Shown: positions 1 through 64,000 of the stretch, piece by piece
How the letters are laid out: each line of letters begins with the position of its first letter
Numbering within the stretch: the stretch's first letter is position 1
Source of the DNA: an uncultured Verrucomicrobiae bacterium
GTDB taxonomy: Bacteria; Verrucomicrobiota; Verrucomicrobiia; Palsa-1439
DNA: 64,000 bases
Direction: 5' to 3'
Assembly: GCA_963712025.1 (NCBI GenBank)
Contig: CAVQGJ010000004.1
Span: 49,836-113,835 of the forward strand
Program-made: the position numbers and the translations under genes
Notes under the pieces: model-generated
Database searches by the model: none
The model's input: only the letters and a program-made list of their open reading frames with translations
What the model was told of the DNA's origin: nothing

Positions 1-406
1 CGCCAACGCCGCTCCCCAGTCGTGTTTCAGGAAATGCCACGCGCAAAAGTACATGGCCACCGCGCCCATAAAAATCGCCAACAACGCCATGAGCTTGCCG
101 GCGGTAATGAGGTCCGTGAACATCGAAAAGAACATCCACGGCAACAGATAGAAACCCCTGCCATGGTTGAGGCCGTAGCTCGACCCGCTCATGAAATACG
201 GCGTCCACCACGGAAGCGAAATGATGTTGGGAGATTTCGCGCTGGATGTCCCAAACGCGGGAAGCCGAGCCGCTCAGTTCGTTGGCGCTCAACCCCAACG
301 GCAGCCAGTGCGCGCCAAGCCAGACGCAGTACGCTGCCGCCACCGCCACCGTAAACCACAGCCCGAGGCCGGGCCGTTTAGCGTTGAGCGTTGAGGGGGG
401 TTGCAT
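1..406 (-). CDS. Multi-pass membrane protein, YfhO/GT-C-like (5' part only; runs off window; frameshift near 215)
   Basis: Manual translation from ATG 406: MQPPSTLNAKRPGLGLWFTVAVAAAYCVWLGAHWLPLG..., then after a 1-nt shift LPWWTPYFMSGSSYGLNHG...LLAIFMGAVAMYFCAWHFL. Hydrophobic helices and a PWWxPY..G motif typical of GT-C-like membrane proteins. Not in the ORF track. Confidence 0.5.
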   Translation of the reverse strand, partial: MQPPSTLNAKRPGLGLWFTVAVAAAYCVWLGAHWLPLGLSANELSGSASRVWDIQREISQHHFASVVDAVFHERVELRPQPWQGFLSVAVDVLFDVHGPHYRRQAHGVVGDFYGRGGHVLLRVAFPETRLGSGVG

Positions 407-1490
407 GAGATTGGTGCAGCAGTTGCCAGGCGGCGTTTTCCACGGACTCCAACGGCAGGTCGCGCACACAGGCGTAGTCGAGTCCGGCCGGACAGCTCAA
501 CGGCCGGCTCGAGTAATAGAAGCAGGGGCTGCAGGGCAACCCGCGGCTGACGATGAGGTGAGGTGTTTGCCAGGGACGCACCCATGTTGGATTGGTGGGT
601 CCAAAGATGGCCACGCAAGGTATCTTGCACGCCGAGGCCACGTGCAACAATCCCGAGTCGTTCCCGACGAACAACTGGCATCGCCGGATCACCGCAGCCA
701 CCGCGCCGATTGGCAGCCGCCGCGCCACCGCCACGAAGCCGGGTTTCTTGTGCACCGCGCTGCTCACTTTCTCGTCCAGTGGGCCCTCGAACAGCACGAA
801 GCGCATGGACGGCTGGCGCTCGCTCATGCGTTCCATAAACCGGGCAAACTGCGTCGGCGGCCAGCACCGGTTCTGCTGGTTCTTCATGGGATTGCAGCTC
901 GGGTGAATGCCGACCAACGGGGAGGCGCCGGCCAGCCCGTGCTCCCGGAGAAATTCGTCCGCCTGGCGGGCCGATTCCGGTGTGCTCCGAAACCACAACT
1001 CGTCGGACAGGTCGCGGACATCCTCACCGGTCAAATGCGCCGCCCATCGGAGGTTTTCCTCCACGACGTGCAGTTTCGGATTCTCGTCGAAGACCGTCTG
1101 GTTCAACCCCGGAAGATTCAAGTGGGCCTGACGTTGGTAGCGGAAGCCAATTCGTTCCCGCGCACCCACCAGCCGCGAAGTGGCGTTGTATTCGATTCGA
1201 TTGTGCGAGTATGTCAGAACGCTCACGTCAAACCGTTCCTGACGCAACCGCCAGAGATCTCGCAGAATCCGGGCCTTGGAGCTGCCCGGGAAATCCGCAA
1301 ACCGCACATCCTCGGTGAACCGCTGCTCGCGCAGGTATTCGGCAACGCTTCCGAACATCGTCAGCAACGTCAGGCGGAATCGTTCCGGCTCGGCCGCCAA
1401 CGCGGCGATCGAGGGCGACGCCATAATCACATCGCCAAGACCCGAAAGACAAAAAATCAATACTCGTCGTTGCCGTTGATCGGACTGCAT
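378..1490 (-). CDS. Glycosyltransferase family 9 (ADP-heptose:LPS heptosyltransferase-like)
   Basis: Motifs LSGLGDVIMASP, FVGNDSGLLHVASA, VAIFGPT, GLPCSPC; likely start MQSDQ at 1490. Confidence 0.85.
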   Translation of the reverse strand: MQSDQRQRRVLIFCLSGLGDVIMASPSIAALAAEPERFRLTLLTMFGSVAEYLREQRFTEDVRFADFPGSSKARILRDLWRLRQERFDVSVLTYSHNRIEYNATSRLVGARERIGFRYQRQAHLNLPGLNQTVFDENPKLHVVEENLRWAAHLTGEDVRDLSDELWFRSTPESARQADEFLREHGLAGASPLVGIHPSCNPMKNQQNRCWPPTQFARFMERMSERQPSMRFVLFEGPLDEKVSSAVHKKPGFVAVARRLPIGAVAAVIRRCQLFVGNDSGLLHVASACKIPCVAIFGPTNPTWVRPWQTPHLIVSRGLPCSPCFYYSSRPLSCPAGLDYACVRDLPLESVENAAWQLLHQSHATPLNAQR

Positions 1491-1601
1491 GGATTTATAA
1501 TAGACGCGATTCGCTGCGCGGGGACATACTACCATGCCTCGGGTCGGCACGGCAAGTGGGGCTATTCGCAAACGTCAGACGAGCAACCGGCGCGTGGCGA
1601 C

Positions 1602-3953
1602 CTAGTTGGCGGTGACGACCGTTCCCTCGCGCAGCGCGCTGATGACGATCCGTTCGATCTCGCTAATGTCGAATGGCTTATTGAGCCAGCGGGCGCCAGA
1701 CTGCTCCAAGAACTTCCGCGAGGATGGGCTGACGGTGTCACCGGTGACGAAGATGATCCGCTGTCGCAAATGCGGATAGCGTTCCCCGATCGCGGCATGA
1801 AGTTTTTCGCCACTCATTTCCGGCATGCAAATGTCGGAAATGATCAGGTCGTACTCGTTCGTGGCCAGACGCGACAGAGCCTCGGCGCCGTTGCAAGCTG
1901 ACTCCGTCTGAAAACCCTTCTCATCCAGCGCCCGTTTCAATACGTCAACAATTCCCGGTTCGTCGTCGACAATCAACAGCCGCCGCGCAGGCGCATCGGG
2001 CACATGCTCGACGACGGGCGCCTCGACCGGTGGCGGATGCGCTACGTCGGCGCATTTCACCACCGGCAATTCGACGATAAACCGTGTGCCCTTGCCGGCC
2101 TTGGTCTCCACCCAGATCTTGCCCTTGTGCTCTTCCACGATGCTGTAGCAGATCGACAACCCGAGTCCGGTGCCTTTCCCCGGGCCCTTCGTGGTAAAGA
2201 AGGGGTCGAAAATTCTTTCCATAACCGGATCGGGAATCCCGGGCCCGTTGTCCGCGACCACGATGCGGATCCAGTTGTCGTGATAGGCAGTGGCGATTTC
2301 AACGATCCGCTTGTCCGGACGGTTCTCCAGCGCCTGAATGGCGTTGGTGAGCAGGTTGACCAACACCTGCTCGACCTGACCCGCGTCGGCCATGGTTGGC
2401 GGCAGGTCCTTGGCCAATCGACGCACGATCTCGACCTTGGCGCGCTGCACCTGCATTTCTCGAGTCTCCAAGGAATCCACGACAATGCGGTTCACATCCA
2501 CCATCATCATATGCGGCTCGCGTGGACGCGCAAATGTCAGCAGGTTCCGCACAATCTTGGCGGCCCGCTCGCTCTCGTGAAGGACCTTCTGTAAGTCCTT
2601 GCGCACCTTTTCATCGAGGCTCTTGCTCTTGACGAACAGTTGCGCGTATCCCATGACCACCGCGAGTGGATTGTTCAATTCGTGGGCGACGCCGGCCACG
2701 AGTTGGCCGAGCGCCGACAGTTTCTCCGCCTGCCGCAATTGTTGCTCCATTTTCTTGCGGGTGGTAATTTCCCGGGCGTTGATCTGGAGCACCGGCCGCT
2801 TGTGACAATCCACCAGCGTCACCGTTCCTTCACAAAGCACGTGTTCCCCCTCCCCCTGGGTGATCTGCATTTCGCCGGCCTCATCAAAGAGCGCTTCGAC
2901 CCGCTTCTTGTTCTCCAACAGGCTGTCCGTGCAATCAGGCAGCCGCGGGCAAAGCGTACGCAAGGGCTGGCCAACCAACTGGTCCGCCTTGCGCGCCGTC
3001 AGCTCTTCGGCGGCGGGGTTCGCCTGAACGATCTGAAGCGTCGCGATGTCGACGAGAAGGATCGCATCACATGAAAACGCGAAAAGCTGCTGATATTTCT
3101 GCTCGGAGATTTGCAACTCGTGCTCCAGCGCGCGGCGTTGCGCGGTGACGTTGCGACATTCCTGCTGCAACGCGTCCTGGCTCGCCCGCTCCTGCTCCAA
3201 GGTCAACGCAATGAACCCCACGGTTACCCCGAAGGCGAGGACAGCCGACACGATGTATTCCAGGGCGCCCAACGCCGGTTCCCCGGCGATCAGCCAGTGG
3301 AAGACACATTGGTGCAATGACCACAGCAGCAAGCTCACGGAGAGCACCCGCGCTCCCGGGTGCTTCTTCCATTGCTTCGCGTGAAGGAGCGCGACAGCCA
3401 GGCCCGATAATCCCAGCAACACAAACGTCGGGGTGTTGATCCAGATACGGTTCCCCGCCACGGAACGAATCGCAAAGCTCCACGCCAGCATGACCAGCGA
3501 TCCGATCCCCAGTTCCCGGTCCGACCGCACACGATTGGCCAGATGCAACGTCCCCCACGCCATGCATAACGCGCTCACGCCCACGCAGGCGCGGCCCAAC
3601 GTCGCGAGGATCGCCAGATCTGGCCGTTCGTCCAGCCCCAGCGCCGTCGCCAGGTACATCGAGTAGTAAAGCCAGGCGACCGCCCAAAACCGATAACATG
3701 CCTGCCGTGTGTGGAGGTTCAGGCAGGCCAGCACGACCACCACCAACCACGTGCTGCACACCGCCAGCGCCAGCGCGACCCTCAATCCGTCGGGCGGAAA
3801 GGTCGTGCTAACGAACGCGATGACGTTCGCCAATAAATTCTGGATCATGGATGCTCTCGCACGGTCCGACACTCGATTGCCACGGGCAATCCAAATGTCG
3901 TAACGTACAGAAAGCACGAAACTTGCCACGAGAACGGCCACCGTCAAAACCAT
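1602..3953 (-). CDS. Hybrid sensor histidine kinase (multi-TM input, PAS, HisKA, HATPase, receiver)
   Basis: H-box [11 protein letters not shown]-box [11 protein letters not shown] boxes DNGPGI / FDPFFTTK / GTGLGL, C-terminal REC LLIVDDE...ISDICMP...KP. Start could be 3983. Confidence 0.92.
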
Positions 3954-4099
3954 CGGGCCGCCAGCCTTGAAGGCGTTGTACAAGTGTTAGCTTTTCCAAA
4001 AAATACACGTAACAAGTTGACTAGCAACAGCTAGCGACAATGACCTCCGTGCGTTGACGGATGCGCACGCGTTGCTATAATCCCCCGCGGAACAAACCT

Positions 4100-5575
4100 A
4101 TGAATCTTTCTGTCACCACTTCCGCCGCTCTCTCTCAAAAGCAACCGGCCGCCGTTTTGTTCGCGTTCGAGAAGGAACACCTCGACGGTCCCGCCGCCTT
4201 CAAGAACCTGCTTCGTCATGTCGGCCCCAAAGAATTTCGCGGGGCCGAGCGCCAGCTCTTTCTGCTTCACTCGGCGGGCAAACTCGCGCCGCAACGCGTC
4301 CTGCTCGTCGGCCTCGGCCTTCGCAGCAAATTCACAATCGAAACCCTGCGCCGCGCGATGGGGATCACCGCCAAGAAACTTCGCGACCTCGGTATCGAGC
4401 GGGCCGCCGTGCAGGTGCCGGGCGATGTTGACGACTCGGTGGGGGCCATCGTCGAGGCCGCAATCCTCGCGACGTACCAGTTCCGCCAGTTCAAACCCGA
4501 TGACGACGGTGCGACGACGGAATTGAAGACACTCACGCTTTGTCTTCCCGCACACGCCGACGTGAAGGCAGCCAGGAAGATTGTCGCGGACGCGCAGATC
4601 GTCGCCGAAGCGACCAATTACGCCCGCGAAATTGGCAATCTGCCCGGCAACGTCGTTACGCCCCGCGTCATGGCCGACTACGCCCGGAAACTGGCGGACG
4701 ATTCGGGCCTGGTGTGCACTGTGCTGGCCAAGAAGGAACTCGAAGCCGGCAACTTCGGCGGATTGCTGGCCGTGGGCGGCGGCAGCGCGAATGAGCCGCA
4801 CTTGATCGTCCTCGAGTATTACGGCGGCTCCAAGGACGCCGCGCCGATGGCGCTCGTCGGGAAAGCCATCACGTTCGATTCCGGCGGCATCTCGATCAAA
4901 CCGTCCGATAAGATGGACGAAATGAAGTTCGACAAGTGCGGCGGCGTCGCCGTTCTCGCGATCCTCAAGGCCGTCGCGCAACTCAAGCTGCCGCTCAATA
5001 TCATCGGCGTCATTTCGTCCGCCGAGAACATGCCCAGCTCCACGAGCTATCGTCCGGGTGACATCGTGACCAGCTACCGCGGGGCGGACAAGCGGGGCGT
5101 GACCATCGAGGTGCTCAATACCGACGCCGAAGGTCGCGTCGTGCTCGGCGACGCCCTTGTGTACGCCCGCGAACGCGGCGCGAACACCATCATCGACTTC
5201 GCCACGCTGACCGGCGCGTGCGTCGTGGCGCTCGGCAGCATCGCCGCGGGTCTTCTGGGCAACGACGACGCGCTCCAGGAAAAAATCCGCGCGTCTGCCG
5301 ACCGCACCGGTGACCGGGTTTGGCCGTTGCCGCTGTGGCAGGAGTACAAGGACAAGATCAAGAGCGACGTGGCCGACATCAAGAATACCGGGGGCCGTTA
5401 CGGCGGCGCCATCACGGCGGCGGCGTTCCTCGCGAAATACGTCGGCGACACGCCCTGGGCGCATCTGGACATCGCGGGCACGGCCTGGACCACGGAGGAG
5501 CTTCCCTACCTGACCAAGGGGGCGACAGGCTTCGGCGTGCGCCTAGTGGTTGACCTGCTCCGCCGCTGGAACTGA
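4100..5575 (+). CDS. pepA: Leucyl aminopeptidase (M17)
   Basis: LVGKAITFDSGG, MKFDKCGG, NTDAEGRVVLGD, ATLTGA, WAHLDIAG. Confidence 0.96.
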   Translation: MNLSVTTSAALSQKQPAAVLFAFEKEHLDGPAAFKNLLRHVGPKEFRGAERQLFLLHSAGKLAPQRVLLVGLGLRSKFTIETLRRAMGITAKKLRDLGIERAAVQVPGDVDDSVGAIVEAAILATYQFRQFKPDDDGATTELKTLTLCLPAHADVKAARKIVADAQIVAEATNYAREIGNLPGNVVTPRVMADYARKLADDSGLVCTVLAKKELEAGNFGGLLAVGGGSANEPHLIVLEYYGGSKDAAPMALVGKAITFDSGGISIKPSDKMDEMKFDKCGGVAVLAILKAVAQLKLPLNIIGVISSAENMPSSTSYRPGDIVTSYRGADKRGVTIEVLNTDAEGRVVLGDALVYARERGANTIIDFATLTGACVVALGSIAAGLLGNDDALQEKIRASADRTGDRVWPLPLWQEYKDKIKSDVADIKNTGGRYGGAITAAAFLAKYVGDTPWAHLDIAGTAWTTEELPYLTKGATGFGVRLVVDLLRRWN

Positions 5576-5695
5576 CGGGCGCGGGGACGTGCGCCCTTTC
5601 CACGCGCCGACGACGAGAATCACCACGACGGCGACGCTCAGCAAAAAAAAACCGACCACCAGCACATTTTCCTTAAACTTTCGGCTGGGATTCAT
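5543..5695 (-). CDS. Possible 50-aa single-TM small protein
   Basis: MNPSRKFKENVLVVGFFLLSVAVVVILVVGAWKG... fills the pepA-purC gap; overlaps the pepA 3' end by 33 nt. Confidence 0.25.
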   Translation of the reverse strand: MNPSRKFKENVLVVGFFLLSVAVVVILVVGAWKGRTSPRPSVPAAEQVNH

Positions 5696-5722
5696 ACAAT
5701 GGGGCAAGTTTAGGCGAGCACG

Positions 5723-6635
5723 ATGACGAACACAATCACGCAAATCGATCTGCCCGGGCGTCGCGAAGCTCAAGAGCGGCAAAGTCCGCGAGGTCTTCGA
5801 CCTGGGAGATTCGCTGCTGTTCGTGGCCACCGACCGCATCAGCGCGTTCGACGTCATCCTGCCCAACCCGATCCCCGAAAAGGGCCGCGTCCTCACCGCC
5901 CTCAGCGAATTCTGGTTTGGCAAGACCCAGCACATCGTCGAGAACCATTTCATCACGGGCGATTTGGCCGGGCAGGCGCGCCGCTTGCCGAAATCCGTGG
6001 CCGCCGCGCGGGCCGCGCTGCAAGGCCGCTCGATGCTGGTCCACAAGTGCCAGCCGCTCCCCGTCGAATGCGTCGTGCGCGGGTACCTCGCCGGTTCCGG
6101 GCTGAAGGAATACAAGCAGTCGCAAACCGTCTGCGGGATCAAACTGCCCGAGGGACTGGTCGAATCCAGCCCGCTCCCCCAACCCATTTTCACGCCCGCG
6201 ACCAAGGCCGAGACCGGCCACGACGAGAACATCGATTTCGACCGCTGCGCGGAGATCCTCGGCCAACCGCTCGCCGAGAAAGTCCGTGACACCTCGCTCG
6301 CCCTGTACAGTTATGCCCGTGACTACGCCGCCACGCGCGGCATCATTATCGCCGATACCAAGTTCGAGTTCGGGCTGTTCGAGTCCGCCGACACCCCGGC
6401 GCACCCTAGGCTCATCCTCATCGACGAGGCGCTGACCCCGGACAGTTCCCGCTTCTGGCCCGCCGACGGCTACGCGCCCGGCAAACCCCAACCGAGTTTC
6501 GACAAACAATTCGTCCGCGATTACCTCGAAACCCTCGATTGGGACAAGACACCGCCGGGACCCGTCTTACCCGACACCGTCATTCGCAAGACCACTGAAA
6601 AATACCTCGAAGCCCTGACCCGGTTGACGGCCTGA
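5723..6635 (+). CDS. purC: SAICAR synthase (frameshift near 5757)
   Basis: MTNTITQIDLPG, then after removing one G: VAKLKSGKVREVFD...VATDRISAFDV, PVECVVRGYLAGSG, IIADTKFEFG, DEALTPDSSRFW, SFDKQFVRDYL. Confidence 0.96.
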
Positions 6636-6955
6636 AGTCGTCGGTAGGCGGCTGGTGATGTAGTTGCTGTGTAGCTGGCCAGCCCCCACGCGAGCGTCGT
6701 CACATGAAATGTCTTGCAATCCCGATACCCCACGCCTATAGCCGAAGTGTCACCCCGTTTGGGGGCCGCCTCTCGGTCCCGACGCGTCCCGTCTGCGCAG
6801 ATTGGCTTGGGAATGACTGCGACGTTCTGCAAGTGGACTGCGAGCGGGTGCAGCATGACGTGTGAGAACGAATGGGGTGAGATGCTTCTCTTTCGGCGCC
6901 GGCCTTCTGGCTGTGTCGACAGCATCGCGACCAACCCTAGACCCGTAGGCAGCTT

Positions 6956-8680
6956 ATGAAGACAACGGATGGCGGTAGGTTCCGCATCATTTCCACGGTC
7001 AACTTCGTGCTGCTGCTGATGCTCGGCACACCCTTGGTGCCGGGGGCTGTTGCCGCAAACACTCCAACCGCTGCGCCGCTTAACCCGGCCTTTCAAGAGT
7101 ATCTGGCCAACCGTCAACAAGGGATGGTTGCCCTTCAGCCAAATGAAATGTCCCGCGGGGCCATTCCGCCGCCCATGCGATTGCCCGCGCCCAGTGGCGC
7201 CGTGCCCGCGCTGGCGGCCGGCCCGTTGACACTGCCGTCTTCCTACGACCTGCGAACCCTGGGCAAGCTGACGCCAATTCGAGACCAGGACGGCTGTGGT
7301 GATTGCTGGGCCTTTGCCACCTACGCCTCGATGGAATCCTGTCTGTTGACCAATGAGACCTGGGATTTCTCGGAAAACAATCTGAATGTCACCAGTGGAT
7401 TCGATTCTGGCTGTTGCAACGGCGGCAGCAGCTATATGTCCGCCGCCTACCTGGCCCGCTGGAGCGGCCCGGTCAGCCAGTCGGATGACCCCGAGACCTG
7501 GACCGGCTGCACGACCGTGTCCGGCGTCGCTCCCCGAAAACACGTTCAGGAGGTCTTGTTTCTCCCCTTGCGCACCAGCGCGATGGACAACAACACCATC
7601 AAGCAAGCCGTGATGACGTACGGCGCGGTGTATACCGCCATCCTGGTCACGGGCGGAGCCGGGTATCTGCCACCGTATTCGGACGCCTATTACAACGCCA
7701 GCACCTACGCCTACTATTACTACGGCTCCGCCGGCACCGACCATGCCATTGCCATAGTTGGCTGGGATGACAACTTTCCCGCCAGCAATTTCAGCACGGT
7801 TCCGCCGGGCAATGGCGCCTTCATCATCCGCAACAGTTGGAGTACCGCGTGGGGCCAGAGTGGCTACTTCTACATGTCGTATTACGACACCTGGGTCGGC
7901 AACGAAGAGAACGCGGTGTTCGTGCGTCCCGATTCCACAAACAACTACGCGCGCATCTACCAGTACGACCCGTTAGGGTGGGTCACCTCTCTCGGGTATG
8001 ACGCCACGACCGCCTGGGGCGCAAACGTCTTTACCGCCATCGGCTACGAACAACTCCGCGCAGTAAGTTTTTACACGCCCGCGGTGAATTCCACTTACCA
8101 GATTTATGTGTATACCAACGCAACATCCGGTCCGACCAGCGGCACCCTGGCCAGCAGCACCGCTGGGACCACCACCCTGCCCGGTTACTTCACGATCGCG
8201 CTGCCCGCGCCGGTGAATCTGACGCCGAACCTGATGTTCTCCGTCGTGGTGGAGTTCACGACACCGGGGTACACGTATTCAGTCCCTATCGAATACGCGC
8301 TTTCCGGATACAGTAGCGCAGCGACGGCGTCGCCCGGGCAAAGCTATATCAGCCCCGATGGCAGTTCATGGGAGGATGCGACGGACTGGGATTCCACCTG
8401 CAACGTCAACATCAAGGCGTTCACATCTCTGTCGTCGCCGTACATTACCGCGCTCACGCGTTCCGGCAACAACATATCGCTCACGTGGACGACCTACGGC
8501 GGCACGACCAACGTGGTGCAGGCGACCTGTGGCGACGCCCGGGGTTGTTACTCCAACAACTTCAACGACCTCAATCCGCAGGTCATCACGACCGGCACCG
8601 GTCTGATGACGACGAACTTTACGGAAACCAATGGCGCGACCAACAGCAGCCGGTACTACCGGGTGCGGCTGGTGCAGTGA
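6956..8680 (+). CDS. Secreted papain-family (C1A) cysteine protease with lectin-like domain and short C-terminal domain
   Basis: Signal peptide; DQDGCGDCWAFA (Gln/Cys), DHAIAIVGWDD (His), IIRNSW (Asn); IYQYDPLGW-type lectin-like module follows. Confidence 0.9.
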   Translation: MKTTDGGRFRIISTVNFVLLLMLGTPLVPGAVAANTPTAAPLNPAFQEYLANRQQGMVALQPNEMSRGAIPPPMRLPAPSGAVPALAAGPLTLPSSYDLRTLGKLTPIRDQDGCGDCWAFATYASMESCLLTNETWDFSENNLNVTSGFDSGCCNGGSSYMSAAYLARWSGPVSQSDDPETWTGCTTVSGVAPRKHVQEVLFLPLRTSAMDNNTIKQAVMTYGAVYTAILVTGGAGYLPPYSDAYYNASTYAYYYYGSAGTDHAIAIVGWDDNFPASNFSTVPPGNGAFIIRNSWSTAWGQSGYFYMSYYDTWVGNEENAVFVRPDSTNNYARIYQYDPLGWVTSLGYDATTAWGANVFTAIGYEQLRAVSFYTPAVNSTYQIYVYTNATSGPTSGTLASSTAGTTTLPGYFTIALPAPVNLTPNLMFSVVVEFTTPGYTYSVPIEYALSGYSSAATASPGQSYISPDGSSWEDATDWDSTCNVNIKAFTSLSSPYITALTRSGNNISLTWTTYGGTTNVVQATCGDARGCYSNNFNDLNPQVITTGTGLMTTNFTETNGATNSSRYYRVRLVQ

Positions 8681-8706
8681 GGCCGGCTGATTGACAAACG
8701 CAGTTT

Positions 8707-8728
8707 ACCCCGACTCCGAGGTCGGGGT
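8707..8728. terminator. Hairpin between convergent protease genes (terminator or REP-like)
   Basis: ACCCCGAC-tccgag-GTCGGGGT, 8-bp perfect stem. Confidence 0.4.
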
Positions 8729-8739
8729 CGAAAGGCGGC

Positions 8740-10696
8740 CTATGGCGCGGTGACGACCGCGCATCGCGAAGCGCAGTTCGTGGCGGCGACGTTGAACGCG
8801 GCGACTCGATACACGTAGGTCCCGCCGGACTGGGCGGTGCTATCCGTGTAGCTGGTCGCGCCGTGCCCGACCTCGTCGATCTCCTCGAAGGAACCGACCG
8901 CCCCGCTGGATTTCTCCGCGCGTTCGATCATGAACCCCTGCTCGTTGTCCGACCGGTCCGTCCAATTCAGGTCCACGGTCCCCGTGCTCGCAGGCGTCGC
9001 GGTCAACCGGCTCGGCGCGGCGGGCGCGGTCACGAGTTGTGGGCCGATCTGCTGGACCGCCGCCAGGTAGTCCACGCGCCCATGGCCGGCCCAATCGGCT
9101 CCGACACGGGCCGGGGAGTTCGTGCCGGCGTCGAGACAGGTCGTGGTGTTCAGGATGACGGCCTCAATCGCATCGGCGCTGATCGACCCATCCAGCCCGA
9201 GTTGCTCGGCGCGGGACAACAGCAACGCCGCTTCGCCGGCCACCAGGGGCGAGGCGAACGACGTGCCGTTGCCGACAAAATACGTCGGGCTGCCGGCCGT
9301 GCCCATGCCGTTGGCCTCGTCGGTCATGCTCAGCACCGCTGTGCTGACGATGTCCACCGCCGGGGCAACGACATCGACGGCTTTCCGTCCGTATTCGGAG
9401 AAACTGGCGCGGGACCGCATGGTGGCGGCGCTGCCGCCGCTCAGGATGCTGCCGCTGCCGCTGCCGCCCACGGAGATCACGTACCGATACGACGCGGGAT
9501 AACTGCGCTTGTTGGAATTGTTGTTGCCGGCCGCGGCGACGATAATGACTCCCTGGGCGTGGGCGTACTGGATCGCGCTGTCGATGATGCGGGTCGGGAC
9601 GAGGCTGCCGAAGCTCATATTGATGACGTTCGCGCCGTGGTCGGCGGCAAACTGGATCGCCTCGGCAATCGCCGTCGAAGGCGCGCCGCCCACGTTCGTA
9701 AACACCTTCAGGGGCATGATCTGGCTGTACCAGCTCGCCCCGACCACCCCAATGCCGTTGTCGGACACCGCCGCCGCCACGCCGGCCACGAACGTCCCGT
9801 GAAACACGTTGCCATCGCCCCCGCCATCGCCCAAATCCGGATCGGGATCGGGACCGTTGTTATAGAAATCCCAGCCGTGAATATCGCCCGCGTAGCCGTT
9901 GGTGGCGTCTTCGGCAGCATTCGGATTCGTCCACAGATTGGCCGCGAGATCCGGGTGGTTGGTCAGCACGCCGGTATCGATAATGGCAATGACAATGTTT
10001 GAGCTGCCCGGTCGTAACGTTCCATGCCGCTTCGGCTTCGAGGTTCGAGTCGGCGCCAATTCCATTGAAATACCAGCGCTGGAGTTCCGTCGAGTCGCCG
10101 TCGTACGAGGTGTAGTATTCGTCATTGGGCACCGCATTGATGTAATGGAGCACGTTCGGCTCGGCAAAATCGACTTCCTGCAGTTTGGCGAGTTGGTCGG
10201 CGGCGGCGGGCACCGATATTCCGCCCGACAAGACCACGAGATACTCGCCGTGCCGCACGTCCAGCGTCCGCAAAATTCGGCCGCCCAGTTCATCGACGAT
10301 TTGATCCTGGCGATGATGGGGGACGCCGCCGCGGAACCGCACGATCAACTGCCCGGGCACGTAGTTGGGTCGGCCGGAATCATCCTGTGGAGGAATGTCG
10401 CGAGCGGAGGCGAACACGACCTGTTTGTCGCCCACCGAACCGCCGTTGTCCCGGGTGGCGTTTCCGTCCGCCAGTTCACGACGCAGTTGCATGGTGGAAT
10501 CGCGGTCGGATGATTGGCGCGCGCCGCCGAGGAGCGCGTGTTGAAATCCCGCAAACGTCCACAGCGACGGCGCGCCGTTGCCCGGCACGCTCTGACCGAA
10601 TCCGCGCCCCAGGAACAGCGCCAGCAGGAGCACGACCACGGACCCGCCGTAGACGATGATTCGGCGAATTACAGATGGGCGATAAAGGAATCCCAT
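8740..10696 (-). CDS. Subtilisin-family (S8) serine protease with prodomain and C-terminal FN3 (frameshift near 10010)
   Basis: IAIIDTG, HGTFVAG, AAAGN, GTSFASPLVAG; YVPGQLIVRF prodomain; FN3 APAAPSRLTA...LNWTDRSDNEQGFMIER. Confidence 0.9.
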
Positions 10697-12063
10697 TGTC
10701 GCTCCAGTGTGTTGCGGTCCGTTTTCAACTGAGCTTCGAGCAGCGTCTCCGGCTCAGTCCGTTCCACGGCGGTGATCTGGCGGTAGGTGGAAATGTCCCG
10801 GTACGACTTCACATAGTTGAAGAATTGCGGGCGGATGCTGTCCTGCATCAACATGTAGACCAGCGCCCAACTCTCGGCGTAGGCGAGTTCGACGCGGCCT
10901 TCCCCAAGGGCGAAAAAGCCGGAGGCATCCCGGTGATTGAGCAGCGTCCTCAGCGGGAGAAGTTGACCCGCCTGTTGCGCCCGCGTGACCCGCTCCGCCA
11001 GCGTGGCATGGTATTGCCCGATTTCCGGGGTCTCACAATACTGCGCCAGGCCTTCCGTGAGCCAGGTCGGCTCCAATCCGTAGCGGGAGTGAATGTGATA
11101 GGCGTGAAACAACTGATGCGCGCCCTCGTGGCGGATGAGGCGCTCGTTGATCGATTTCGCCTCCGTGGTGATATCGGAGCGGAGGGCGGCCAGTTGCGGC
11201 CCCGCATCGGGGGAATCGTGGTACCGGCGGCTGCGTTCGTCGAGGCGGTCCCGGGCCTGAAAGTACCGGGTGGTGCTGAGCTGGTTGAGCAGCGCGAGAC
11301 GGTTTTCACGCGAGGAAAAGAATCCCGCGCTGTTGACGAAGGCGGGCGCCACGCGGAGCGCGTAGGCGCGGAAGGCGTCCTCGGAACCGAAGAAGACCAC
11401 GTCAACGTCCCGCAATTCGCCCTCCTGCCGGATCAGCTGCGCGAAATGATGGCGAAACTGCTCGCGCAGGTTGGTCAGCACGCCCAGGGTTTTCTGCACC
11501 TCGCCATACGATTCGTCCGTGACGATCGTATACGGCGGGCTCTTGACGAAGTGGAAATCGGGAAACTCGGCGCTGAACCGCACGTCGCGAGATGTCACGT
11601 CAAATGAAGCCGCCGGCAACGCCTCCACCGCAGCCACGTCACCCCACTGATAGGAGTCGACCACGTAACCGGAGTAGCCAAACCCGTCACGAAACCGAAT
11701 GGCGGTGGGCGATTCGGAAATTACCCATCCATCCAGGACACGGCCATCACGGAACTTGAGCCGGTGCGTGGGGTGTTCGGCGGCGAGTTCTGTCTCCAGT
11801 TGATGTTTGCGGGCCAGTTCCTCAGGCGCCAGTGGACGATTGGCATCCGTGTCTACGGGGACGATCGCAACCCGTTGGCCGCGCTCCCGCGCCGCGTCGA
11901 GAGCCGTCGGCTTGTCGGTCGACACCGCAGACGACCCGTAGCCGCCGAGCGCCACGAGGGCGCCCGCCAGGAGCACAAGGGCGCCCGCCAGGAGGATGAC
12001 GCGGCGCGCCCGTGCCGCCCCTGGAGGCAAGGCAAACCCTGATCGTTTATACTGGGGGTGCAT
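10669..12063 (-). CDS. DUF1570-like gluzincin metallopeptidase, N-terminal anchor
   Basis: HEGAHQ zinc motif, WLTEGLAQYCE, YAESWALVYML. Confidence 0.7.
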   Translation of the reverse strand: MHPQYKRSGFALPPGAARARRVILLAGALVLLAGALVALGGYGSSAVSTDKPTALDAARERGQRVAIVPVDTDANRPLAPEELARKHQLETELAAEHPTHRLKFRDGRVLDGWVISESPTAIRFRDGFGYSGYVVDSYQWGDVAAVEALPAASFDVTSRDVRFSAEFPDFHFVKSPPYTIVTDESYGEVQKTLGVLTNLREQFRHHFAQLIRQEGELRDVDVVFFGSEDAFRAYALRVAPAFVNSAGFFSSRENRLALLNQLSTTRYFQARDRLDERSRRYHDSPDAGPQLAALRSDITTEAKSINERLIRHEGAHQLFHAYHIHSRYGLEPTWLTEGLAQYCETPEIGQYHATLAERVTRAQQAGQLLPLRTLLNHRDASGFFALGEGRVELAYAESWALVYMLMQDSIRPQFFNYVKSYRDISTYRQITAVERTEPETLLEAQLKTDRNTLERQWDSFIAHL

Positions 12064-12223
12064 TGCCTGCCTGAAATAGCAGCAAATATGCCCATGCCCG
12101 CCGGAGGGAAATTACCGCCGTCCGCTTTTGCTGTTGACCGATGTGGTTGGCTTCTTTACATTTCGCAGTCGAGAGTTTGTTGGCTCGTCGGGATTTTTTG
12201 GAGCGCTCCCGTAGATGGCATAC

Positions 12224-12822
12224 ATGAGCAATCGAATGGCAATAGTGACTTTATCGGTGTCAGTCGCGTTTCTGATACCTGCGGTTCTCAGTTTTGCCCA
12301 GGAACCGCAGGGACCGGCTTCTCCCCATTTCAGATCCGGGCCATCCGGCAGCGAATGGTCAGTCCGCCCGATTACCGGTCGATTGTCCAGGACGCCGGCA
12401 GCCGGGCCGTGAGCGCGGGGCAAAACTGGCTGCAAATTGAGACTGAATTTGGGAGCTCGCCTGATTGGGCCGACGACGTTCAGTTAAAGTATTACGTGTT
12501 GCTGGGACGGGGCGGGAACGCGCGTTGCCTCGTCGGCGATATTACCTACATCAACGTGGCCAGGGGCGGCCAACACCGTTCCGCCATGTTCGTGCATCCG
12601 AACACCCTCCAACGCTATGGCAATGGTCAGGTCGAGGCTGTCGCGGTGCAGTTGTTTTACAAAGGGCAGCTGATCGACCAAAACAGTTATCCTCCCTCAG
12701 CCGATCGCTGGTGGGAACGGTTGACGCCAATCAGCGGCCTCGTGCTGCCTCCGCGAGAAACTCCATGGTCTGTTCTTGCCTTTGACCGATATGAGTCACC
12801 CAAACCCACGCCGCAACCATAA
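12224..12822 (+). CDS. Secreted protein, Amuc_1102-like (frameshift near 12330)
   Basis: Signal peptide in one frame, body (WLQIETEF...VQLKYYVLL...HRSAMFVHP) in another; first gene of the pilM-secretin operon, as in Akkermansia. Confidence 0.55.
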
Positions 12823-12840
12823 CCGCACCGTGAACCATCC

Positions 12841-14601
12841 ATGTTAAGCTCCGACCGAATGCTGGCGCTGGACATCGGCGCGTCCACCATCAAGGTGGGT
12901 GAATTTCAAGCCGTCAAGGGCCAGGGGTTGCGGCTCACCAACTTCAACTATGCCGAACTCGGGATCGATCCCGAACACGAAGAGAACCGCAAGGCGCTGA
13001 TCGTTTCCACCGTTCGCAACGTGGTGCGCGAAAGAAACATCAAGGCCAAGAGCGTCGTGTTCAGCGTTTCCGGCCAATCCGTCTTCACCCGCTTCGTCAA
13101 GTTGCCGCCGGTTGATGAATCGAAGGTCGCGCAAATCATCCAGTATGAGGCCCAGCAGAACGTCCCCTTCCCGATCGATGAAGTCATTTGGGATTACCAA
13201 TTGCTCGGCAGCAACCCCCAAGGGGAACTGGAGGTCGTGCTGTTGGCCATCAAGAGCGACATCATCGAAGAACTCACCGAAGGCATAGAATCCTCGGGGT
13301 TGCGGACGGACATCGTGGATGTGGCCCCGATGGCGCTCTACAACTCGGTCCGCTACAACTACGGCGAGATCGAGGGATGCACCATGGTCGTCGATCTCGG
13401 AGCGCGCACCACCAATCTTCTGTTTCTGGAACAGAATCGCGTCTTCTCGCGGTCCATCCCCATTGCCGGCAACGCCATCACGCAAAGCATCGCCTCGGAG
13501 TTCAACGTCCCGTTCCTCGAAGCCGAGCACATGAAAAAGACGCACGGCTTCGTGGCGCTGGGCGGGGCCTACGAGGAACCCGAAAATGAAACTCAGGCCC
13601 GCGTCAGCAAGATCATCCGCAACGTGATGACCCGTCTCCATGCCGAGATCGCCCGTTCCATCAATTTCTACAAGGGACAACAGGGAGGCAACCTTCCCGC
13701 GCGCGTCCTGCTTTCGGGCGGCACCTCGATCATCCCCTACACGGACCGTTTCTTTAAGGAAAAGATCCAGACGGACATCGAATACTTCAATCCCTTCCGC
13801 AACGTGGAGATTGACCCGCAAGTTTCGCGTGAAGAGTTGGCCCGATGCGCGCATTTCTTCGGAGAAGTCGTCGGCCTGGGCCTGCGCAAAACCACCGAAT
13901 GCCCCATCGAGGTCAATCTCCTTCCGAAATCCGCCCGCCGTCGCGAGCAGATGCAGCACCAACGGCCCTATCTCGCCGGCGCGGCCGTCTGCATACTGCT
14001 CATCCCGCTGTGCTGGCTCGGGTACACCCAAAAAACCCTGGCTCTGAAGACCGCCCAACTGCAGGAATTGACCGACAAGGTCAAAAACATGGACGACCTC
14101 AGTCAGCGCCTCAACCGTGAACAGGACCAACTGTCCGAGGTTCAGGGCAAAGCCAATCAAATCGTCTCGCTGGTCGACCAGCGGTCGCTCTGGCCGGAAC
14201 TGCTGCAAGACCTGACATCGAGGCTCAGCTCGAACATTTGGATTGTCTCGTTTATCCCGGATTCGGATGTCCCGGCCGTCGCCGCGCCTTCAGCCCCGTC
14301 GTCTCCACGGATGTCCGGTCGGGATGGACGCCGGGAGGGCGACGAAAACGCTCCACCGCCGGCCAACTCCGGGCCTGGCGGAGGCATTGCCGAAGTTCGC
14401 ATCGAAGGTGCGGGGATTCACTCCGCCGAGAATCCGGAGCAGGACATCCAGTTGGTCGATGATTTTGCCAAGAACCTGCGCGAGTCACCCTTCTACGACA
14501 AGGCGGCCGTCGTGATTGACGTGCCGCCAAACCCAACGTTGCAAGGGAAGACCTTTACCTTCACCATCCGCGCGAAACTGCTGAAACCGATCTCCCTGTG
14601 A
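12841..14601 (+). CDS. pilM: Type IV pilus assembly PilM with fused PilN-like C-terminus (Amuc_1101-like)
   Basis: LALDIGASTIKV, SVSGQSVFTRFVKLP, QYEAQQNVPFP, VDLGARTTN, RSINFY, then TM and coiled coil. Confidence 0.9.
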   Translation: MLSSDRMLALDIGASTIKVGEFQAVKGQGLRLTNFNYAELGIDPEHEENRKALIVSTVRNVVRERNIKAKSVVFSVSGQSVFTRFVKLPPVDESKVAQIIQYEAQQNVPFPIDEVIWDYQLLGSNPQGELEVVLLAIKSDIIEELTEGIESSGLRTDIVDVAPMALYNSVRYNYGEIEGCTMVVDLGARTTNLLFLEQNRVFSRSIPIAGNAITQSIASEFNVPFLEAEHMKKTHGFVALGGAYEEPENETQARVSKIIRNVMTRLHAEIARSINFYKGQQGGNLPARVLLSGGTSIIPYTDRFFKEKIQTDIEYFNPFRNVEIDPQVSREELARCAHFFGEVVGLGLRKTTECPIEVNLLPKSARRREQMQHQRPYLAGAAVCILLIPLCWLGYTQKTLALKTAQLQELTDKVKNMDDLSQRLNREQDQLSEVQGKANQIVSLVDQRSLWPELLQDLTSRLSSNIWIVSFIPDSDVPAVAAPSAPSSPRMSGRDGRREGDENAPPPANSGPGGGIAEVRIEGAGIHSAENPEQDIQLVDDFAKNLRESPFYDKAAVVIDVPPNPTLQGKTFTFTIRAKLLKPISL

Positions 14602-14602
14602 T

Positions 14603-15541
14603 ATGAATCTCAAATGGCTGAAACAGAACACGGTGATGGTGGGGTTCCTGACGGCTTTCGTCGTCGTGCTCGGGGTGGTTATCTGGTTGCAACAGGCCGC
14701 CGCGTCGAAGCGCGTAGAGGTCGATGCCGCCCTGGAGGAGCAACAATCGCAATTCGACCACTACAACAGCGTAAAACCGCACCCTTCACGCGAGAGCATT
14801 GACGTCATCAAGCAGGACCGGGAGCAGGTCGCTCAACTGTACGGGCAACTGGTAGGAGCTGTCGGCCACAGCATCGAAGTCCCGCCCGACCTGCGGCCCG
14901 TCGGTTTTCTTCAACTCATGGCCACCACCTTTTCCCGTCTTCGCCAGGCGGCCGTCGCGGCGGGGACCAAAGTTCAAGATGGATTCGCGTTCGGGTTTGA
15001 CCGTTACGCCGGGACTTCCTCGACTCTCCCCGCCAAGAACCTTTCCCCTGAAGACACGAAGCGTGTCCTGACCCTGCTCGTCAAGCAACTGACCGCTATC
15101 GATCAAATCAGCTCGTTGTTGATCTCCAACCACGTGGCGGAAATCAGCCAGATACGCCGCGCCGAGGTCGAGCCAAGCGGCGGCGGATCGCAGGGCGGCG
15201 GATCGCTGGATGCCTCGATCAAGACCGATCCCAATGCGCTGTATCAGGTTCTGCCCTTTGAGTTTCAGTTCAAGTGCTCCGGCGACGCGTTGCGCGGGTT
15301 CCTCAACAGCCTGACCAAAGCGGACCTGTTTCTTGCCGTGCGACGTTTACAGGTCACGGGTGAAGCGCCCGCCAACGAGAAGACGCCCATGGGACCGGGA
15401 ATCGCGGCGGCCGCTGAGGGCGGCACGACAACTTCTTCGACTCCGAATGCCGCACTGTTGTCCGTAACCATGCGCATTGACCTGATCGAATTCCCGACTC
15501 CACAACCCGCGCGGAAGGAAGCGGGAAAACCAGGCGCCTGA
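14603..15541 (+). CDS. Amuc_1100-like pilus-associated (PilO-like) protein
   Basis: N-terminal TM, coiled coil, FAFGFDRY, LPFEFQFKCSGDALRGFLNSL, LFLAVRRL; sits between pilM and secretin. Confidence 0.7.
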   Translation: MNLKWLKQNTVMVGFLTAFVVVLGVVIWLQQAAASKRVEVDAALEEQQSQFDHYNSVKPHPSRESIDVIKQDREQVAQLYGQLVGAVGHSIEVPPDLRPVGFLQLMATTFSRLRQAAVAAGTKVQDGFAFGFDRYAGTSSTLPAKNLSPEDTKRVLTLLVKQLTAIDQISSLLISNHVAEISQIRRAEVEPSGGGSQGGGSLDASIKTDPNALYQVLPFEFQFKCSGDALRGFLNSLTKADLFLAVRRLQVTGEAPANEKTPMGPGIAAAAEGGTTTSSTPNAALLSVTMRIDLIEFPTPQPARKEAGKPGA

Positions 15542-15575
15542 CGGACGCGTCCGAGGCGCGAGCGAAAAGACCAAC

Positions 15576-16385
15576 ATGGATTTCCTGAAGAGACACTATG
15601 AGAAGCTGGTGCTGGCGGTGGCACTGGTGGCGCTGATCGTCTCCGCGGTTGTTTTGGCGTTGCGGGTCAACGAACTCAGCAATGAGGGGCCAATGGCAAG
15701 AATCTCGACCCATGCCACCCCCAACCCGCACATTGCCCTGGCGACCTACTCCAACGCCATTCAAGCGCTGGCCGAGCCGTCGTTGTGGACAAATGCAGAG
15801 GTCGACCCGTTCCGATCCCCGTACATCCCCGTGGTACTCCCCTCATCGACAAACACCACCAGCCCTCCCGCCGCGCCAGAGTTTCCGGTCACCCTTCTCA
15901 GCGTGGTGCGCAAGCCGTTCAAGCTGTTGTTCATGGCGTATTCGCCCAATGCAGCCACAGGCGGGTACAATTTCCAGATTAATTTCCAGTTCCGTTCGCG
16001 GACGTTCTTCATTCCCGCAGTTGGTGATATTATCAAGGATCACTACGAAGATACCGGATATCGCATTGCTAGCTTCGAAAGGAAATCCGTCGTCGTCAAT
16101 GATCCCACCCTCAATATCCCGCGAAACAAAGACGTGTCGGAACTCACGGTGCAGCACGAAGGGGGTGCCCCTGTCCTCCTGGTTCTCGGACAGGAGAGCG
16201 AAGACCAGGAGCCCGTGGCCCAGGTGCGTTGCGCCGATGGACAAACGGGTGATTATCGACGCGGACAATCGTTCACGTGCAAGGGCGTCACGTACGAAGT
16301 CTTTGACATTGACATCAATCAGAAACAGATGGTAATCGTTGACAAACAAACACAGTTGCAGCACATCATCAAGTCCCAGCCGTAG
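15576..16385 (+). CDS. Amuc_1099-like pilus system protein
   Basis: MDFLKRHYEKLVL plus TM, followed by a beta-rich body; synteny. Confidence 0.55.
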   Translation: MDFLKRHYEKLVLAVALVALIVSAVVLALRVNELSNEGPMARISTHATPNPHIALATYSNAIQALAEPSLWTNAEVDPFRSPYIPVVLPSSTNTTSPPAAPEFPVTLLSVVRKPFKLLFMAYSPNAATGGYNFQINFQFRSRTFFIPAVGDIIKDHYEDTGYRIASFERKSVVVNDPTLNIPRNKDVSELTVQHEGGAPVLLVLGQESEDQEPVAQVRCADGQTGDYRRGQSFTCKGVTYEVFDIDINQKQMVIVDKQTQLQHIIKSQP

Positions 16386-16487
16386 TTTGACTTGCGAAAG
16401 CGCTTCAAACGGGCTGGTTCGTCTGCGGCAATGGGGGGATGTGCGCAGAGCCTCTGGCGAGTCGTGAACGGAACGGAGAATCGTCAT

Positions 16488-18992
16488 ATGACAAGAATGG
16501 TATTGGTATTACTCACGAGCAGCGCCTGCTTCTTTGCGTCGATGGAGCTGCGGGCCGCGCCCTCCGATCCTTCGTCCACGGGCTCCTCGACTGCCGAACA
16601 GGCCGCCCGGGAGGAACTTGTTCGCCGGCAGGAAGCTCAATTGGCCGCCGAAAGACTGCTCACCCAGGGTGAAAAGCTTTTCTATGCCGGTAAGTACTCC
16701 GAAGCCGTCGCGAAGCTTGAACAAGGCATCAAACTGCTGCCCCGCGCCCCCGCGACCGAAGTGGACTACAATCGGGCGCTTCACGGATTGACGGACTCCT
16801 ACACACGGCTCGCCGACGCGGCGCTTCACAGCGGCGACATCGCCAGTGCCCGTTCCCTCGCGGGCAAGGCGCTGGAATACGATCCAGAAAACGGGGCGGC
16901 GAAAAACATCCTCGCCGAGGCCAAACAGGCCGACTTGGAGAAAACCCCGACAAACCCGACCGGGTCCCGATTGGATGAAACCCCCGAATTCGTGGCCAAA
17001 AAAGATCAGATCAAGCGACTGTTCCGGGAAGGTAAGATCCTGATGAACTCCGGCCAGTACGACGAAGCGGAGAGCCGGTTTCAACAGGTTTTGATCCTGG
17101 ACCCCTACAATGCCGACGCCACTGCCCTGCTCAAGGCCCTGAACAAGCAACGTATCGACTACGCCCAGGGTTCTCAAGATGAAACGCGTGTGCATCGTCT
17201 TTGGGAGGTATCGGACCGCTGGACTCCACCCATTAGCAGCGAGGTGCAAGCTCCCAAGTCCGAGGAACATCCTGGCCCAATCGTTCGCGATGCCCTCCGC
17301 CAGGAGAGCATCATCAAGAAGCTTAACGAAATTGTGATTCCCGAAATCAACTACCGCGAGGCGGTTGTCAGTGACGTCATCACCTTCTTGAGTGAGGAGA
17401 GCCGTACCCTTGACCCGGAAAAAGTGGGTGTCAACATCGTGTTGAGCAGTAGCGCCGGAGGAGGCGCACCGCCCAAGGCCGGGGCAACGCCTACGGCGGC
17501 GGCCCCCATGGCCCCCGGCGCCGAAGCCGCCGCCCCGGCCGCTGCGACAGCGGAGGAGCCCGAGTCGTTCGGTCAGAAGATCACGCTGTCATTGCGGAAT
17601 GTCCCGTTGATTGACGCCCTGAAATACGTGACCACCCTCGCGGGTTTAAAGTACCGCATCGAGTCCAGCGCGGTGATGATTTTGCCCCTGGACGCCCCCG
17701 AAGGCGAGATGGTAACGCGTTCCTATCCGGTCACGCCCGGTGTGTTTAAGACCATCGGCGGAGGCCCCGCAGCCGCGGCCCCCACTACCCCTCAAGGCGC
17801 TGTGGGATCGTACCGCTCAATCGGCGACACTGGAATTGCCGCCGCCACCGTGACCACCAATGATGTGGAAGGCACCTTCCGGGCTGCCGGGGTTCCCTTC
17901 CCGCCGGGGTCAAGCCTCGTGTTTAATTCCCGCACCAGCACCATTATCATCCGCAATACGCCGGAGAACCTCGAGATTTTCGAGCGCGTGTTGTCGGCTT
18001 ACAACTTCGTCCCGTCCCAAATCGAGATCGAGGCGAAGTTCGTGCAAATCTCCCAAAATGACCTGGACGAACTGGGTTTTGACTGGCAGATGGGCACCAA
18101 AACGCTGGGAAGCTTTGACGTCACCGGTGGCGGCGGTGCGGAAGCATTCCCCCCGGGCACCGGCCCTAATACCAGCCAGTCTTTCGACATCACCTCAGGC
18201 CTACAGGACAGTTCCGCGATTCAAGGAAACGCGATCTCGTCCCTGCTGGCCGCCAACGGCTTTGGCACAACATCCTCGCCACAGGACCAAATTGCGACAA
18301 TTCGCGGCATACTGACGAACCCGCAGTTCCAGGTCATTATCAAGGCTCTCGCCCAAAAGCAAAGCGCCGACACGCTCTCAGCGCCCAAGGTCACAACCGT
18401 CAGCGGCCAACAGGCGCAGATTCGCTCGGTCCAGGAGTTCATTTACCCAACATCGTGGTCGATACCCACAGCGACCGCCGCCGGTGGCGGCGTGACCGGC
18501 GGTGGCTCATCGGCCGTTACCCCGTCGATTCCCAGCGCATTTCAGACTCGTGAAGTCGGCGTTCTACTCAATGTGACGCCCGAGGTTGGCGCGGACGGTT
18601 ATACGATCAACCTGACTCTCGCGCCCGAAGTATCGGAATTTCTCGGGTTTATCAACTACGGCAGCCCCATCGGCTTGTCGTCGGGCGTCGGCAACGTGGT
18701 CACCACGCCAAACAACATTGAAGAGCCTCTCTTTTCCAGCGAGAACCTCACCACGAGCGTCGTGATTTGGGATGGTCAAACGGTTGTCCTCGGGGGTTTG
18801 ATTACGGAGCAATTGACCAAGATCGATGACAAAGTGCCGTTCCTTGGCGATCTGCCCATGGTCGGCCGGTTATTTCAATCCAAGGTCACGCAACGCTCCA
18901 AGCTCAACCTCCTTATTTTCGTGACGGCCCGCTTGATTGATCCGGCGGGTAACTTGGTTCACCGCGTTCCGTTGGCGGCCAGCGCGCGCTAA
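16488..18992 (+). CDS. pilQ: Secretin (PilQ/GspD family, Amuc_1098-like) with TPRs
   Basis: QIEIEAKFVQI, LSAPKVTTVSGQQAQI, REVGVLLNVTP, VVIWDGQTVVLGGL, KVPFLGDLPMVGRLF, LLIFVTARLI. Confidence 0.9.
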   Translation: MTRMVLVLLTSSACFFASMELRAAPSDPSSTGSSTAEQAAREELVRRQEAQLAAERLLTQGEKLFYAGKYSEAVAKLEQGIKLLPRAPATEVDYNRALHGLTDSYTRLADAALHSGDIASARSLAGKALEYDPENGAAKNILAEAKQADLEKTPTNPTGSRLDETPEFVAKKDQIKRLFREGKILMNSGQYDEAESRFQQVLILDPYNADATALLKALNKQRIDYAQGSQDETRVHRLWEVSDRWTPPISSEVQAPKSEEHPGPIVRDALRQESIIKKLNEIVIPEINYREAVVSDVITFLSEESRTLDPEKVGVNIVLSSSAGGGAPPKAGATPTAAAPMAPGAEAAAPAAATAEEPESFGQKITLSLRNVPLIDALKYVTTLAGLKYRIESSAVMILPLDAPEGEMVTRSYPVTPGVFKTIGGGPAAAAPTTPQGAVGSYRSIGDTGIAAATVTTNDVEGTFRAAGVPFPPGSSLVFNSRTSTIIIRNTPENLEIFERVLSAYNFVPSQIEIEAKFVQISQNDLDELGFDWQMGTKTLGSFDVTGGGGAEAFPPGTGPNTSQSFDITSGLQDSSAIQGNAISSLLAANGFGTTSSPQDQIATIRGILTNPQFQVIIKALAQKQSADTLSAPKVTTVSGQQAQIRSVQEFIYPTSWSIPTATAAGGGVTGGGSSAVTPSIPSAFQTREVGVLLNVTPEVGADGYTINLTLAPEVSEFLGFINYGSPIGLSSGVGNVVTTPNNIEEPLFSSENLTTSVVIWDGQTVVLGGLITEQLTKIDDKVPFLGDLPMVGRLFQSKVTQRSKLNLLIFVTARLIDPAGNLVHRVPLAASAR

Positions 18993-19082
18993 CGGTCATA
19001 ACGGTTCCCAGCGCCCCGCGTCTCACGACCACGAGTCGGGTGGATTGTTTTGCCTCTGCCAGCGTGATACCCTGATCCGGCG

Positions 19083-19979
19083 ATGCCTGCTACCGTACTC
19101 CTTTACGACGCGTACTCCCTGATTTATCGCGCGTTTTACGCCATCCGGTCCCTCTCGGGGCCGGACGGTCAACCTGTCAACGCGATCTATGCCCTGGCCA
19201 AGATGCTCCAGAAGATGGCCGCCGACCACACACCCTCCTATCACGCGGCCGTATTCGACCTCGGCGCACCCCGCAAACGTCTGACCCTGCTGCCCTCGTA
19301 CAAGGCGCAACGACCGCCCACGCCGCCGGATCTGGATCGCCAGCTTCCAGTGATCCGGGACATGCTGGAAGCCATGCGCGTTCCGCTCGTCGAAACTGAG
19401 GGCGAGGAAGCCGACGACATTGTCGCCACGCTGGCGGTCCGCGCCGCCGCCGCTGATCACCCTGTCCTGATTGCCAGCAATGACAAGGACTTCATGCAAC
19501 TCGTGTCTTCGCGTATCCGCCTGCTTCGGCCGGACGGAAAGGAATCCGCCATCGTCGATCCGGAAGGCGTCCGAGAACGATATGGCGTCTCGCCGGGGCA
19601 GATCATCGATTTTCTCAGCTTGCTGGGTGATTCCGTGGATAATATTCCGGGTGCGCCGGGCGTAGGCGAGAAGACCGCGGCCCAACTGCTGCAACGCTAC
19701 AGCACGCTGGACAATTTGCTGGCCCATGTCGCCGAGATCACGAAACCAAAACTGCGCGACAGCCTGGTCGCTTCGGCGGAAAGGCTTCAGATCAACCGTC
19801 AGCTCATCAGACTTCAGGCAGACCTTCCCCTCTCCGTGGGTCTGGAAGACCTGAAAGTCCAAGCCCCCGACGCCACCGCCCTGACCGCGATCTACCGCCG
19901 TTGTGGTTTCAAATCTCTGTTGGCCCGGATCGAGCGCATTCACCCACATGACGAACCGGATCTGTTTGCCAGAAAATGA
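19083..19979 (+). CDS. Stand-alone 5'-3' exonuclease / flap endonuclease (Pol I N-terminal family)
   Basis: LLYDAYSLIYRAFYA, YKAQRPPTP, EADDIVATLA, SNDKDFMQL, LLGDSVDNIPGAPGVGEKTA. Confidence 0.9.
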   Translation: MPATVLLYDAYSLIYRAFYAIRSLSGPDGQPVNAIYALAKMLQKMAADHTPSYHAAVFDLGAPRKRLTLLPSYKAQRPPTPPDLDRQLPVIRDMLEAMRVPLVETEGEEADDIVATLAVRAAAADHPVLIASNDKDFMQLVSSRIRLLRPDGKESAIVDPEGVRERYGVSPGQIIDFLSLLGDSVDNIPGAPGVGEKTAAQLLQRYSTLDNLLAHVAEITKPKLRDSLVASAERLQINRQLIRLQADLPLSVGLEDLKVQAPDATALTAIYRRCGFKSLLARIERIHPHDEPDLFARK

Positions 19980-20035
19980 AGCAGCGATCCAGTGGTTGCC
20001 GGATCGCCGCCCCTGCTCGAATCCCCCAAAACCCG

Positions 20036-21329
20036 TTACCCGCTCAATTTCGTGATGACATTGATCAGCGGCAGGAACATCGCGATGACAATGGTACCCA
20101 CGATGACCGCCAGGACGACAATCATGACGGGTTCCAGCAACGACGTGATGGCGCCCACCGCGTTATCGACTTCATCATCGTAGACGTCGGCCACTTTCAT
20201 CAACATGTCCGGCAGCGCACCGGTTTCCTCACCGACGTCGACCATGCTAACGACCATGGCCGGAAATACTCCGGAGGCTTCCAGCGGCTGGACAATGCGT
20301 TCCCCCTCCTTTACCGAATCGTGAATCTGGGAAACCGCCTTGGCGATCACGGCATTCCCCGACGTCTCACGCACGATGTTCAGCGCCTGCAAAATGGGGA
20401 CGCCGCTCGCGACGAGCGTGCCCAGTGTGCGTGTAAACCGCGCAATGCCAACCTTGCGAATCAGTGAACCGAAGACGGGAGCGTTCAGCTTGAACTTGTC
20501 GAGGTAGTAGCGGCCCTTCACCGTCTTGCTGAGGAACTTGATCGCGAACCAGAGAGCGGCAACACACCCGGCGACCAGCGGGAACTGGTTCTTCACAAGA
20601 TTGCTGCAGCCAAGCACAAACAAGGTCACCCCAGGCAACTTCTCGCCCTCCAGAAGATCCAAAAAAATCTCCTGGAATTTCGGGATGACCACGATCATCA
20701 GGAAGATGACGATCCCCATGGCAACCATGATGACCACCGTCGGATAGACCATCGCCGAAATGACTTTGCCCTTGATCTTTTCGGCCTTCTCCTGAAAGTC
20801 GGCCAGTCGTGAAAGCGTGACGTCCAGCACGCCGCCCGCCTCGCCCGCGCGAACCATGTTGACATACAACTTATTGAAGACTTTGGGGTGTTGTGCCAGG
20901 GCCTCGCTGAACGTGCTGCCGCCTTCCACGCTTTCCGCAAGCTGCTGCAGCGTCCGTTTCAAGGTGGGGTTCTTCTCGCCCTTGCGGAGGACATCCAGGC
21001 CGCGCAGGAGCGGCAGGCCCGCGTCAATCAGCGTCGCCAATTGCCGCGTGAACGCCGTCAATACCTTCGTCTTGACCTTGCCGGTGCTGAGAAACTTTAG
21101 TTCGAGCGATCCAAGACCCTTCTTGCCGCCCGTTTTGCCGCCCGCCGGCGCCCGGAGCGGCTGTTTTCGCACTCTTCTTGGTCGCCGCCTTGTCCGCCTC
21201 CGCAACATTCGTGGGAAAGTAACCCATCTCCCGGATCCGGCTGACGGCCGAGGTGGTGTTTTCGCTTTCCAGTACGCCGGTGATTTCCTTGCCCCGTGAA
21301 TCCAACGCTACATAGCTGAACTTTGCCAT
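20036..21329 (-). CDS. pilC: PilC/GspF platform protein (frameshift near 21150)
   Basis: MAKFSYVALDSRGK, FTRQLATLIDAGLPL, YVNMVRAGEAGGVLD, MVDVGEETGAL, AMFLPL. Confidence 0.92.
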
Positions 21330-21378
21330 AGCCGTCCTCCGCGTCTGTCACCCACGCCCGGGGTGGGCACCGGCACCG

Positions 21379-23086
21379 TTACGTGTACTTGAGTATTTCT
21401 TCAACCGTCGTCTCCCCATCGAGAATACTGCGAATCCCATCTTCGCGCAAGGTTCTCATTCCCAATTCCAGCGCCCGCCCGCGAATCACGCCAGACGGCG
21501 CGCGCATGTTGATCAATTCGCGAATCGGTTCCGTAATGACCAGCAACTCAAACAACCCCTTGCGGCCCCGGTAGCCGGTTTCGTTGCACTCCATGCAACC
21601 CTTTCCGTAATAAAATGGCCGCCCCGCCGTGTCTTCCTTCGTCAGTCCCAACTGCGTCAGGATCGTCTCATTCGGTTCGTAGGCTACCCGGCACTTCTTG
21701 CACATGGTTCTCACCAACCGCTGCGCGAGCACCGCCTGCAAGGTGGAACTGATCAGGAATGGCTCCACTCCCATGTCGATCATCCGGGTGACCGCGCCGG
21801 GAGAATCGTTGGTGTGCAGGGTCGTAAACACCAGGTGACCCGTCAGCGACGCTTGAATGGAGATCTGCGCAGTTTCCAGATCGCGCATTTCACCCACCAT
21901 GATAATGTCCGGGTCCTGGCGCAGAAACGATCGCAGCGCGCGGGCAAACGTCAGGCCGATCGCCTCGTTGATCGGCACTTGCATGATCCCCTCAATATCG
22001 TATTCCACGGGGTCTTCGGCGGTCAGCAATTTCAGGTCGATCGTATTAATTCGCTTCAGACAGGAATACAGCGTCGTGGTCTTGCCCGAACCGGTGGGTC
22101 CCGTCACAATAAAAATGCCATTCGGCACCTTGATGACTTCTTTGGTGCGGTCGAAAATCTCCAGTGGCATCCCCAGGCTTTCCATCTCCAGATTCACCAC
22201 CGACCGATCCAGCACGCGCAACACCACGGATTCGCCGAACTGCGTGGGCAGCGTCGACACGCGCAAATCTATTTGCTTGCCCCCGATGTTCAATTGAATG
22301 CGTCCGTCCTGCGGCAACCGGCGCTCCGCAATGTTCAAGTTGGACATGACTTTCACGCGCGAGATGATGGGCAACGCCAGATGCTTGGGCGGCGGCGCCA
22401 TTTCATACAAGGCGCCATCCACACGGTACCGCACCTTGAATTCGTCTTCAAACGGCTCAAAATGAATGTCGCTGGCGCGATCTTGAATCGCTTTGAGCAG
22501 GATCACGTTCACGAAACGCACGATCGGGGCCTGGCTGGCCAACTCCTCCAGTGCCGCCGTCCCCCCCGTCTTCGTCGCCGTATCCACGGCTTCCGCCGAC
22601 GTCAGTTGCTCCTCCATGTCGGTCAGGACATCCTTGAGCGACTCACTGTCCTCGCCAAAATACCGCTCAATCGCCGCCTGGATCTGTTTCGAGGGCGCAC
22701 ACGGCCACTTGCACGTCCTTGCCGAGGATGAACGAAAGCTCGCTGACAAGTTGGGGATTGTACGGATCCATCACCGCCACCGTGACCGTGTTTCCATTGA
22801 CCGACACGGGCACCGCCCCATACATCCGCGCCACGCTGGACGGTATGGATCGCAACACCGCCTGTTCGAAATCAACGTCTTCGAGATTCAGGTACTCCAG
22901 ATTCAAGTGTTCGGCCACCGCCCGCAACAACTGCTCCTCGGTGATCAAGCCGAAATCAATCATGACCTGCGAAAGCGATTTGCCCGTCCGCTCATGTTCC
23001 TCCTCAATTTCCCGGAACTGCTCCGGAGTGAGCAGGCTGCGCTCGCGTACCAACTCGGACAGGACCGCGCTCTCGCCTTCAAACAT
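21379..23086 (-). CDS. pilB: PilB/GspE ATPase, paralogue 1 (frameshift near 22700)
   Basis: [61 protein letters not shown]...CMEC. Confidence 0.9.
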
Positions 23087-23089
23087 GAC

Positions 23090-24167
23090 CTACTTTCGAC
23101 CTCCTTCCCCTTGCAACTTCGCCACAATGGCCTGCGGGTCCTGGGCGATGGTGATCAAATCCGCGTAGCTGATCAACCCCCGCTCGTAGAGGACCATCAG
23201 GTTCGAGTCGAGCGTTACCATGCCGTATTTCGCCCCCGTCTGGATGTCGGACGTGATCCGGAAGGTCTTGTTGTCGCGAATCAGCGCCTGGATGGACGGC
23301 GTCGAAATCATGATCTCGAAACACGCCACCCGCCCCTTCCCGTCCGCGCGAATCAGCAGCACCTGGGAAATCACCGCCAGAATCGACGAGGCCAACTGCG
23401 TGCGAATCTGTTCCTGCTGGTCCGTCGGAAACGCGTCCACGATACGGTCGACCGTGCGCGCCGCGCCCGTGGTGTGCAGCGTCGCAAACACCAGGTGCCC
23501 GGTTTCCGCGGCCGTAATGGCCGCTTCCATCGTTTCCAGATCGCGCATTTCACCGACGAGAATACAGTCCGGGTCCTGGCGCAACCCGCGGCGCAACGCT
23601 TCGGCAAAATCAGGCACATCCACGCCCACTTCCCGTTGCGTGACGATGCTCTTCTTGTGCGGGTGGTAGTATTCGATGGGGTCTTCGACCGTGATGATGT
23701 GGCAGTCTTCCTCCGTGTTGATGATGTCAATCATCGACGCCAACGTCGTGGTCTTGCCCGAACCCGTCGGGTCCCGTCACCAGAACCAAACCGCGCGGTC
23801 GAAACAACAGGTCCTTCACCGACGGCGGCAACCCGATTTGCTCGAGGCTCATCAGCCGATTGGGAATCTGCCGCAGCACAACGCCGTAGTTGCCGCGCTC
23901 CTTGAATACGCTCACCCGGAACCGCGCCATGTCGCCAAACGCAAATCCAAAATCGGTGCCCCCTTGCTCGCGGACCTTCTGAATGTGTGCTTCGGAGGTA
24001 ATCGCCTTCATCAGGCGTTCCGTGTCCTCCGCCGCCAGCACGGGCAGGTCCATGTGTATCAGCCGGCCATGCAAGCGAATCACCGGCGGCACACCCACGC
24101 GGATGTGCAAATCCGAGCCGCCTTCATCCACCACCACCTGCAACAGGTCTTCCATTTGCACCGGCAT
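23090..24167 (-). CDS. pilT: PilT retraction ATPase (frameshift near 23775)
   Basis: [10 protein letters not shown](T)GSGKTT split by one extra base, [38 protein letters not shown]. Confidence 0.93.
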
Positions 24168-24214
24168 AATCTGGCTATCTCCGTTTGATTCTGCGTCCGC
24201 TGATTGTTCCCACG

Positions 24215-25938
24215 TTACTCCAGGTCGCCCATGGTAATCGAAATAACTTCCTCGGGCGTGGTAATTCCGGCCATGATTTTGCGCACCCCGTCCTCACGCA
24301 AGGTCCGCATACCCAACTCGCGCGCCCGCGTGCGAATAACGTTCGACGGCACCTTCTCGTAAATCAACCGCCGCACGTCGTCGTTCACCTGGAAAATCTC
24401 GTAAATGCCCATTCGGCCGCGATACCCCGTGCGTGAGCATTCGTTGCAACCGGTCCCGCGGACGATCGTCGCATTCTTCATCTCGTCCGGATTCAGCTTC
24501 AACGTCTTCATCTCATAATCCGTGGGTGTATACGGCTGCCGGCACTTCGGACAAACTTTGCGAATCAGCCGCTGGGCCATGATCGCGCGCACCGCGGACG
24601 CCACCAGGAACGGTTTCACGCCCATGTCCACAATACGCGCTACCGCCGACGGAGCGTCGTTCGTGTGCAGCGTCGAGAACACCAAATGCCCCGTCAACGC
24701 CGCCTGGACGGCGATATTCGCCGTCTCCAAGTCGCGGATTTCACCAATCATCACGATGTTCGGCGCCTGGCGGAGAATCGAGCGTAACGCCGCCGCAAAT
24801 GTCAGGTTGATGTCGGAATTGACCTGCACCTGGTTGATGCCGTTCAACTGGTACTCGACAGGGTCTTCCACCGTGATGATCTTGCGGTCCGGCTTGTTGA
24901 TGTCGTTCAAGCAGGCGTACAGGGTCGTCGTCTTGCCCGGACCCGGTGGGGCCCGTGACGAGGAACACGCCATCGGGCATGCTGATGATCTTGGCCATCG
25001 TGCCCTGATCGTCGCTGAAGAAGCCCAGATCGCCCAACCCGAGCAGCAGGCTGCTCTTGTCCAAAATACGCATGACGATGCTCTCGCCGTGATTCGTCGG
25101 CAGGCACGACACGCGCAGGTCGATGACCTTGCCCATCACCGGCAATTGAATGCGGCCGTCCTGCGGCACGCGCTTCTCGGCGATGCTCATGTTCGACATG
25201 ATCTTGAGCCGACTGAGGATTGCGGCTTGCAATCGCTTCGGCGGGTTGTCCACTTCATGGAGCACGCCGTCAATCCGATACCGCACCCGGAGCCGCTTCT
25301 CCAACGGCTCAATGTGAATGTCGCTCGCCCGGTTGCGGTAACGCCTCCATGATGACCAACCCGACCAACTTGATGATCGGCGCGTCGGCGTCGGTCTCGG
25401 CGACTTCATCGATCTTGGTCTCCGTCGCCTTGTCGCCCGTCAGGCCGAGGTCGATCTCGCCCTCGGTGATTTCCTGCAGCATGTTCTCCACCGTGTCGTC
25501 GGCGCTGCCGTAATACCGGGTGATGGACGCTTCGATGTCGTTCTTGGCCGCGACGACCGGCTCGACGTTCATGCGCAGGATGTACCGGAGACTGTCCACC
25601 GTATCGACATCGAGCGGGTCGCTGATGGCCACCGTGATGGTGTTGTCGTGCTTGTACACGGGGACAACCTTGTAGCGGCGCGCCACGTGCTTGGGGACAA
25701 GGGCCAGAACGTCGTCGGGAACGCGGTATTCGGCCAGATTGATCGTGTCCATGTTGAACTGGCTGGCCAGTGCCTTGGACACATCCATGTGCGTGATCCG
25801 GCCCATCGCGATCAACGCGTCGACAAGCCCCTCCCCCTCCTCGGTCTTGGCGCGTTCCTTCGCCTTCTGGATGTCATCGTGCGAGATGAGGCCGAGATCG
25901 CGCAGTATTTCGACTATATATTCATCTTGAGCCGGCAT
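24215..25938 (-). CDS. pilB: PilB/GspE ATPase, paralogue 2 (frameshifts near 24940 and 25340)
   Basis: [49 protein letters not shown]...CNEC. Confidence 0.9.
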
Positions 25939-26045
25939 GTTCCTCGCGAGACCGCATCGATCTGATTAACATTAGCGCCTGAGCTTCTGGCAGTCAAGAA
26001 GTCAGGCCAGCGCAACCCGCGAATGGACAGCGGGTTGCTGCTGTC

Positions 26046-27476
26046 TCAACCACCCTTCAGTTTGCGGAGCAGGATTTCTCCAACCAGTTGCGGATTGGCT
26101 TTTCCCTTGCTCAGTTTCATGACCTGTCCCTTCAGGTGATTGATCGCGGCTTCGTTCCCCGCGCGGAAGTCTGCCACGGATTTGGGGTTCTTGGCAATCG
26201 CTTCTTCCACGAATCCATCGAGGGATCCCGGATCGCTCACTTGCACCCACCCCTTCTCCTTCACGACCTGTGACGCGCCCTTGCCGCTGGCATACATCTC
26301 GGCAAACACTTCTTTCCCGATCTTGCCGCTGATCTGGCCGCTCTCGATCAGCGAAACCAGTTCCGTGAGATGCTCGGGCTTGACCGGGCATTCGTCGATT
26401 ACTTTCTTCGCCTCGGCCAGTTTACCCAACAGTTCGGTGGTCACCCAGTTCGAAATCGCCTTGGGATTGCTGGATCCCCGTGCTGCCCGCTCATAGAACG
26501 CAGCCACCGTGCCGCTGGCGACCAGCACGCCGGCATCGTATTCGGGCAGGCCGTACTGCTGGACGAACCGTTGCCGCTTCGCTTCCGGAAGCTCCGGCAA
26601 CAACTGGCGCATTTCGGCAATCATCTCCTCGCTCACGACCACGGGCATCAGGTCAGGCTCGGGGAAATACCGGTAGTCGTGCGCGTATTCCTTCGTGCGC
26701 ATCACCGACGTCTTGCCGGTCGCATCGTCCCAGCGCCGTGTCTCCTGGGAAACCTTCTCCCCCTTCTGCAACGCCGCGGTTTGCCGCTGGATTTCGTAGG
26801 CCAGGGCCCGACGAACGCCCGAAATCGTGTTCATGTTCTTGATCTCGACCTTCTCGCCAAACGCCTTCTGGCCAACCGGGCGCACCGACACGTTCGAGTC
26901 GCAACGCAGTTGCCCCTTTTCCATATCACAATCGCTGATCCCGCCGCTGATCAGGATTTCCCGGAGCCCGGTGAGGTAGGCAAACGCTTCCTCCGGTGAG
27001 CGGAGGTCCGGTTCGCTCACGATCTCCATCAAGGGCGTGCCCGCGCGATTGAAATCCACCCCGCTGGTGGTCTCGAAATGAAAGTTCTTCGCAACGTCCT
27101 CTTCGAGGTGCGCCCGCGTGATGCCGATTTTCTTCGTTACTCCGCCGTCCATCTTGATCTCCACCGAACCTTTCACGCACAACGGCAGGTCATACTGCGA
27201 AATCTGGTAGTTCTTCGGCATATCCGGGTAGAAATAGTTTTTCCGGTCCCACTTGCTGAACCGCGCCACGTCACTCCCGATCATCAGCCCGGTCAGGATC
27301 GTCTTCTTCACGGCATCTTCATTCATCACGGGCAACACCCCCGGATACCCGAGACACACGGGACACACGTGCGTGTTCGGCTCCGCGCCGAATTCCGTGG
27401 CGCAGCCGCAGAACATCTTGCTCCTCGTCTTGAGCTGCACGTGAACTTCCAGGCCGATGACCGCTTCGTATTGCAT
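26046..27476 (-). CDS. gatB: Asp/Glu-tRNA amidotransferase subunit B
   Basis: VIGLEVHVQL, RKNYFYPDMPKNYQISQ, HLEED, NRAGTPLMEIVSEPD, YRYFPEPDL. Confidence 0.98.
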   Translation of the reverse strand: MQYEAVIGLEVHVQLKTRSKMFCGCATEFGAEPNTHVCPVCLGYPGVLPVMNEDAVKKTILTGLMIGSDVARFSKWDRKNYFYPDMPKNYQISQYDLPLCVKGSVEIKMDGGVTKKIGITRAHLEEDVAKNFHFETTSGVDFNRAGTPLMEIVSEPDLRSPEEAFAYLTGLREILISGGISDCDMEKGQLRCDSNVSVRPVGQKAFGEKVEIKNMNTISGVRRALAYEIQRQTAALQKGEKVSQETRRWDDATGKTSVMRTKEYAHDYRYFPEPDLMPVVVSEEMIAEMRQLLPELPEAKRQRFVQQYGLPEYDAGVLVASGTVAAFYERAARGSSNPKAISNWVTTELLGKLAEAKKVIDECPVKPEHLTELVSLIESGQISGKIGKEVFAEMYASGKGASQVVKEKGWVQVSDPGSLDGFVEEAIAKNPKSVADFRAGNEAAINHLKGQVMKLSKGKANPQLVGEILLRKLKGG

Positions 27477-27479
27477 GAC

Positions 27480-28937
27480 CTATAGCGACGGCCTTTGTTT
27501 GTGCCACTCCGTGGCCTGTTCGTAGGTGTGGGCGACGCGCAGGACGGTCGCCTCGTCGAAGGGTTTGCCGAGCACCTGCAACCCGATGGGCAGTCGCGGA
27601 CTCTTCGTGAATCCACAGTTCAAGCTGACACCGCAAATGCCGGCGAGGTTGACGCTGATTGTGAAAATGTCGCTGAGATACATCTTCAGCGGGTCATCGG
27701 TCTTCTCGCCGATTCGGAATGCGGCTTCGGGTGAGGTCGGCGTCATGATGACATCGCATTTCTCGAATGCTTTCTCAAAATCCTGGCGGATCAACGTCCG
27801 CACTTTCTGGGCGCGAAGATAATACGCGTCGTAATACCCCGCGCTCAGGGCATACGTCCCCAGGATGATCCGTCGCTTCACTTCGGGCCCGAATCCCGCG
27901 CCCCGCGTCTTGCCGTACATGTCGATCACGTCTTCGCCCGCGACACGCGCGCCGTACCGCACGCCGTCGAACCGCGCCAGGTTGGCGCTCGCTTCCGCGG
28001 TCGCAATCAAATAGTACACCGCCACGGCGTAATCCGTGTGCGGCAGCGAAATCTCCACAACGTCCGCGCCCAAATCCTGCAGCTTCTGGATGGCCCCGCG
28101 CACGGCTCCCTCAACTTCGCGGTCCATGCCGTCGATGAAATACTCCTTCGGCAAACCGATGCGCAATTCCTTGACGCCATCGCCGAGTGTCGCGGTGTAA
28201 TCCGGCACGGCTTGCGGCACGCTCGTCGAGTCGTGCGGATCATGCCCCGCCAGCACCCGCAGCATCAGCGCGTTGTCCGCCACAGTCTTCGTGAACGGCC
28301 CGATCTGGTCGAGCGACGAGGCAAACGCGACGAGCCCGTAGCGGGAGACACGCCCATAGGTGGGTTTCAGCCCCACGCAACCGCAGAGCGCCGCCGGTTG
28401 CCGAATCGATCCCCCGGTATCGCTACCGAGCGCCGCAAACGCCTCGTCCGCAGCCACCGCCGCCGCGCTGCCGCCGCTGGAGCCGCCCGGAATACGCTCC
28501 AAATCCCACGGATTATGGGTCACGCCCCAACTCGAATTCTCCGTCGAACTGCCCATGGCGAATTCGTCCATGTTCGTGCGCCCGAGAAGAATTGCCCCGG
28601 CCCCGCGCAACCGTTGCACCACAAACGCGTCGTAGACCGACGTGTGACCCTTGAGGATTTTGGATGCACACGTGCAGGGTTGTCCATCGACATTGATCAC
28701 GTCCTTGATCGCGATGGGCACGCCCCCGAGGAGTCTACCGTTTTTGGCGACCCCGCTCTGGTCGATGGCCTCGGCTTGCGCGAGCGCGTCGTCGGCGTTC
28801 AACCAAAGATACGCCTTGAGCTTGCCATCGACGGCCTGGATGCGGTCGAGAAGCGATTGCGTGGCTTCGCGGGCGGAAACGTCGCCGCTCCGCAGCTTCT
28901 CGCGGAGTTCATGAATGCTCAGTGTGTGGAGGCTCAT
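27480..28937 (-). CDS. gatA: Asp/Glu-tRNA amidotransferase subunit A
   Basis: [45 protein letters not shown]. Confidence 0.98.
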
Positions 28938-29227
28938 TCCACGATTTTCGGGACAATGAACAGGTCACGGGCCTGTTCGGGGGCGTTTTGGAGCACTTTG
29001 TCGCGGTCGATGGACGGCTGCACCTCGTCCTTGCGGAGAACATTCGACAGCGGCGTCGCGTGCGCCGTCGGTTCGACGCGCGACACGTCCAACTCGTTCA
29101 GCTTGGCGACGTAGCTCAGGATGTCCTTGAGCTGCGCGGAAATCTTTTCTTTTTCGGCGTCCGTCAGGTGCATCCGCGCCAAATAGGCCACGTACGTGAC
29201 GTCGATCTTGCTGGTGTCTTCTGCCAT
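28934..29227 (-). CDS. gatC: Asp/Glu-tRNA amidotransferase subunit C
   Basis: [12 protein letters not shown]...[12 protein letters not shown]...LRKDEV...VPKIVE; directly upstream of gatA. Confidence 0.95.
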
Positions 29228-29305
29228 ATATCCGAGCCCCGCATCATAGCGGCCCGCAACCAGCTTGCTCAAGTAAAATGCTCGCGCCGACGCTACCACA
29301 GTCCT

Positions 29306-29962
29306 TCAATCCAGCGACCTGCCATAGATAATCGTGTAGAGCATGACGCCCGATCCGTCCGGCTTGCGAAATCGCGGCTCCCGATGGACCTCGATGAACC
29401 CCAATTCTTCGAAGAAATGACAGGCGCGCGGATTGTTCGCGCTGACGCCGGCGTGAACACCGCGCACCCCCGCACCGCGGGCGCGCTCGAAAAACGCTTC
29501 GACGAGACGCTGCCCGGCGTGTTGCCCGCGGAAGCCCTCCTGAAGATTGATATGCAGGTGGGCCGGGTATTCATGCAGGGCCGGGCCCGCCCGATATCCG
29601 GTCGTCAGCCATATCCCCAGGTTGGCGCGGAACAGGCGAAGTGTTTGCGGATGCCACAAGGTCCCGCGCACCAACGCCTTCACGAACACCACCGGCGCGA
29701 TGCGCCACGTTTCCACGCGCACAAATCGCTTCGTGTTGAGGCATCCCGTGAGGTAGCCGACCGCTCTGCTGCCGTTGTCGGCGACAAACGCCGATTGCGG
29801 CTCGAACTGCGTGTAGTAATTCGTGAGCAAATCCGCAATGACCTCGCGGTCGGGAAAAAATCGCTCAACGGGCTGGCCGGCATCGGCCGTATCGCAGCAG
29901 ATTTGGCGCACCGCGGCGCGGTCGCGCGGTTCGTAGGGGCGGATGCGCAGATCGGTGCCCAT
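29306..29962 (-). CDS. GNAT family N-acetyltransferase
   Basis: IRPYEPRDRAAVRQICCDTA, YPAHLHINLQEGFRGQHAG, NPRACHFFEELGF. Confidence 0.85.
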   Translation of the reverse strand: MGTDLRIRPYEPRDRAAVRQICCDTADAGQPVERFFPDREVIADLLTNYYTQFEPQSAFVADNGSRAVGYLTGCLNTKRFVRVETWRIAPVVFVKALVRGTLWHPQTLRLFRANLGIWLTTGYRAGPALHEYPAHLHINLQEGFRGQHAGQRLVEAFFERARGAGVRGVHAGVSANNPRACHFFEELGFIEVHREPRFRKPDGSGVMLYTIIYGRSLD

Positions 29963-30070
29963 GTAGATGCAGATATCGCACGTCCGACATTCCCTTGTCC
30001 AGTCCAGCGTTGCGTCGGTAGTGCGCTGCTTGACGCTGGTGAATCGTTGTAGTAGCCTGCGCGGCAAATC

Positions 30071-31060
30071 TTGATGAACCGTCACAAGAAACTCGTCGTC
30101 GTTCTCCTGGGCGTATTTGTGTTTGCGTTCCTGCTGCCGGTCAAGTGCCCCGCGCCATTGATCTGGACGAAGGGCGAAGGCTGGAGCTGGGTGCACGAGG
30201 GAGTGGCGGTCGGATCGACCCCGGTTGACCAGCTCAAGATCGCCCAGAATTTTGAGGCCAAGAAGCAATACCGCCGCGCGATCCCCGCCTATCGTCGAGT
30301 CATCGCCCGCTGGCCGCTTTCGTCGTCGACCCAGGACGCGCGGATGGGATTGGCGGAGTGCTACGCGGCCATCGGCTACCACTATAAAGCGTTCCAGACA
30401 TACCAGGAATTGATCACGAAGAACCCGAACACGCCGCACTTCGATGAAGTGCTGCAACGCCAGTTTCAAATCGGCAACCTGTTCCTTGCCGGCGAGCGGC
30501 AAAAGGCCTGGGGCATCCGCTGGTTCCCGTCCACCGAGCGCGCGGTGGAAGTGTACGAGCAGGTCGTCAAGAACGGCCCGTACAGTCCGGTCGCGATCGA
30601 CGCCCAATTCCGCATCGGGCTGGTCTACGAGAAAGAGCGCGATTATCTCTCCGCCGTCCACGCCTATGAGAAACTGATGGAACGCTACCCGAAACATCCG
30701 CTGGCGGAAGCGGCCCAATTCCAGATTGGCTGGGAATACAAGAAAGAGTCGGCCCGCGCCGAATACGACCAGAACTCGGCGAACCAGGCGATCTCCGCCT
30801 TCACGGATTTCATTTTTCGCTACCCGCATAGCGACAAGGTGCCGGTGGCCGAGCGGTATCGCAGCGAGTTGAAGGTGGAGCAGGCCCGCGGGTTGTTCCA
30901 CATCGGCGAGTTCTACGAAAAGAACCACTTTTACAAGTCGGCTCTGATTTACTACAACAGCGTGATTGAGCAAAACCCCGAGTCCAACTGGGCAACCCAG
31001 GCGAAGGTGAAGGTCGCGTCCCTCACGCCATTGGCCGCCGAGAAGACCGCCACGCCATGA
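30071..31060 (+). CDS. bamD: Outer-membrane assembly factor BamD-like TPR protein
   Basis: Multiple TPRs, FRYPHSDKV, IGEFYEK...SALIYY; precedes lptE. Confidence 0.75.
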   Translation: MMNRHKKLVVVLLGVFVFAFLLPVKCPAPLIWTKGEGWSWVHEGVAVGSTPVDQLKIAQNFEAKKQYRRAIPAYRRVIARWPLSSSTQDARMGLAECYAAIGYHYKAFQTYQELITKNPNTPHFDEVLQRQFQIGNLFLAGERQKAWGIRWFPSTERAVEVYEQVVKNGPYSPVAIDAQFRIGLVYEKERDYLSAVHAYEKLMERYPKHPLAEAAQFQIGWEYKKESARAEYDQNSANQAISAFTDFIFRYPHSDKVPVAERYRSELKVEQARGLFHIGEFYEKNHFYKSALIYYNSVIEQNPESNWATQAKVKVASLTPLAAEKTATP

Positions 31061-31599
31061 ACAGGCAAGCTTCGACGGACCGTCGAGGCCGAATGGTCCA
31101 CATCATCCGGGCGGCGCCGCTGCTGCTTTCCGTCTTCCTCTTCGGTTGCGCCGGTTATCACGTTGGCCCGGTCACGAAGACGAGCTTCCATTCCATTGCC
31201 GTGCCGATGTTCCGCAATCAGACGCTTCGTCCGCAACTCGAAGCCCAGATCAGCAACGCGATCATTCAGCGGCTCCAGCAGGATGGTTCCGTGAAAATCG
31301 AACCCCAGTCGCGGGCGGATGCGGTGCTCATCGGCACCGTGGAACGCTATGATCGCATCGCCCTGCGGTCGTTGCGGACCGACACGGGCATACCCCGCGA
31401 GTTCCGAATTTCCATTACCGTCCGCGTCGAGGCCCGGGACCGCCGCACCGGCGAGACGGTGCTGAAGTCCACCGAGGTCGAAGGCACATCCGACGTATTC
31501 ATCGGCGAGGACCAGCAAAGCGCGGAATACCAGGCATTGCCGTTGGTGGCCGATGACATTGCCAAGAGGGTCGCCGGCCTGCTTGTGGAGAGTTGGTGA
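31057..31599 (+). CDS. lptE: LptE family lipoprotein
   Basis: Lipobox LFGC-AGYH, SIAVPMFRNQT, VRVEARDRRTGETV. Confidence 0.75.
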   Translation: MNRQASTDRRGRMVHIIRAAPLLLSVFLFGCAGYHVGPVTKTSFHSIAVPMFRNQTLRPQLEAQISNAIIQRLQQDGSVKIEPQSRADAVLIGTVERYDRIALRSLRTDTGIPREFRISITVRVEARDRRTGETVLKSTEVEGTSDVFIGEDQQSAEYQALPLVADDIAKRVAGLLVESW

Positions 31600-31620
31600 C
31601 CGGTTTGCTTCACGCGCGAA

Positions 31621-31690
31621 TTGTAGCCGCGAAACTTTCTCGCGGCCCAGCGAACGTGGGATAAACCGCGAATGAGATTCGCGGCTACAA
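31621..31690. repeat. Inverted pair of GTAG-REP-like palindromes (REPIN/BIME-like)
   Basis: TTGTAGCCGCGAA (31621-31633) and its exact reverse complement (31678-31690), each followed by an internal CCGCG...CGCGG hairpin; lies between convergent lptE and rpsT. Confidence 0.7.
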
Positions 31691-31697
31691 GTCCAGC

Positions 31698-31967
31698 CTA
31701 TGCCGCCGCCGCCGCTTTCAGACGGGCCGACAACCGGGATTTCTTGCGGGAGGCGTTATTGCGATGGATCACGCGGGTCTTGGCCGCCTTGTCCAGCGCG
31801 GAACTCAGCAGGCGATACAGCACGCTGGCGTCGTCCGCCTTCTTGGCGGTGACCGCCGCGAGAAATTTCTTTTCCAGCGTATGGAGCCTGGACTTAATCG
31901 ACTTGTTGTGCGCCTCGCGACGGATGCTGCCGCGCGCCTGTTTCGCTGCGGAACGTGTATTGGCCAT
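31698..31967 (-). CDS. rpsT: 30S ribosomal protein S20
   Basis: MANTRSAAKQAR...LDKAAKTRVIHRNNASRKKSRL. Confidence 0.98.
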   Translation of the reverse strand: MANTRSAAKQARGSIRREAHNKSIKSRLHTLEKKFLAAVTAKKADDASVLYRLLSSALDKAAKTRVIHRNNASRKKSRLSARLKAAAAA

Positions 31968-32057
31968 GATAAATAATCCGATAAACCGACTGCGTCCTGG
32001 TTGCTTGAATGGCCCGCCATCTTACGTCCCGAACCGCAAAAGTCAACGGGGAAAACC

Positions 32058-32777
32058 GTGCGCTTCCTGAAGTTTCTCCTGGGCCTTCTCCTGCTGCCGG
32101 CCTGCGCCGCGCTCACGATGACGGCGTGGCGGTTGGCCCTGCATCTCTCCTTCTCCCCGAATGCGATGTCCAGCCCCGCACTGTGGGCCTTCGTCGGAGG
32201 CTACGCGCTCTGGCTGGCCGTGTTCGCCTTCCTGCCCAAGCCCATGCGGACGTACGTCCTCGGCCACGAATTGACCCATGCCCTCTGGGCGTTGATGATG
32301 GGCGCGCGCGTCAGCGGTTTGAAGGTCAAAAAGACCGGCGGACAGGTCCGCACGAGCAAGACGAACTGGTTCATCGCGTTGGCGCCGTACTTCTTCCCGT
32401 TCTATGCCATGCTGTTCCTGATCGCGTTCTTCCTGGCGTACGCCATCTGGAATCTCGCCGCGTACCTGTGGGTATTGTTCTTTCTCGTGGGACTCGGCTG
32501 GAGCTTCCACATCACTTTCACCCTGATGATGCTGCTGACGGTCAAACAACCCGATGTCCAATCGCAAGGCGTCGTGTTCTCCGTCGTCATCATCTACGGC
32601 ATGAATCTGCTGATCATGGCCCTGGCCATCGCGGCCCTCTCGCGCGCGGTGACGTTCGCCATGCTCGCCCGGTCGCTGGGCGGTGACCTCGGGACCGCCT
32701 ACGGCTGGACACTCGACAAGCTGGCCGCGTTGTGGCAGGATGCCGTGGCTTTCGTTCGGCACAGACTGCATGACTGA
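32058..32777 (+). CDS. Membrane protein with HELTH motif (M50B-like peptidase)
   Basis: YVLGHELTHALWA, IALAPYFFP, several TM helices. Confidence 0.6.
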   Translation: MRFLKFLLGLLLLPACAALTMTAWRLALHLSFSPNAMSSPALWAFVGGYALWLAVFAFLPKPMRTYVLGHELTHALWALMMGARVSGLKVKKTGGQVRTSKTNWFIALAPYFFPFYAMLFLIAFFLAYAIWNLAAYLWVLFFLVGLGWSFHITFTLMMLLTVKQPDVQSQGVVFSVVIIYGMNLLIMALAIAALSRAVTFAMLARSLGGDLGTAYGWTLDKLAALWQDAVAFVRHRLHD

Positions 32778-33256
32778 CGCGGATCGCGATACGACACTGA
32801 ATCTGACGGAAATCCTGAGTGTGGAGCAAATCGTGCCGCGCCTCGCCGCCGCGGACCGCTGGGCGGTGATCGACCAGCTCATTGACGTCCTGGTGCGGAC
32901 GCACAAGATCCGCGCCGAAGACCGCGACACGGTGCGCAAAGCCGTCAAGGACCGCGAAACGAGCAAGAGCACGGGGATCGGCTACGGCATCGCCCTGCCC
33001 CACGCCAGCGTTGGGTGCATTCAGGATGTCGTCGCGGTGTTCGGACGCGTCACTCCGGGTGTCGATTTCCAGGCGCTCGACAACGAGCCGGTGACGATGT
33101 GTCTGTTGCTTCTCGCGCCCCAAGGACAGTTTCAGAAACATCTGTTGCTTCTCTCGACTGTCGCCCGGTTCCTGAGCAACAAGGAGAACCGCCAGAAGCT
33201 CGAAGCCTGCCCAGTCCGCCGAAGAAATCCTCGCCATCTTTCGTTCCGCGTCCTGA
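32770..33256 (+). CDS. ptsN: PTS IIA (nitrogen/fructose-type) protein (apparent frameshift near 33210)
   Basis: RETSKSTGIGYGIALPHA, FQALDNEPV; canonical end SAEEILAIFRSAS* lies in an adjacent frame. Confidence 0.85.
33212..33254 (+). repeat. 43-bp direct repeat, copy 1 (ptsN 3' end)
   Basis: cagtccgccgaagaaatcctcgccatctttcgttccgcgtcct, identical at 34523-34565. Confidence 0.95.
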
Positions 33257-33267
33257 GCAAACAGGGT

Positions 33268-33609
33268 TGTAGCCACGGCTCTGGGAGCCATGCCGCGTTC
33301 ATTGCCAAGCTGGTGTAGCCACGGCGCTCTGTCGCCGTGCCGCGTTCATTGCCAAGCTGGTGTAGCCACGGCTCTATGAGCCGTGCAGTCGTGCTCACCG
33401 CTCTGTCGCCGCGCTGCGTTCATTGCCAAGCTGGTGTAGCCACGGCTCTATGAGCCGTGCAGTCGTGCTCACCGCTCTGTCGCCGCGCTGCGTTCATTGC
33501 CAAGCTGGTGTAGCCACGGCGCTCTGTCGCCGTGCCGCGTTCATTGCCAAGCTGGTGTAGCCACGGCTCTATGAGCCGTGCAGTCGTGCTCACCGCTCTG
33601 TCGCCGCGC
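33268..33609 (+). repeat. Composite tandem array of six GTAG-REP-like units
   Basis: TGTAGCCA(C)GGC at 33268, 33314, 33361, 33435, 33509, 33556; periods 46/47/74/74/47; constant linker cgttcattgccaagctgg. Confidence 0.9.
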
Positions 33610-33755
33610 CATCTTGTTCGGCGCCGGTCTCCATCATCCGCATTGCAATGGAGACCTTCGGTCGAAAATGGTGCGGGGTCGGGAGACCCTCGCACAACAG
33701 GAGACAGTCGCATTTCGCGATTGTTCTTTCCCCTCGTTTGAGTCATTACTTCCAC

Positions 33756-34451
33756 ATGCCCGAGTCTGAAAACCCCAAGCTGGATGATTCGATCAAGCTC
33801 GCGATCCGAGACGAGGTCGAACGCCGCTTTGAGCATCCTCCTGACGCTTTCTCCAAGCGCGTCGAGGATGAAGTGAAACGCCGCGTCGCCGACAAAGAGA
33901 AATGGTATAGAGCGTACGCAATAATCGCATCACTTGCTCTCACTTCCATACTCTTTGTTTGGTACCACGCCACACTCGCCACAGTTGGCGAAAAAGTAGT
34001 TGAACAACTCGCCGAGAAGAGAGTGACCGAAGCTCGCGACCGGATAATGAAACTCGATACCGACGTTCAAGACCGCAGCCTCCGAGTGTCCAATCTCACA
34101 GAATCCGTCCAAGCCAACTACACCGTCTTCGCCAACCGTCTAGCCCAAATTAAGCAGCAGGACAATATCATTCTGATGGACGACCTCCCTAAAGTATTCG
34201 TAATCGAGACAGTCACCGCCTTGGTCAATGGAACCACAATCGTCTTGGAACACGACCCAATTCCGCAAACTGTAATCCTTTCAATCTCGAGCCCGCTTCT
34301 TCCGCTACCGTATTGGAGAGGCTCCCGCCTTGAAGGTCGCACCATTGATTTTACCAACAACCTTTCTGTCAACCCCTACAGCCTTACGAACGCACTCACG
34401 CATCATACTCTGACCGTCGAATATGTGAGGGCGTCCAAGACCGACCGCTAG
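33756..34451 (+). CDS. Hypothetical single-TM coiled-coil protein, lower GC than flanks
   Basis: 231-aa ORF MPESENPKLDDSIK..., TM AYAIIASLALTSILFVWY; no recognisable motif. Confidence 0.65.
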   Translation: MPESENPKLDDSIKLAIRDEVERRFEHPPDAFSKRVEDEVKRRVADKEKWYRAYAIIASLALTSILFVWYHATLATVGEKVVEQLAEKRVTEARDRIMKLDTDVQDRSLRVSNLTESVQANYTVFANRLAQIKQQDNIILMDDLPKVFVIETVTALVNGTTIVLEHDPIPQTVILSISSPLLPLPYWRGSRLEGRTIDFTNNLSVNPYSLTNALTHHTLTVEYVRASKTDR

Positions 34452-34522
34452 CACCCCACTTTCATCGCGCAGCAGGTTCCCCACCCCCCTCGCCTTCGCT
34501 CTCGCTCGGTTGGAAGCCCGCG

Positions 34523-34565
34523 CAGTCCGCCGAAGAAATCCTCGCCATCTTTCGTTCCGCGTCCT
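34523..34565 (+). repeat. 43-bp direct repeat, copy 2 (ptsN 3' end, followed by TAA and argS)
   Basis: Identical to 33212-33254. Confidence 0.95.
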
Positions 34566-34578
34566 AAGCTCCCCTCCC

Positions 34579-36339
34579 ATGCCATCCGCGCCTGACATCA
34601 TCGCCGATGCCGTCGAACGAGCTTTGCGCTCGGTTGTCGGCCCGGACCACGCGGGACCGGCTATGATCCGGCCCTGCGCCGACCCGAAGTTCGGGGATTA
34701 CCAGGCCAACGGCATTATGGCCGTCGCCAAACGCCTCAAGCAAAACCCGCGAGCCATCGCTGAAAAGGTCATCGCGCAACTCAAGGTCACCGGGGTCAGT
34801 GAGCCGCCAACGGTTGCCGGCGCCGGTTTCATCAATTTCCGGTTAAAACCCGGATTTGTCGCGGAGCACATCGCTGCCGCCGCGAAAGATGAACGCCTCG
34901 GCGTGCCGGCCGTGGCACAGCCAAAAACAGTCGTCATTGATTTCAGTTCCCCGAACGTCGCGAAACAGATGCACGTGGGCCATATCCGCTCGACGATCAT
35001 TGGCGATTGCCTCGCCCGCGTGATGCGGTTCCTCGGGCATCACGTTGTGACCGACAACCACATTGGCGATTGGGGCACGCAGTTCGGCATGCTCATTCTC
35101 GGCTGGAAGCGGTTTCGGGATGACGAGGCGCTGAAGAAGGACCCGCTTGCTGAGTTGGAACGGCTCTACAAGCTCGTTAACGGGCGAGAAGACTTGCGTG
35201 ACGATGCGAAGGCTGAATTGGTGAAACTGCAGCGAGGCGATGCGGAGAACACCGCCATTTGGAAGAGCTTCATCGACCTGTCCATGCAGGAGTTTGCGGA
35301 GACATACCGCCGTCTCGGGGTATCGTTCGATCACACGTACGGCGAGAGTTTCTACAACCCGCTGTTGAAAGACGTGGTGGAAGAATTGAAGCACCACAAC
35401 ATCGCCCGCGAAAGCGACGGCGCGATCTGCGTTTTCTTCGAGGACAACCAAGAACTAAGAACCGCCGCGCCGCTTCTCGTCCAAAAAGCTGATGGGGCGT
35501 TCTTGTATGGCACGACCGACATGGCGACCTTGAAGTACCGCATCGACCAGTGGCATCCCGACGAGATCATCTATGTAACTGATGCGCGCCAGCAATTGCA
35601 CTTTAAGCAGGTCTTTGCCGCGGCGCGGAAGTGGCTCAAGCCAGTCCCCGACCTGCGGCACGTGTATTTCGGCTCGATCCTCGGCGAAGACGGCAAGCCG
35701 CTCAAAACCCGCGAAGGCGCGCCCGTGAAACTCACCCAACTTCTCGATGAAGCCGAAGAGCGGGCGTTGGCGGTGGTCACGGAAAAGAATCCTGAGTTGG
35801 CCATCGACGCTCGCCAAGCAATCGCGCGGGCTGTCGGCATCGGGGCCATCAAATACGCCGACCTGTCGCAGAACCGGACGACCGACTACGTGTTCAGTTG
35901 GGCGAAGATGCTGGCGATGACGGGTAACACAGCCCCGTACATGCAATACGCCTATGTCCGCGTGCAAAGCATTTTCCGCAAGGCACGAGGGGAGGGCGAG
36001 GTTTACCCGCCGAAGGCGGCGCCAGAGGCGACCAGGGCTCCCGCCGAGCCGCGATCATCCCAGGTTTTGCTTGAGCACCCTGCCGAACTGGACCTCGCCA
36101 AGCACATCCTGCGGTTTCCGGAAACCCTGCACGCGGTCGCGGAGGACGACAAACCGAACTGGTTGACGAGCTATCTGTACGATCTCTCGAACAAGTTCAG
36201 CACGTTTTACGAGAACTGTCCCGTGTTGCAGTCCGAGGAACCGACGCGCTCCTCGCGGCTGGTGCTGTGTCGGCTGACAGCGGATGTCATCAAACGCGGG
36301 CTGAATCTTTTGGGCATCGACGTCATCGAACAGATGTGA
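34579..36339 (+). CDS. argS: Arginine--tRNA ligase
   Basis: FGDYQAN, IDFSSPNVAKQMHVGHIRSTIIGD, DNHIGDWGTQFG, LKTREG, GNTAPYMQYAYVR. Confidence 0.98.
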   Translation: MPSAPDIIADAVERALRSVVGPDHAGPAMIRPCADPKFGDYQANGIMAVAKRLKQNPRAIAEKVIAQLKVTGVSEPPTVAGAGFINFRLKPGFVAEHIAAAAKDERLGVPAVAQPKTVVIDFSSPNVAKQMHVGHIRSTIIGDCLARVMRFLGHHVVTDNHIGDWGTQFGMLILGWKRFRDDEALKKDPLAELERLYKLVNGREDLRDDAKAELVKLQRGDAENTAIWKSFIDLSMQEFAETYRRLGVSFDHTYGESFYNPLLKDVVEELKHHNIARESDGAICVFFEDNQELRTAAPLLVQKADGAFLYGTTDMATLKYRIDQWHPDEIIYVTDARQQLHFKQVFAAARKWLKPVPDLRHVYFGSILGEDGKPLKTREGAPVKLTQLLDEAEERALAVVTEKNPELAIDARQAIARAVGIGAIKYADLSQNRTTDYVFSWAKMLAMTGNTAPYMQYAYVRVQSIFRKARGEGEVYPPKAAPEATRAPAEPRSSQVLLEHPAELDLAKHILRFPETLHAVAEDDKPNWLTSYLYDLSNKFSTFYENCPVLQSEEPTRSSRLVLCRLTADVIKRGLNLLGIDVIEQM

Positions 36340-36377
36340 GAGTGGTGCAATCAGAAGCGATGATCAGCAAGAGGCCC

Positions 36378-36481
36378 TTCCCCTCACCTCAATCCTCTCC
36401 CCCAAGGGGAGAGGAGGACGCCTCGCCCCATCGGGGGAGAGGCCGGCCTCGCTGTCGTTTGCGGGGACGAGTGAGGGGGCC
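36378..36481. repeat. Intergenic REP-like inverted repeat (CCCTCACC...CTCTCCC/GGGAGAG family)
   Basis: cccctcacctcaatcctctccccc-aa-ggggagagga ... gggggagagg ... gtgaggggg. Confidence 0.6.
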
Positions 36482-36594
36482 TACTACGAAGGTGACCACT
36501 TTTTAGCACCAAGACGCTCGACAGGCTTGTCGGGGGCGATTAGGTTGGTAGCGGCAATGGCAAATGGCACGGTGTTTCAGAGGAGTAATTTACG

Positions 36595-37182
36595 ATGAGT
36601 GGCATTGACACCCTTCATGTATCGGATGAGGTCCAGTTCGGGAGGGACTGCGAAGCGACGCAAATCCCGAGCGGGGCGCGGATCGTGGTGCCCAAGGGCA
36701 CGCCTGCGTATGTGGGCCAGACGCTCGGCGGCAACGTCACGTTGCAGGTGTCCACGCTCGGCCTCGTGCAGGTGTCAGGACGCAATCTGGATGCACTGCT
36801 CAAGGACGGCGTGCCCGTCGTCGCGCCGGCGGCCGATTCGTCCGCCGCTGATGAGAAGCCCGCAGGCCCGGCCGACGAAAAGGCGATGTGGGAAGCCATG
36901 AAACAATGTTACGACCCCGAGATTCCCTGCAATGTTGTCGATCTGGGTTTGATTTACGACGTCAAGTCCACGCCCCTTCCCTCGTCGCGAAGCCGCGTGG
37001 ATGTGAAGATGACGCTCACCGCGATGGGTTGCGGCATGGGCCCGGCCATCGCCGCGCAAGTGCGCGACCGATTGCTCGATGTGCCGGGCGTCGAGGAAGC
37101 CAATGTCGATATCGTGTGGGACCCGCCCTGGAACCAGAGCATGATCACGGATGACGGGAAGAAGCGGCTCGGGCTCTGGTAA
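36595..37182 (+). CDS. sufT: Fe-S cluster assembly protein SufT-like (DUF59)
   Basis: QTLGGNVT N-domain, CYDPEIPCNVVDLGLIY, MTLTAMGCGMG, VWDPPW. Confidence 0.85.
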   Translation: MSGIDTLHVSDEVQFGRDCEATQIPSGARIVVPKGTPAYVGQTLGGNVTLQVSTLGLVQVSGRNLDALLKDGVPVVAPAADSSAADEKPAGPADEKAMWEAMKQCYDPEIPCNVVDLGLIYDVKSTPLPSSRSRVDVKMTLTAMGCGMGPAIAAQVRDRLLDVPGVEEANVDIVWDPPWNQSMITDDGKKRLGLW

Positions 37183-37276
37183 TTCGCTCGGTCCGCAAAT
37201 AGGCAAGATTCCTCGACCCTTCGACTTCGCTCACCGCAGGCAGGGCAAGCAAGCTCGGAATGACGCGCTTCGCGCG

Positions 37277-37630
37277 TCACCTCACGCGTTTGGCGTCGCC
37301 CCAGAGATCTTCGAGGCCGTAGCGTTGGCGGAGCTCGGGGTGGAAAATGTGAATCAGCACGTCATTATAATCCATGACGATCCAGCGGCTCGGGGGATAG
37401 CCGTCGCGGTGCAGCGGGCGGATTCCCTCGTCCCGCAGGCGGCGGGTGATTTCGTCGGCGATGGCCTTGAGATGCGGCTCGGAGGTGCCGGTGCAAATGA
37501 CGAAGAAGTCGGCCACATTCGAGATGCCGCGCACGTCCAGAATCATGGCGTCCTCGGCCTTCTTGTCGAGGGCGATGGTGCGGCAGAGTTTGGCAAGTTT
37601 TTCGGAGGCGAGCCCGCTAGTGGCCTTCAC
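37277..37630 (-). CDS. rsfS: Ribosome silencing factor
   Basis: ALDKKAED, VADFFVICTGTS, WIVMDYNDVLIHIF, YGLEDLWGDA; GTG start overlaps nadD stop. Confidence 0.93.
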   Translation of the reverse strand: MKATSGLASEKLAKLCRTIALDKKAEDAMILDVRGISNVADFFVICTGTSEPHLKAIADEITRRLRDEGIRPLHRDGYPPSRWIVMDYNDVLIHIFHPELRQRYGLEDLWGDAKRVR

Positions 37631-38240
37631 TGATAAAGCCGTGCCTCCGGATATATTCGGTAACCGCATCAGGTACAAGGTAGCGTATGGAGCGCCCGCT
37701 GGCAACTCGCGAACGAATTTCCCGCGAGGCGATGCCGCAGGAGTGTCCCCGCAACACATGCTGGCGGAGCCGTTTTCGTGAGGCTGCGTCGAGCCGTCGA
37801 TCCACCACCGGCCTGGCCTCGAAGCCCGGTCGGGGCACGGTGACGAACGTGCACAGCCTGACCACCCGTTGGGCCTCCCGCCACAGATGCAATTCGCCCA
37901 GTGAATCCGCGCCGATGATGAAATAGAAGTCGGCTTTCGGATCGCGCCGTCGCAGTTCCAGCAATGTGTCCACCGAGTACGATTTGCCGCCGCGTCGGAT
38001 TTCGATGTCGTCCGCTTCGAACCGGTCATTCCCGCGAATCGCCAACCGGATCATCTGCAGGCGGTCGCGCCCGCCGGCAAGCACCTCGGCCGTCTTGTGC
38101 GGTGGAGTCGCCGACGGGATGAATTTCACGCGATCCAGCGCCATCTGTTCCATGGCATCCTGCGCGATCAGGAGATGGCCGAGATGGATCGGGTTGAACG
38201 TTCCCCCGAGTATGCCGATTCGTTTGCGTTTGCCCGCCAT
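37617..38240 (-). CDS. nadD: Nicotinate-nucleotide adenylyltransferase
   Basis: GILGGTFNPIHLGHL, SYSVDTL, FIIGADS, IASREIR. Confidence 0.96.
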   Translation of the reverse strand: MAGKRKRIGILGGTFNPIHLGHLLIAQDAMEQMALDRVKFIPSATPPHKTAEVLAGGRDRLQMIRLAIRGNDRFEADDIEIRRGGKSYSVDTLLELRRRDPKADFYFIIGADSLGELHLWREAQRVVRLCTFVTVPRPGFEARPVVDRRLDAASRKRLRQHVLRGHSCGIASREIRSRVASGRSIRYLVPDAVTEYIRRHGFISEGH

Positions 38241-38360
38241 GATTGGGTTGACACTAATCAGAGCCGGCGCGGTTTCTCAAATCTTTTCATGACCGGCCTT
38301 TACCGTCCGGCGAGTTTTAGTTGGACAAAACGGTGCGGCGTTCGGAAACTGGCCCGTGAC

Positions 38361-39222
38361 ATGTCTTCCCGTGAGAACGTGACGATTGCGCCCGAGTGGC
38401 AGGAGTTGTTGCGCCAGCGCGGGCTGGTCAGTGTGGATGCCGTCTATCAACTGCGCGAAGGCACGATCCTCAAAGGAGGCGCGGCCACCGAACTGCGGCG
38501 CGTCGAGTTCCGCGACGAGAAACAGACGCGCGTGCTCTACATCAAGAAGTACTGGTATCCGACGTCCCGGTTGCGATGGAGCGGGTTTTATCGGGGGACG
38601 TACTTCGGGACATTTCCAAAGTGCGCCGCGAATATGAGAACCTGGCTCGACTTGCGGGCGTGGGGACTCGATGCCCCGTCGCCCGTGGCGTACGGCGAGG
38701 AACGACGCGGCGGTTGGCTGCACCGATCCTTTCTCATCAGCGAAGGCGTGCCCGCGCCGTTGTCGCTGGATCTGTTTATTCGCGAGATCCTGCCCACGAT
38801 TCCGCTGTCCGAGCGACGGCGACAGCGAGCAGAACTCGTGCGCGACGCTGGCCGATTACACCCGTCGAATGCATGAACATCGATTTGTGCATCACGATTA
38901 TTTTTGGCGAAATATTCTTCTGAGCGAACAGTCGTTGGGGCACTTCTTCCTGATCGACTCCCACAAGGGCCGCCCCTGGAAATCGTGGGGGGAATTGCCG
39001 GGCCGGGCAAAAGATTTGGCGACACTGGATTCACCCGCGCCGTGGTTTTTCCGGCGGAGCGAGCGGTTGCGATTTTTTCTCGCCTACCGCGGCCATTCGC
39101 GATTGACAACCGCCGACAAGGATCTGTTGCGGTTGGTGCTGAGGCTCGCCGAACCGATGCGGCCGGGACAACTCGACCGGGTCCGTCGGGCGCAACCGGT
39201 TACTGAACCGGGCAAGGAATAA
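38361..39222 (+). CDS. LPS kinase family (Kdo/WaaP/InaA-like), about three frameshifts
   Basis: LYIKKYWY, RREYENL, PSPVAYGE, MHEHRFVHHDYFWRNILL, FLIDSH spread over three frames. Confidence 0.8.
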
Positions 39223-39223
39223 T

Positions 39224-40269
39224 GTGAGCAATCAACAAAAAACTCCCTCGCTTTGGAAACGTGTTCCGCTACCGCCTGGAGGCTCTGATCCTGGAGTTGC
39301 TGGCGGTGACCGTTCCCCTGCTCTCGCGGAAAATGCTGGTTCGCATCGCGAACGCGGCCGGCTGGATCGCGTTTCATGTGGCGGCGAGCGAGCGGCGCAT
39401 CGCGCTGACCAATCTGGATATCGCCTTCGGCTCGACCAAATCCCCGGAGGAAAAGCGGCGGATCGCCCGCTCGGCGTTCCAGAATTTTGCCCGCAGTTTC
39501 CTCGGGCTGTTTTGGGCCAAACGACTCACTCCGGAAACACTCGACAAGATTGTCGAAATCGATCCCGATAATCTTGCGGATGGTCCAGGCGGCGCAAGCC
39601 CGTGGCAAAGGCATCATTTTTGTGACGTTCCATTTTGGCGAGTGGGAAATGCTTGGGGTGGCGACGGCGTTGTTTGGTTTTCCCATGACGATTGTGATGG
39701 AACAACTCCGCAACCCGCACCTGACCCGGATTTTCGAGCGTCTGCGCGGCCATGGAGTCAACCACATCATCCTGCAACGCCACGCGATGACCAAACTGCT
39801 CAAGACCCTGAAGCGCGGGGGGGGCGTCGCGTTGCTGATCGACCTGAACGCCGTGCCCAGCCGCGGCGGGATCTGGCTGGATTTCTTCGGGAAACCGGTG
39901 TTTGGGTTCTCCGGAGCGGCGGCGCTGGCCCGGCACACGGGCGCGGCGATTATTACCGCCGTGGGGCACCCGCTTCCGGACGGACGAATTCGCGCTGTCT
40001 ATGGATCCGAGATCCCGTGCGCGACCACGGGCGATGAGGAAGCGGATTTGCAGGTCACGAGCCAGCAATGTCTGCGGTTTTGCGAGGAGTTGATCCGGCG
40101 GGAACCCGAGTGTTGGTTATGGTTCTACCGGCGTTGGAAGTTTCGACCCACGGCGGAATCGGGGGATTTCCCCTATTACTCGCGCTGGATTGAGGAAGTC
40201 CGACCGGCCCGGGCACAAACCACCGATGCGACCCAAAGCCCCAGCGTCCCCCAGCAGAGCGGGCCGTAG
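39224..40269 (+). CDS. Lipid A lauroyl/acyltransferase (LpxL/HtrB family), frameshifted
   Basis: NLDIAF, TFHFGEWE, VALLIDLN, LDFFGKP, PECWLWFYRRWK. Confidence 0.85.
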
Positions 40270-41472
40270 GCCTGTGCGGCGCGGCTACTGGCGGGCCCCA
40301 ATGCCAGGATCGCGAAGAGAACGAGCGCCGCGCGCGCGACCTGTCGGGTTGGTTCGGCCACCCGGGCCGTTGCCACCGCGACCAGCGCGGCCAATGGCAG
40401 CAGCAGTAACATGAAATAGTGCGCCCACGAGACCGGCGGAATCAGCAGCATCCAAACCACGGCGGCTGACAGGACGTGAATCTCTCCGCGCGTGTTCGCC
40501 CGCCAGCCGACGACGAGAAGGATGGCCGCCATCACCACGCCGATGCCGATGCCGGCCCAGCGAGCCTGCGGATGGCCGGTCACCCTCGTCAGCACGGCGG
40601 ACAGGGATTGATTGCGCGGCAACTGCGAGCTGAGCAACTGGTCGTAGAGCGGGTTATCGGCGCGTTCCGACTCCGCTTCGAGGGCGGGTTTGCCGATCAC
40701 CTCCACCCACTCCCGCAGATAGTCGATGTTCCGTTGCCAGCCGAACACGGCGGCGGGAATGACGAATGCGCCGATTGCCGTGGCTGTCAGCGTGACCAAC
40801 ACAAACCGCCAGCGTTTCCGCCAGACGAAATAGGCCAGAAGGACCACGGGAAAAACTTTCAGCAGGATTCCACCGGCGAAACAAATGCCGCCACGCCAAT
40901 CCTGTCGCTTCCACCCGTAGAACAGTCCGGCGGTGACCAGCCACAACAACACCGGCGATGTCTGGCCGCGGGCGAGCGCGGACATCAATGGAAACAGCGC
41001 CAACAAGGGCGGAAGCGCGTAGAGTGCAAGCGGGTTTCCGTCGAAGTGTAGCGCGTCGGTCACGAGGGCCGCGCACATTTTGATTGTCCACGCCACGAGA
41101 AACACCGAGAGCGCGTACCACGCGAGGGCGGCCCAGAAAGTTGGTACCAGCGCGAACGGGACCATCAGAATCGCGAACAACGGCGGATAAATGTAATACC
41201 AGCCGCGGACGTTGTGCGCCTGATAAATGTCCGCGCCGGTCCACACCGCCTGCCCCGCCGCGGTGTCCACCGTAAAATCGTACCGATGGACGCGGGAGCC
41301 CCAATGTTTTCCAGCGATGGTGTACGGCCCCGCGCGATACACCGTGCTGATGCCGAGCGCGACGATCAAAACGAGGGCGGCTCCCAAAAGAAGCGGGCGG
41401 AGCCACTCCGGCCGCGAACGCGGAGCCGGTTGAACGGTGACGGGATTCGGGGCGGGAGAATGTGGCGTCATC
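40176..41472 (-). CDS. GT87/DUF2029 family membrane glycosyltransferase
   Basis: YIYPPLFA, LARGQ, ILLKVFP, SWAHY; many TM helices. Confidence 0.8.
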
Positions 41473-41592
41473 CTGCCGGCGGATTGTAAATCAAACGACC
41501 CCGTTGTCGAGTGCAACGGTGGAGGGTGTGAGGATGTCACCTACCCGCTTGACGGGGCGACACAGGGACAACTATTCTTGCTGTCCAGTGAT

Positions 41593-42240
41593 ATGACCAC
41601 GACCGGGCCCACAGCCGCTTATGCTGGACGCGTCAAGTACGACGACAAACAGTCGGGCAAGTACCAGCACCGCAAACCGCACAAACACAAGGCCGAGATG
41701 CGGTTGATCGACCGGGCCCTCAAGCGCATACCCAGGAACCATCGCGTTCTCGATGTCCCGTGCGGCGGCGGGCGGGTCATGGTCCATCTTGCCCGGAAGG
41801 GGTATTTCGCCAGCGGCGCGGATTTATCCGAGTCGATGATCGCGATTGCCCGGGAGAGCGTTTTTGAGGCGGGTTTGTCGTGCCATGTGGAGCGCCAGGA
41901 CCTGGAAAAGCTGACCTATGGCGATGGACATTTCGATACAATCGTGTGTTTCCGGTTGTTCCATCATTTCCCCAACGCGGAGATTCGGCAGCGGGTGATC
42001 ACCGAACTGTGCCGTGTGGCCGGCCAATTCGTGGTGCTCTCGTATTTCAGTCCCTACTCCGTGCAGTCGGTTCGTCGCAAGTTGAGCGGCAAGGACCCGG
42101 ACCGGTTTGCCACGTCACTGGCCGAGGTGGAAGGCTATTTCCGCCATGCGGGGTTCCGTCTCGTGGAGGATTTTGCCCAGATGCGGGTCCTGCACACGCT
42201 GCATCTGGCCGTGTTTGCGCGCCGCGAAGACAAGAAATGA
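41593..42240 (+). CDS. Class I SAM-dependent methyltransferase
   Basis: VLDVPCGGGR, GADLSESM, FDTIVCFRLFHH. Confidence 0.85.
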   Translation: MTTTGPTAAYAGRVKYDDKQSGKYQHRKPHKHKAEMRLIDRALKRIPRNHRVLDVPCGGGRVMVHLARKGYFASGADLSESMIAIARESVFEAGLSCHVERQDLEKLTYGDGHFDTIVCFRLFHHFPNAEIRQRVITELCRVAGQFVVLSYFSPYSVQSVRRKLSGKDPDRFATSLAEVEGYFRHAGFRLVEDFAQMRVLHTLHLAVFARREDKK

Positions 42241-42357
42241 CCGGATGCAGATGACGTCATTCGCTGTCATCACCGCAGAGACAAAGAGAACGGAGCCGGC
42301 GTCGCAGGCGGTAGTGCGCTTGACCGTGCTGTGACGAAGGCCTATTCTGCGCCGCAA

Positions 42358-43371
42358 ATGGAACCTTCTGGAACGTCGGGGAAACTCATTACGCGGCTGA
42401 TGGCTGTTGTGGCGTTGATCGTGGTGTTGTGGGCCGTTGGTGATCGGCTGAACCACTGGTATCGCAAGCAGTGGCATTTTGTGCCATCGATGCAGGACCT
42501 GGCACCGGTGGATCGATCGACCTGGCCCAAGCCGCCCGTGGCGTGGTCGAATGAATCGGTCGGGGTGCAAGCTGCAACGCCCGACGGATTGAACCTCACG
42601 AATGTCACGTACCTAATCAATTCCGTTGGGATGAAGTTTGTGCGGATCGAGCCGGGCACGTTTGTGATGGGGCTGGACGAGGAATTGTCGAAGGAGGTTG
42701 GGCCCGACAATCCCCTGGGCGGCCCGATGTACGTGCGGCATCGCGTGACGTTGACCAAGCCGTATTACATGGGGGCGTTCGAGGTCACGAACAAGCAGTA
42801 CGATCAATACGACACGCAACACGCGCACCAGCGCCCGAAGTATCAGTTGGTTCCCGATGGCGACAATCATCCGGTCGAACCGATCACGTGGCAGGATGCA
42901 CAACTATTTTGCCGGTGGTTGTCGGCAAAGGAAGGACGCCTCTATCGATTGCCGACGGAAGCCGAGTGGGAGTACGCCTGTCGGGCGGGAACGACGAACC
43001 GCACGTACTGGGGCGGCAACGTCGAGGACCGCACCAAGGCCAACCTGGGCGGGACGGACAAGAAGACCCACGAATCCTACGGCGATGACGGGTTTGAATA
43101 CACTGCGCCCGTCGGCTCGTTTCCGCCGAATCCGTGGGGTCTATACGACATGATCGGGAATTCGTGGGAATGGGTGTCGGACTGGTATTCGGTGTTCGCG
43201 ACCAACGACGTGGTTGACCCGCAAGGCCCGCCGATGGGGCACTGCCGCGCGGACAAGGGCGGCAGTTGGCGTGGCGCGTTGCATTACACAAGCAGTGCGT
43301 TGCGCGACGGAGACGACCCGGGCGATGTCAAAGACATCCGCGGCTTTCGCATCGTCTGCGAAGTCGAGTAG
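42358..43371 (+). CDS. SUMF1/FGE-sulfatase-domain protein, membrane-anchored
   Basis: FEVTNKQY, YRLPTEAEWEYACRAG, PNPWGLYDMIGNSWEWVSDWY, GFRI. Confidence 0.85.
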   Translation: MEPSGTSGKLITRLMAVVALIVVLWAVGDRLNHWYRKQWHFVPSMQDLAPVDRSTWPKPPVAWSNESVGVQAATPDGLNLTNVTYLINSVGMKFVRIEPGTFVMGLDEELSKEVGPDNPLGGPMYVRHRVTLTKPYYMGAFEVTNKQYDQYDTQHAHQRPKYQLVPDGDNHPVEPITWQDAQLFCRWLSAKEGRLYRLPTEAEWEYACRAGTTNRTYWGGNVEDRTKANLGGTDKKTHESYGDDGFEYTAPVGSFPPNPWGLYDMIGNSWEWVSDWYSVFATNDVVDPQGPPMGHCRADKGGSWRGALHYTSSALRDGDDPGDVKDIRGFRIVCEVE

Positions 43372-43377
43372 TCGCGG

Positions 43378-44385
43378 CTACGGCGCTTTCGCGACGAAGT
43401 ACCCGCGGACAACAACCCCGAGAACGCGTTTGTCCGCGGCGGCGACAGGACGCGGCCCGGGTTCGCCTGAGAGTTCCTTGCCATAGGCGTTGCGATAGGC
43501 TTGTTTGCCGGACCGAAACGCGAGGCGAGTGACCAGAAAACCATTGGCGGTCGCCGCTTTACTGTCGGGCTGTTGCAGGATGCGCTCGAGCTTTTCGTCG
43601 AGATTGGCGATGCGAATATGCCACTTCAAGCCGCCAATTCGTTTGGTGGTCACTTCGTGACGGTGCGTCAGGCAAATGCGTGATACTCGCTTGACGCGCG
43701 CCCGCTCAATCTCGGCGGCTCGCTTGTCGATGTCAGCCGCATGGCGCGCCACATCGTTTCCGTAGCCGTCGTAGAAGGCTGTCGTCAACGGGAAACGCGA
43801 ATGGAAGACGGTGATGTGCTCGATCCGCTGCCGCTCGTCGAGTGTGTCATGCAGTTCAGCCTTATCGATGTCGATGAGGCAGAATTTGTTGTCGGAAGCC
43901 GAATACAACACGTTCTTCGGCGAGATATCCAGGTACACGATGCCCACGTCGTGCATTTGTCGCAGGAACTTCCCCAGCGCCATCTGGAACGCCGGTGTCT
44001 CCGATTTGGGATACGCCAGCAGAGACACGTACCCGGGCAGCCCTTCGGTGATCAGCGCGCTTTCCAGCAGTCCGTACCATCCCCAACGTTCTCCGTGCGC
44101 CAGGTGTGGCACCACGGCAATCCCTCGTGATTGGAACGCCGGGGCAAACCTCCATTCTCGCCGGCTCTTGTCTGACCGGATGAAGTACGCCACGGGTGAC
44201 AATCCGCGCCGTTCGTGCAGGTAACGCTTGATGTAGAATTCGCGATTGGCCGCACGGTGCCGGGTCACGGTAGTGGCGGAGGAGGTTTTGACCGGTTCGC
44301 CCGGCTCGTGAAGGACTTCCGCCAGCAAGGCGTCAAACTCGGGCGCGACCTCCCATGTCAGTCCCTGATGTCGTATCTGAAGCAC
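43378..44385 (-). CDS. LPS kinase family (Kdo/WaaP-like)
   Basis: FYIKRY, SRREW, MHDVGIVYLDISPKNVL, LIDID. Confidence 0.75.
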   Translation of the reverse strand: MLQIRHQGLTWEVAPEFDALLAEVLHEPGEPVKTSSATTVTRHRAANREFYIKRYLHERRGLSPVAYFIRSDKSRREWRFAPAFQSRGIAVVPHLAHGERWGWYGLLESALITEGLPGYVSLLAYPKSETPAFQMALGKFLRQMHDVGIVYLDISPKNVLYSASDNKFCLIDIDKAELHDTLDERQRIEHITVFHSRFPLTTAFYDGYGNDVARHAADIDKRAAEIERARVKRVSRICLTHRHEVTTKRIGGLKWHIRIANLDEKLERILQQPDSKAATANGFLVTRLAFRSGKQAYRNAYGKELSGEPGPRPVAAADKRVLGVVVRGYFVAKAP

Positions 44386-44483
44386 GGGGCCATCGTAGGG
44401 AAGTTGGCCGCAGTCGTCAACCTGCCGCTACCGCGGCGATGCTTTGTTCGGATTACCGCCGCCACTTTGGCGAACGCGAACCA

Positions 44484-45413
44484 CTAGGCCGGTTTCTGCG
44501 CGACGAACGAGATGTAGTCGGTCAGGTTCCGTTCTTCCAGCACGCCGTGGAACCATCGTTGCAGCGCCGAGGGATTGACGTTGTATTTCATCTTCGACCA
44601 CGAGCGGCAGTAGACCAGTTGCAGGCGGCTCTTGTCGATCATCCGGCGCAGGCTGTTCTCGTCGAAGATAAAAACGTGGTGCGGAATGCCGAAATGCTTG
44701 AATTGCTTGCGGGCGAAACCGTGCCGGTTCAGGAACGTCTTGTAGCGATTGGACAATCCCCGCCAATTCGGCACCTGCCCGAAGAGATATCCGCCCGGCC
44801 TCACGATCCGGTGGATCTCCGCCAGAATCTCCAACGGATTGTGAACGTGCTCGAGGACGTCCCAAAAGATGACGCCGTCGTATTCGTTGTCGGGAAGACG
44901 CATGTCCTCCAACCGCCCCTGGCGCAGGGTCAGGCCAAGTTTCTCGCGGGCGAGTTTCAAAAACCGCGTCGAGATGTCGATGCCGTCGGCGCGAAAACCC
45001 CGCTTGTTCGCTTCGTAGACGGTCAGGCCGAATCCGCAGCCAACATCGAGGATCCGCGCGCCGAGCGGCAGGTATTCGGCGATCAAATCCAGCAACATCC
45101 CCTTGACCTTGTAACTGGTCATCGGCCGGACATTATACCCTTGTTGCTGTTTCCACTTCTCGTAGTCGAAGTTTTCAAAGACCGAGACGTCGGAATAATC
45201 CTCGCGCTCGTAGATCGCCGCCAGCTTGCGCGCCGAAAACCGCGGCGACGTAAAGATCAGGCCGCATCCGTCGCAGAATCGGATGCCGTGGCCGTCCTGG
45301 CGTTGAAACAGCAGGCGGCTCGGCGCGTTCTGTCCGCACGTCGGGCAGGGCACTTCATCCCAATCGGATGAAACACGCGCCGGCTCGGTCGTCGTGGGGC
45401 TGGCTGGTTGCAT
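44484..45413 (-). CDS. Class I SAM methyltransferase with N-terminal Zn ribbon
   Basis: CPTC...CDGC, ILDVGCGFG, DVLEHVHNP, VPN. Confidence 0.85.
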   Translation of the reverse strand: MQPASPTTTEPARVSSDWDEVPCPTCGQNAPSRLLFQRQDGHGIRFCDGCGLIFTSPRFSARKLAAIYEREDYSDVSVFENFDYEKWKQQQGYNVRPMTSYKVKGMLLDLIAEYLPLGARILDVGCGFGLTVYEANKRGFRADGIDISTRFLKLAREKLGLTLRQGRLEDMRLPDNEYDGVIFWDVLEHVHNPLEILAEIHRIVRPGGYLFGQVPNWRGLSNRYKTFLNRHGFARKQFKHFGIPHHVFIFDENSLRRMIDKSRLQLVYCRSWSKMKYNVNPSALQRWFHGVLEERNLTDYISFVAQKPA

Positions 45414-45512
45414 CCGGCGAAAATATCCCACCACGCGCCTCGAGGCAAACAGGAATCTCGACGGAGAATCGGCTGGATACAAGATGCCGAGTTGGTTTAT
45501 ACGGTCTGTGTC

Positions 45513-46337
45513 ATGGCGTCTGTGCAAACGCAACCAGCCACTACGGTCGTCGGCCAGCAACCCCTGCCGATTTCCGTATCGGTTATCACCCTGAATGAGG
45601 AACAGAACCTGGCGCGCTGCCTGGAAAGCGTGCGCGGTCTGGCAGTCGAGATCGCTGTGCTGGATTCCGGGTCGGTCGATCGCACCGCGAAGATTGCCGG
45701 TGACTTCGGCGCCATCTTTGAGACCCAGCCGTGGCAGGGGTACGTCGCGCAAAAGAACGCGGCGCTACGACAGTGCACCCAACCGTGGGTGCTGTGCCTG
45801 GACGCCGACGAAGCCCTGTCACCGGAGCTGGCGCGGTCAATCCGCCAGTTGTTTGCTTCGGGCCAGCCGAAGGAGAGCGGGTTTTGGATGAATCGCCGGA
45901 CGTTTTATCTTGGCGATTGGATCCGCCACGCGTGGTCTCCGGAGTGGAAACTGCGGCTGGTCCGACGAGACGGCGCTGAATGGCTCGGAGGCGACGTGCA
46001 CGAACGGCTGGAGGTGCGGGGCGCAACCAAGCGGATTTCGGGCGACCTGTTGCATTACCCGCCGTTTCGTGATTTCCACGACCACGTCACCAAGGCGATC
46101 AAGTACGCCCGGATCGCGGCGGATTCGTATGCTGCCTCGGGCCATCGCGCCCACCTGTATGACCTGGTGCTGTCGCCGGCGGCCGTGTGCTTCAAACACC
46201 TCGTCGTCAAACAAGGCTGGCGAGACGGCTGGCGCGGTTGGTTGATTCTCATCGCCAGATTGGTCAATGTTCTCGCCAAGTACGCTTTTCTGCTGGAGAA
46301 ACAGCACACGCCGCACGAGTTCACCCGGCGCTCATGA
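45513..46337 (+). CDS. GT2 glycosyltransferase (LPS core WaaE-like)
   Basis: VITLNEEQNL, LDSGSVDRT, QKNAAL, LDADE, VHE. Confidence 0.88.
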   Translation: MASVQTQPATTVVGQQPLPISVSVITLNEEQNLARCLESVRGLAVEIAVLDSGSVDRTAKIAGDFGAIFETQPWQGYVAQKNAALRQCTQPWVLCLDADEALSPELARSIRQLFASGQPKESGFWMNRRTFYLGDWIRHAWSPEWKLRLVRRDGAEWLGGDVHERLEVRGATKRISGDLLHYPPFRDFHDHVTKAIKYARIAADSYAASGHRAHLYDLVLSPAAVCFKHLVVKQGWRDGWRGWLILIARLVNVLAKYAFLLEKQHTPHEFTRRS

Positions 46338-47773
46338 ACGTCGTCGTCATCTGCTCGGACACGTTTCGGCACGATCACCTCGGGTATCTGAAAAGACACG
46401 AGGTGCAGACGCCGAATCTGGATCGATTGGCGGCGGAGAGCGCGGCGTTCAGCGATTTCTGGCTGTGCTCCTTTCCGACGCTGGTCAATCGCATCGAAGT
46501 CTTCTCGGGTCGGTATACGTTTCCCCTGTTGGACTGGGGGCCGCTGCCCTACGAATTCCCCGTCTTGTCGGAGGTCTTCCAGCACCACGGATTCACCACC
46601 GCGCTGATTGCCGACAACCTGCATTTGTTCGAGAAGAACTTTGGCTTCAAGCGGGGATTTGATTTTGTAAGACATGTCCCCGGTCAGACCCATGAGGATT
46701 TCCAGCCATCCTCGACGCCGATGATCGATCTGGCGTGCGCCCCGGAAAAGCTCGAGCCACCACAGCGCCGTCTGGACCGTTATCGCCGCAACACGTATTG
46801 GTATCAGCAGCAGGGCACGAACACGACGGCCACAGTCTTCCGCTCGGCCATTGAATGGTTCGATAAACCACCGGAGAAGTTTTTCGTGTGGATCGACGCG
46901 TTCGACCCCCATGAGCCGTGGGACGCGCCCACCGAGTTTCTCAAGCCCTATCCGTGGGACGACAAGGGGGACGCCGTGTTCTGGCCGAAATCCGGGTATG
47001 CCAACAAGTATCCGGAGGCCGACCTGACCAACATGCGCAGCTTGTACAGGGCGGAAGTCACACAAACCGATTTTTGGGTGGGAAAATTGCTGTCGCACCT
47101 GCGGGAGAAGGGGCTGCTGAACCAGACCGTCGTCCTGTTTTGCTCCGACCACGGTTATTACTTTGGCGAGCACAACCTGCTCGGCAAACCGATGCGCATC
47201 GATAAGCCGACGCCCATCTACGAGGAACTGGGACACTGCCCGCTGCTGATTCGATTCCCGGACGGCGGGATGGCTGGACAAACGATCCCCGGGTTGTGTC
47301 AACCGCCGGATCTCTACGCCACAATCCTGGAATTGGCGGGCCTTCCACAAGTTTCATGGACGCAGGGCAATTCGCTTGTGCCGCGGCTGAAAGACGCGCG
47401 CAGCGGCCAGGCATTCGCCGTGGCCGGTTGCCATCCCCACAGCGGCCGGGTGAGCTGCCTCAGCGTGCTGACCGACGAATGGTTTCTTCTCTACTCTCCC
47501 AAGAAGCAACTCGCCGGTTCCGAGCTCTATCATCTTCCCTCTGATCCCGAGCAAACGCGTGATGTGATCGCCCAGAATCGCGACGTTGCCGAGAAACTCT
47601 TCGAACTGTTGAAGAGCTGGTTGGATACACTCGCCGTGCCGGTCGCGCGCAAAAACCAGCTTCTATACGGCGCGCCGTTCACCCGCTGGAACAACCTGCA
47701 ACATCGCCTGTCCATCTGGGCGAAGCATCGCTCCTACTTGCGACAGTTCCGGGACTACGCTCGCGGCGGCTAG
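46334..47773 (+). CDS. Sulfatase/alkaline phosphatase superfamily protein
   Basis: CSDTFRHDHLG, TPNLDRLA, SFPTLVNR...SGRY, FDPHEPW, SDHGYYFGEH. Confidence 0.85.
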   Translation: MNVVVICSDTFRHDHLGYLKRHEVQTPNLDRLAAESAAFSDFWLCSFPTLVNRIEVFSGRYTFPLLDWGPLPYEFPVLSEVFQHHGFTTALIADNLHLFEKNFGFKRGFDFVRHVPGQTHEDFQPSSTPMIDLACAPEKLEPPQRRLDRYRRNTYWYQQQGTNTTATVFRSAIEWFDKPPEKFFVWIDAFDPHEPWDAPTEFLKPYPWDDKGDAVFWPKSGYANKYPEADLTNMRSLYRAEVTQTDFWVGKLLSHLREKGLLNQTVVLFCSDHGYYFGEHNLLGKPMRIDKPTPIYEELGHCPLLIRFPDGGMAGQTIPGLCQPPDLYATILELAGLPQVSWTQGNSLVPRLKDARSGQAFAVAGCHPHSGRVSCLSVLTDEWFLLYSPKKQLAGSELYHLPSDPEQTRDVIAQNRDVAEKLFELLKSWLDTLAVPVARKNQLLYGAPFTRWNNLQHRLSIWAKHRSYLRQFRDYARGG

Positions 47774-47800
47774 GCGCCAGACCGTGCGCCCATAGAAAAT

Positions 47801-47867
47801 TTGGTGCCAGGGGGGAGAGTTGAACTCCCGACCAACCCCGACACTCCGTGTCGGGGCTGCTCTACCG
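47801..47867 (-). pseudogene. tRNA pseudo-copy with anticodon arm replaced by a hairpin
   Basis: 47801-47835 is identical to 48112-48146 (tRNA 3' 35 nt). GGTAGAGCAG is also retained, and CCCCGACAC-GGA-GTGTCGGGG replaces the anticodon arm. Confidence 0.8.
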
Positions 47868-48104
47868 GCTAAACCACGCGAGTACGCGCTGAGGATTCTT
47901 CCACTTTTTGAACTGTCGCTCCAACGCCCGCGCCTCCGAGAGTGAAACCACTTCGCGACTCGCGACCAGAGCCCATGGTGCGTCGCGGCTCGTTGTGTAG
48001 GTGTGGCCCCGTGCGTGCTCCTCCAATCGCCGGGACAAATCCGTAGTGGATCCGTAGTAGTACCGTCCGGACCGAGACCGCAGGACATACACGTACGCTC
48101 CCAT
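47862..48104 (-). CDS. Small GIY-YIG nuclease
   Basis: YVYVLRS...[15 protein letters not shown]...ARALERQFK; 80 aa. Confidence 0.88.
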
Positions 48105-48112
48105 AGAAGAAT

Positions 48113-48187
48113 TGGTGCCAGGGGGGAGAGTTGAACTCCCGACCAAGGGCTTATGAGTCCCCTGCTCTACCACTGAGCTACCCTGGC
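48113..48187 (-). tRNA. tRNA with CAT anticodon (Met or Ile2), encoded CCA
   Basis: GCCAGGG/CCCTGGC acceptor stem, D arm GCTC-AGTGGTA-GAGC, anticodon loop CT-CAT-AA, GTTCAA T loop, 3' ACCA. Confidence 0.95.
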
Positions 48188-48210
48188 ACATCTAATTACA
48201 GTAAAGTATA

Positions 48211-48265
48211 TTACAACTATTTTCAATCGGCAACATTTTGTTGTTGTAACCCAATGTTGTAACCC
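48211..48265. promoter_or_regulatory. Short repeats upstream of integrase (possible arm-type binding sites)
   Basis: TGTTGTAACCC at 48242 and 48255, plus inverted TTACAAC at 48211, in an AT-rich gap. Confidence 0.45.
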
Positions 48266-48280
48266 CGTATACTGCAAAAC

Positions 48281-49486
48281 ATGAAGTCCAAGCCCATAAC
48301 TCGGTTCGATCTGCAATACGTTGGGGAAAACCTCTACCGCAACAAATCATCGGGCATTTACTATGCCCTTTTCAAACGTGACGGCAAGCAGATTCGCAAA
48401 TCCCTCAAGACCGCTGACAAGGCGATGGCCCGCCGGTACCTTGGCGACTTGCGAGGTCAAGTCCAACGATTGACGACTGCCGAGGCGAAGTCGCTACCTT
48501 TCGCCGAATACGAAAAGAACGACGAAGGCGACGAGACGCGGCTCGTGGGCGGTCTCGCGGGGCGCTGGCTCAATACCGCCGCCGTTAGCTTGAAGCCCTC
48601 TTCTCTTGACCGCCGTTTGCGCACAATCCACAGCCTGACGCCGTTCTTCAAGAACAAGACGGTCGGCAGCACCAGCAAGCTGGACGTCGAACGGTGGGCG
48701 GCACAACGAGTGACACAGTGTAAACCACGCACTTTCAACATGGAACTTGAGACCCTGAATCTCTGTTTCAAGTACGCCATTGAGCACGGGATTCTCCTGG
48801 AGAACCCCGCCGCACACATCCGCCGCCGCAAAGTGAGCAAACCGCGCCTGACGGTCCCAACGCGGCAGCAATTCAAAGAACTCTTAACCACGATTCGACA
48901 ATGCCGTACCATGACCAAGCCCTGCGCCGAAGATGAAGCGGCCGCCAACCTGATCGAGTTTCTCGCTTACAGCGGTTGCCGCTTGGCTGAGGCTGTCGGT
49001 GACCGTAAATTCGACAAAGACCCGATCACGTGGGGCGATATTGACTTCGACTTGCACACATTCACCGTGACGGGAAAGGGTTCGGACGGAGGCAAGACCC
49101 GAACCGTGCCGTTGTTCCCACCGCTTGAGCGGCTGTTGTTGAACCTCAAGGCGAAGCTGGCGACCCCGCTCCGCCCCGCCGATCCCATCTTCACCATCCA
49201 GTCCGCGAAAAAGGCCATTGAGACTGCCTGTCGTCGGTTGGGCCTGCCGCACTATCACCACCACACGTTCCGTCATTTCTTCGCCAGCAACGCCATTGAG
49301 CACGGCATCGACTTTAAGGTGATCGCTGAATGGCTTGGGCACGCCGACGGCGGCGTGCTGGTTGCCCGAACCTACGGCCATCTCCGCGCCGAACATTCGG
49401 CAGCAATGGCAAAACGTATGGTGTTCGATGCGGTCGCCGAGCTTCCCGACAATATCGTGGAACTGCCCAAGACCACGACTCGGTGA
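48281..49486 (+). CDS. Tyrosine recombinase/integrase
   Basis: FLAYSGCRLAEA (R), GKG (K), HHHTFRH (HxxR), WLGH, RTYGH (Y); N-terminal GIYYA arm domain. Confidence 0.95.
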   Translation: MKSKPITRFDLQYVGENLYRNKSSGIYYALFKRDGKQIRKSLKTADKAMARRYLGDLRGQVQRLTTAEAKSLPFAEYEKNDEGDETRLVGGLAGRWLNTAAVSLKPSSLDRRLRTIHSLTPFFKNKTVGSTSKLDVERWAAQRVTQCKPRTFNMELETLNLCFKYAIEHGILLENPAAHIRRRKVSKPRLTVPTRQQFKELLTTIRQCRTMTKPCAEDEAAANLIEFLAYSGCRLAEAVGDRKFDKDPITWGDIDFDLHTFTVTGKGSDGGKTRTVPLFPPLERLLLNLKAKLATPLRPADPIFTIQSAKKAIETACRRLGLPHYHHHTFRHFFASNAIEHGIDFKVIAEWLGHADGGVLVARTYGHLRAEHSAAMAKRMVFDAVAELPDNIVELPKTTTR

Positions 49487-50024
49487 GGCCAGTCGGCTGC
49501 GTCTCGAATTCATCCCGGATTTGCGGGGACTGGACGCATCAGTCGAAATAACAGCGGCTGAATATGAAGTGGCCATGCCAATTGTTCCAGTGCTGTGAAG
49601 ACACTGGCTAAGGGGGGATTTGATCACGAACGCCCTTGCGAAGTTGTTCCCGTTTGGGAACAAAATTATCCTTGTGACGGTCGGCGTGATGTTGCTCCAC
49701 CGTGAAACCCTAGAAGCCAGGCCGTTGGCGGAGCGAGCACTGTCCAGGTGGAGGCTGTCGTTTGCACTACCTTGACAGCGCACAGCGAGCCGTACAATGG
49801 AGGCGGGATTCACGCAAGCCTACTGGAGCCCAGCGCGAATGCGCTCCATGATTGGGATTGGGGAAAGCGATGTGCCCCGACATCCGCTGTCGGGGGACAT
49901 CGAGGGCGGCGTCGAATCGTCACCGGCAAGGCCAATATCTTCGGGCTTTGCAGCGGAGCACCGCCGTTTGTGCCGGAGCGAAAAACACGAAGTCGTTGGC
50001 TGGCCGTGCGGGTGGTTGCGGTGC

Positions 50025-50171
50025 ATGCGGCATACCGATTTTAAGCACCAGTGTGGTGTGGAAACCGCAACTCGCGATCTCTACGATTTGGTGAAGAAGA
50101 AGGTAATCGTCAGTCGCGCTCGTGGCCGAGGCTGGCACTTCATCACGGCGCGGAGAATGCCTCAGAAATGA
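50025..50171 (+). pseudogene. Winged-HTH-like remnant
   Basis: ETATRDLYDLVKKKVIVSRARGRGWHF resembles DeoR-type wHTH tails; no intact N-terminus. Confidence 0.3.
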
Positions 50172-50535
50172 CTCAAATGCCTCACGAACCCGCCCGCAAG
50201 GGGACATTAAGGGGACAAACGGGACATGGCCGCAAGCGCCACACGGACACGCGCCAGAAATGCGCCAGCAAAGGAGATATGAATCCGCACCAATCACCAG
50301 TGGCTTGCTTTGTTTGTAGACCCCGGCTGTGTACAGCCTTTGAGACGCGGGCAATTGTGTATTACGCTCGTTGCGTTACGCTGGCGGCGTAACGCGCCGG
50401 CTCCGGAGGGTTAAGCTTGTACTTGGCCACGCTGTGGCAAGTGGTCAGTCCGCTTTGAATTACCTCGCGAATTCTGTGCTGGTAGCACTGAGTGAATCAA
50501 GTTAATACTTACAGACTCAACCACAGAGCGAGGTT

Positions 50536-50697
50536 ATGAATCGCATCTACCAAGGCCGCGTCATCAAGGTCGAACCGCTCAATGACGGCCAACCGGAGCC
50601 GCTGCCGAAACGGGAGCGGCAGAAAGCCTCCTGGCAACGCCACAAATTTTTCCGGAACGCCGTCAACTATCACCCCCTTGCCTCCGCCGCATATTGA
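50536..50697 (+). pseudogene. 53-codon relic of a Cas12b N-terminus
   Basis: MNRIYQGRVIKVE...WQRHKFFRNAVNYHPLASAAY*; matches my recollection of PVC Cas12b N-termini (NRIYQGRV...LWQHHELFQ.A.NYY). Not in the ORF track. Confidence 0.7.
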
Positions 50698-50721
50698 GAT
50701 TTCGAAAGGGAAGTAACCCAT

Positions 50722-53700
50722 ATGACTTCGATCTACCGCAGCTACGAAGTTCTCGTTGAAGAGACCGCAGGCAACCACAAGACGCGCGGTGCCCGGTAAG
50801 ACGAGAAAAGATTTCAAAGCGCATCACGAGAATACTTCCGGGCATTGAGGGTGACGCACGAGTTGTTTCAAGATGCAGTGTGCTACTACATCCTTTGCCT
50901 TGTCGGGTTGGTTAAGAACGAACGTGACAAGGACGGTGAGCCGATCAATCGGATGTGGCAGTATTTGCAGATTGATCCCAAGACGAATGCGGTTATAGCC
51001 CGGCTCGCTTCTCGAAGTACCGGATGCTTCCTTCCACGAGGCGGGCAACATTCAGGGGCTTCTTTCACAAACCTACGGATGGCTGGCAGACAAATTGCAA
51101 GAAAAACAACTCCAGCTTCATTACTCACGACATACCGGATTCTTTTTCAGCAGGCGGCCAAAGCTGATAGCGATGAAGATGCGTCAGCAGCACTTGAAAA
51201 CCTGAAAACATTCGCTGGCAACTGGATTGCAATTCTGTGCAACGAAAACGGCGACACAACGATTCCCGGGCCAAGGAGTTTTCGACAAGTTGCACCGCGA
51301 GTTGAGCGGAGTGGCAGGTAAGGAACCGGGGCGCATGTGGAAAACAATCGAAGCTCTTGCACAGGAGTCCCTGTGCGATAAGAGCAAAGCGGATGCTGGG
51401 TGGCAGTTGCGAGAAACGGCCAAAGCAAACGCTAAGAACGCAAAGGCAAAGAAACCGAAGACCGGAGAGGAGCTTGCCAGGCTTTCCCGCGAGAATTTGG
51501 ATGAAAAGCTCCAGAGTGATCGCGCGGCATTGAAAGCCTTATTCGTGAAGGCGTTTTCTGCATCGAAGATCAAGAAATACTGCTCATTGGAACCGGAAGA
51601 AATTCAGGCAGCTATCACGGAGATAGAATCGGCAACTTTCGATGACAAGCGTTTCTTGCGCTTACGCTTTGGAGCACGCGACAACAACATGGAACAGCCT
51701 TTGTTCCGATACCTATGGCTGAGAGAAGATGCCAAATGCGGTGGAGCAGTCACCAACGACTTACTGGAATATGTGGCCAAAGAAACGCCTGAGACTGAAC
51801 TCCGAGATGATGACGGAAAAGGCATTAGTAAAATGCCGTATCAGAAAACCGGCAAAGAACCTTTGTTTCCGTATTTCACAAATTGCCTCGGTATAAAGCA
51901 CACTGACCGCGCTGCCTGGTTCGAGTTCGACAAATCCGCCTTCAAACGCGCTGCCGAGGAAGTGTTCAAGTACAAGCTCCGTACAGATGAGCGAGCAGAA
52001 TTGAATACCGAGCGAAAACATAAGCTCGACACACTCCAAGCTGAAATTAAAGACGATCCACGTGCCCCGTTGATGGAACATTTGTTAGCCGGACTTGGCG
52101 GGGCAATTGGCTACGGAATGCGCCGAGCAACCATCGGCGGCTGGGCAGACCTCCGAAAGGATTTTTTGCGAATCGCGAAGAAAGGCGAGCCGATTGATGA
52201 GGACGAATTACTGGCAGCAATTGAGAAGGCGCGAGAAGAAAGCAGTGGCGGGTTCGGCAGCGGAGCACTGTTTAAGGCTCTTTGCGATGAGAAATATCAG
52301 CCACTCTGGCTGCCAGAATGGGAGAACAAACAGCCACACCACCCAAAGAATTTCGTGCGGTGGTGGGTGCTTTATAGCGAAGCAAAGGAAGAATTGAAAA
52401 AGGTTTGGGATGAGGACACAACCCAACCCAAGCCCATTGCGTTCACATGGCCGGGTACGGAAGAACCGGCACAGCGAAACCAGCTTTCGTCCTCTGGATT
52501 TTGATATTGATATCACGCCAACGCCGCCGATCTACTTGTTTGACCAAGGGAGTGAAGGAAAACCGATAATCTGATTCAGACGAACGCGAAACCGCCAAAA
52601 AAGCGGCAATCTGCTGAAGTCCAACCCGCTGACGTGCCGGCATTCACCGATGGAGATGGGAATGCGCTCTACCCGCTCACACTTAGCTACCGCCGTTTCA
52701 AGCGAGATCGCATTGCTAATGCCGACGGCAGTTCTGTTGAAGCGGAATTTGCAACGCCATTGATTGTTGGTGAATTTCCAAAGTTCCCTCGGAAGGAAAA
52801 GGACAAAGGGAAGCCATTGGATTCATCAGCTTCTCTTTTGCCTGCCGACAAACGCGGCTGCTGGCATTTCATGTTCTCGTTCAAGCTCGAACGGGGAATG
52901 CAGAAGAACTGCTCGTGGACGAAACTGTACAAATCCCAGGCGAGAAATCTGTCCGGCAAAAACAGAAAATGGGTTGGTCTATATTTCCGCTGGCCGATAG
53001 ATGCGACCACTGAAAAGCCACCGAAGAAAAAGCACGTGCAGGCCGTGCCTGATGCCAGTGATGTAACCAAAGAGCCCGACGCCAATTTTAGCGTTAAGAA
53101 AATCTGGTGTTCCGTCGACTTTAAGCCATTCGACATTCTGTCCGTGGACTTGGGCGTTCGTTACGCGGGGGCATGGTGTCGAGGGCGCGTAAAAGTTGGA
53201 CGCGATGCTGATCGCCCAGGCCAGCGGACAATTTCACCCGCAGGCCATGCGCACGAGATCGTTTTTGACGCTTACGACTTCGGCACTTTTCGTTTGCAGG
53301 GTGAGGACGCGAAAATCTGGCGAAAGGACAAGCACAAAGGCTTCGGCAGCGAACCAGAACTAGAGAAGTGCGGCAGCCGGGGACGTATTACTTCGGAGAC
53401 TGAAAGGCAGGAGTTTGCAAAACTCGCCGGCCAGTTGTTTGCACCTACCACGCGGCTACCCATTCCTAGCGAACCTGATGAATTGAAGTTTTTTCCAGAC
53501 TTGGGTCGGCCATCTCGCCTACCGGCTGCGTCGGCGGCTCGGGCGAGTTCGGTTTCTGTTCAAACTTCACTGGCAAATCAATGGAAAGATAAAGAAGGTT
53601 GGGCACGATTACATAGCCTTGGACGGTGACGACCTAAAAACGTTCCGCTGTGAGCAACGATCCAACGTCCTCGCATCGCTCGCGTATATTCCTAAAGAGG

Positions 53701-55485
53701 ACATGCCGGAGGATAGTGATGAGGGCGAAGACGATTTCATGCGTGAATTGCGGCTGACGCTCGCTCCTGACGATGTTTGGGCAGCTCTGACCTACGAGCA
53801 TGACGGGAAAACGTACCCGCTCTTCTCAAAAATCAAGGGCGGACGCACGAAGGAAGAGAAGGAGAAGTCCAAAGGGCAAAAAGCGGTGCAGAAGGCGGCG
53901 GGGGCTGCTTTGAAGAAGGAACTGGCGTCGGACGGAGTTGGTAAATGGAATTGGCAGGCGCTCGCCAAGGCTGCGGACACCGAATTGGTCCACACCATGA
54001 GAGCTTTTGCAGGCGAGAACAGCCTGATCGCGGAAGTGTCACGCTTCGTCTGGCCTCTGCAAAATAAGAAATGGAAATGGAACAACTGCACCATCGCCAA
54101 AGACGGAAAGCTTGTGCAGTCGTTACTTGAGCGAGATGACGAAAGCAGCGAGCCGAAACGATTCATCCATGGGATGCGTGGCTTGAACATGAAGCGCATT
54201 CGCTTGATGCAGGACTTCCGGCAATGCTGCCAGAGTCTCGCCAAACTTGAGCGCCGATTCACCGAAGAAAACCACGGATTAGAGCCGTCACCCGTCCGCC
54301 CCGGCGACAGGGTTCACGAACCCGCGCCAGCGTTTCTCGACAAGATCAACGAACTGCGCGACCAGCGCGTGAATCAGACGGCGCACATGATTTTAGCCGA
54401 AGCTTTGGGCTTGGAGCTGATGAATCCCACTGAAGTGATGATTGACGGGAAATCGAAGTGGGTATTGAAGTCAGAACGCGACCTGCATGGGCGTTACAAA
54501 CAGAAGAAGGCACGTGTAGCCGCAATCGTCTTGGAAGATTTGAGCCGATACCGAACGAGCCAAGACCGGTCACGCTATGAGAACAGCCAACTGATGGAAT
54601 GGAGTCATCGCGCCATTATCGGGAAGTTGCAGGATATGGCACAGGTGTTCGGTATTCAAATCATCACCGTGGACGCCCGTTTTTCTTCGCGCTTCTGTTC
54701 GCGCACCGGTGTGCCGGGCATCCGCTGCGCACAAGTCGCGAAGGGATTTGATAACGACTATCCATGGAAGAAATGGAAAGAGGAGACGTTTGGAAAAGCA
54801 GACAAGGACGGTAAGCGGCAGCTAACAGAACGCGCCAACATGATCGTGCTGGCTGCAAAGGCATTGAATCTTTCGGATAATCTAAAAGCTACACTCATCC
54901 TGCCGATGGACGGCGGGCCAGCCTTCCTCCCGGTCATTTCCCATAGTCCAACCAAAGAAGGATTGCAGGAAAACGCGGACATTGGTGCTGCGGTGAATAT
55001 TGGGCTGCGTCCAGTCGCGCACCCTGACCGTTTGGATGTTTTCCCTGTGCTACGCACGGAAGCAAAAGCGGATGGTAAATTGGAAATCAAGAATCGGCGC
55101 GGCAGCCTGAGCGAGGCGGCAAGTAAGGCTGAAGACCGCACAGTTCAAACGATTGAACCGCCGGGCAGAAAAGAAGGCCGCAAGCGCAGAGGATGACATC
55201 GGTGGCGATGAGGAATTAGAGAGCGGAAAGTTTCCATATCTCTATGCCGCGGTGCGAGTCGGTAACAACCTGTCAGTGCCAATTGCCGACCAACACCGCT
55301 ATCAATTGCCACTTGCTGCCGATGGCCGAAAACTGGTTGCCGGTGACAAAGTCGGCGTAGGAGCAGCACAAAGCAAAGACTTCTGGCCACGGGTTAAGCG
55401 TGATTGCTGGGAACGCATCAAGCGAATCAACGCGACGCGCCTCCGCAATTTAGGCATTGAGCCACCGAAGGAGTGGAACATCTAG
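50722..55485 (+). CDS. cas12b: Type V effector, Cas12b (C2c1)-like, ~1,590 codons; one in-frame TAA (50797) and about five frameshifts
   Basis: THELFQDAVCYY, LTLSYRRFKRD, RuvC-I ILSVDLGVR, RuvC-II IVLEDLSRY...ENSQLMEWSHRAI, VDARFSSRF...TGVPGIRC, RuvC-III NADIGAAVNIGLR; followed by cas4-cas1, cas2 and array. Confidence 0.85.
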
Positions 55486-55494
55486 GGAACCGTT

Positions 55495-57296
55495 ATGAGC
55501 GACGCGCCAGTACAAACCCAAGCTGGACTTGAAGCACAACCGCCGATGCCGGTGCGGCGGTTGCACAACTTCATCTATTGCCCGCGCCTGTTTTATTTCC
55601 AGTGGGTCGAGAACATTTTTCAGGAGAACGCGGACACGGTGGCCGGCTCGCATGTGCATCGCAACGTGGATGCGCCGTCGCGGTTGGAAGACCCAAAGGA
55701 GCTTGGCTTGCCGGAAGGCGCGAAACTGCGGTCTTGCGGCTGGAAAGCGAATCGCTCGGCCTCATCGGCGTGGTGGACATCGTGGAAGGCGGGCCGGACG
55801 GCGCGGAGATCATTGACTACAAAAAAGGTTCGGCCCGGCGCGATTCCGAAGGCGAGCGCGTGGCGAAGGAGCCGGACGCCATGCAAGTCGCGGCGCACGC
55901 GCTGTTGTTGCGCGAACATGGCGTGAATGCGGTTCGCGGCGCGATTTATTACGCGGCAGACAAGCGGCGCGTGCCGGTGGAATTGACCGAGGAACTTTTT
56001 AACAAAGTCCGGCAAGCGATCACTGAAGCGCGCGCCGTTGCCGCATCGGGCAAGTGTCCGCCGCCGCTGAAGAATGATCGCGCGTTGTCTGTATTGCTCC
56101 GCCTATCCGATTTGTCTGCCGAATGAATCGCTTTGGTGGGCGAAAGCGCGCGGAAGCCAGAGCCGGACGCCGCAATTCAGTTTGGCTTTGCCGCGCCAAT
56201 CGAAGACGCGTTCGCGACCGGATTTTGGAGGCGTTGGATTTCGCCGCCGAGATCCACCGGCAAGGAACCGACGTTGCAGCCGCCGCGTCCGGGCGGCGAT
56301 GATGGCGAGGTGTTGGTGGTGCAGACGCCGGGCGCGCAAATCGGCCAGCGCGGGGATGAATTGCTCGTCAGCGTGAAGGGCGAAGATGCGCGCAAACTGC
56401 CCGGCCAGCAGGTGCGGGCGATTTATTGTTACGGCGCAGTGCAAATGACGGCGCAGGCGGTCGCGACGTGCTTGGAGCTTGGCATTGATGTCGCGTATTT
56501 TTCCCCGGCGGGACGGTTTCTCGGCATGTTGCGCGGATTGCCCGCCAGCGGCGTGGACGCGCGGCGCGGGCAATATCGGCTGTTTGAATTGCCGGGCGTG
56601 CGGTTGCAACTGGCGCGCGAAGTCATCCGCGCCAAGATTCACAACCAGCGCGTGATGCTCATGCGCAACGGCGATGTGCCGGAGCGCGTGACTGAGCTTG
56701 ATGGCGAGTTTCCGCGATGCCACGGAATCGGCGCGCGACTTGACGGCGTTGCTGGGCATTGAAGGCAGCGCGGCGGCGCTCTATTTCGAGCAGTTCGAGT
56801 CCATGCTGAAACAGCGCGAGGACTGGAAATTTGACTGGCGCGGGCGCAATCGCCGTCCGCCGCGTGATCCGGTGAACGCGCTGCTTTCGCTCGGCTATTC
56901 GATGCTGGCGAAGGAATTGACGGGCGTTTGTCATTCGGTCGGACTTGATCCGTTTCTCGGCTTCATGCACCAGCCGCGTTACGGCCGTCCGGCGCTGGCG
57001 CTGGATTTGATGGAGGAATTTCGCCCGCTCATTGCCGACAGCGTGGCCATCAGCCTCATCAATCGCGGCGAACTTGGCCCGGAGGATTTCATCGCAGCGC
57101 GAACGGGATGTTTTTAACCGACAAAGGCCGGCGACCATTTTGGGAAGGATGGTTTCGGCGGCTGGACACGGAAGTCAGCCACCCGGAATTCAGTTACAAA
57201 ATGGCGTATCGCCGGATGCTGGAAGTGCAGGCGCGGCAGTTGTGGCGATTCGTTCGCGGCGAGGCATTGACCTATCACGGATTTGTCACCCGATGA
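55495..57296 (+). CDS. cas1: Cas4-Cas1 fusion (about five frameshifts)
   Basis: Cas4: YCPRLFY, GVVDIV, IDYKKG, CPPPL..D.RCLYCS..PICLP. Cas1: [52 protein letters not shown]. Confidence 0.93.
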
Positions 57297-57585
57297 GCCG
57301 CATCCGTTATCTTGTGAGCTACGACATCAGCGACCCGAAACGGTTGCGGAAAGTGGCGCGCTCGCTGGAAGGTTTTGGCGTGCGGCTGCAATACTCGGTT
57401 TTTGAATGTCCGCTGGACGATTTGCGTCTGGCGAAACTTAAAGGCCGAGCTTCAGGATTTGCTCAATCACGACGAAGATCAGGTTTTGTTTGTATCGCTG
57501 GGCGCAGAGTTCCAAAGACGCGAGCTTGATCATTGACGCAATGGGATTGCCTTACGAAGTCCGCTCGCGCGTGACGATTATTTGA
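57293..57585 (+). CDS. cas2: Cas2 (two frameshifts)
   Basis: RYLVSYDISDPKRLRKVA..LEGFGVRLQYSVFEC, then AELQDLLNHDEDQVLFVSLG, ending ...RVTII*. Confidence 0.93.
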
Positions 57586-57604
57586 TTTTCAAGCTTGCAA
57601 GTTT

Positions 57605-57710
57605 TTCCGAAAGGCGTTGAATAAATCCCGGCTACGGCCACCGACCAGTTAGCTTCCGCCATTGGCTAACCATGATTGCTCATTGAAATCGCGACGACTG
57701 CGCCTGAATG
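57605..57710 (+). ncRNA. Candidate tracrRNA (boundaries approximate)
   Basis: Three colinear segments complementary to the repeat: CCGCC (57656, inside the loop of stem GTTAGC/GCTAAC), GATTGC (57674) and TCGCGACGACTGCGCC (57689; 14/16). Confidence 0.65.
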
Positions 57711-57897
57711 CGGCGATTGCAGTGCGAGTGCGGAAATGCTGGCGCTGGCCTGCACGGACGCTCGCACAACAGATTCGCTTGGATTGATAGGCTATTGGCA
57801 ATGATTGTTTCCCGATTCATTTATGTGTTAATGCTCCAACCTGCCTCACGCTCGCAATGCGGTCGGCTGGCGTTGATTCTCAAGGTGTTCGGGGCGA
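57711..57897 (+). promoter_or_regulatory. CRISPR leader
   Basis: Lies between tracr candidate and repeat 1; contains an AT-richer block and a GTGCGAG...CTCGCAC inverted repeat; the degenerate repeats are at the opposite end. Confidence 0.55.
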
Positions 57898-60203
57898 GCC
57901 GCAGTCGCCGCGACTGCGGCAATCTTGAGGCGGTCAGGCTGACTACGCAGCTTGCACGCGCCGCAGTCGCCGCGACTGCGGCAATCTTGAGGCGGCGTAG
58001 ATGCTCTCACAGTGCGCATCAATCTTGCTATCAGCTGCCGCAGTCGCCGCGACTGCGGCAATCTTGAGGCGGCGATGAACGAGCTCAGCGTTAGCTCGCA
58101 GCGCCGCAGTCGCCGCGACTGCGGCAATCGTGAGGCGGTTCGATGTCGATATCAGTCGTGACTGTAGCGCCGCAGTCGCCGCGACTGCGGCAATCTTGAG
58201 GCGGCAGCTGACGACCGTCTGCATGCAAGTCGACAGCGATGCCGCAGTCGCCGCGACTGCGGCAATCTTGAGGCGGATCTGACGCAGTTAGTCATGGACA
58301 TCCGACGCTCAGCCGCAGTCGCCGCGACTGCGGCAATCTTGAGGCGGTTACGTATGCGGCGAAGTAGTTCAGCTTGCCGCTGTGGCCGCAGTCGCCGCGA
58401 CTGCGGCAATCTTGAGGCGGTGCAATGCGCATGCGGACTGATCGAGTACGCTGCATGCCGCAGTCGCCGCGACTGCGGCAATCTTGAGGCGGCACAACGA
58501 TGCCGATCGCCGTGAACATATGCACGATGCCGCAGTCGCCGCGACTGCGGCAATCTTGAGGCGGTAGTCATGCCGTTGCGTCATGACGTGACGTCGCTGA
58601 GCCGCAGTCGCCGCGACTGCGGCAATCTTGAGGCGGTGCTAGCAGCGACGTGTCAGCGCGACCGTACTGATGCCGCAGTCGCCGCGACTGCGGCAATCTT
58701 GAGGCGGCCATGAGCGTCAGTGCCAGCGGCGATTCGCTGCGAGCCGCAGTCGCCGCGACTGCGGCAATCTTGAGGCGGCATTCGCCGCGTCGATCTGCGT
58801 CCGCGAGTCGCGCATGCCGCAGTCGCCGCGACTGCGGCAATCTTGAGGCGGTATTCAGCGCTCGAATGCAATCTGACGTCCATGCAGCCGCAGTCGCCGC
58901 GACTGCGGCAATCTTGAGGCGGGACGTCAGCCGGCGTTGCATCGGTTGCTAGCATCGAGGCCGCAGTCGCCGCGACTGCGGCAATCTTGAGGCGGTGCGC
59001 ATGCACGGCATTGCCAGTCGACATGTCGACGAGCCGCAGTCGCCGCGACTGCGGCAATCTTGAGGCGGCGCACTGACCGTCGACAATGACGTCGCGCATT
59101 GATGGCCGCAGTCGCCGCGACTGCGGCAATCTTGAGGCGGTCAATCGTCATTGGCGCGGCAGTGCGTCATGGCTAGCCGCAGTCGCCGCGACTGCGGCAA
59201 TCTTGAGGCGGTCGAGCGTCGAGGCCATGTGCTCATGCCGCAGTCGCCGCGACTGCGGCAATCTTGAGGCGGATCATGCGTGCGACATGAGCGCTGCGAC
59301 TGAGCCGCAGTCGCCGCGACTGCGGCAATCTTGAGGCGGGTCTCGGCTTGCACGTCGTCATCGGCATCGCGATCTGCCGCAGTCGCCGCGACTGCGGCAA
59401 TCTTGAGGCGGCTGACATGGCATCGTCGTGATGCAACGTCGTGCAGTCAGGCCGCAGTCGCCGCGACTGCGGCAATCTTGAGGCGGGCGATTGCAGCGAT
59501 TCGATCGCGTCATGCTGTGAGCAGCCGCAGTCGCCGCGACTGCGGCAATCTTGAGGCGGGCTTCGACTGCCAGTCGACGTGCATGCGACCAGCGGCCGCA
59601 GTCGCCGCGACTGCGGCAATCTTGAGGCGGAGTTCATGACGTCTGTCGGCTATCGAGCATTGCAGTGCCGCAGTCGCCGCGACTGCGGCAATCTTGAGGC
59701 GGTCATCTGCACGGTCGATAAGACTGCAGTCTTGGCTGGCCGCAGTCGCCGCGACTGCGGCAATCTTGAGGCGGGAGTTGCGCGAGCAGCAGTCCCTGGC
59801 GTACATCGCACGCCGCAGTCGCCGCGACTGCGGCAATCTTGAGGCGGCACGTGCCTATGGTGAGCCGATGATTCGCTGCGTGGCCGCAGTCGCCGCGACT
59901 CCGGCAATCTTGAGGCGGAGCTGACGTGTCACATGACGTGCGTATGAACAGGCGCCGCAGTCGCCGCGACTCCGGCAATCTTGAGGCGGGATCACTGCAA
60001 GCCAAGTCGCTGCGCATGGCAGTTGGCCGCAGTCGCCGCGACTCCGGCAAGCTTGAGGCGGCTCATTCAGAGCGATGTCATCTGCTCGTCCGCGCCGTGC
60101 CGCAGTCGCCGCGACTCCGGCGATCTTGAGGCGGATCCTCAGCTCGGCTGGTGCCATCATGCTCGACGCCGCAGTCGCCGCGACTCCAGCGAGCTTGAGG
60201 CGG
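57898..60203 (+). CRISPR. CRISPR array: 33 repeats of 36 bp (GCCGCAGTCGCCGCGACTGCGGCAATCTTGAGGCGG), 32 spacers of 25-41 nt
   Basis: Counted by hand; last five repeats progressively degenerate. Confidence 0.98.
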
Positions 60204-60352
60204 GGGAGCGCCTTAGGGTTTGACTCGAGAGAAACGGAGGTAGGGCTTTGGGTTAAGGGGCGGGGCCGTTCCGCAAAAAATTAGTAGAAGTAGCTACGCG
60301 CGCCGTCTGTTCAGACTGCCAATACTGTAACGCTCTCTCAGCTCGACTTTGA

Positions 60353-61290
60353 CTATCTGCCTAGTTTTCGTTGCCACGGACCACCTTTCAACCACGTCTT
60401 AGCGAACGCATTGAACTGAAGCGCCGCAGTCGCTGGTGGCATTACGAATACGCGCACGGCATCTACCAAACTCTCCAAGTTCGCTTCCCCAACTTTCAAT
60501 TTGTTCTTGGTGCTAAACGCACGCCATTGGGCTTGCTTGGTGACATCGGCTGCGAACTCTGTGGTTAGGCCAAACGGTGTCTCGGTCGGCAATGCGGTCT
60601 TGCGACGCTTGAAGGTCGCACGAATTGCCGCTTGTAACACCTCGCCATCGAACTCAAATTCCCGCGACATTACCCAGATGTCGTAATAGTCCCGCATTCG
60701 GCTATTGACGATCCCCAAACGCACCATTGTCTCGAACTTCTCCGCGATGGCGGTCTCGCGGGGATAGACAGCCACATGCGGTGCGGGGAAATCCAGCAAC
60801 ACAGGGAAGTCAACATTGAGCGCCTTCGGCGTCACCACGTCCCCAAACCCGATGTCCACCTGCAATGGAATGCGTGCTTTGCCCAATCGTGATTCCAGCG
60901 TGACCCGCATCCCGCCATAGGCATCTTCTTCGCGGATCGGTGTGACCCGCACACTCCGCTCAATGAACACCAAGCCGTCGTCTTCCACTGCAACCCGGCA
61001 AATGCCTTGGAAAATCTCCTTCAACTCCTGTTCGTTGCCACCCTGGGCAGCCAGCAAATCCAAATCCTTCGTCAACCGGTACAGCACGCCTCGCCAAACC
61101 AAGAACATCATTGCACCTTTTACAGTGAAGTTTTTCGCGTGTGGCGACCGGCTGAAGGCGATACAATAATCGCTCCAACCCATATCGAGTCAGAACATAC
61201 TGCGGGTCTTCACCGTTCTGCTTCGCGCGATTTAACAGCCGCTGCATGACCGACGCGCTCAGATTACGCGGCAGGCCCCTGCCGTGTCAT
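60353..61290 (-). CDS. abiEii: AbiEii nucleotidyltransferase toxin (type IV TA), frameshifted
   Basis: RNLSASVMQRLLNRAK...YGLERLLYRL, VKGAMM, TKDLDLL, QVDIGFGD, IAEKFETMV, NSRMRDYYD. Confidence 0.9.
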
Positions 61291-61891
61291 GCAAGCGACT
61301 CCATGTAGGGACGCATTACATTAGCCACACGGCATACTTTGGCATATCGCCAAAGGTCGTCCGCTGTCGCCTTCTTCTTGCGCCAGCAATCGCGGAGCGC
61401 CTCCAGCGCGACGTCCGCTCCCACCTTGTTCCGGTACTTGAAACAGTCTGCCACTGTTTTGGCCGGGGTTGTCACCCGCACCGTCACGCCCTCGATTTGA
61501 CGCTCCTCGAAACCTGTGCGAAGTGCCGCACCCGAAAACCGCACAACCCGCACCGGCAGACCGTTGACGGTCGGCTTGGCAGCCTTGCGATCAATCGCAA
61601 CCCATATCTCCGGCGGCCACTGCGTAGTCAGTTCGTGAAATTGCAGTGCGCTTAGCAGACACACTACCCCATGCGGAATCTTCGCGCAGACTTCCGCCAG
61701 CCCATGCTGTGCCGTGATCTCGTGCTCGGGCAGCCGATACAGCCCACGAGATGGGCGTTCCAGTCGTCCATTTGAACCAGACGACGCAGGTATGTCCCTG
61801 AGATACCGTGGGCTTTGAGGTCCCTAGCGCGAAGCATCCCTTTTTTCCGCGCGAGGGCCAGTATTTGCTCAGTTTTGGAGTGTTTGGACAT
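61287..61891 (-). CDS. abiEi: AbiEi antitoxin / transcriptional regulator (frameshift near 61770)
   Basis: N-terminal wHTH GMLRARDL, RGLYRL, CLLSALQFHELTT, PAKTVADCFKYRNKVG. Confidence 0.9.
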
Positions 61892-61895
61892 GTTT

Positions 61896-61933
61896 CAAAT
61901 CCTCGGCACTTATGAATAAGTGCCGAGGATTTG
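61896..61933. promoter_or_regulatory. Perfect 18-bp inverted repeat, putative AbiEi operator
   Basis: CAAATCCTCGGCACTTAT-ga-ATAAGTGCCGAGGATTTG, 4 nt upstream of the abiEi ATG. Confidence 0.75.
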
Positions 61934-61971
61934 TAACACTCTAAAAGGTGAACGTCAACGGTGGATGGCCG

Positions 61972-64000
61972 CTAATCCAATAAGCCCTTCTGCGGGCGCA
62001 GAACAAACAAATCGGCTAGTGCCATTGGTTGCAGGTCATTGTATTCCGTCTGACGCACCTTCATGTATGCCCATGGCTTACCGGTGAGGGTGCTGGCGTT
62101 CTCGCACCACAACCGCGCGGCGCGGTCCTTGTTGACCACGTTCACGTCCTCCAAGCCCTTCGTCTCTATCAGATAATGCACCCCGTCTGCGGCGACAGCT
62201 ACGAAATCGGGCTCATAGTACCGCAAGTTGCTCATATTGTCCGTGTACTCGAACGACGAAGCCGAATTGCTGGGGGAGCTTCGCGAATCGTTCCACGTCG
62301 CCAGCGTTCTGTAGAAAACGGGCAAACTCCCGTTCAAATTCATTGTCGCATGGTACAAGATTAAAGATGCACTTCCGTGCTGCGAATGTCGGGCGTGACC
62401 ATGGGAATGGCGGTGTAGCTGACAGACTGGCGGCCGGCGTTCAGAAGCTGCGGCAGCAATTCTTCGACTACCAACTTCTTCAAGGCATCGTCAAACAGCT
62501 TCACGGTCATGTACACGGCGACGTTGCTGCTGATCGCCTTCACCATGCCCGCCTCCTGTAGATTCACCGTTTCGCCAAAAGCTTTCTTCTCCAAAAACTC
62601 CCGCACCTTCGGCACAAGCGCCGCAAACTGCGATGGCAGCTTCACGTCTTGCGCGATGCGTCGAGCGTAGTAGCCGATGACTTCTTCCGCCGTCTGCGGT
62701 TCGGGAATCGTGTAGTCGCGCTCAAGCATCTTTTCCTGGCTGATGATGTCGTAGCCTTCGTAGTGGAATTGCTGCGCGGCCTTATCGCTTTGCTTGCGGG
62801 GAAGGACCGGACACTTGAACTTCATTACTTCCAGCGCCGCGATTTCTTCCGCTAACGATTTTTTACGGGTCAGAATCGGACTCAGCACTGGCAGCGAAAT
62901 GTCCTTGTCCAACTTCTTTGGATCGGGCGTGATGTTGACGATGACAACCTTGTCTTTGCCAACCTCGAACGTGCCGAACTCCATCCCCTCTTCGTGTTCC
63001 AAATCCTCGACGAACTCGATGAACTTCTTGTTGCCGATCACGTCAACGTGCTCGACGTAACCGGAACCCGTGCCGCGAAACATCAAACGCAATCCGCGCC
63101 CCACCGTTTGCTCCGGCAGGATGTTGGCCTTTGCGGTGTACGGGCGAAGTCCCACGATCACCGTCACCCCTTGTACGTCCCAGCCCTCCCGCAGCATTAA
63201 CACACTGACGATGCAGTTAACCGGGCTCTTTTCATCGTCCACCTCGCGGGACAATTTCCGCGCCGTGTCCAAGTCGGCGTCGGACACCTCGCCAGATTTC
63301 TTGGTGTGAATTGTCACCAGCTTGTCCCCGCCGAATTCCGTCGGATATTTCTTCTGCAACCAATCCGCCACGTCGTCGGCGTCCGCCGTCTCATTCATCA
63401 TCACGAACAGCACCGGCTTCTTGCCGTAAGTCTTCAACTGTTGCCGGTATTCCTTCCACCGCTCGACGCCTGCCGTGAGATACGCCTGGTATCGCGTGCT
63501 GGCAATCTTCGACGGCTGTTCCGTGATGCCCGTCGCAATGCCCTTCAACGGTCGCTTCACCATGTTGTCGATGATGGCCTGCTTCAACGGGTAATCGTAC
63601 ACCGTCCACGAAAACAACTGGCCTTTGGTGTGCCGGGGCGTGGCGGTGAAGTCCAGTTGCGCGGCCAAGCCGTTCGAGACGCCGGCATGAAGGGCGCGGA
63701 TTGTCTTGTTCCACTCGCTGTCTTCGTCGTGCGTATGGTGGGCTTCGTCGTTGAGCACCATGACCGGTCCGCCGCGCTGCGCGATTCGTTTGTCGAAGTC
63801 TTCGATCACCTGCTTGTCCGCCGGCGGTTTCGGGCCAAGCACTGCCGTCATTTCATCGGGTTCATCATCCTGATTGTCTCGGCGCTCGTAGAACTGCTGG
63901 ACGTTCGTGAGGTACAACGCGCCGATTGAACCTGCACGCTCGCTCTCGCCGCGCATGTAACATTGGATGTCACGCCCGAAGATCTCCAACTCCGGCGGAA
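61972..64000 (-). CDS. res: Type III restriction enzyme Res subunit (3' part; frameshifts near 62350 and 62420)
   Basis: LNDEAHH, DFTATP, VLMLREGWDV, EQTVGRGLR, C-terminal YEPDF...LIETKG PD-(D/E)xK nuclease. Confidence 0.88.

Follow-up and report, generated by a model that had tools for sequence, protein, structure and literature searches.

SsnA of Neisseria meningitidis, a GIY-YIG nuclease of 94 amino acids, binds a hairpin repeat on single-stranded DNA and cuts beside it (Chenal et al. 2025, PMC11893778), and the authors remark on the IS-like hairpin-gene-hairpin architecture of the Ssn loci (PMC11893778). SegB of phage T4 is a free-standing GIY-YIG homing endonuclease encoded in a tRNA gene cluster; the site that it recognises takes in the conserved T-psi-C stem-loop of tRNA genes, and by cutting naive genomes it spreads itself together with flanking tRNA DNA (PMC2330249). 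The locus described here, judged by its sequence, resembles both the Ssn and the SegB systems and appears to be a member of neither; what sets it apart from Ssn is the absence of the SRM motif and the nesting in a tRNA gene. SegB is a far larger, two-part protein with a DNA-binding part, and Slx1, a structure-directed cutter of branched and stem-loop DNA, has a RING domain and depends on Slx4. We know of no function and no genomic rule for UPF0213 proteins, and of no tRNA or hairpin linkage for either UPF0213 or Slx1. Mobile endonuclease ORFs of fungal mitochondria, such as that of Allomyces atp6, bring with them a replacement 3' end of the gene that they invade. We consider it fairly probable that the DNA analysed here holds one member of a large family of tRNA-nested selfish cassettes, each made up of a nuclease gene and a hairpin, that target tRNA genes.

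The window, that is, the whole stretch of 64,000 nt that was analysed, comes from a MAG of an uncultured Verrucomicrobiae bacterium (GCA_963712025.1, contig CAVQGJ010000004.1, positions 49,836-113,835 of the forward strand; GTDB lineage Bacteria; Verrucomicrobiota; Verrucomicrobiia; Palsa-1439), and the genomes compared with it are MAGs throughout. On its minus strand, a tRNA(CAT) is followed in order by a spacer, a GIY-YIG ORF, a D-arm remnant, a hairpin and a copy of the tRNA 3' part. The tRNA (48113..48187; Rfam 67.4 bits) is intact, is either elongator Met or Ile2, and represents the functional copy; it is the single tRNA(CAT) that ARAGORN calls, and its sequence is 100% identical in 12 relatives of the genus. 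Eight nucleotides without a Shine-Dalgarno sequence, ATTCTTCT (48105..48112), separate its ACCA from the ATG of the nuclease gene (47862..48104, stop included; Pfam PF01541, E 5.7e-14), whose 80 codons run from the ATG at 48104 to a TAG at 47864..47862 and encode a single-domain protein. This stop codon lies inside the D-arm remnant GGTAGAGCAG (47857..47866), which is identical to tRNA positions 17-26. The hairpin CCCCGACAC-GGA-GTGTCGGGG (47836..47856) then stands in place of tRNA positions 27-41, the anticodon arm, and is followed by TTGGTCGGGAGTTCAACTCTCCCCCCTGGCACCA (47802..47835), whose 34 nt repeat the variable loop, T arm, 3' strand of the acceptor and ACCA of the tRNA without a mismatch; this sequence matches twice in the window and never in 100 shuffles. 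A sequence-only reading of this DNA had described each of these parts, namely an intact tRNA(CAT) with an 80-aa GIY-YIG ORF 8 nt after its CCA, a nuclease stop codon within a second tRNA-like copy, a hairpin swapped for the anticodon arm and an exact duplication of the tRNA 3' part, and all of them are borne out by ARAGORN, Rfam, Pfam and the alignment.

The same reading had the repeat unit extend into the start of the nuclease gene. The trailers after the two tRNA copies are alike, with the form A(T/A)TT(C/T)TTCTATGGG(A/C)GC running into ATGGG.GC. Behind the second copy lies an imperfect repeat of the spacer and ORF start, AATTTTCTATGGGCGCACGG (47781..47801), which resembles the post-tRNA flank and relic start of two related genomes, G003 and G008, and probably derives in part from an older cassette and in part from the trailer that the tRNA originally had. 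Because of this resemblance, the present cassette was probably inserted between the tRNA and an older one. Upstream, a consensus scan placed a promoter-like site, TTGCCG-17-TATACT (48205..48233, minus strand), directly before the tRNA and found the interval from the tRNA to the ORF free of promoter-like and terminator-like sites. Co-transcription of tRNA and ORF therefore appears likely, with the upstream site as the probable promoter of the whole tRNA-ORF-pseudo-tRNA transcript.

We evaluated the recurrence of this layout in two samples, a related set of 41 Verrucomicrobiia genomes, 28 of which carry small GIY-YIG genes (84 matches in total), and a wider scan of one genome per species across all species, which gave 79 loci related to the window nuclease. 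Among four other genomes, of the family and the order, are five homologues (75-89% identical) with the parts in identical order; three loci of the wider scan (L118, L120 and L121) also have the exact layout of the window cassette, and together with it these loci form the close cassettes. In the close homologues the tRNA(CAT) is followed by a spacer of 7-9 nt, an ORF with its stop codon in (G)GTAGAGCAG, a hairpin of the form CCCCGACA-loop-TGTCGGGG and the tRNA 3' part. The 3' copy agrees at every position (100%) with the tRNA of the genome that carries it, though the T arms vary between genomes (GGGAG, GCGAG and GGGGG), so either gene conversion or copying on site evidently holds the partial copy to the sequence of the real gene.

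The association with tRNA genes reaches well beyond these cassettes. In the related set, 54 of the 84 small GIY-YIG genes have a tRNA or tmRNA gene at most 150 nt away, 52 of them on the same strand, where by a rough estimate chance would place under 1%; in the wider scan, a same-strand tRNA lies within 150 nt at 71 of 79 loci. Hosts of the tRNA-linked loci belong to the Verrucomicrobiota, Acidobacteriota, CPR, Desulfobacterota, Planctomycetota and Alphaproteobacteria. The window's own relatives in the scan are Verrucomicrobiia MAGs from peat and soil, while other hosts include Chthoniobacterales, Opitutaceae, Acidobacteriota, CPR groups, Desulfobacterota, Phycisphaerales and an alphaproteobacterium. 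The full arrangement of upstream tRNA, ORF, hairpin and downstream 3' copy is present at 46 loci, the copy being perfect in 35 of the 46. The stop codon ends 4-5 nt before the hairpin in most of these 46, and the replaced segment corresponds to positions 27-41 in nearly all Met-type cassettes. Other arrangements also occur. In a tRNA-Thr group, the hairpin-bearing truncated copy precedes the ORF, whose end reaches 10 nt into the intact tRNA that follows, and further variants have hairpins on both sides of the ORF, in the T or variable regions, or upstream of the ORF. Since the package recurs beside many tRNA genes in several phyla, it has the appearance of a widespread selfish element.

Both the tRNA linkage and the pairs of tRNA and 3' copy had been named by the sequence-only reading as what homologues ought to display if the arrangement was a unit, with an attR of an older, deleted island as the finding that would overturn it. 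Integrase islands and prophages are indeed alike in targeting a tRNA gene, restoring it and leaving a partial tRNA copy as a direct repeat. The 34-nt repeat might be the attR scar of a deleted integrase island, or a plain tandem duplication, with the GIY-YIG gene as left-over cargo; integrase-mediated insertion is characteristically marked by direct repeats of a tRNA 3' part, and a tyrosine integrase gene lies 94 nt from the tRNA. However, this integrase, the sole one nearby, is on the 5' side of the tRNA and is part of a different island, for which the tRNA 5' half is repeated over 37 nt at distances of 22.6 and 25.7 kb. The regions upstream of the close homologues are unrelated to one another, and an identical 300-bp layout, complete with hairpin and stop-codon geometry, recurs at many tRNAs and in at least 46 genomes. 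Unlike an island, moreover, the cassette has no recombinase between its repeats, only a 243-nt GIY-YIG ORF within 310 bp of content, and the displaced copy in the window keeps a piece of the D arm and has a hairpin in place of the anticodon arm. We therefore rejected an island scar, and debris of any such kind is a highly improbable explanation of the locus. The Allomyces atp6 element is comparable in outline: a nuclease ORF likewise sits at the 3' part of an essential gene, that part is duplicated, function is kept and a displaced pseudo-copy follows; it differs in that such elements have protein-coding organelle targets, larger nucleases and no hairpin. In contrast to Allomyces atp6, the duplicated tRNA part matches the local target, which suggests that it was copied on site and not carried in.

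The window protein has the features of the GIY-YIG superfamily. Residues Y6, Y16, G18, R25/R26, H30 and E62 are invariant in alignment A2, and the AF2 model (pLDDT 91.6) has strands at 3-9, 15-20 and 45-52 and helices at 23-31 and 55-68. Its best matches in both sequence and fold are UPF0213 proteins and Slx1: phmmer ranks 1zg2 (E 3.5e-8), 1ywl (E 8.5e-6) and Slx1 (E 0.03) as the nearest, and the top six Foldseek hits are 1zg2, 1ywl and four times Slx1 (TM 0.60-0.68, identity 28-36%). The nearest solved relatives are thus the UPF0213 proteins BH0048 and EF2693, followed by the Slx1 nuclease domain, and the protein is of the minimal UPF0213/Slx1-like type. At 80 amino acids it comprises the catalytic core only, with no room for a DNA-binding domain (Pfam, AF2). 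The NCBIfam model for group I intron endonucleases scored 17.9 bits against a cut-off of 56, nothing useful was found elsewhere in NCBIfam, and PHROGs gave no matches. By analogy, the structure-specific cutting of Slx1 would fit a hairpin or cloverleaf substrate for the window nuclease; the likeness to the Slx1 fold, Slx1 being structure-specific, is an observation in favour of the selfish-cassette reading. Like SegB, this is a GIY-YIG nuclease gene standing free among tRNA genes. SegB differs on several counts: the window protein lacks the DNA-binding domain of Seg-type enzymes, SegB is a phage gene whereas the cassette is chromosomal and was not found in viral collections, and SegB has neither a hairpin nor a hairpin-swapped partial tRNA copy.

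Among the close homologues, dN/dS is 0.05-0.2 where it can be estimated, with synonymous sites saturated (pS 0.55-0.88), indicating that the ORF is under strong purifying selection. Relatives of the window nuclease were absent from the IMG/VR viral contigs, and phage and plasmid records gave 2 and 12 weak matches, respectively; at the two plasmid loci that were examined (L218 and L219) there is no adjoining tRNA. A protein of a Methylobacterium replicon, probably of the cd10448 type, is 40% identical to the window protein and no closer to it than the UPF0213 proteins are. Deep divergence together with strong purifying selection also fits a vertically inherited, host-useful gene with losses, and this counts against the selfish reading, as does the finding of only distant relatives in phage and plasmid records and none in viral contigs. 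The same features are what a domesticated host gene would show, in which a small nuclease serves the cell and sits behind a tRNA to borrow its strong promoter, the pseudo-tRNA being a by-product of the first arrival of the nuclease gene. Such a nuclease might process hairpin or cruciform DNA at heavily transcribed tRNA loci, modulate recombination or transformation as SsnA does, or keep integrating elements out of the tRNA 3' end, which they favour as a site. The apparent co-transcription with the tRNA and the integrase island that the window tRNA also hosts agree with this, and SsnA has a host-level role in Neisseria (PMC11893778). PADLOC, however, gave no match for the window nuclease, and we regard a host gene as an unlikely account; the patterns of gain and loss described below also speak against it.

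With its flanks, the hairpin folds at -13.7 kcal/mol (z -6.6). Eight of the nine close cassettes have the same 8-bp stem, and the remaining one (L030) has one change in the 3' arm; a ninth stem pair covaries (C-G or T-A), and the loops differ. Since the stem is invariant despite saturated synonymous sites in an ORF with dN/dS of 0.05-0.2, protein and hairpin stem both appear to be under selection. A common core, YCCCGA(A/C/T)...(A/G/T)TCGGGR, is found across phyla in the all-species scan. Within the window, the core CCCCGAC..GTCGGGG is found also at 8708-8727 and at 49875-49895, the latter a site that the sequence-only reading had not pointed out, giving three occurrences against an expectation of 0. 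Counts of CCCCGACA-N3-8-TGTCGGGG reach 9 in the window genome and 33 in G021, whereas the reversed-motif control was almost always zero; of 15 genomes sampled beyond the order, 14 lack the motif and one, G039, has a single copy. The counts, which are confounded by phylogeny, do not track the window GIY-YIG lineage among related genomes, and G003, G010 and G014 have 11-12 hairpins each without the Met-type nuclease lineage. We also considered solo hairpins as relics of cassettes and rejected this, as in G021 and G003 they lie inside other, longer palindromic repeats with no tRNA part after them; the hairpin may therefore be an independent repeat. Both the counts and the solo hairpins weigh against the selfish-cassette reading. 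A relation between the cassette hairpin and the one at 8708, which had been noticed from the letters, thus stands as far as both carry a dispersed core motif, while a functional tie of the latter to the nuclease gene would be conjecture.

These properties permit a closer comparison with Ssn. In both cases a single-domain GIY-YIG protein of 80-95 amino acids (80 in the window) lacks a DNA-binding domain, and its gene adjoins a short GC-rich hairpin that is conserved in sequence and whose core recurs elsewhere in the genome. The two differ in that the window hairpin has 9 copies in its genome and the Ssn repeat hundreds, and in that the window cassette is nested in a duplicated tRNA gene, while the word 'tRNA' has 0 occurrences in PMC11893778. 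The SRM consensus HGTCWYN(0-2)YYVSBRHN(0-5)WNVSBRGN(0-2)RNCYNB has 0 matches within 700 nt of the window gene and at 0 of 79 related loci; the adjoining hairpin is YCCCGA...TCGGGR instead. Ssn enzymes are further defined by cutting single-stranded DNA alone, a few nt upstream of their hairpin. Ssn nevertheless provides a precedent for a small GIY-YIG protein that binds a hairpin repeat, an observation on the side of the selfish cassette, and by analogy the Ssn nucleases are its nearest working model. IS200/IS605 TnpA and REP/RAYT systems likewise pair a small nuclease with subterminal or dispersed hairpins that are recognised on single strands, and have solo hairpin repeats scattered in the genome. 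They differ in belonging to the HUH superfamily, which carries out strand transfer, and in not being nested in tRNA genes. To our knowledge, GIY-YIG enzymes cannot rejoin DNA.

The exactness with which the hairpin replaces the anticodon arm raises the question of whether the pseudo-tRNA acts as RNA. It could be co-transcribed with the mRNA as a structured RNA and mimic a tRNA, act as a guide, inhibit the nuclease in the manner of an antitoxin, or serve the mRNA as a 3' stabiliser and processing signal. The swap is made base pair for base pair and the arm is preserved there, the ninth stem pair covaries, and the pseudo-tRNA would be on the transcript of the mRNA with no terminator before it. 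Rfam places D, T and hairpin arms in a sub-threshold match to RF00005; this match has 24.7 bits against a gathering score of 29, with three of the seven acceptor pairs broken, so the copy does not pass as a tRNA. In fact, the 5' strand of the acceptor stem is absent, and the best pairing found across the 46 cassettes averages 5.04 of 7 positions compared with 5.27 of 7 in shuffled sequences. Without that strand the pseudo-tRNA could not be a substrate of RNase P or of a synthetase, and an RNA mimic is for the same reason unlikely; a folded tRNA mimic, which the sequence-only reading had offered as its second option, was rejected because of this pairing. Several further points weigh against an RNA partner of any kind. 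The hairpin stem is conserved in sequence beyond what structure demands, and, being a perfect palindrome, it reads the same on both DNA strands; other lineages place their hairpins in the T or variable regions or upstream of the ORF; and the only characterised small hairpin-binding GIY-YIG nuclease does not bind RNA (PMC11893778). We accordingly hold an RNA role to be improbable, and return to the cassette as DNA that targets tRNA genes.

Evidence for movement comes from the distribution of the cassettes. Mapping tRNA type on the protein tree takes 20 state changes for 19 states, where 200 shuffles needed 41 on average and never fewer than 37, and one protein clade of 11 has no adjoining tRNA. 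The protein clades are sorted by tRNA type, and a few switches lead from Met to Lys or Glu. Old protein clades for each tRNA type are also what positional orthologues would give, and in this respect they agree with a host gene. The switches are harder to reconcile with it. Cassettes at tRNA-Lys(UUU), tRNA-Lys(CUU) and tRNA-Glu group within the Met clade (SH-aLRT 90, the inner forks being unresolved), and they have the protein type and hairpin of the Met clade together with flanking pieces of the local tRNA. Because these cassettes share the hairpin and carry parts of the local tRNA, the moving unit is suggested to be the ORF plus hairpin, with the tRNA pieces copied from the target.

Gains and losses are seen among sister species at the window's own tRNA-sulfatase locus, where the site is filled in G000, holds a relic in G008 and is empty in G005, the sulfatase flank being common to G008 and G005. 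The G008 relic consists of the ORF start fused to the ORF end, plus the hairpin. At the same tRNA, but in other or unverified flanking contexts, the cassette is filled in G013 and a relic in G003, G012 and G001. Empty-site alleles had been proposed as a check on the idea of a mobile unit, and the empty site of G005, with the relic of G008, supplies them; such presence/absence polymorphism at a fixed site (filled in G000, relic in G008, empty in G005) is also a likeness to Seg-type elements. Two cassette lineages that are 57% identical, with the hairpins CCCCGACA and CCCCGAAAG, occur at the window's tRNA within one genus, tandem stacks are found at L005/L030, L007 and L063, and in-frame stops interrupt seven of the 84 matches in related genomes. 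A host gene would hardly be expected to be spread so unevenly through one genus that a single locus shows relics, in-frame stops and an empty site, to occupy one tRNA as two diverged lineages, or to form stacks and switch targets, and it would have no need to rebuild a hairpin-disrupted tRNA copy at every tRNA that it occupies.

For the selfish cassette, we infer co-transcription, binding of the hairpin by the window nuclease, a cleavage site and a copying mechanism, and with them homing, along the following lines. The cassette would consist of a minimal nuclease of about 80 amino acids, of the UPF0213/Slx1 type and without a DNA-binding domain, and a GC-rich hairpin with a conserved core, both nested in a partial tandem duplication of a tRNA gene in which one tRNA copy stays intact and the other is truncated on the ORF side and has its anticodon arm exchanged for the hairpin. 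Expressed from the tRNA promoter, the nuclease would bind its own hairpin, most likely as extruded or single-stranded DNA, and nick next to it; alternatively, it may nick the cloverleaf-forming DNA of the tRNA gene. Repair would then copy ORF and hairpin into the tRNA gene, duplicating the target's own D-arm and 3' segments, and such repair copying would also maintain the identity of duplicate and resident tRNA. As it is the target's own segments that would be duplicated, the cassette could persist and spread as selfish DNA without the essential tRNA ever being destroyed. Classical homing with an immune donor fits awkwardly here, since the intact tRNA of a filled allele still carries any target that is borne by the tRNA. 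The sequence-only reading had proposed a selfish unit of about 310 bp that acts at tRNA 3' ends without an integrase, and the tRNA linkage, the empty and relic alleles and the recurrent layout lend this support. It had also known of no characterised system of such a form; our full-text literature search likewise found no description of a tRNA-nested arrangement of GIY-YIG gene and hairpin.

A bolder version is possible, although we hold it only tentatively and would sooner doubt it than adopt it. The cassettes may constitute a new minimal class of mobile element, in which a domain-only, structure-specific GIY-YIG nuclease is aimed by the shape of DNA. Its guides would be the conserved hairpin of the cassette itself and the cloverleaf that single-stranded tRNA genes can form, and no sequence-reading protein module would be involved. 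On insertion, roughly 10 nt of the target's D arm and roughly 35 nt of its 3' part would be copied on site, in effect as an unusually long target duplication. Every tRNA gene would then be open to invasion and yet survive it, targets could be switched, for instance from Met to Lys or Glu, and the dispersed solo hairpins would represent non-autonomous relatives.

Small proteins annotated as 'GIY-YIG nuclease family proteins' are among the commonest unexplained bacterial genes. A large share of the small GIY-YIG genes studied here obey a strict rule, in that they lie inside a duplicated tRNA gene together with a cognate hairpin. The cassettes are also of interest for gene conversion, as a non-functional copy of 34 nt stays letter-perfect beside its gene. 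If the reading is true, each cassette would supply a natural pairing of a very small nuclease with a DNA hairpin, and the many such pairings, like the Ssn enzymes, could be tried as single-strand or structure-specific DNA tools. Finally, if the mobility of the cassettes is true, a nuclease-only, hairpin-linked element would join the short list of those that target tRNA genes, and it would explain many of the pseudo-tRNA fragments that confuse tRNA annotation.

The cassette's hairpin core, CCCCGAC..GTCGGGG, also occurs outside the cassette. At 8708-8727 of the window, the hairpin CCCCGACTCCGAGGTCGGGG occupies a 59-nt gap between two long convergent ORFs, 6956..8680 (+) and 8740..10293 (-), and no T-run follows it. 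At 49875-49895, the core is the middle of a longer palindrome, CGATGTG-hairpin-GACATCG. The palindrome belongs to a repeat that spans 70 nt or more and is also present, in inverted orientation, in the same genome (C1:37003) and in the related genome G003 (C36:8619). In a shorter form, the core also recurs in a distinct family of ~70-nt repeats, …GCCAGACCGGCCGGTCAGCCAG-CCCCGAC..GTCGGGG-CCAGCGCGCGCTCC…, which has at least seven copies in the genome (C1:688773, C2:139986, C2:181835, C7:15600, C11:73009, C11:332651 and C11:520786).

Small GIY-YIG genes are likewise found in other settings. A second subfamily (38% identical) is represented in this genome by locus L002 (C7:18161-18358), with relatives at L102, L112, L021, L026 and L065. 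Its genes lie ~90-180 nt downstream of tmRNA, tRNA-Val, tRNA-Ser, tRNA-Pro or tRNA-Ala and, at the loci examined, are preceded by two hairpins, one of them terminator-like and the other a different conserved one, GCCCTnCGTAGC...GGCGAAGnAGGGC. A downstream tRNA copy was present in none of the five loci screened for repeats (L002, L017, L021, L026 and L028). The genome's third small GIY-YIG gene, L213 (C10:327861-328076), has no tRNA within 1.5 kb, and the protein tree of the relatives holds a separate clade of 11 small GIY-YIG proteins without a tRNA neighbour.

Cassettes at tRNA-Lys or tRNA-Glu (loci L126, L128, L130 and L137) are nested in a clade otherwise located at tRNA-Met, and their hairpin is that of the tRNA-Met clade. 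The host of L128 is an Acidobacteriota MAG, and that of another relative, L118, is a 'Bifidobacteriaceae' MAG; these two placements represent either cross-phylum transfers or binning errors. At the stacked cassette of the related genome G011 (loci L007 and L044), a run of 29 N immediately 3' of the tRNA (C10, about 85186-85214) masks part of the second, upstream hairpin pseudo-tRNA.

Three CAT-anticodon tRNAs are encoded in the genome: the cassette's own (window 48113-48187), one at C2:257942-258018, which looks like the initiator, and one at C11:5145-5221. The window and C11 copies have the anticodon-arm region in common, and one of these two is probably the lysidine-containing tRNA-Ile2, so the label 'Met' for the tRNA is uncertain.

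Divergent from the 5' end of the cassette's tRNA lies a tyrosine integrase gene (window 48281-49486, +). Two copies of the tRNA 5' half, each 37-38 nt long, corresponding to positions 1-37 and ending within the anticodon loop, are found outside the window at C4:120615-120651 and C4:123730-123767, 22.6 and 25.7 kb from the tRNA. The 5' side of the tRNA thus appears to hold one or two inserted integrase-borne islands in an unusual orientation. With such an insertion on its 5' side, this tRNA would be in use by two unrelated kinds of element.
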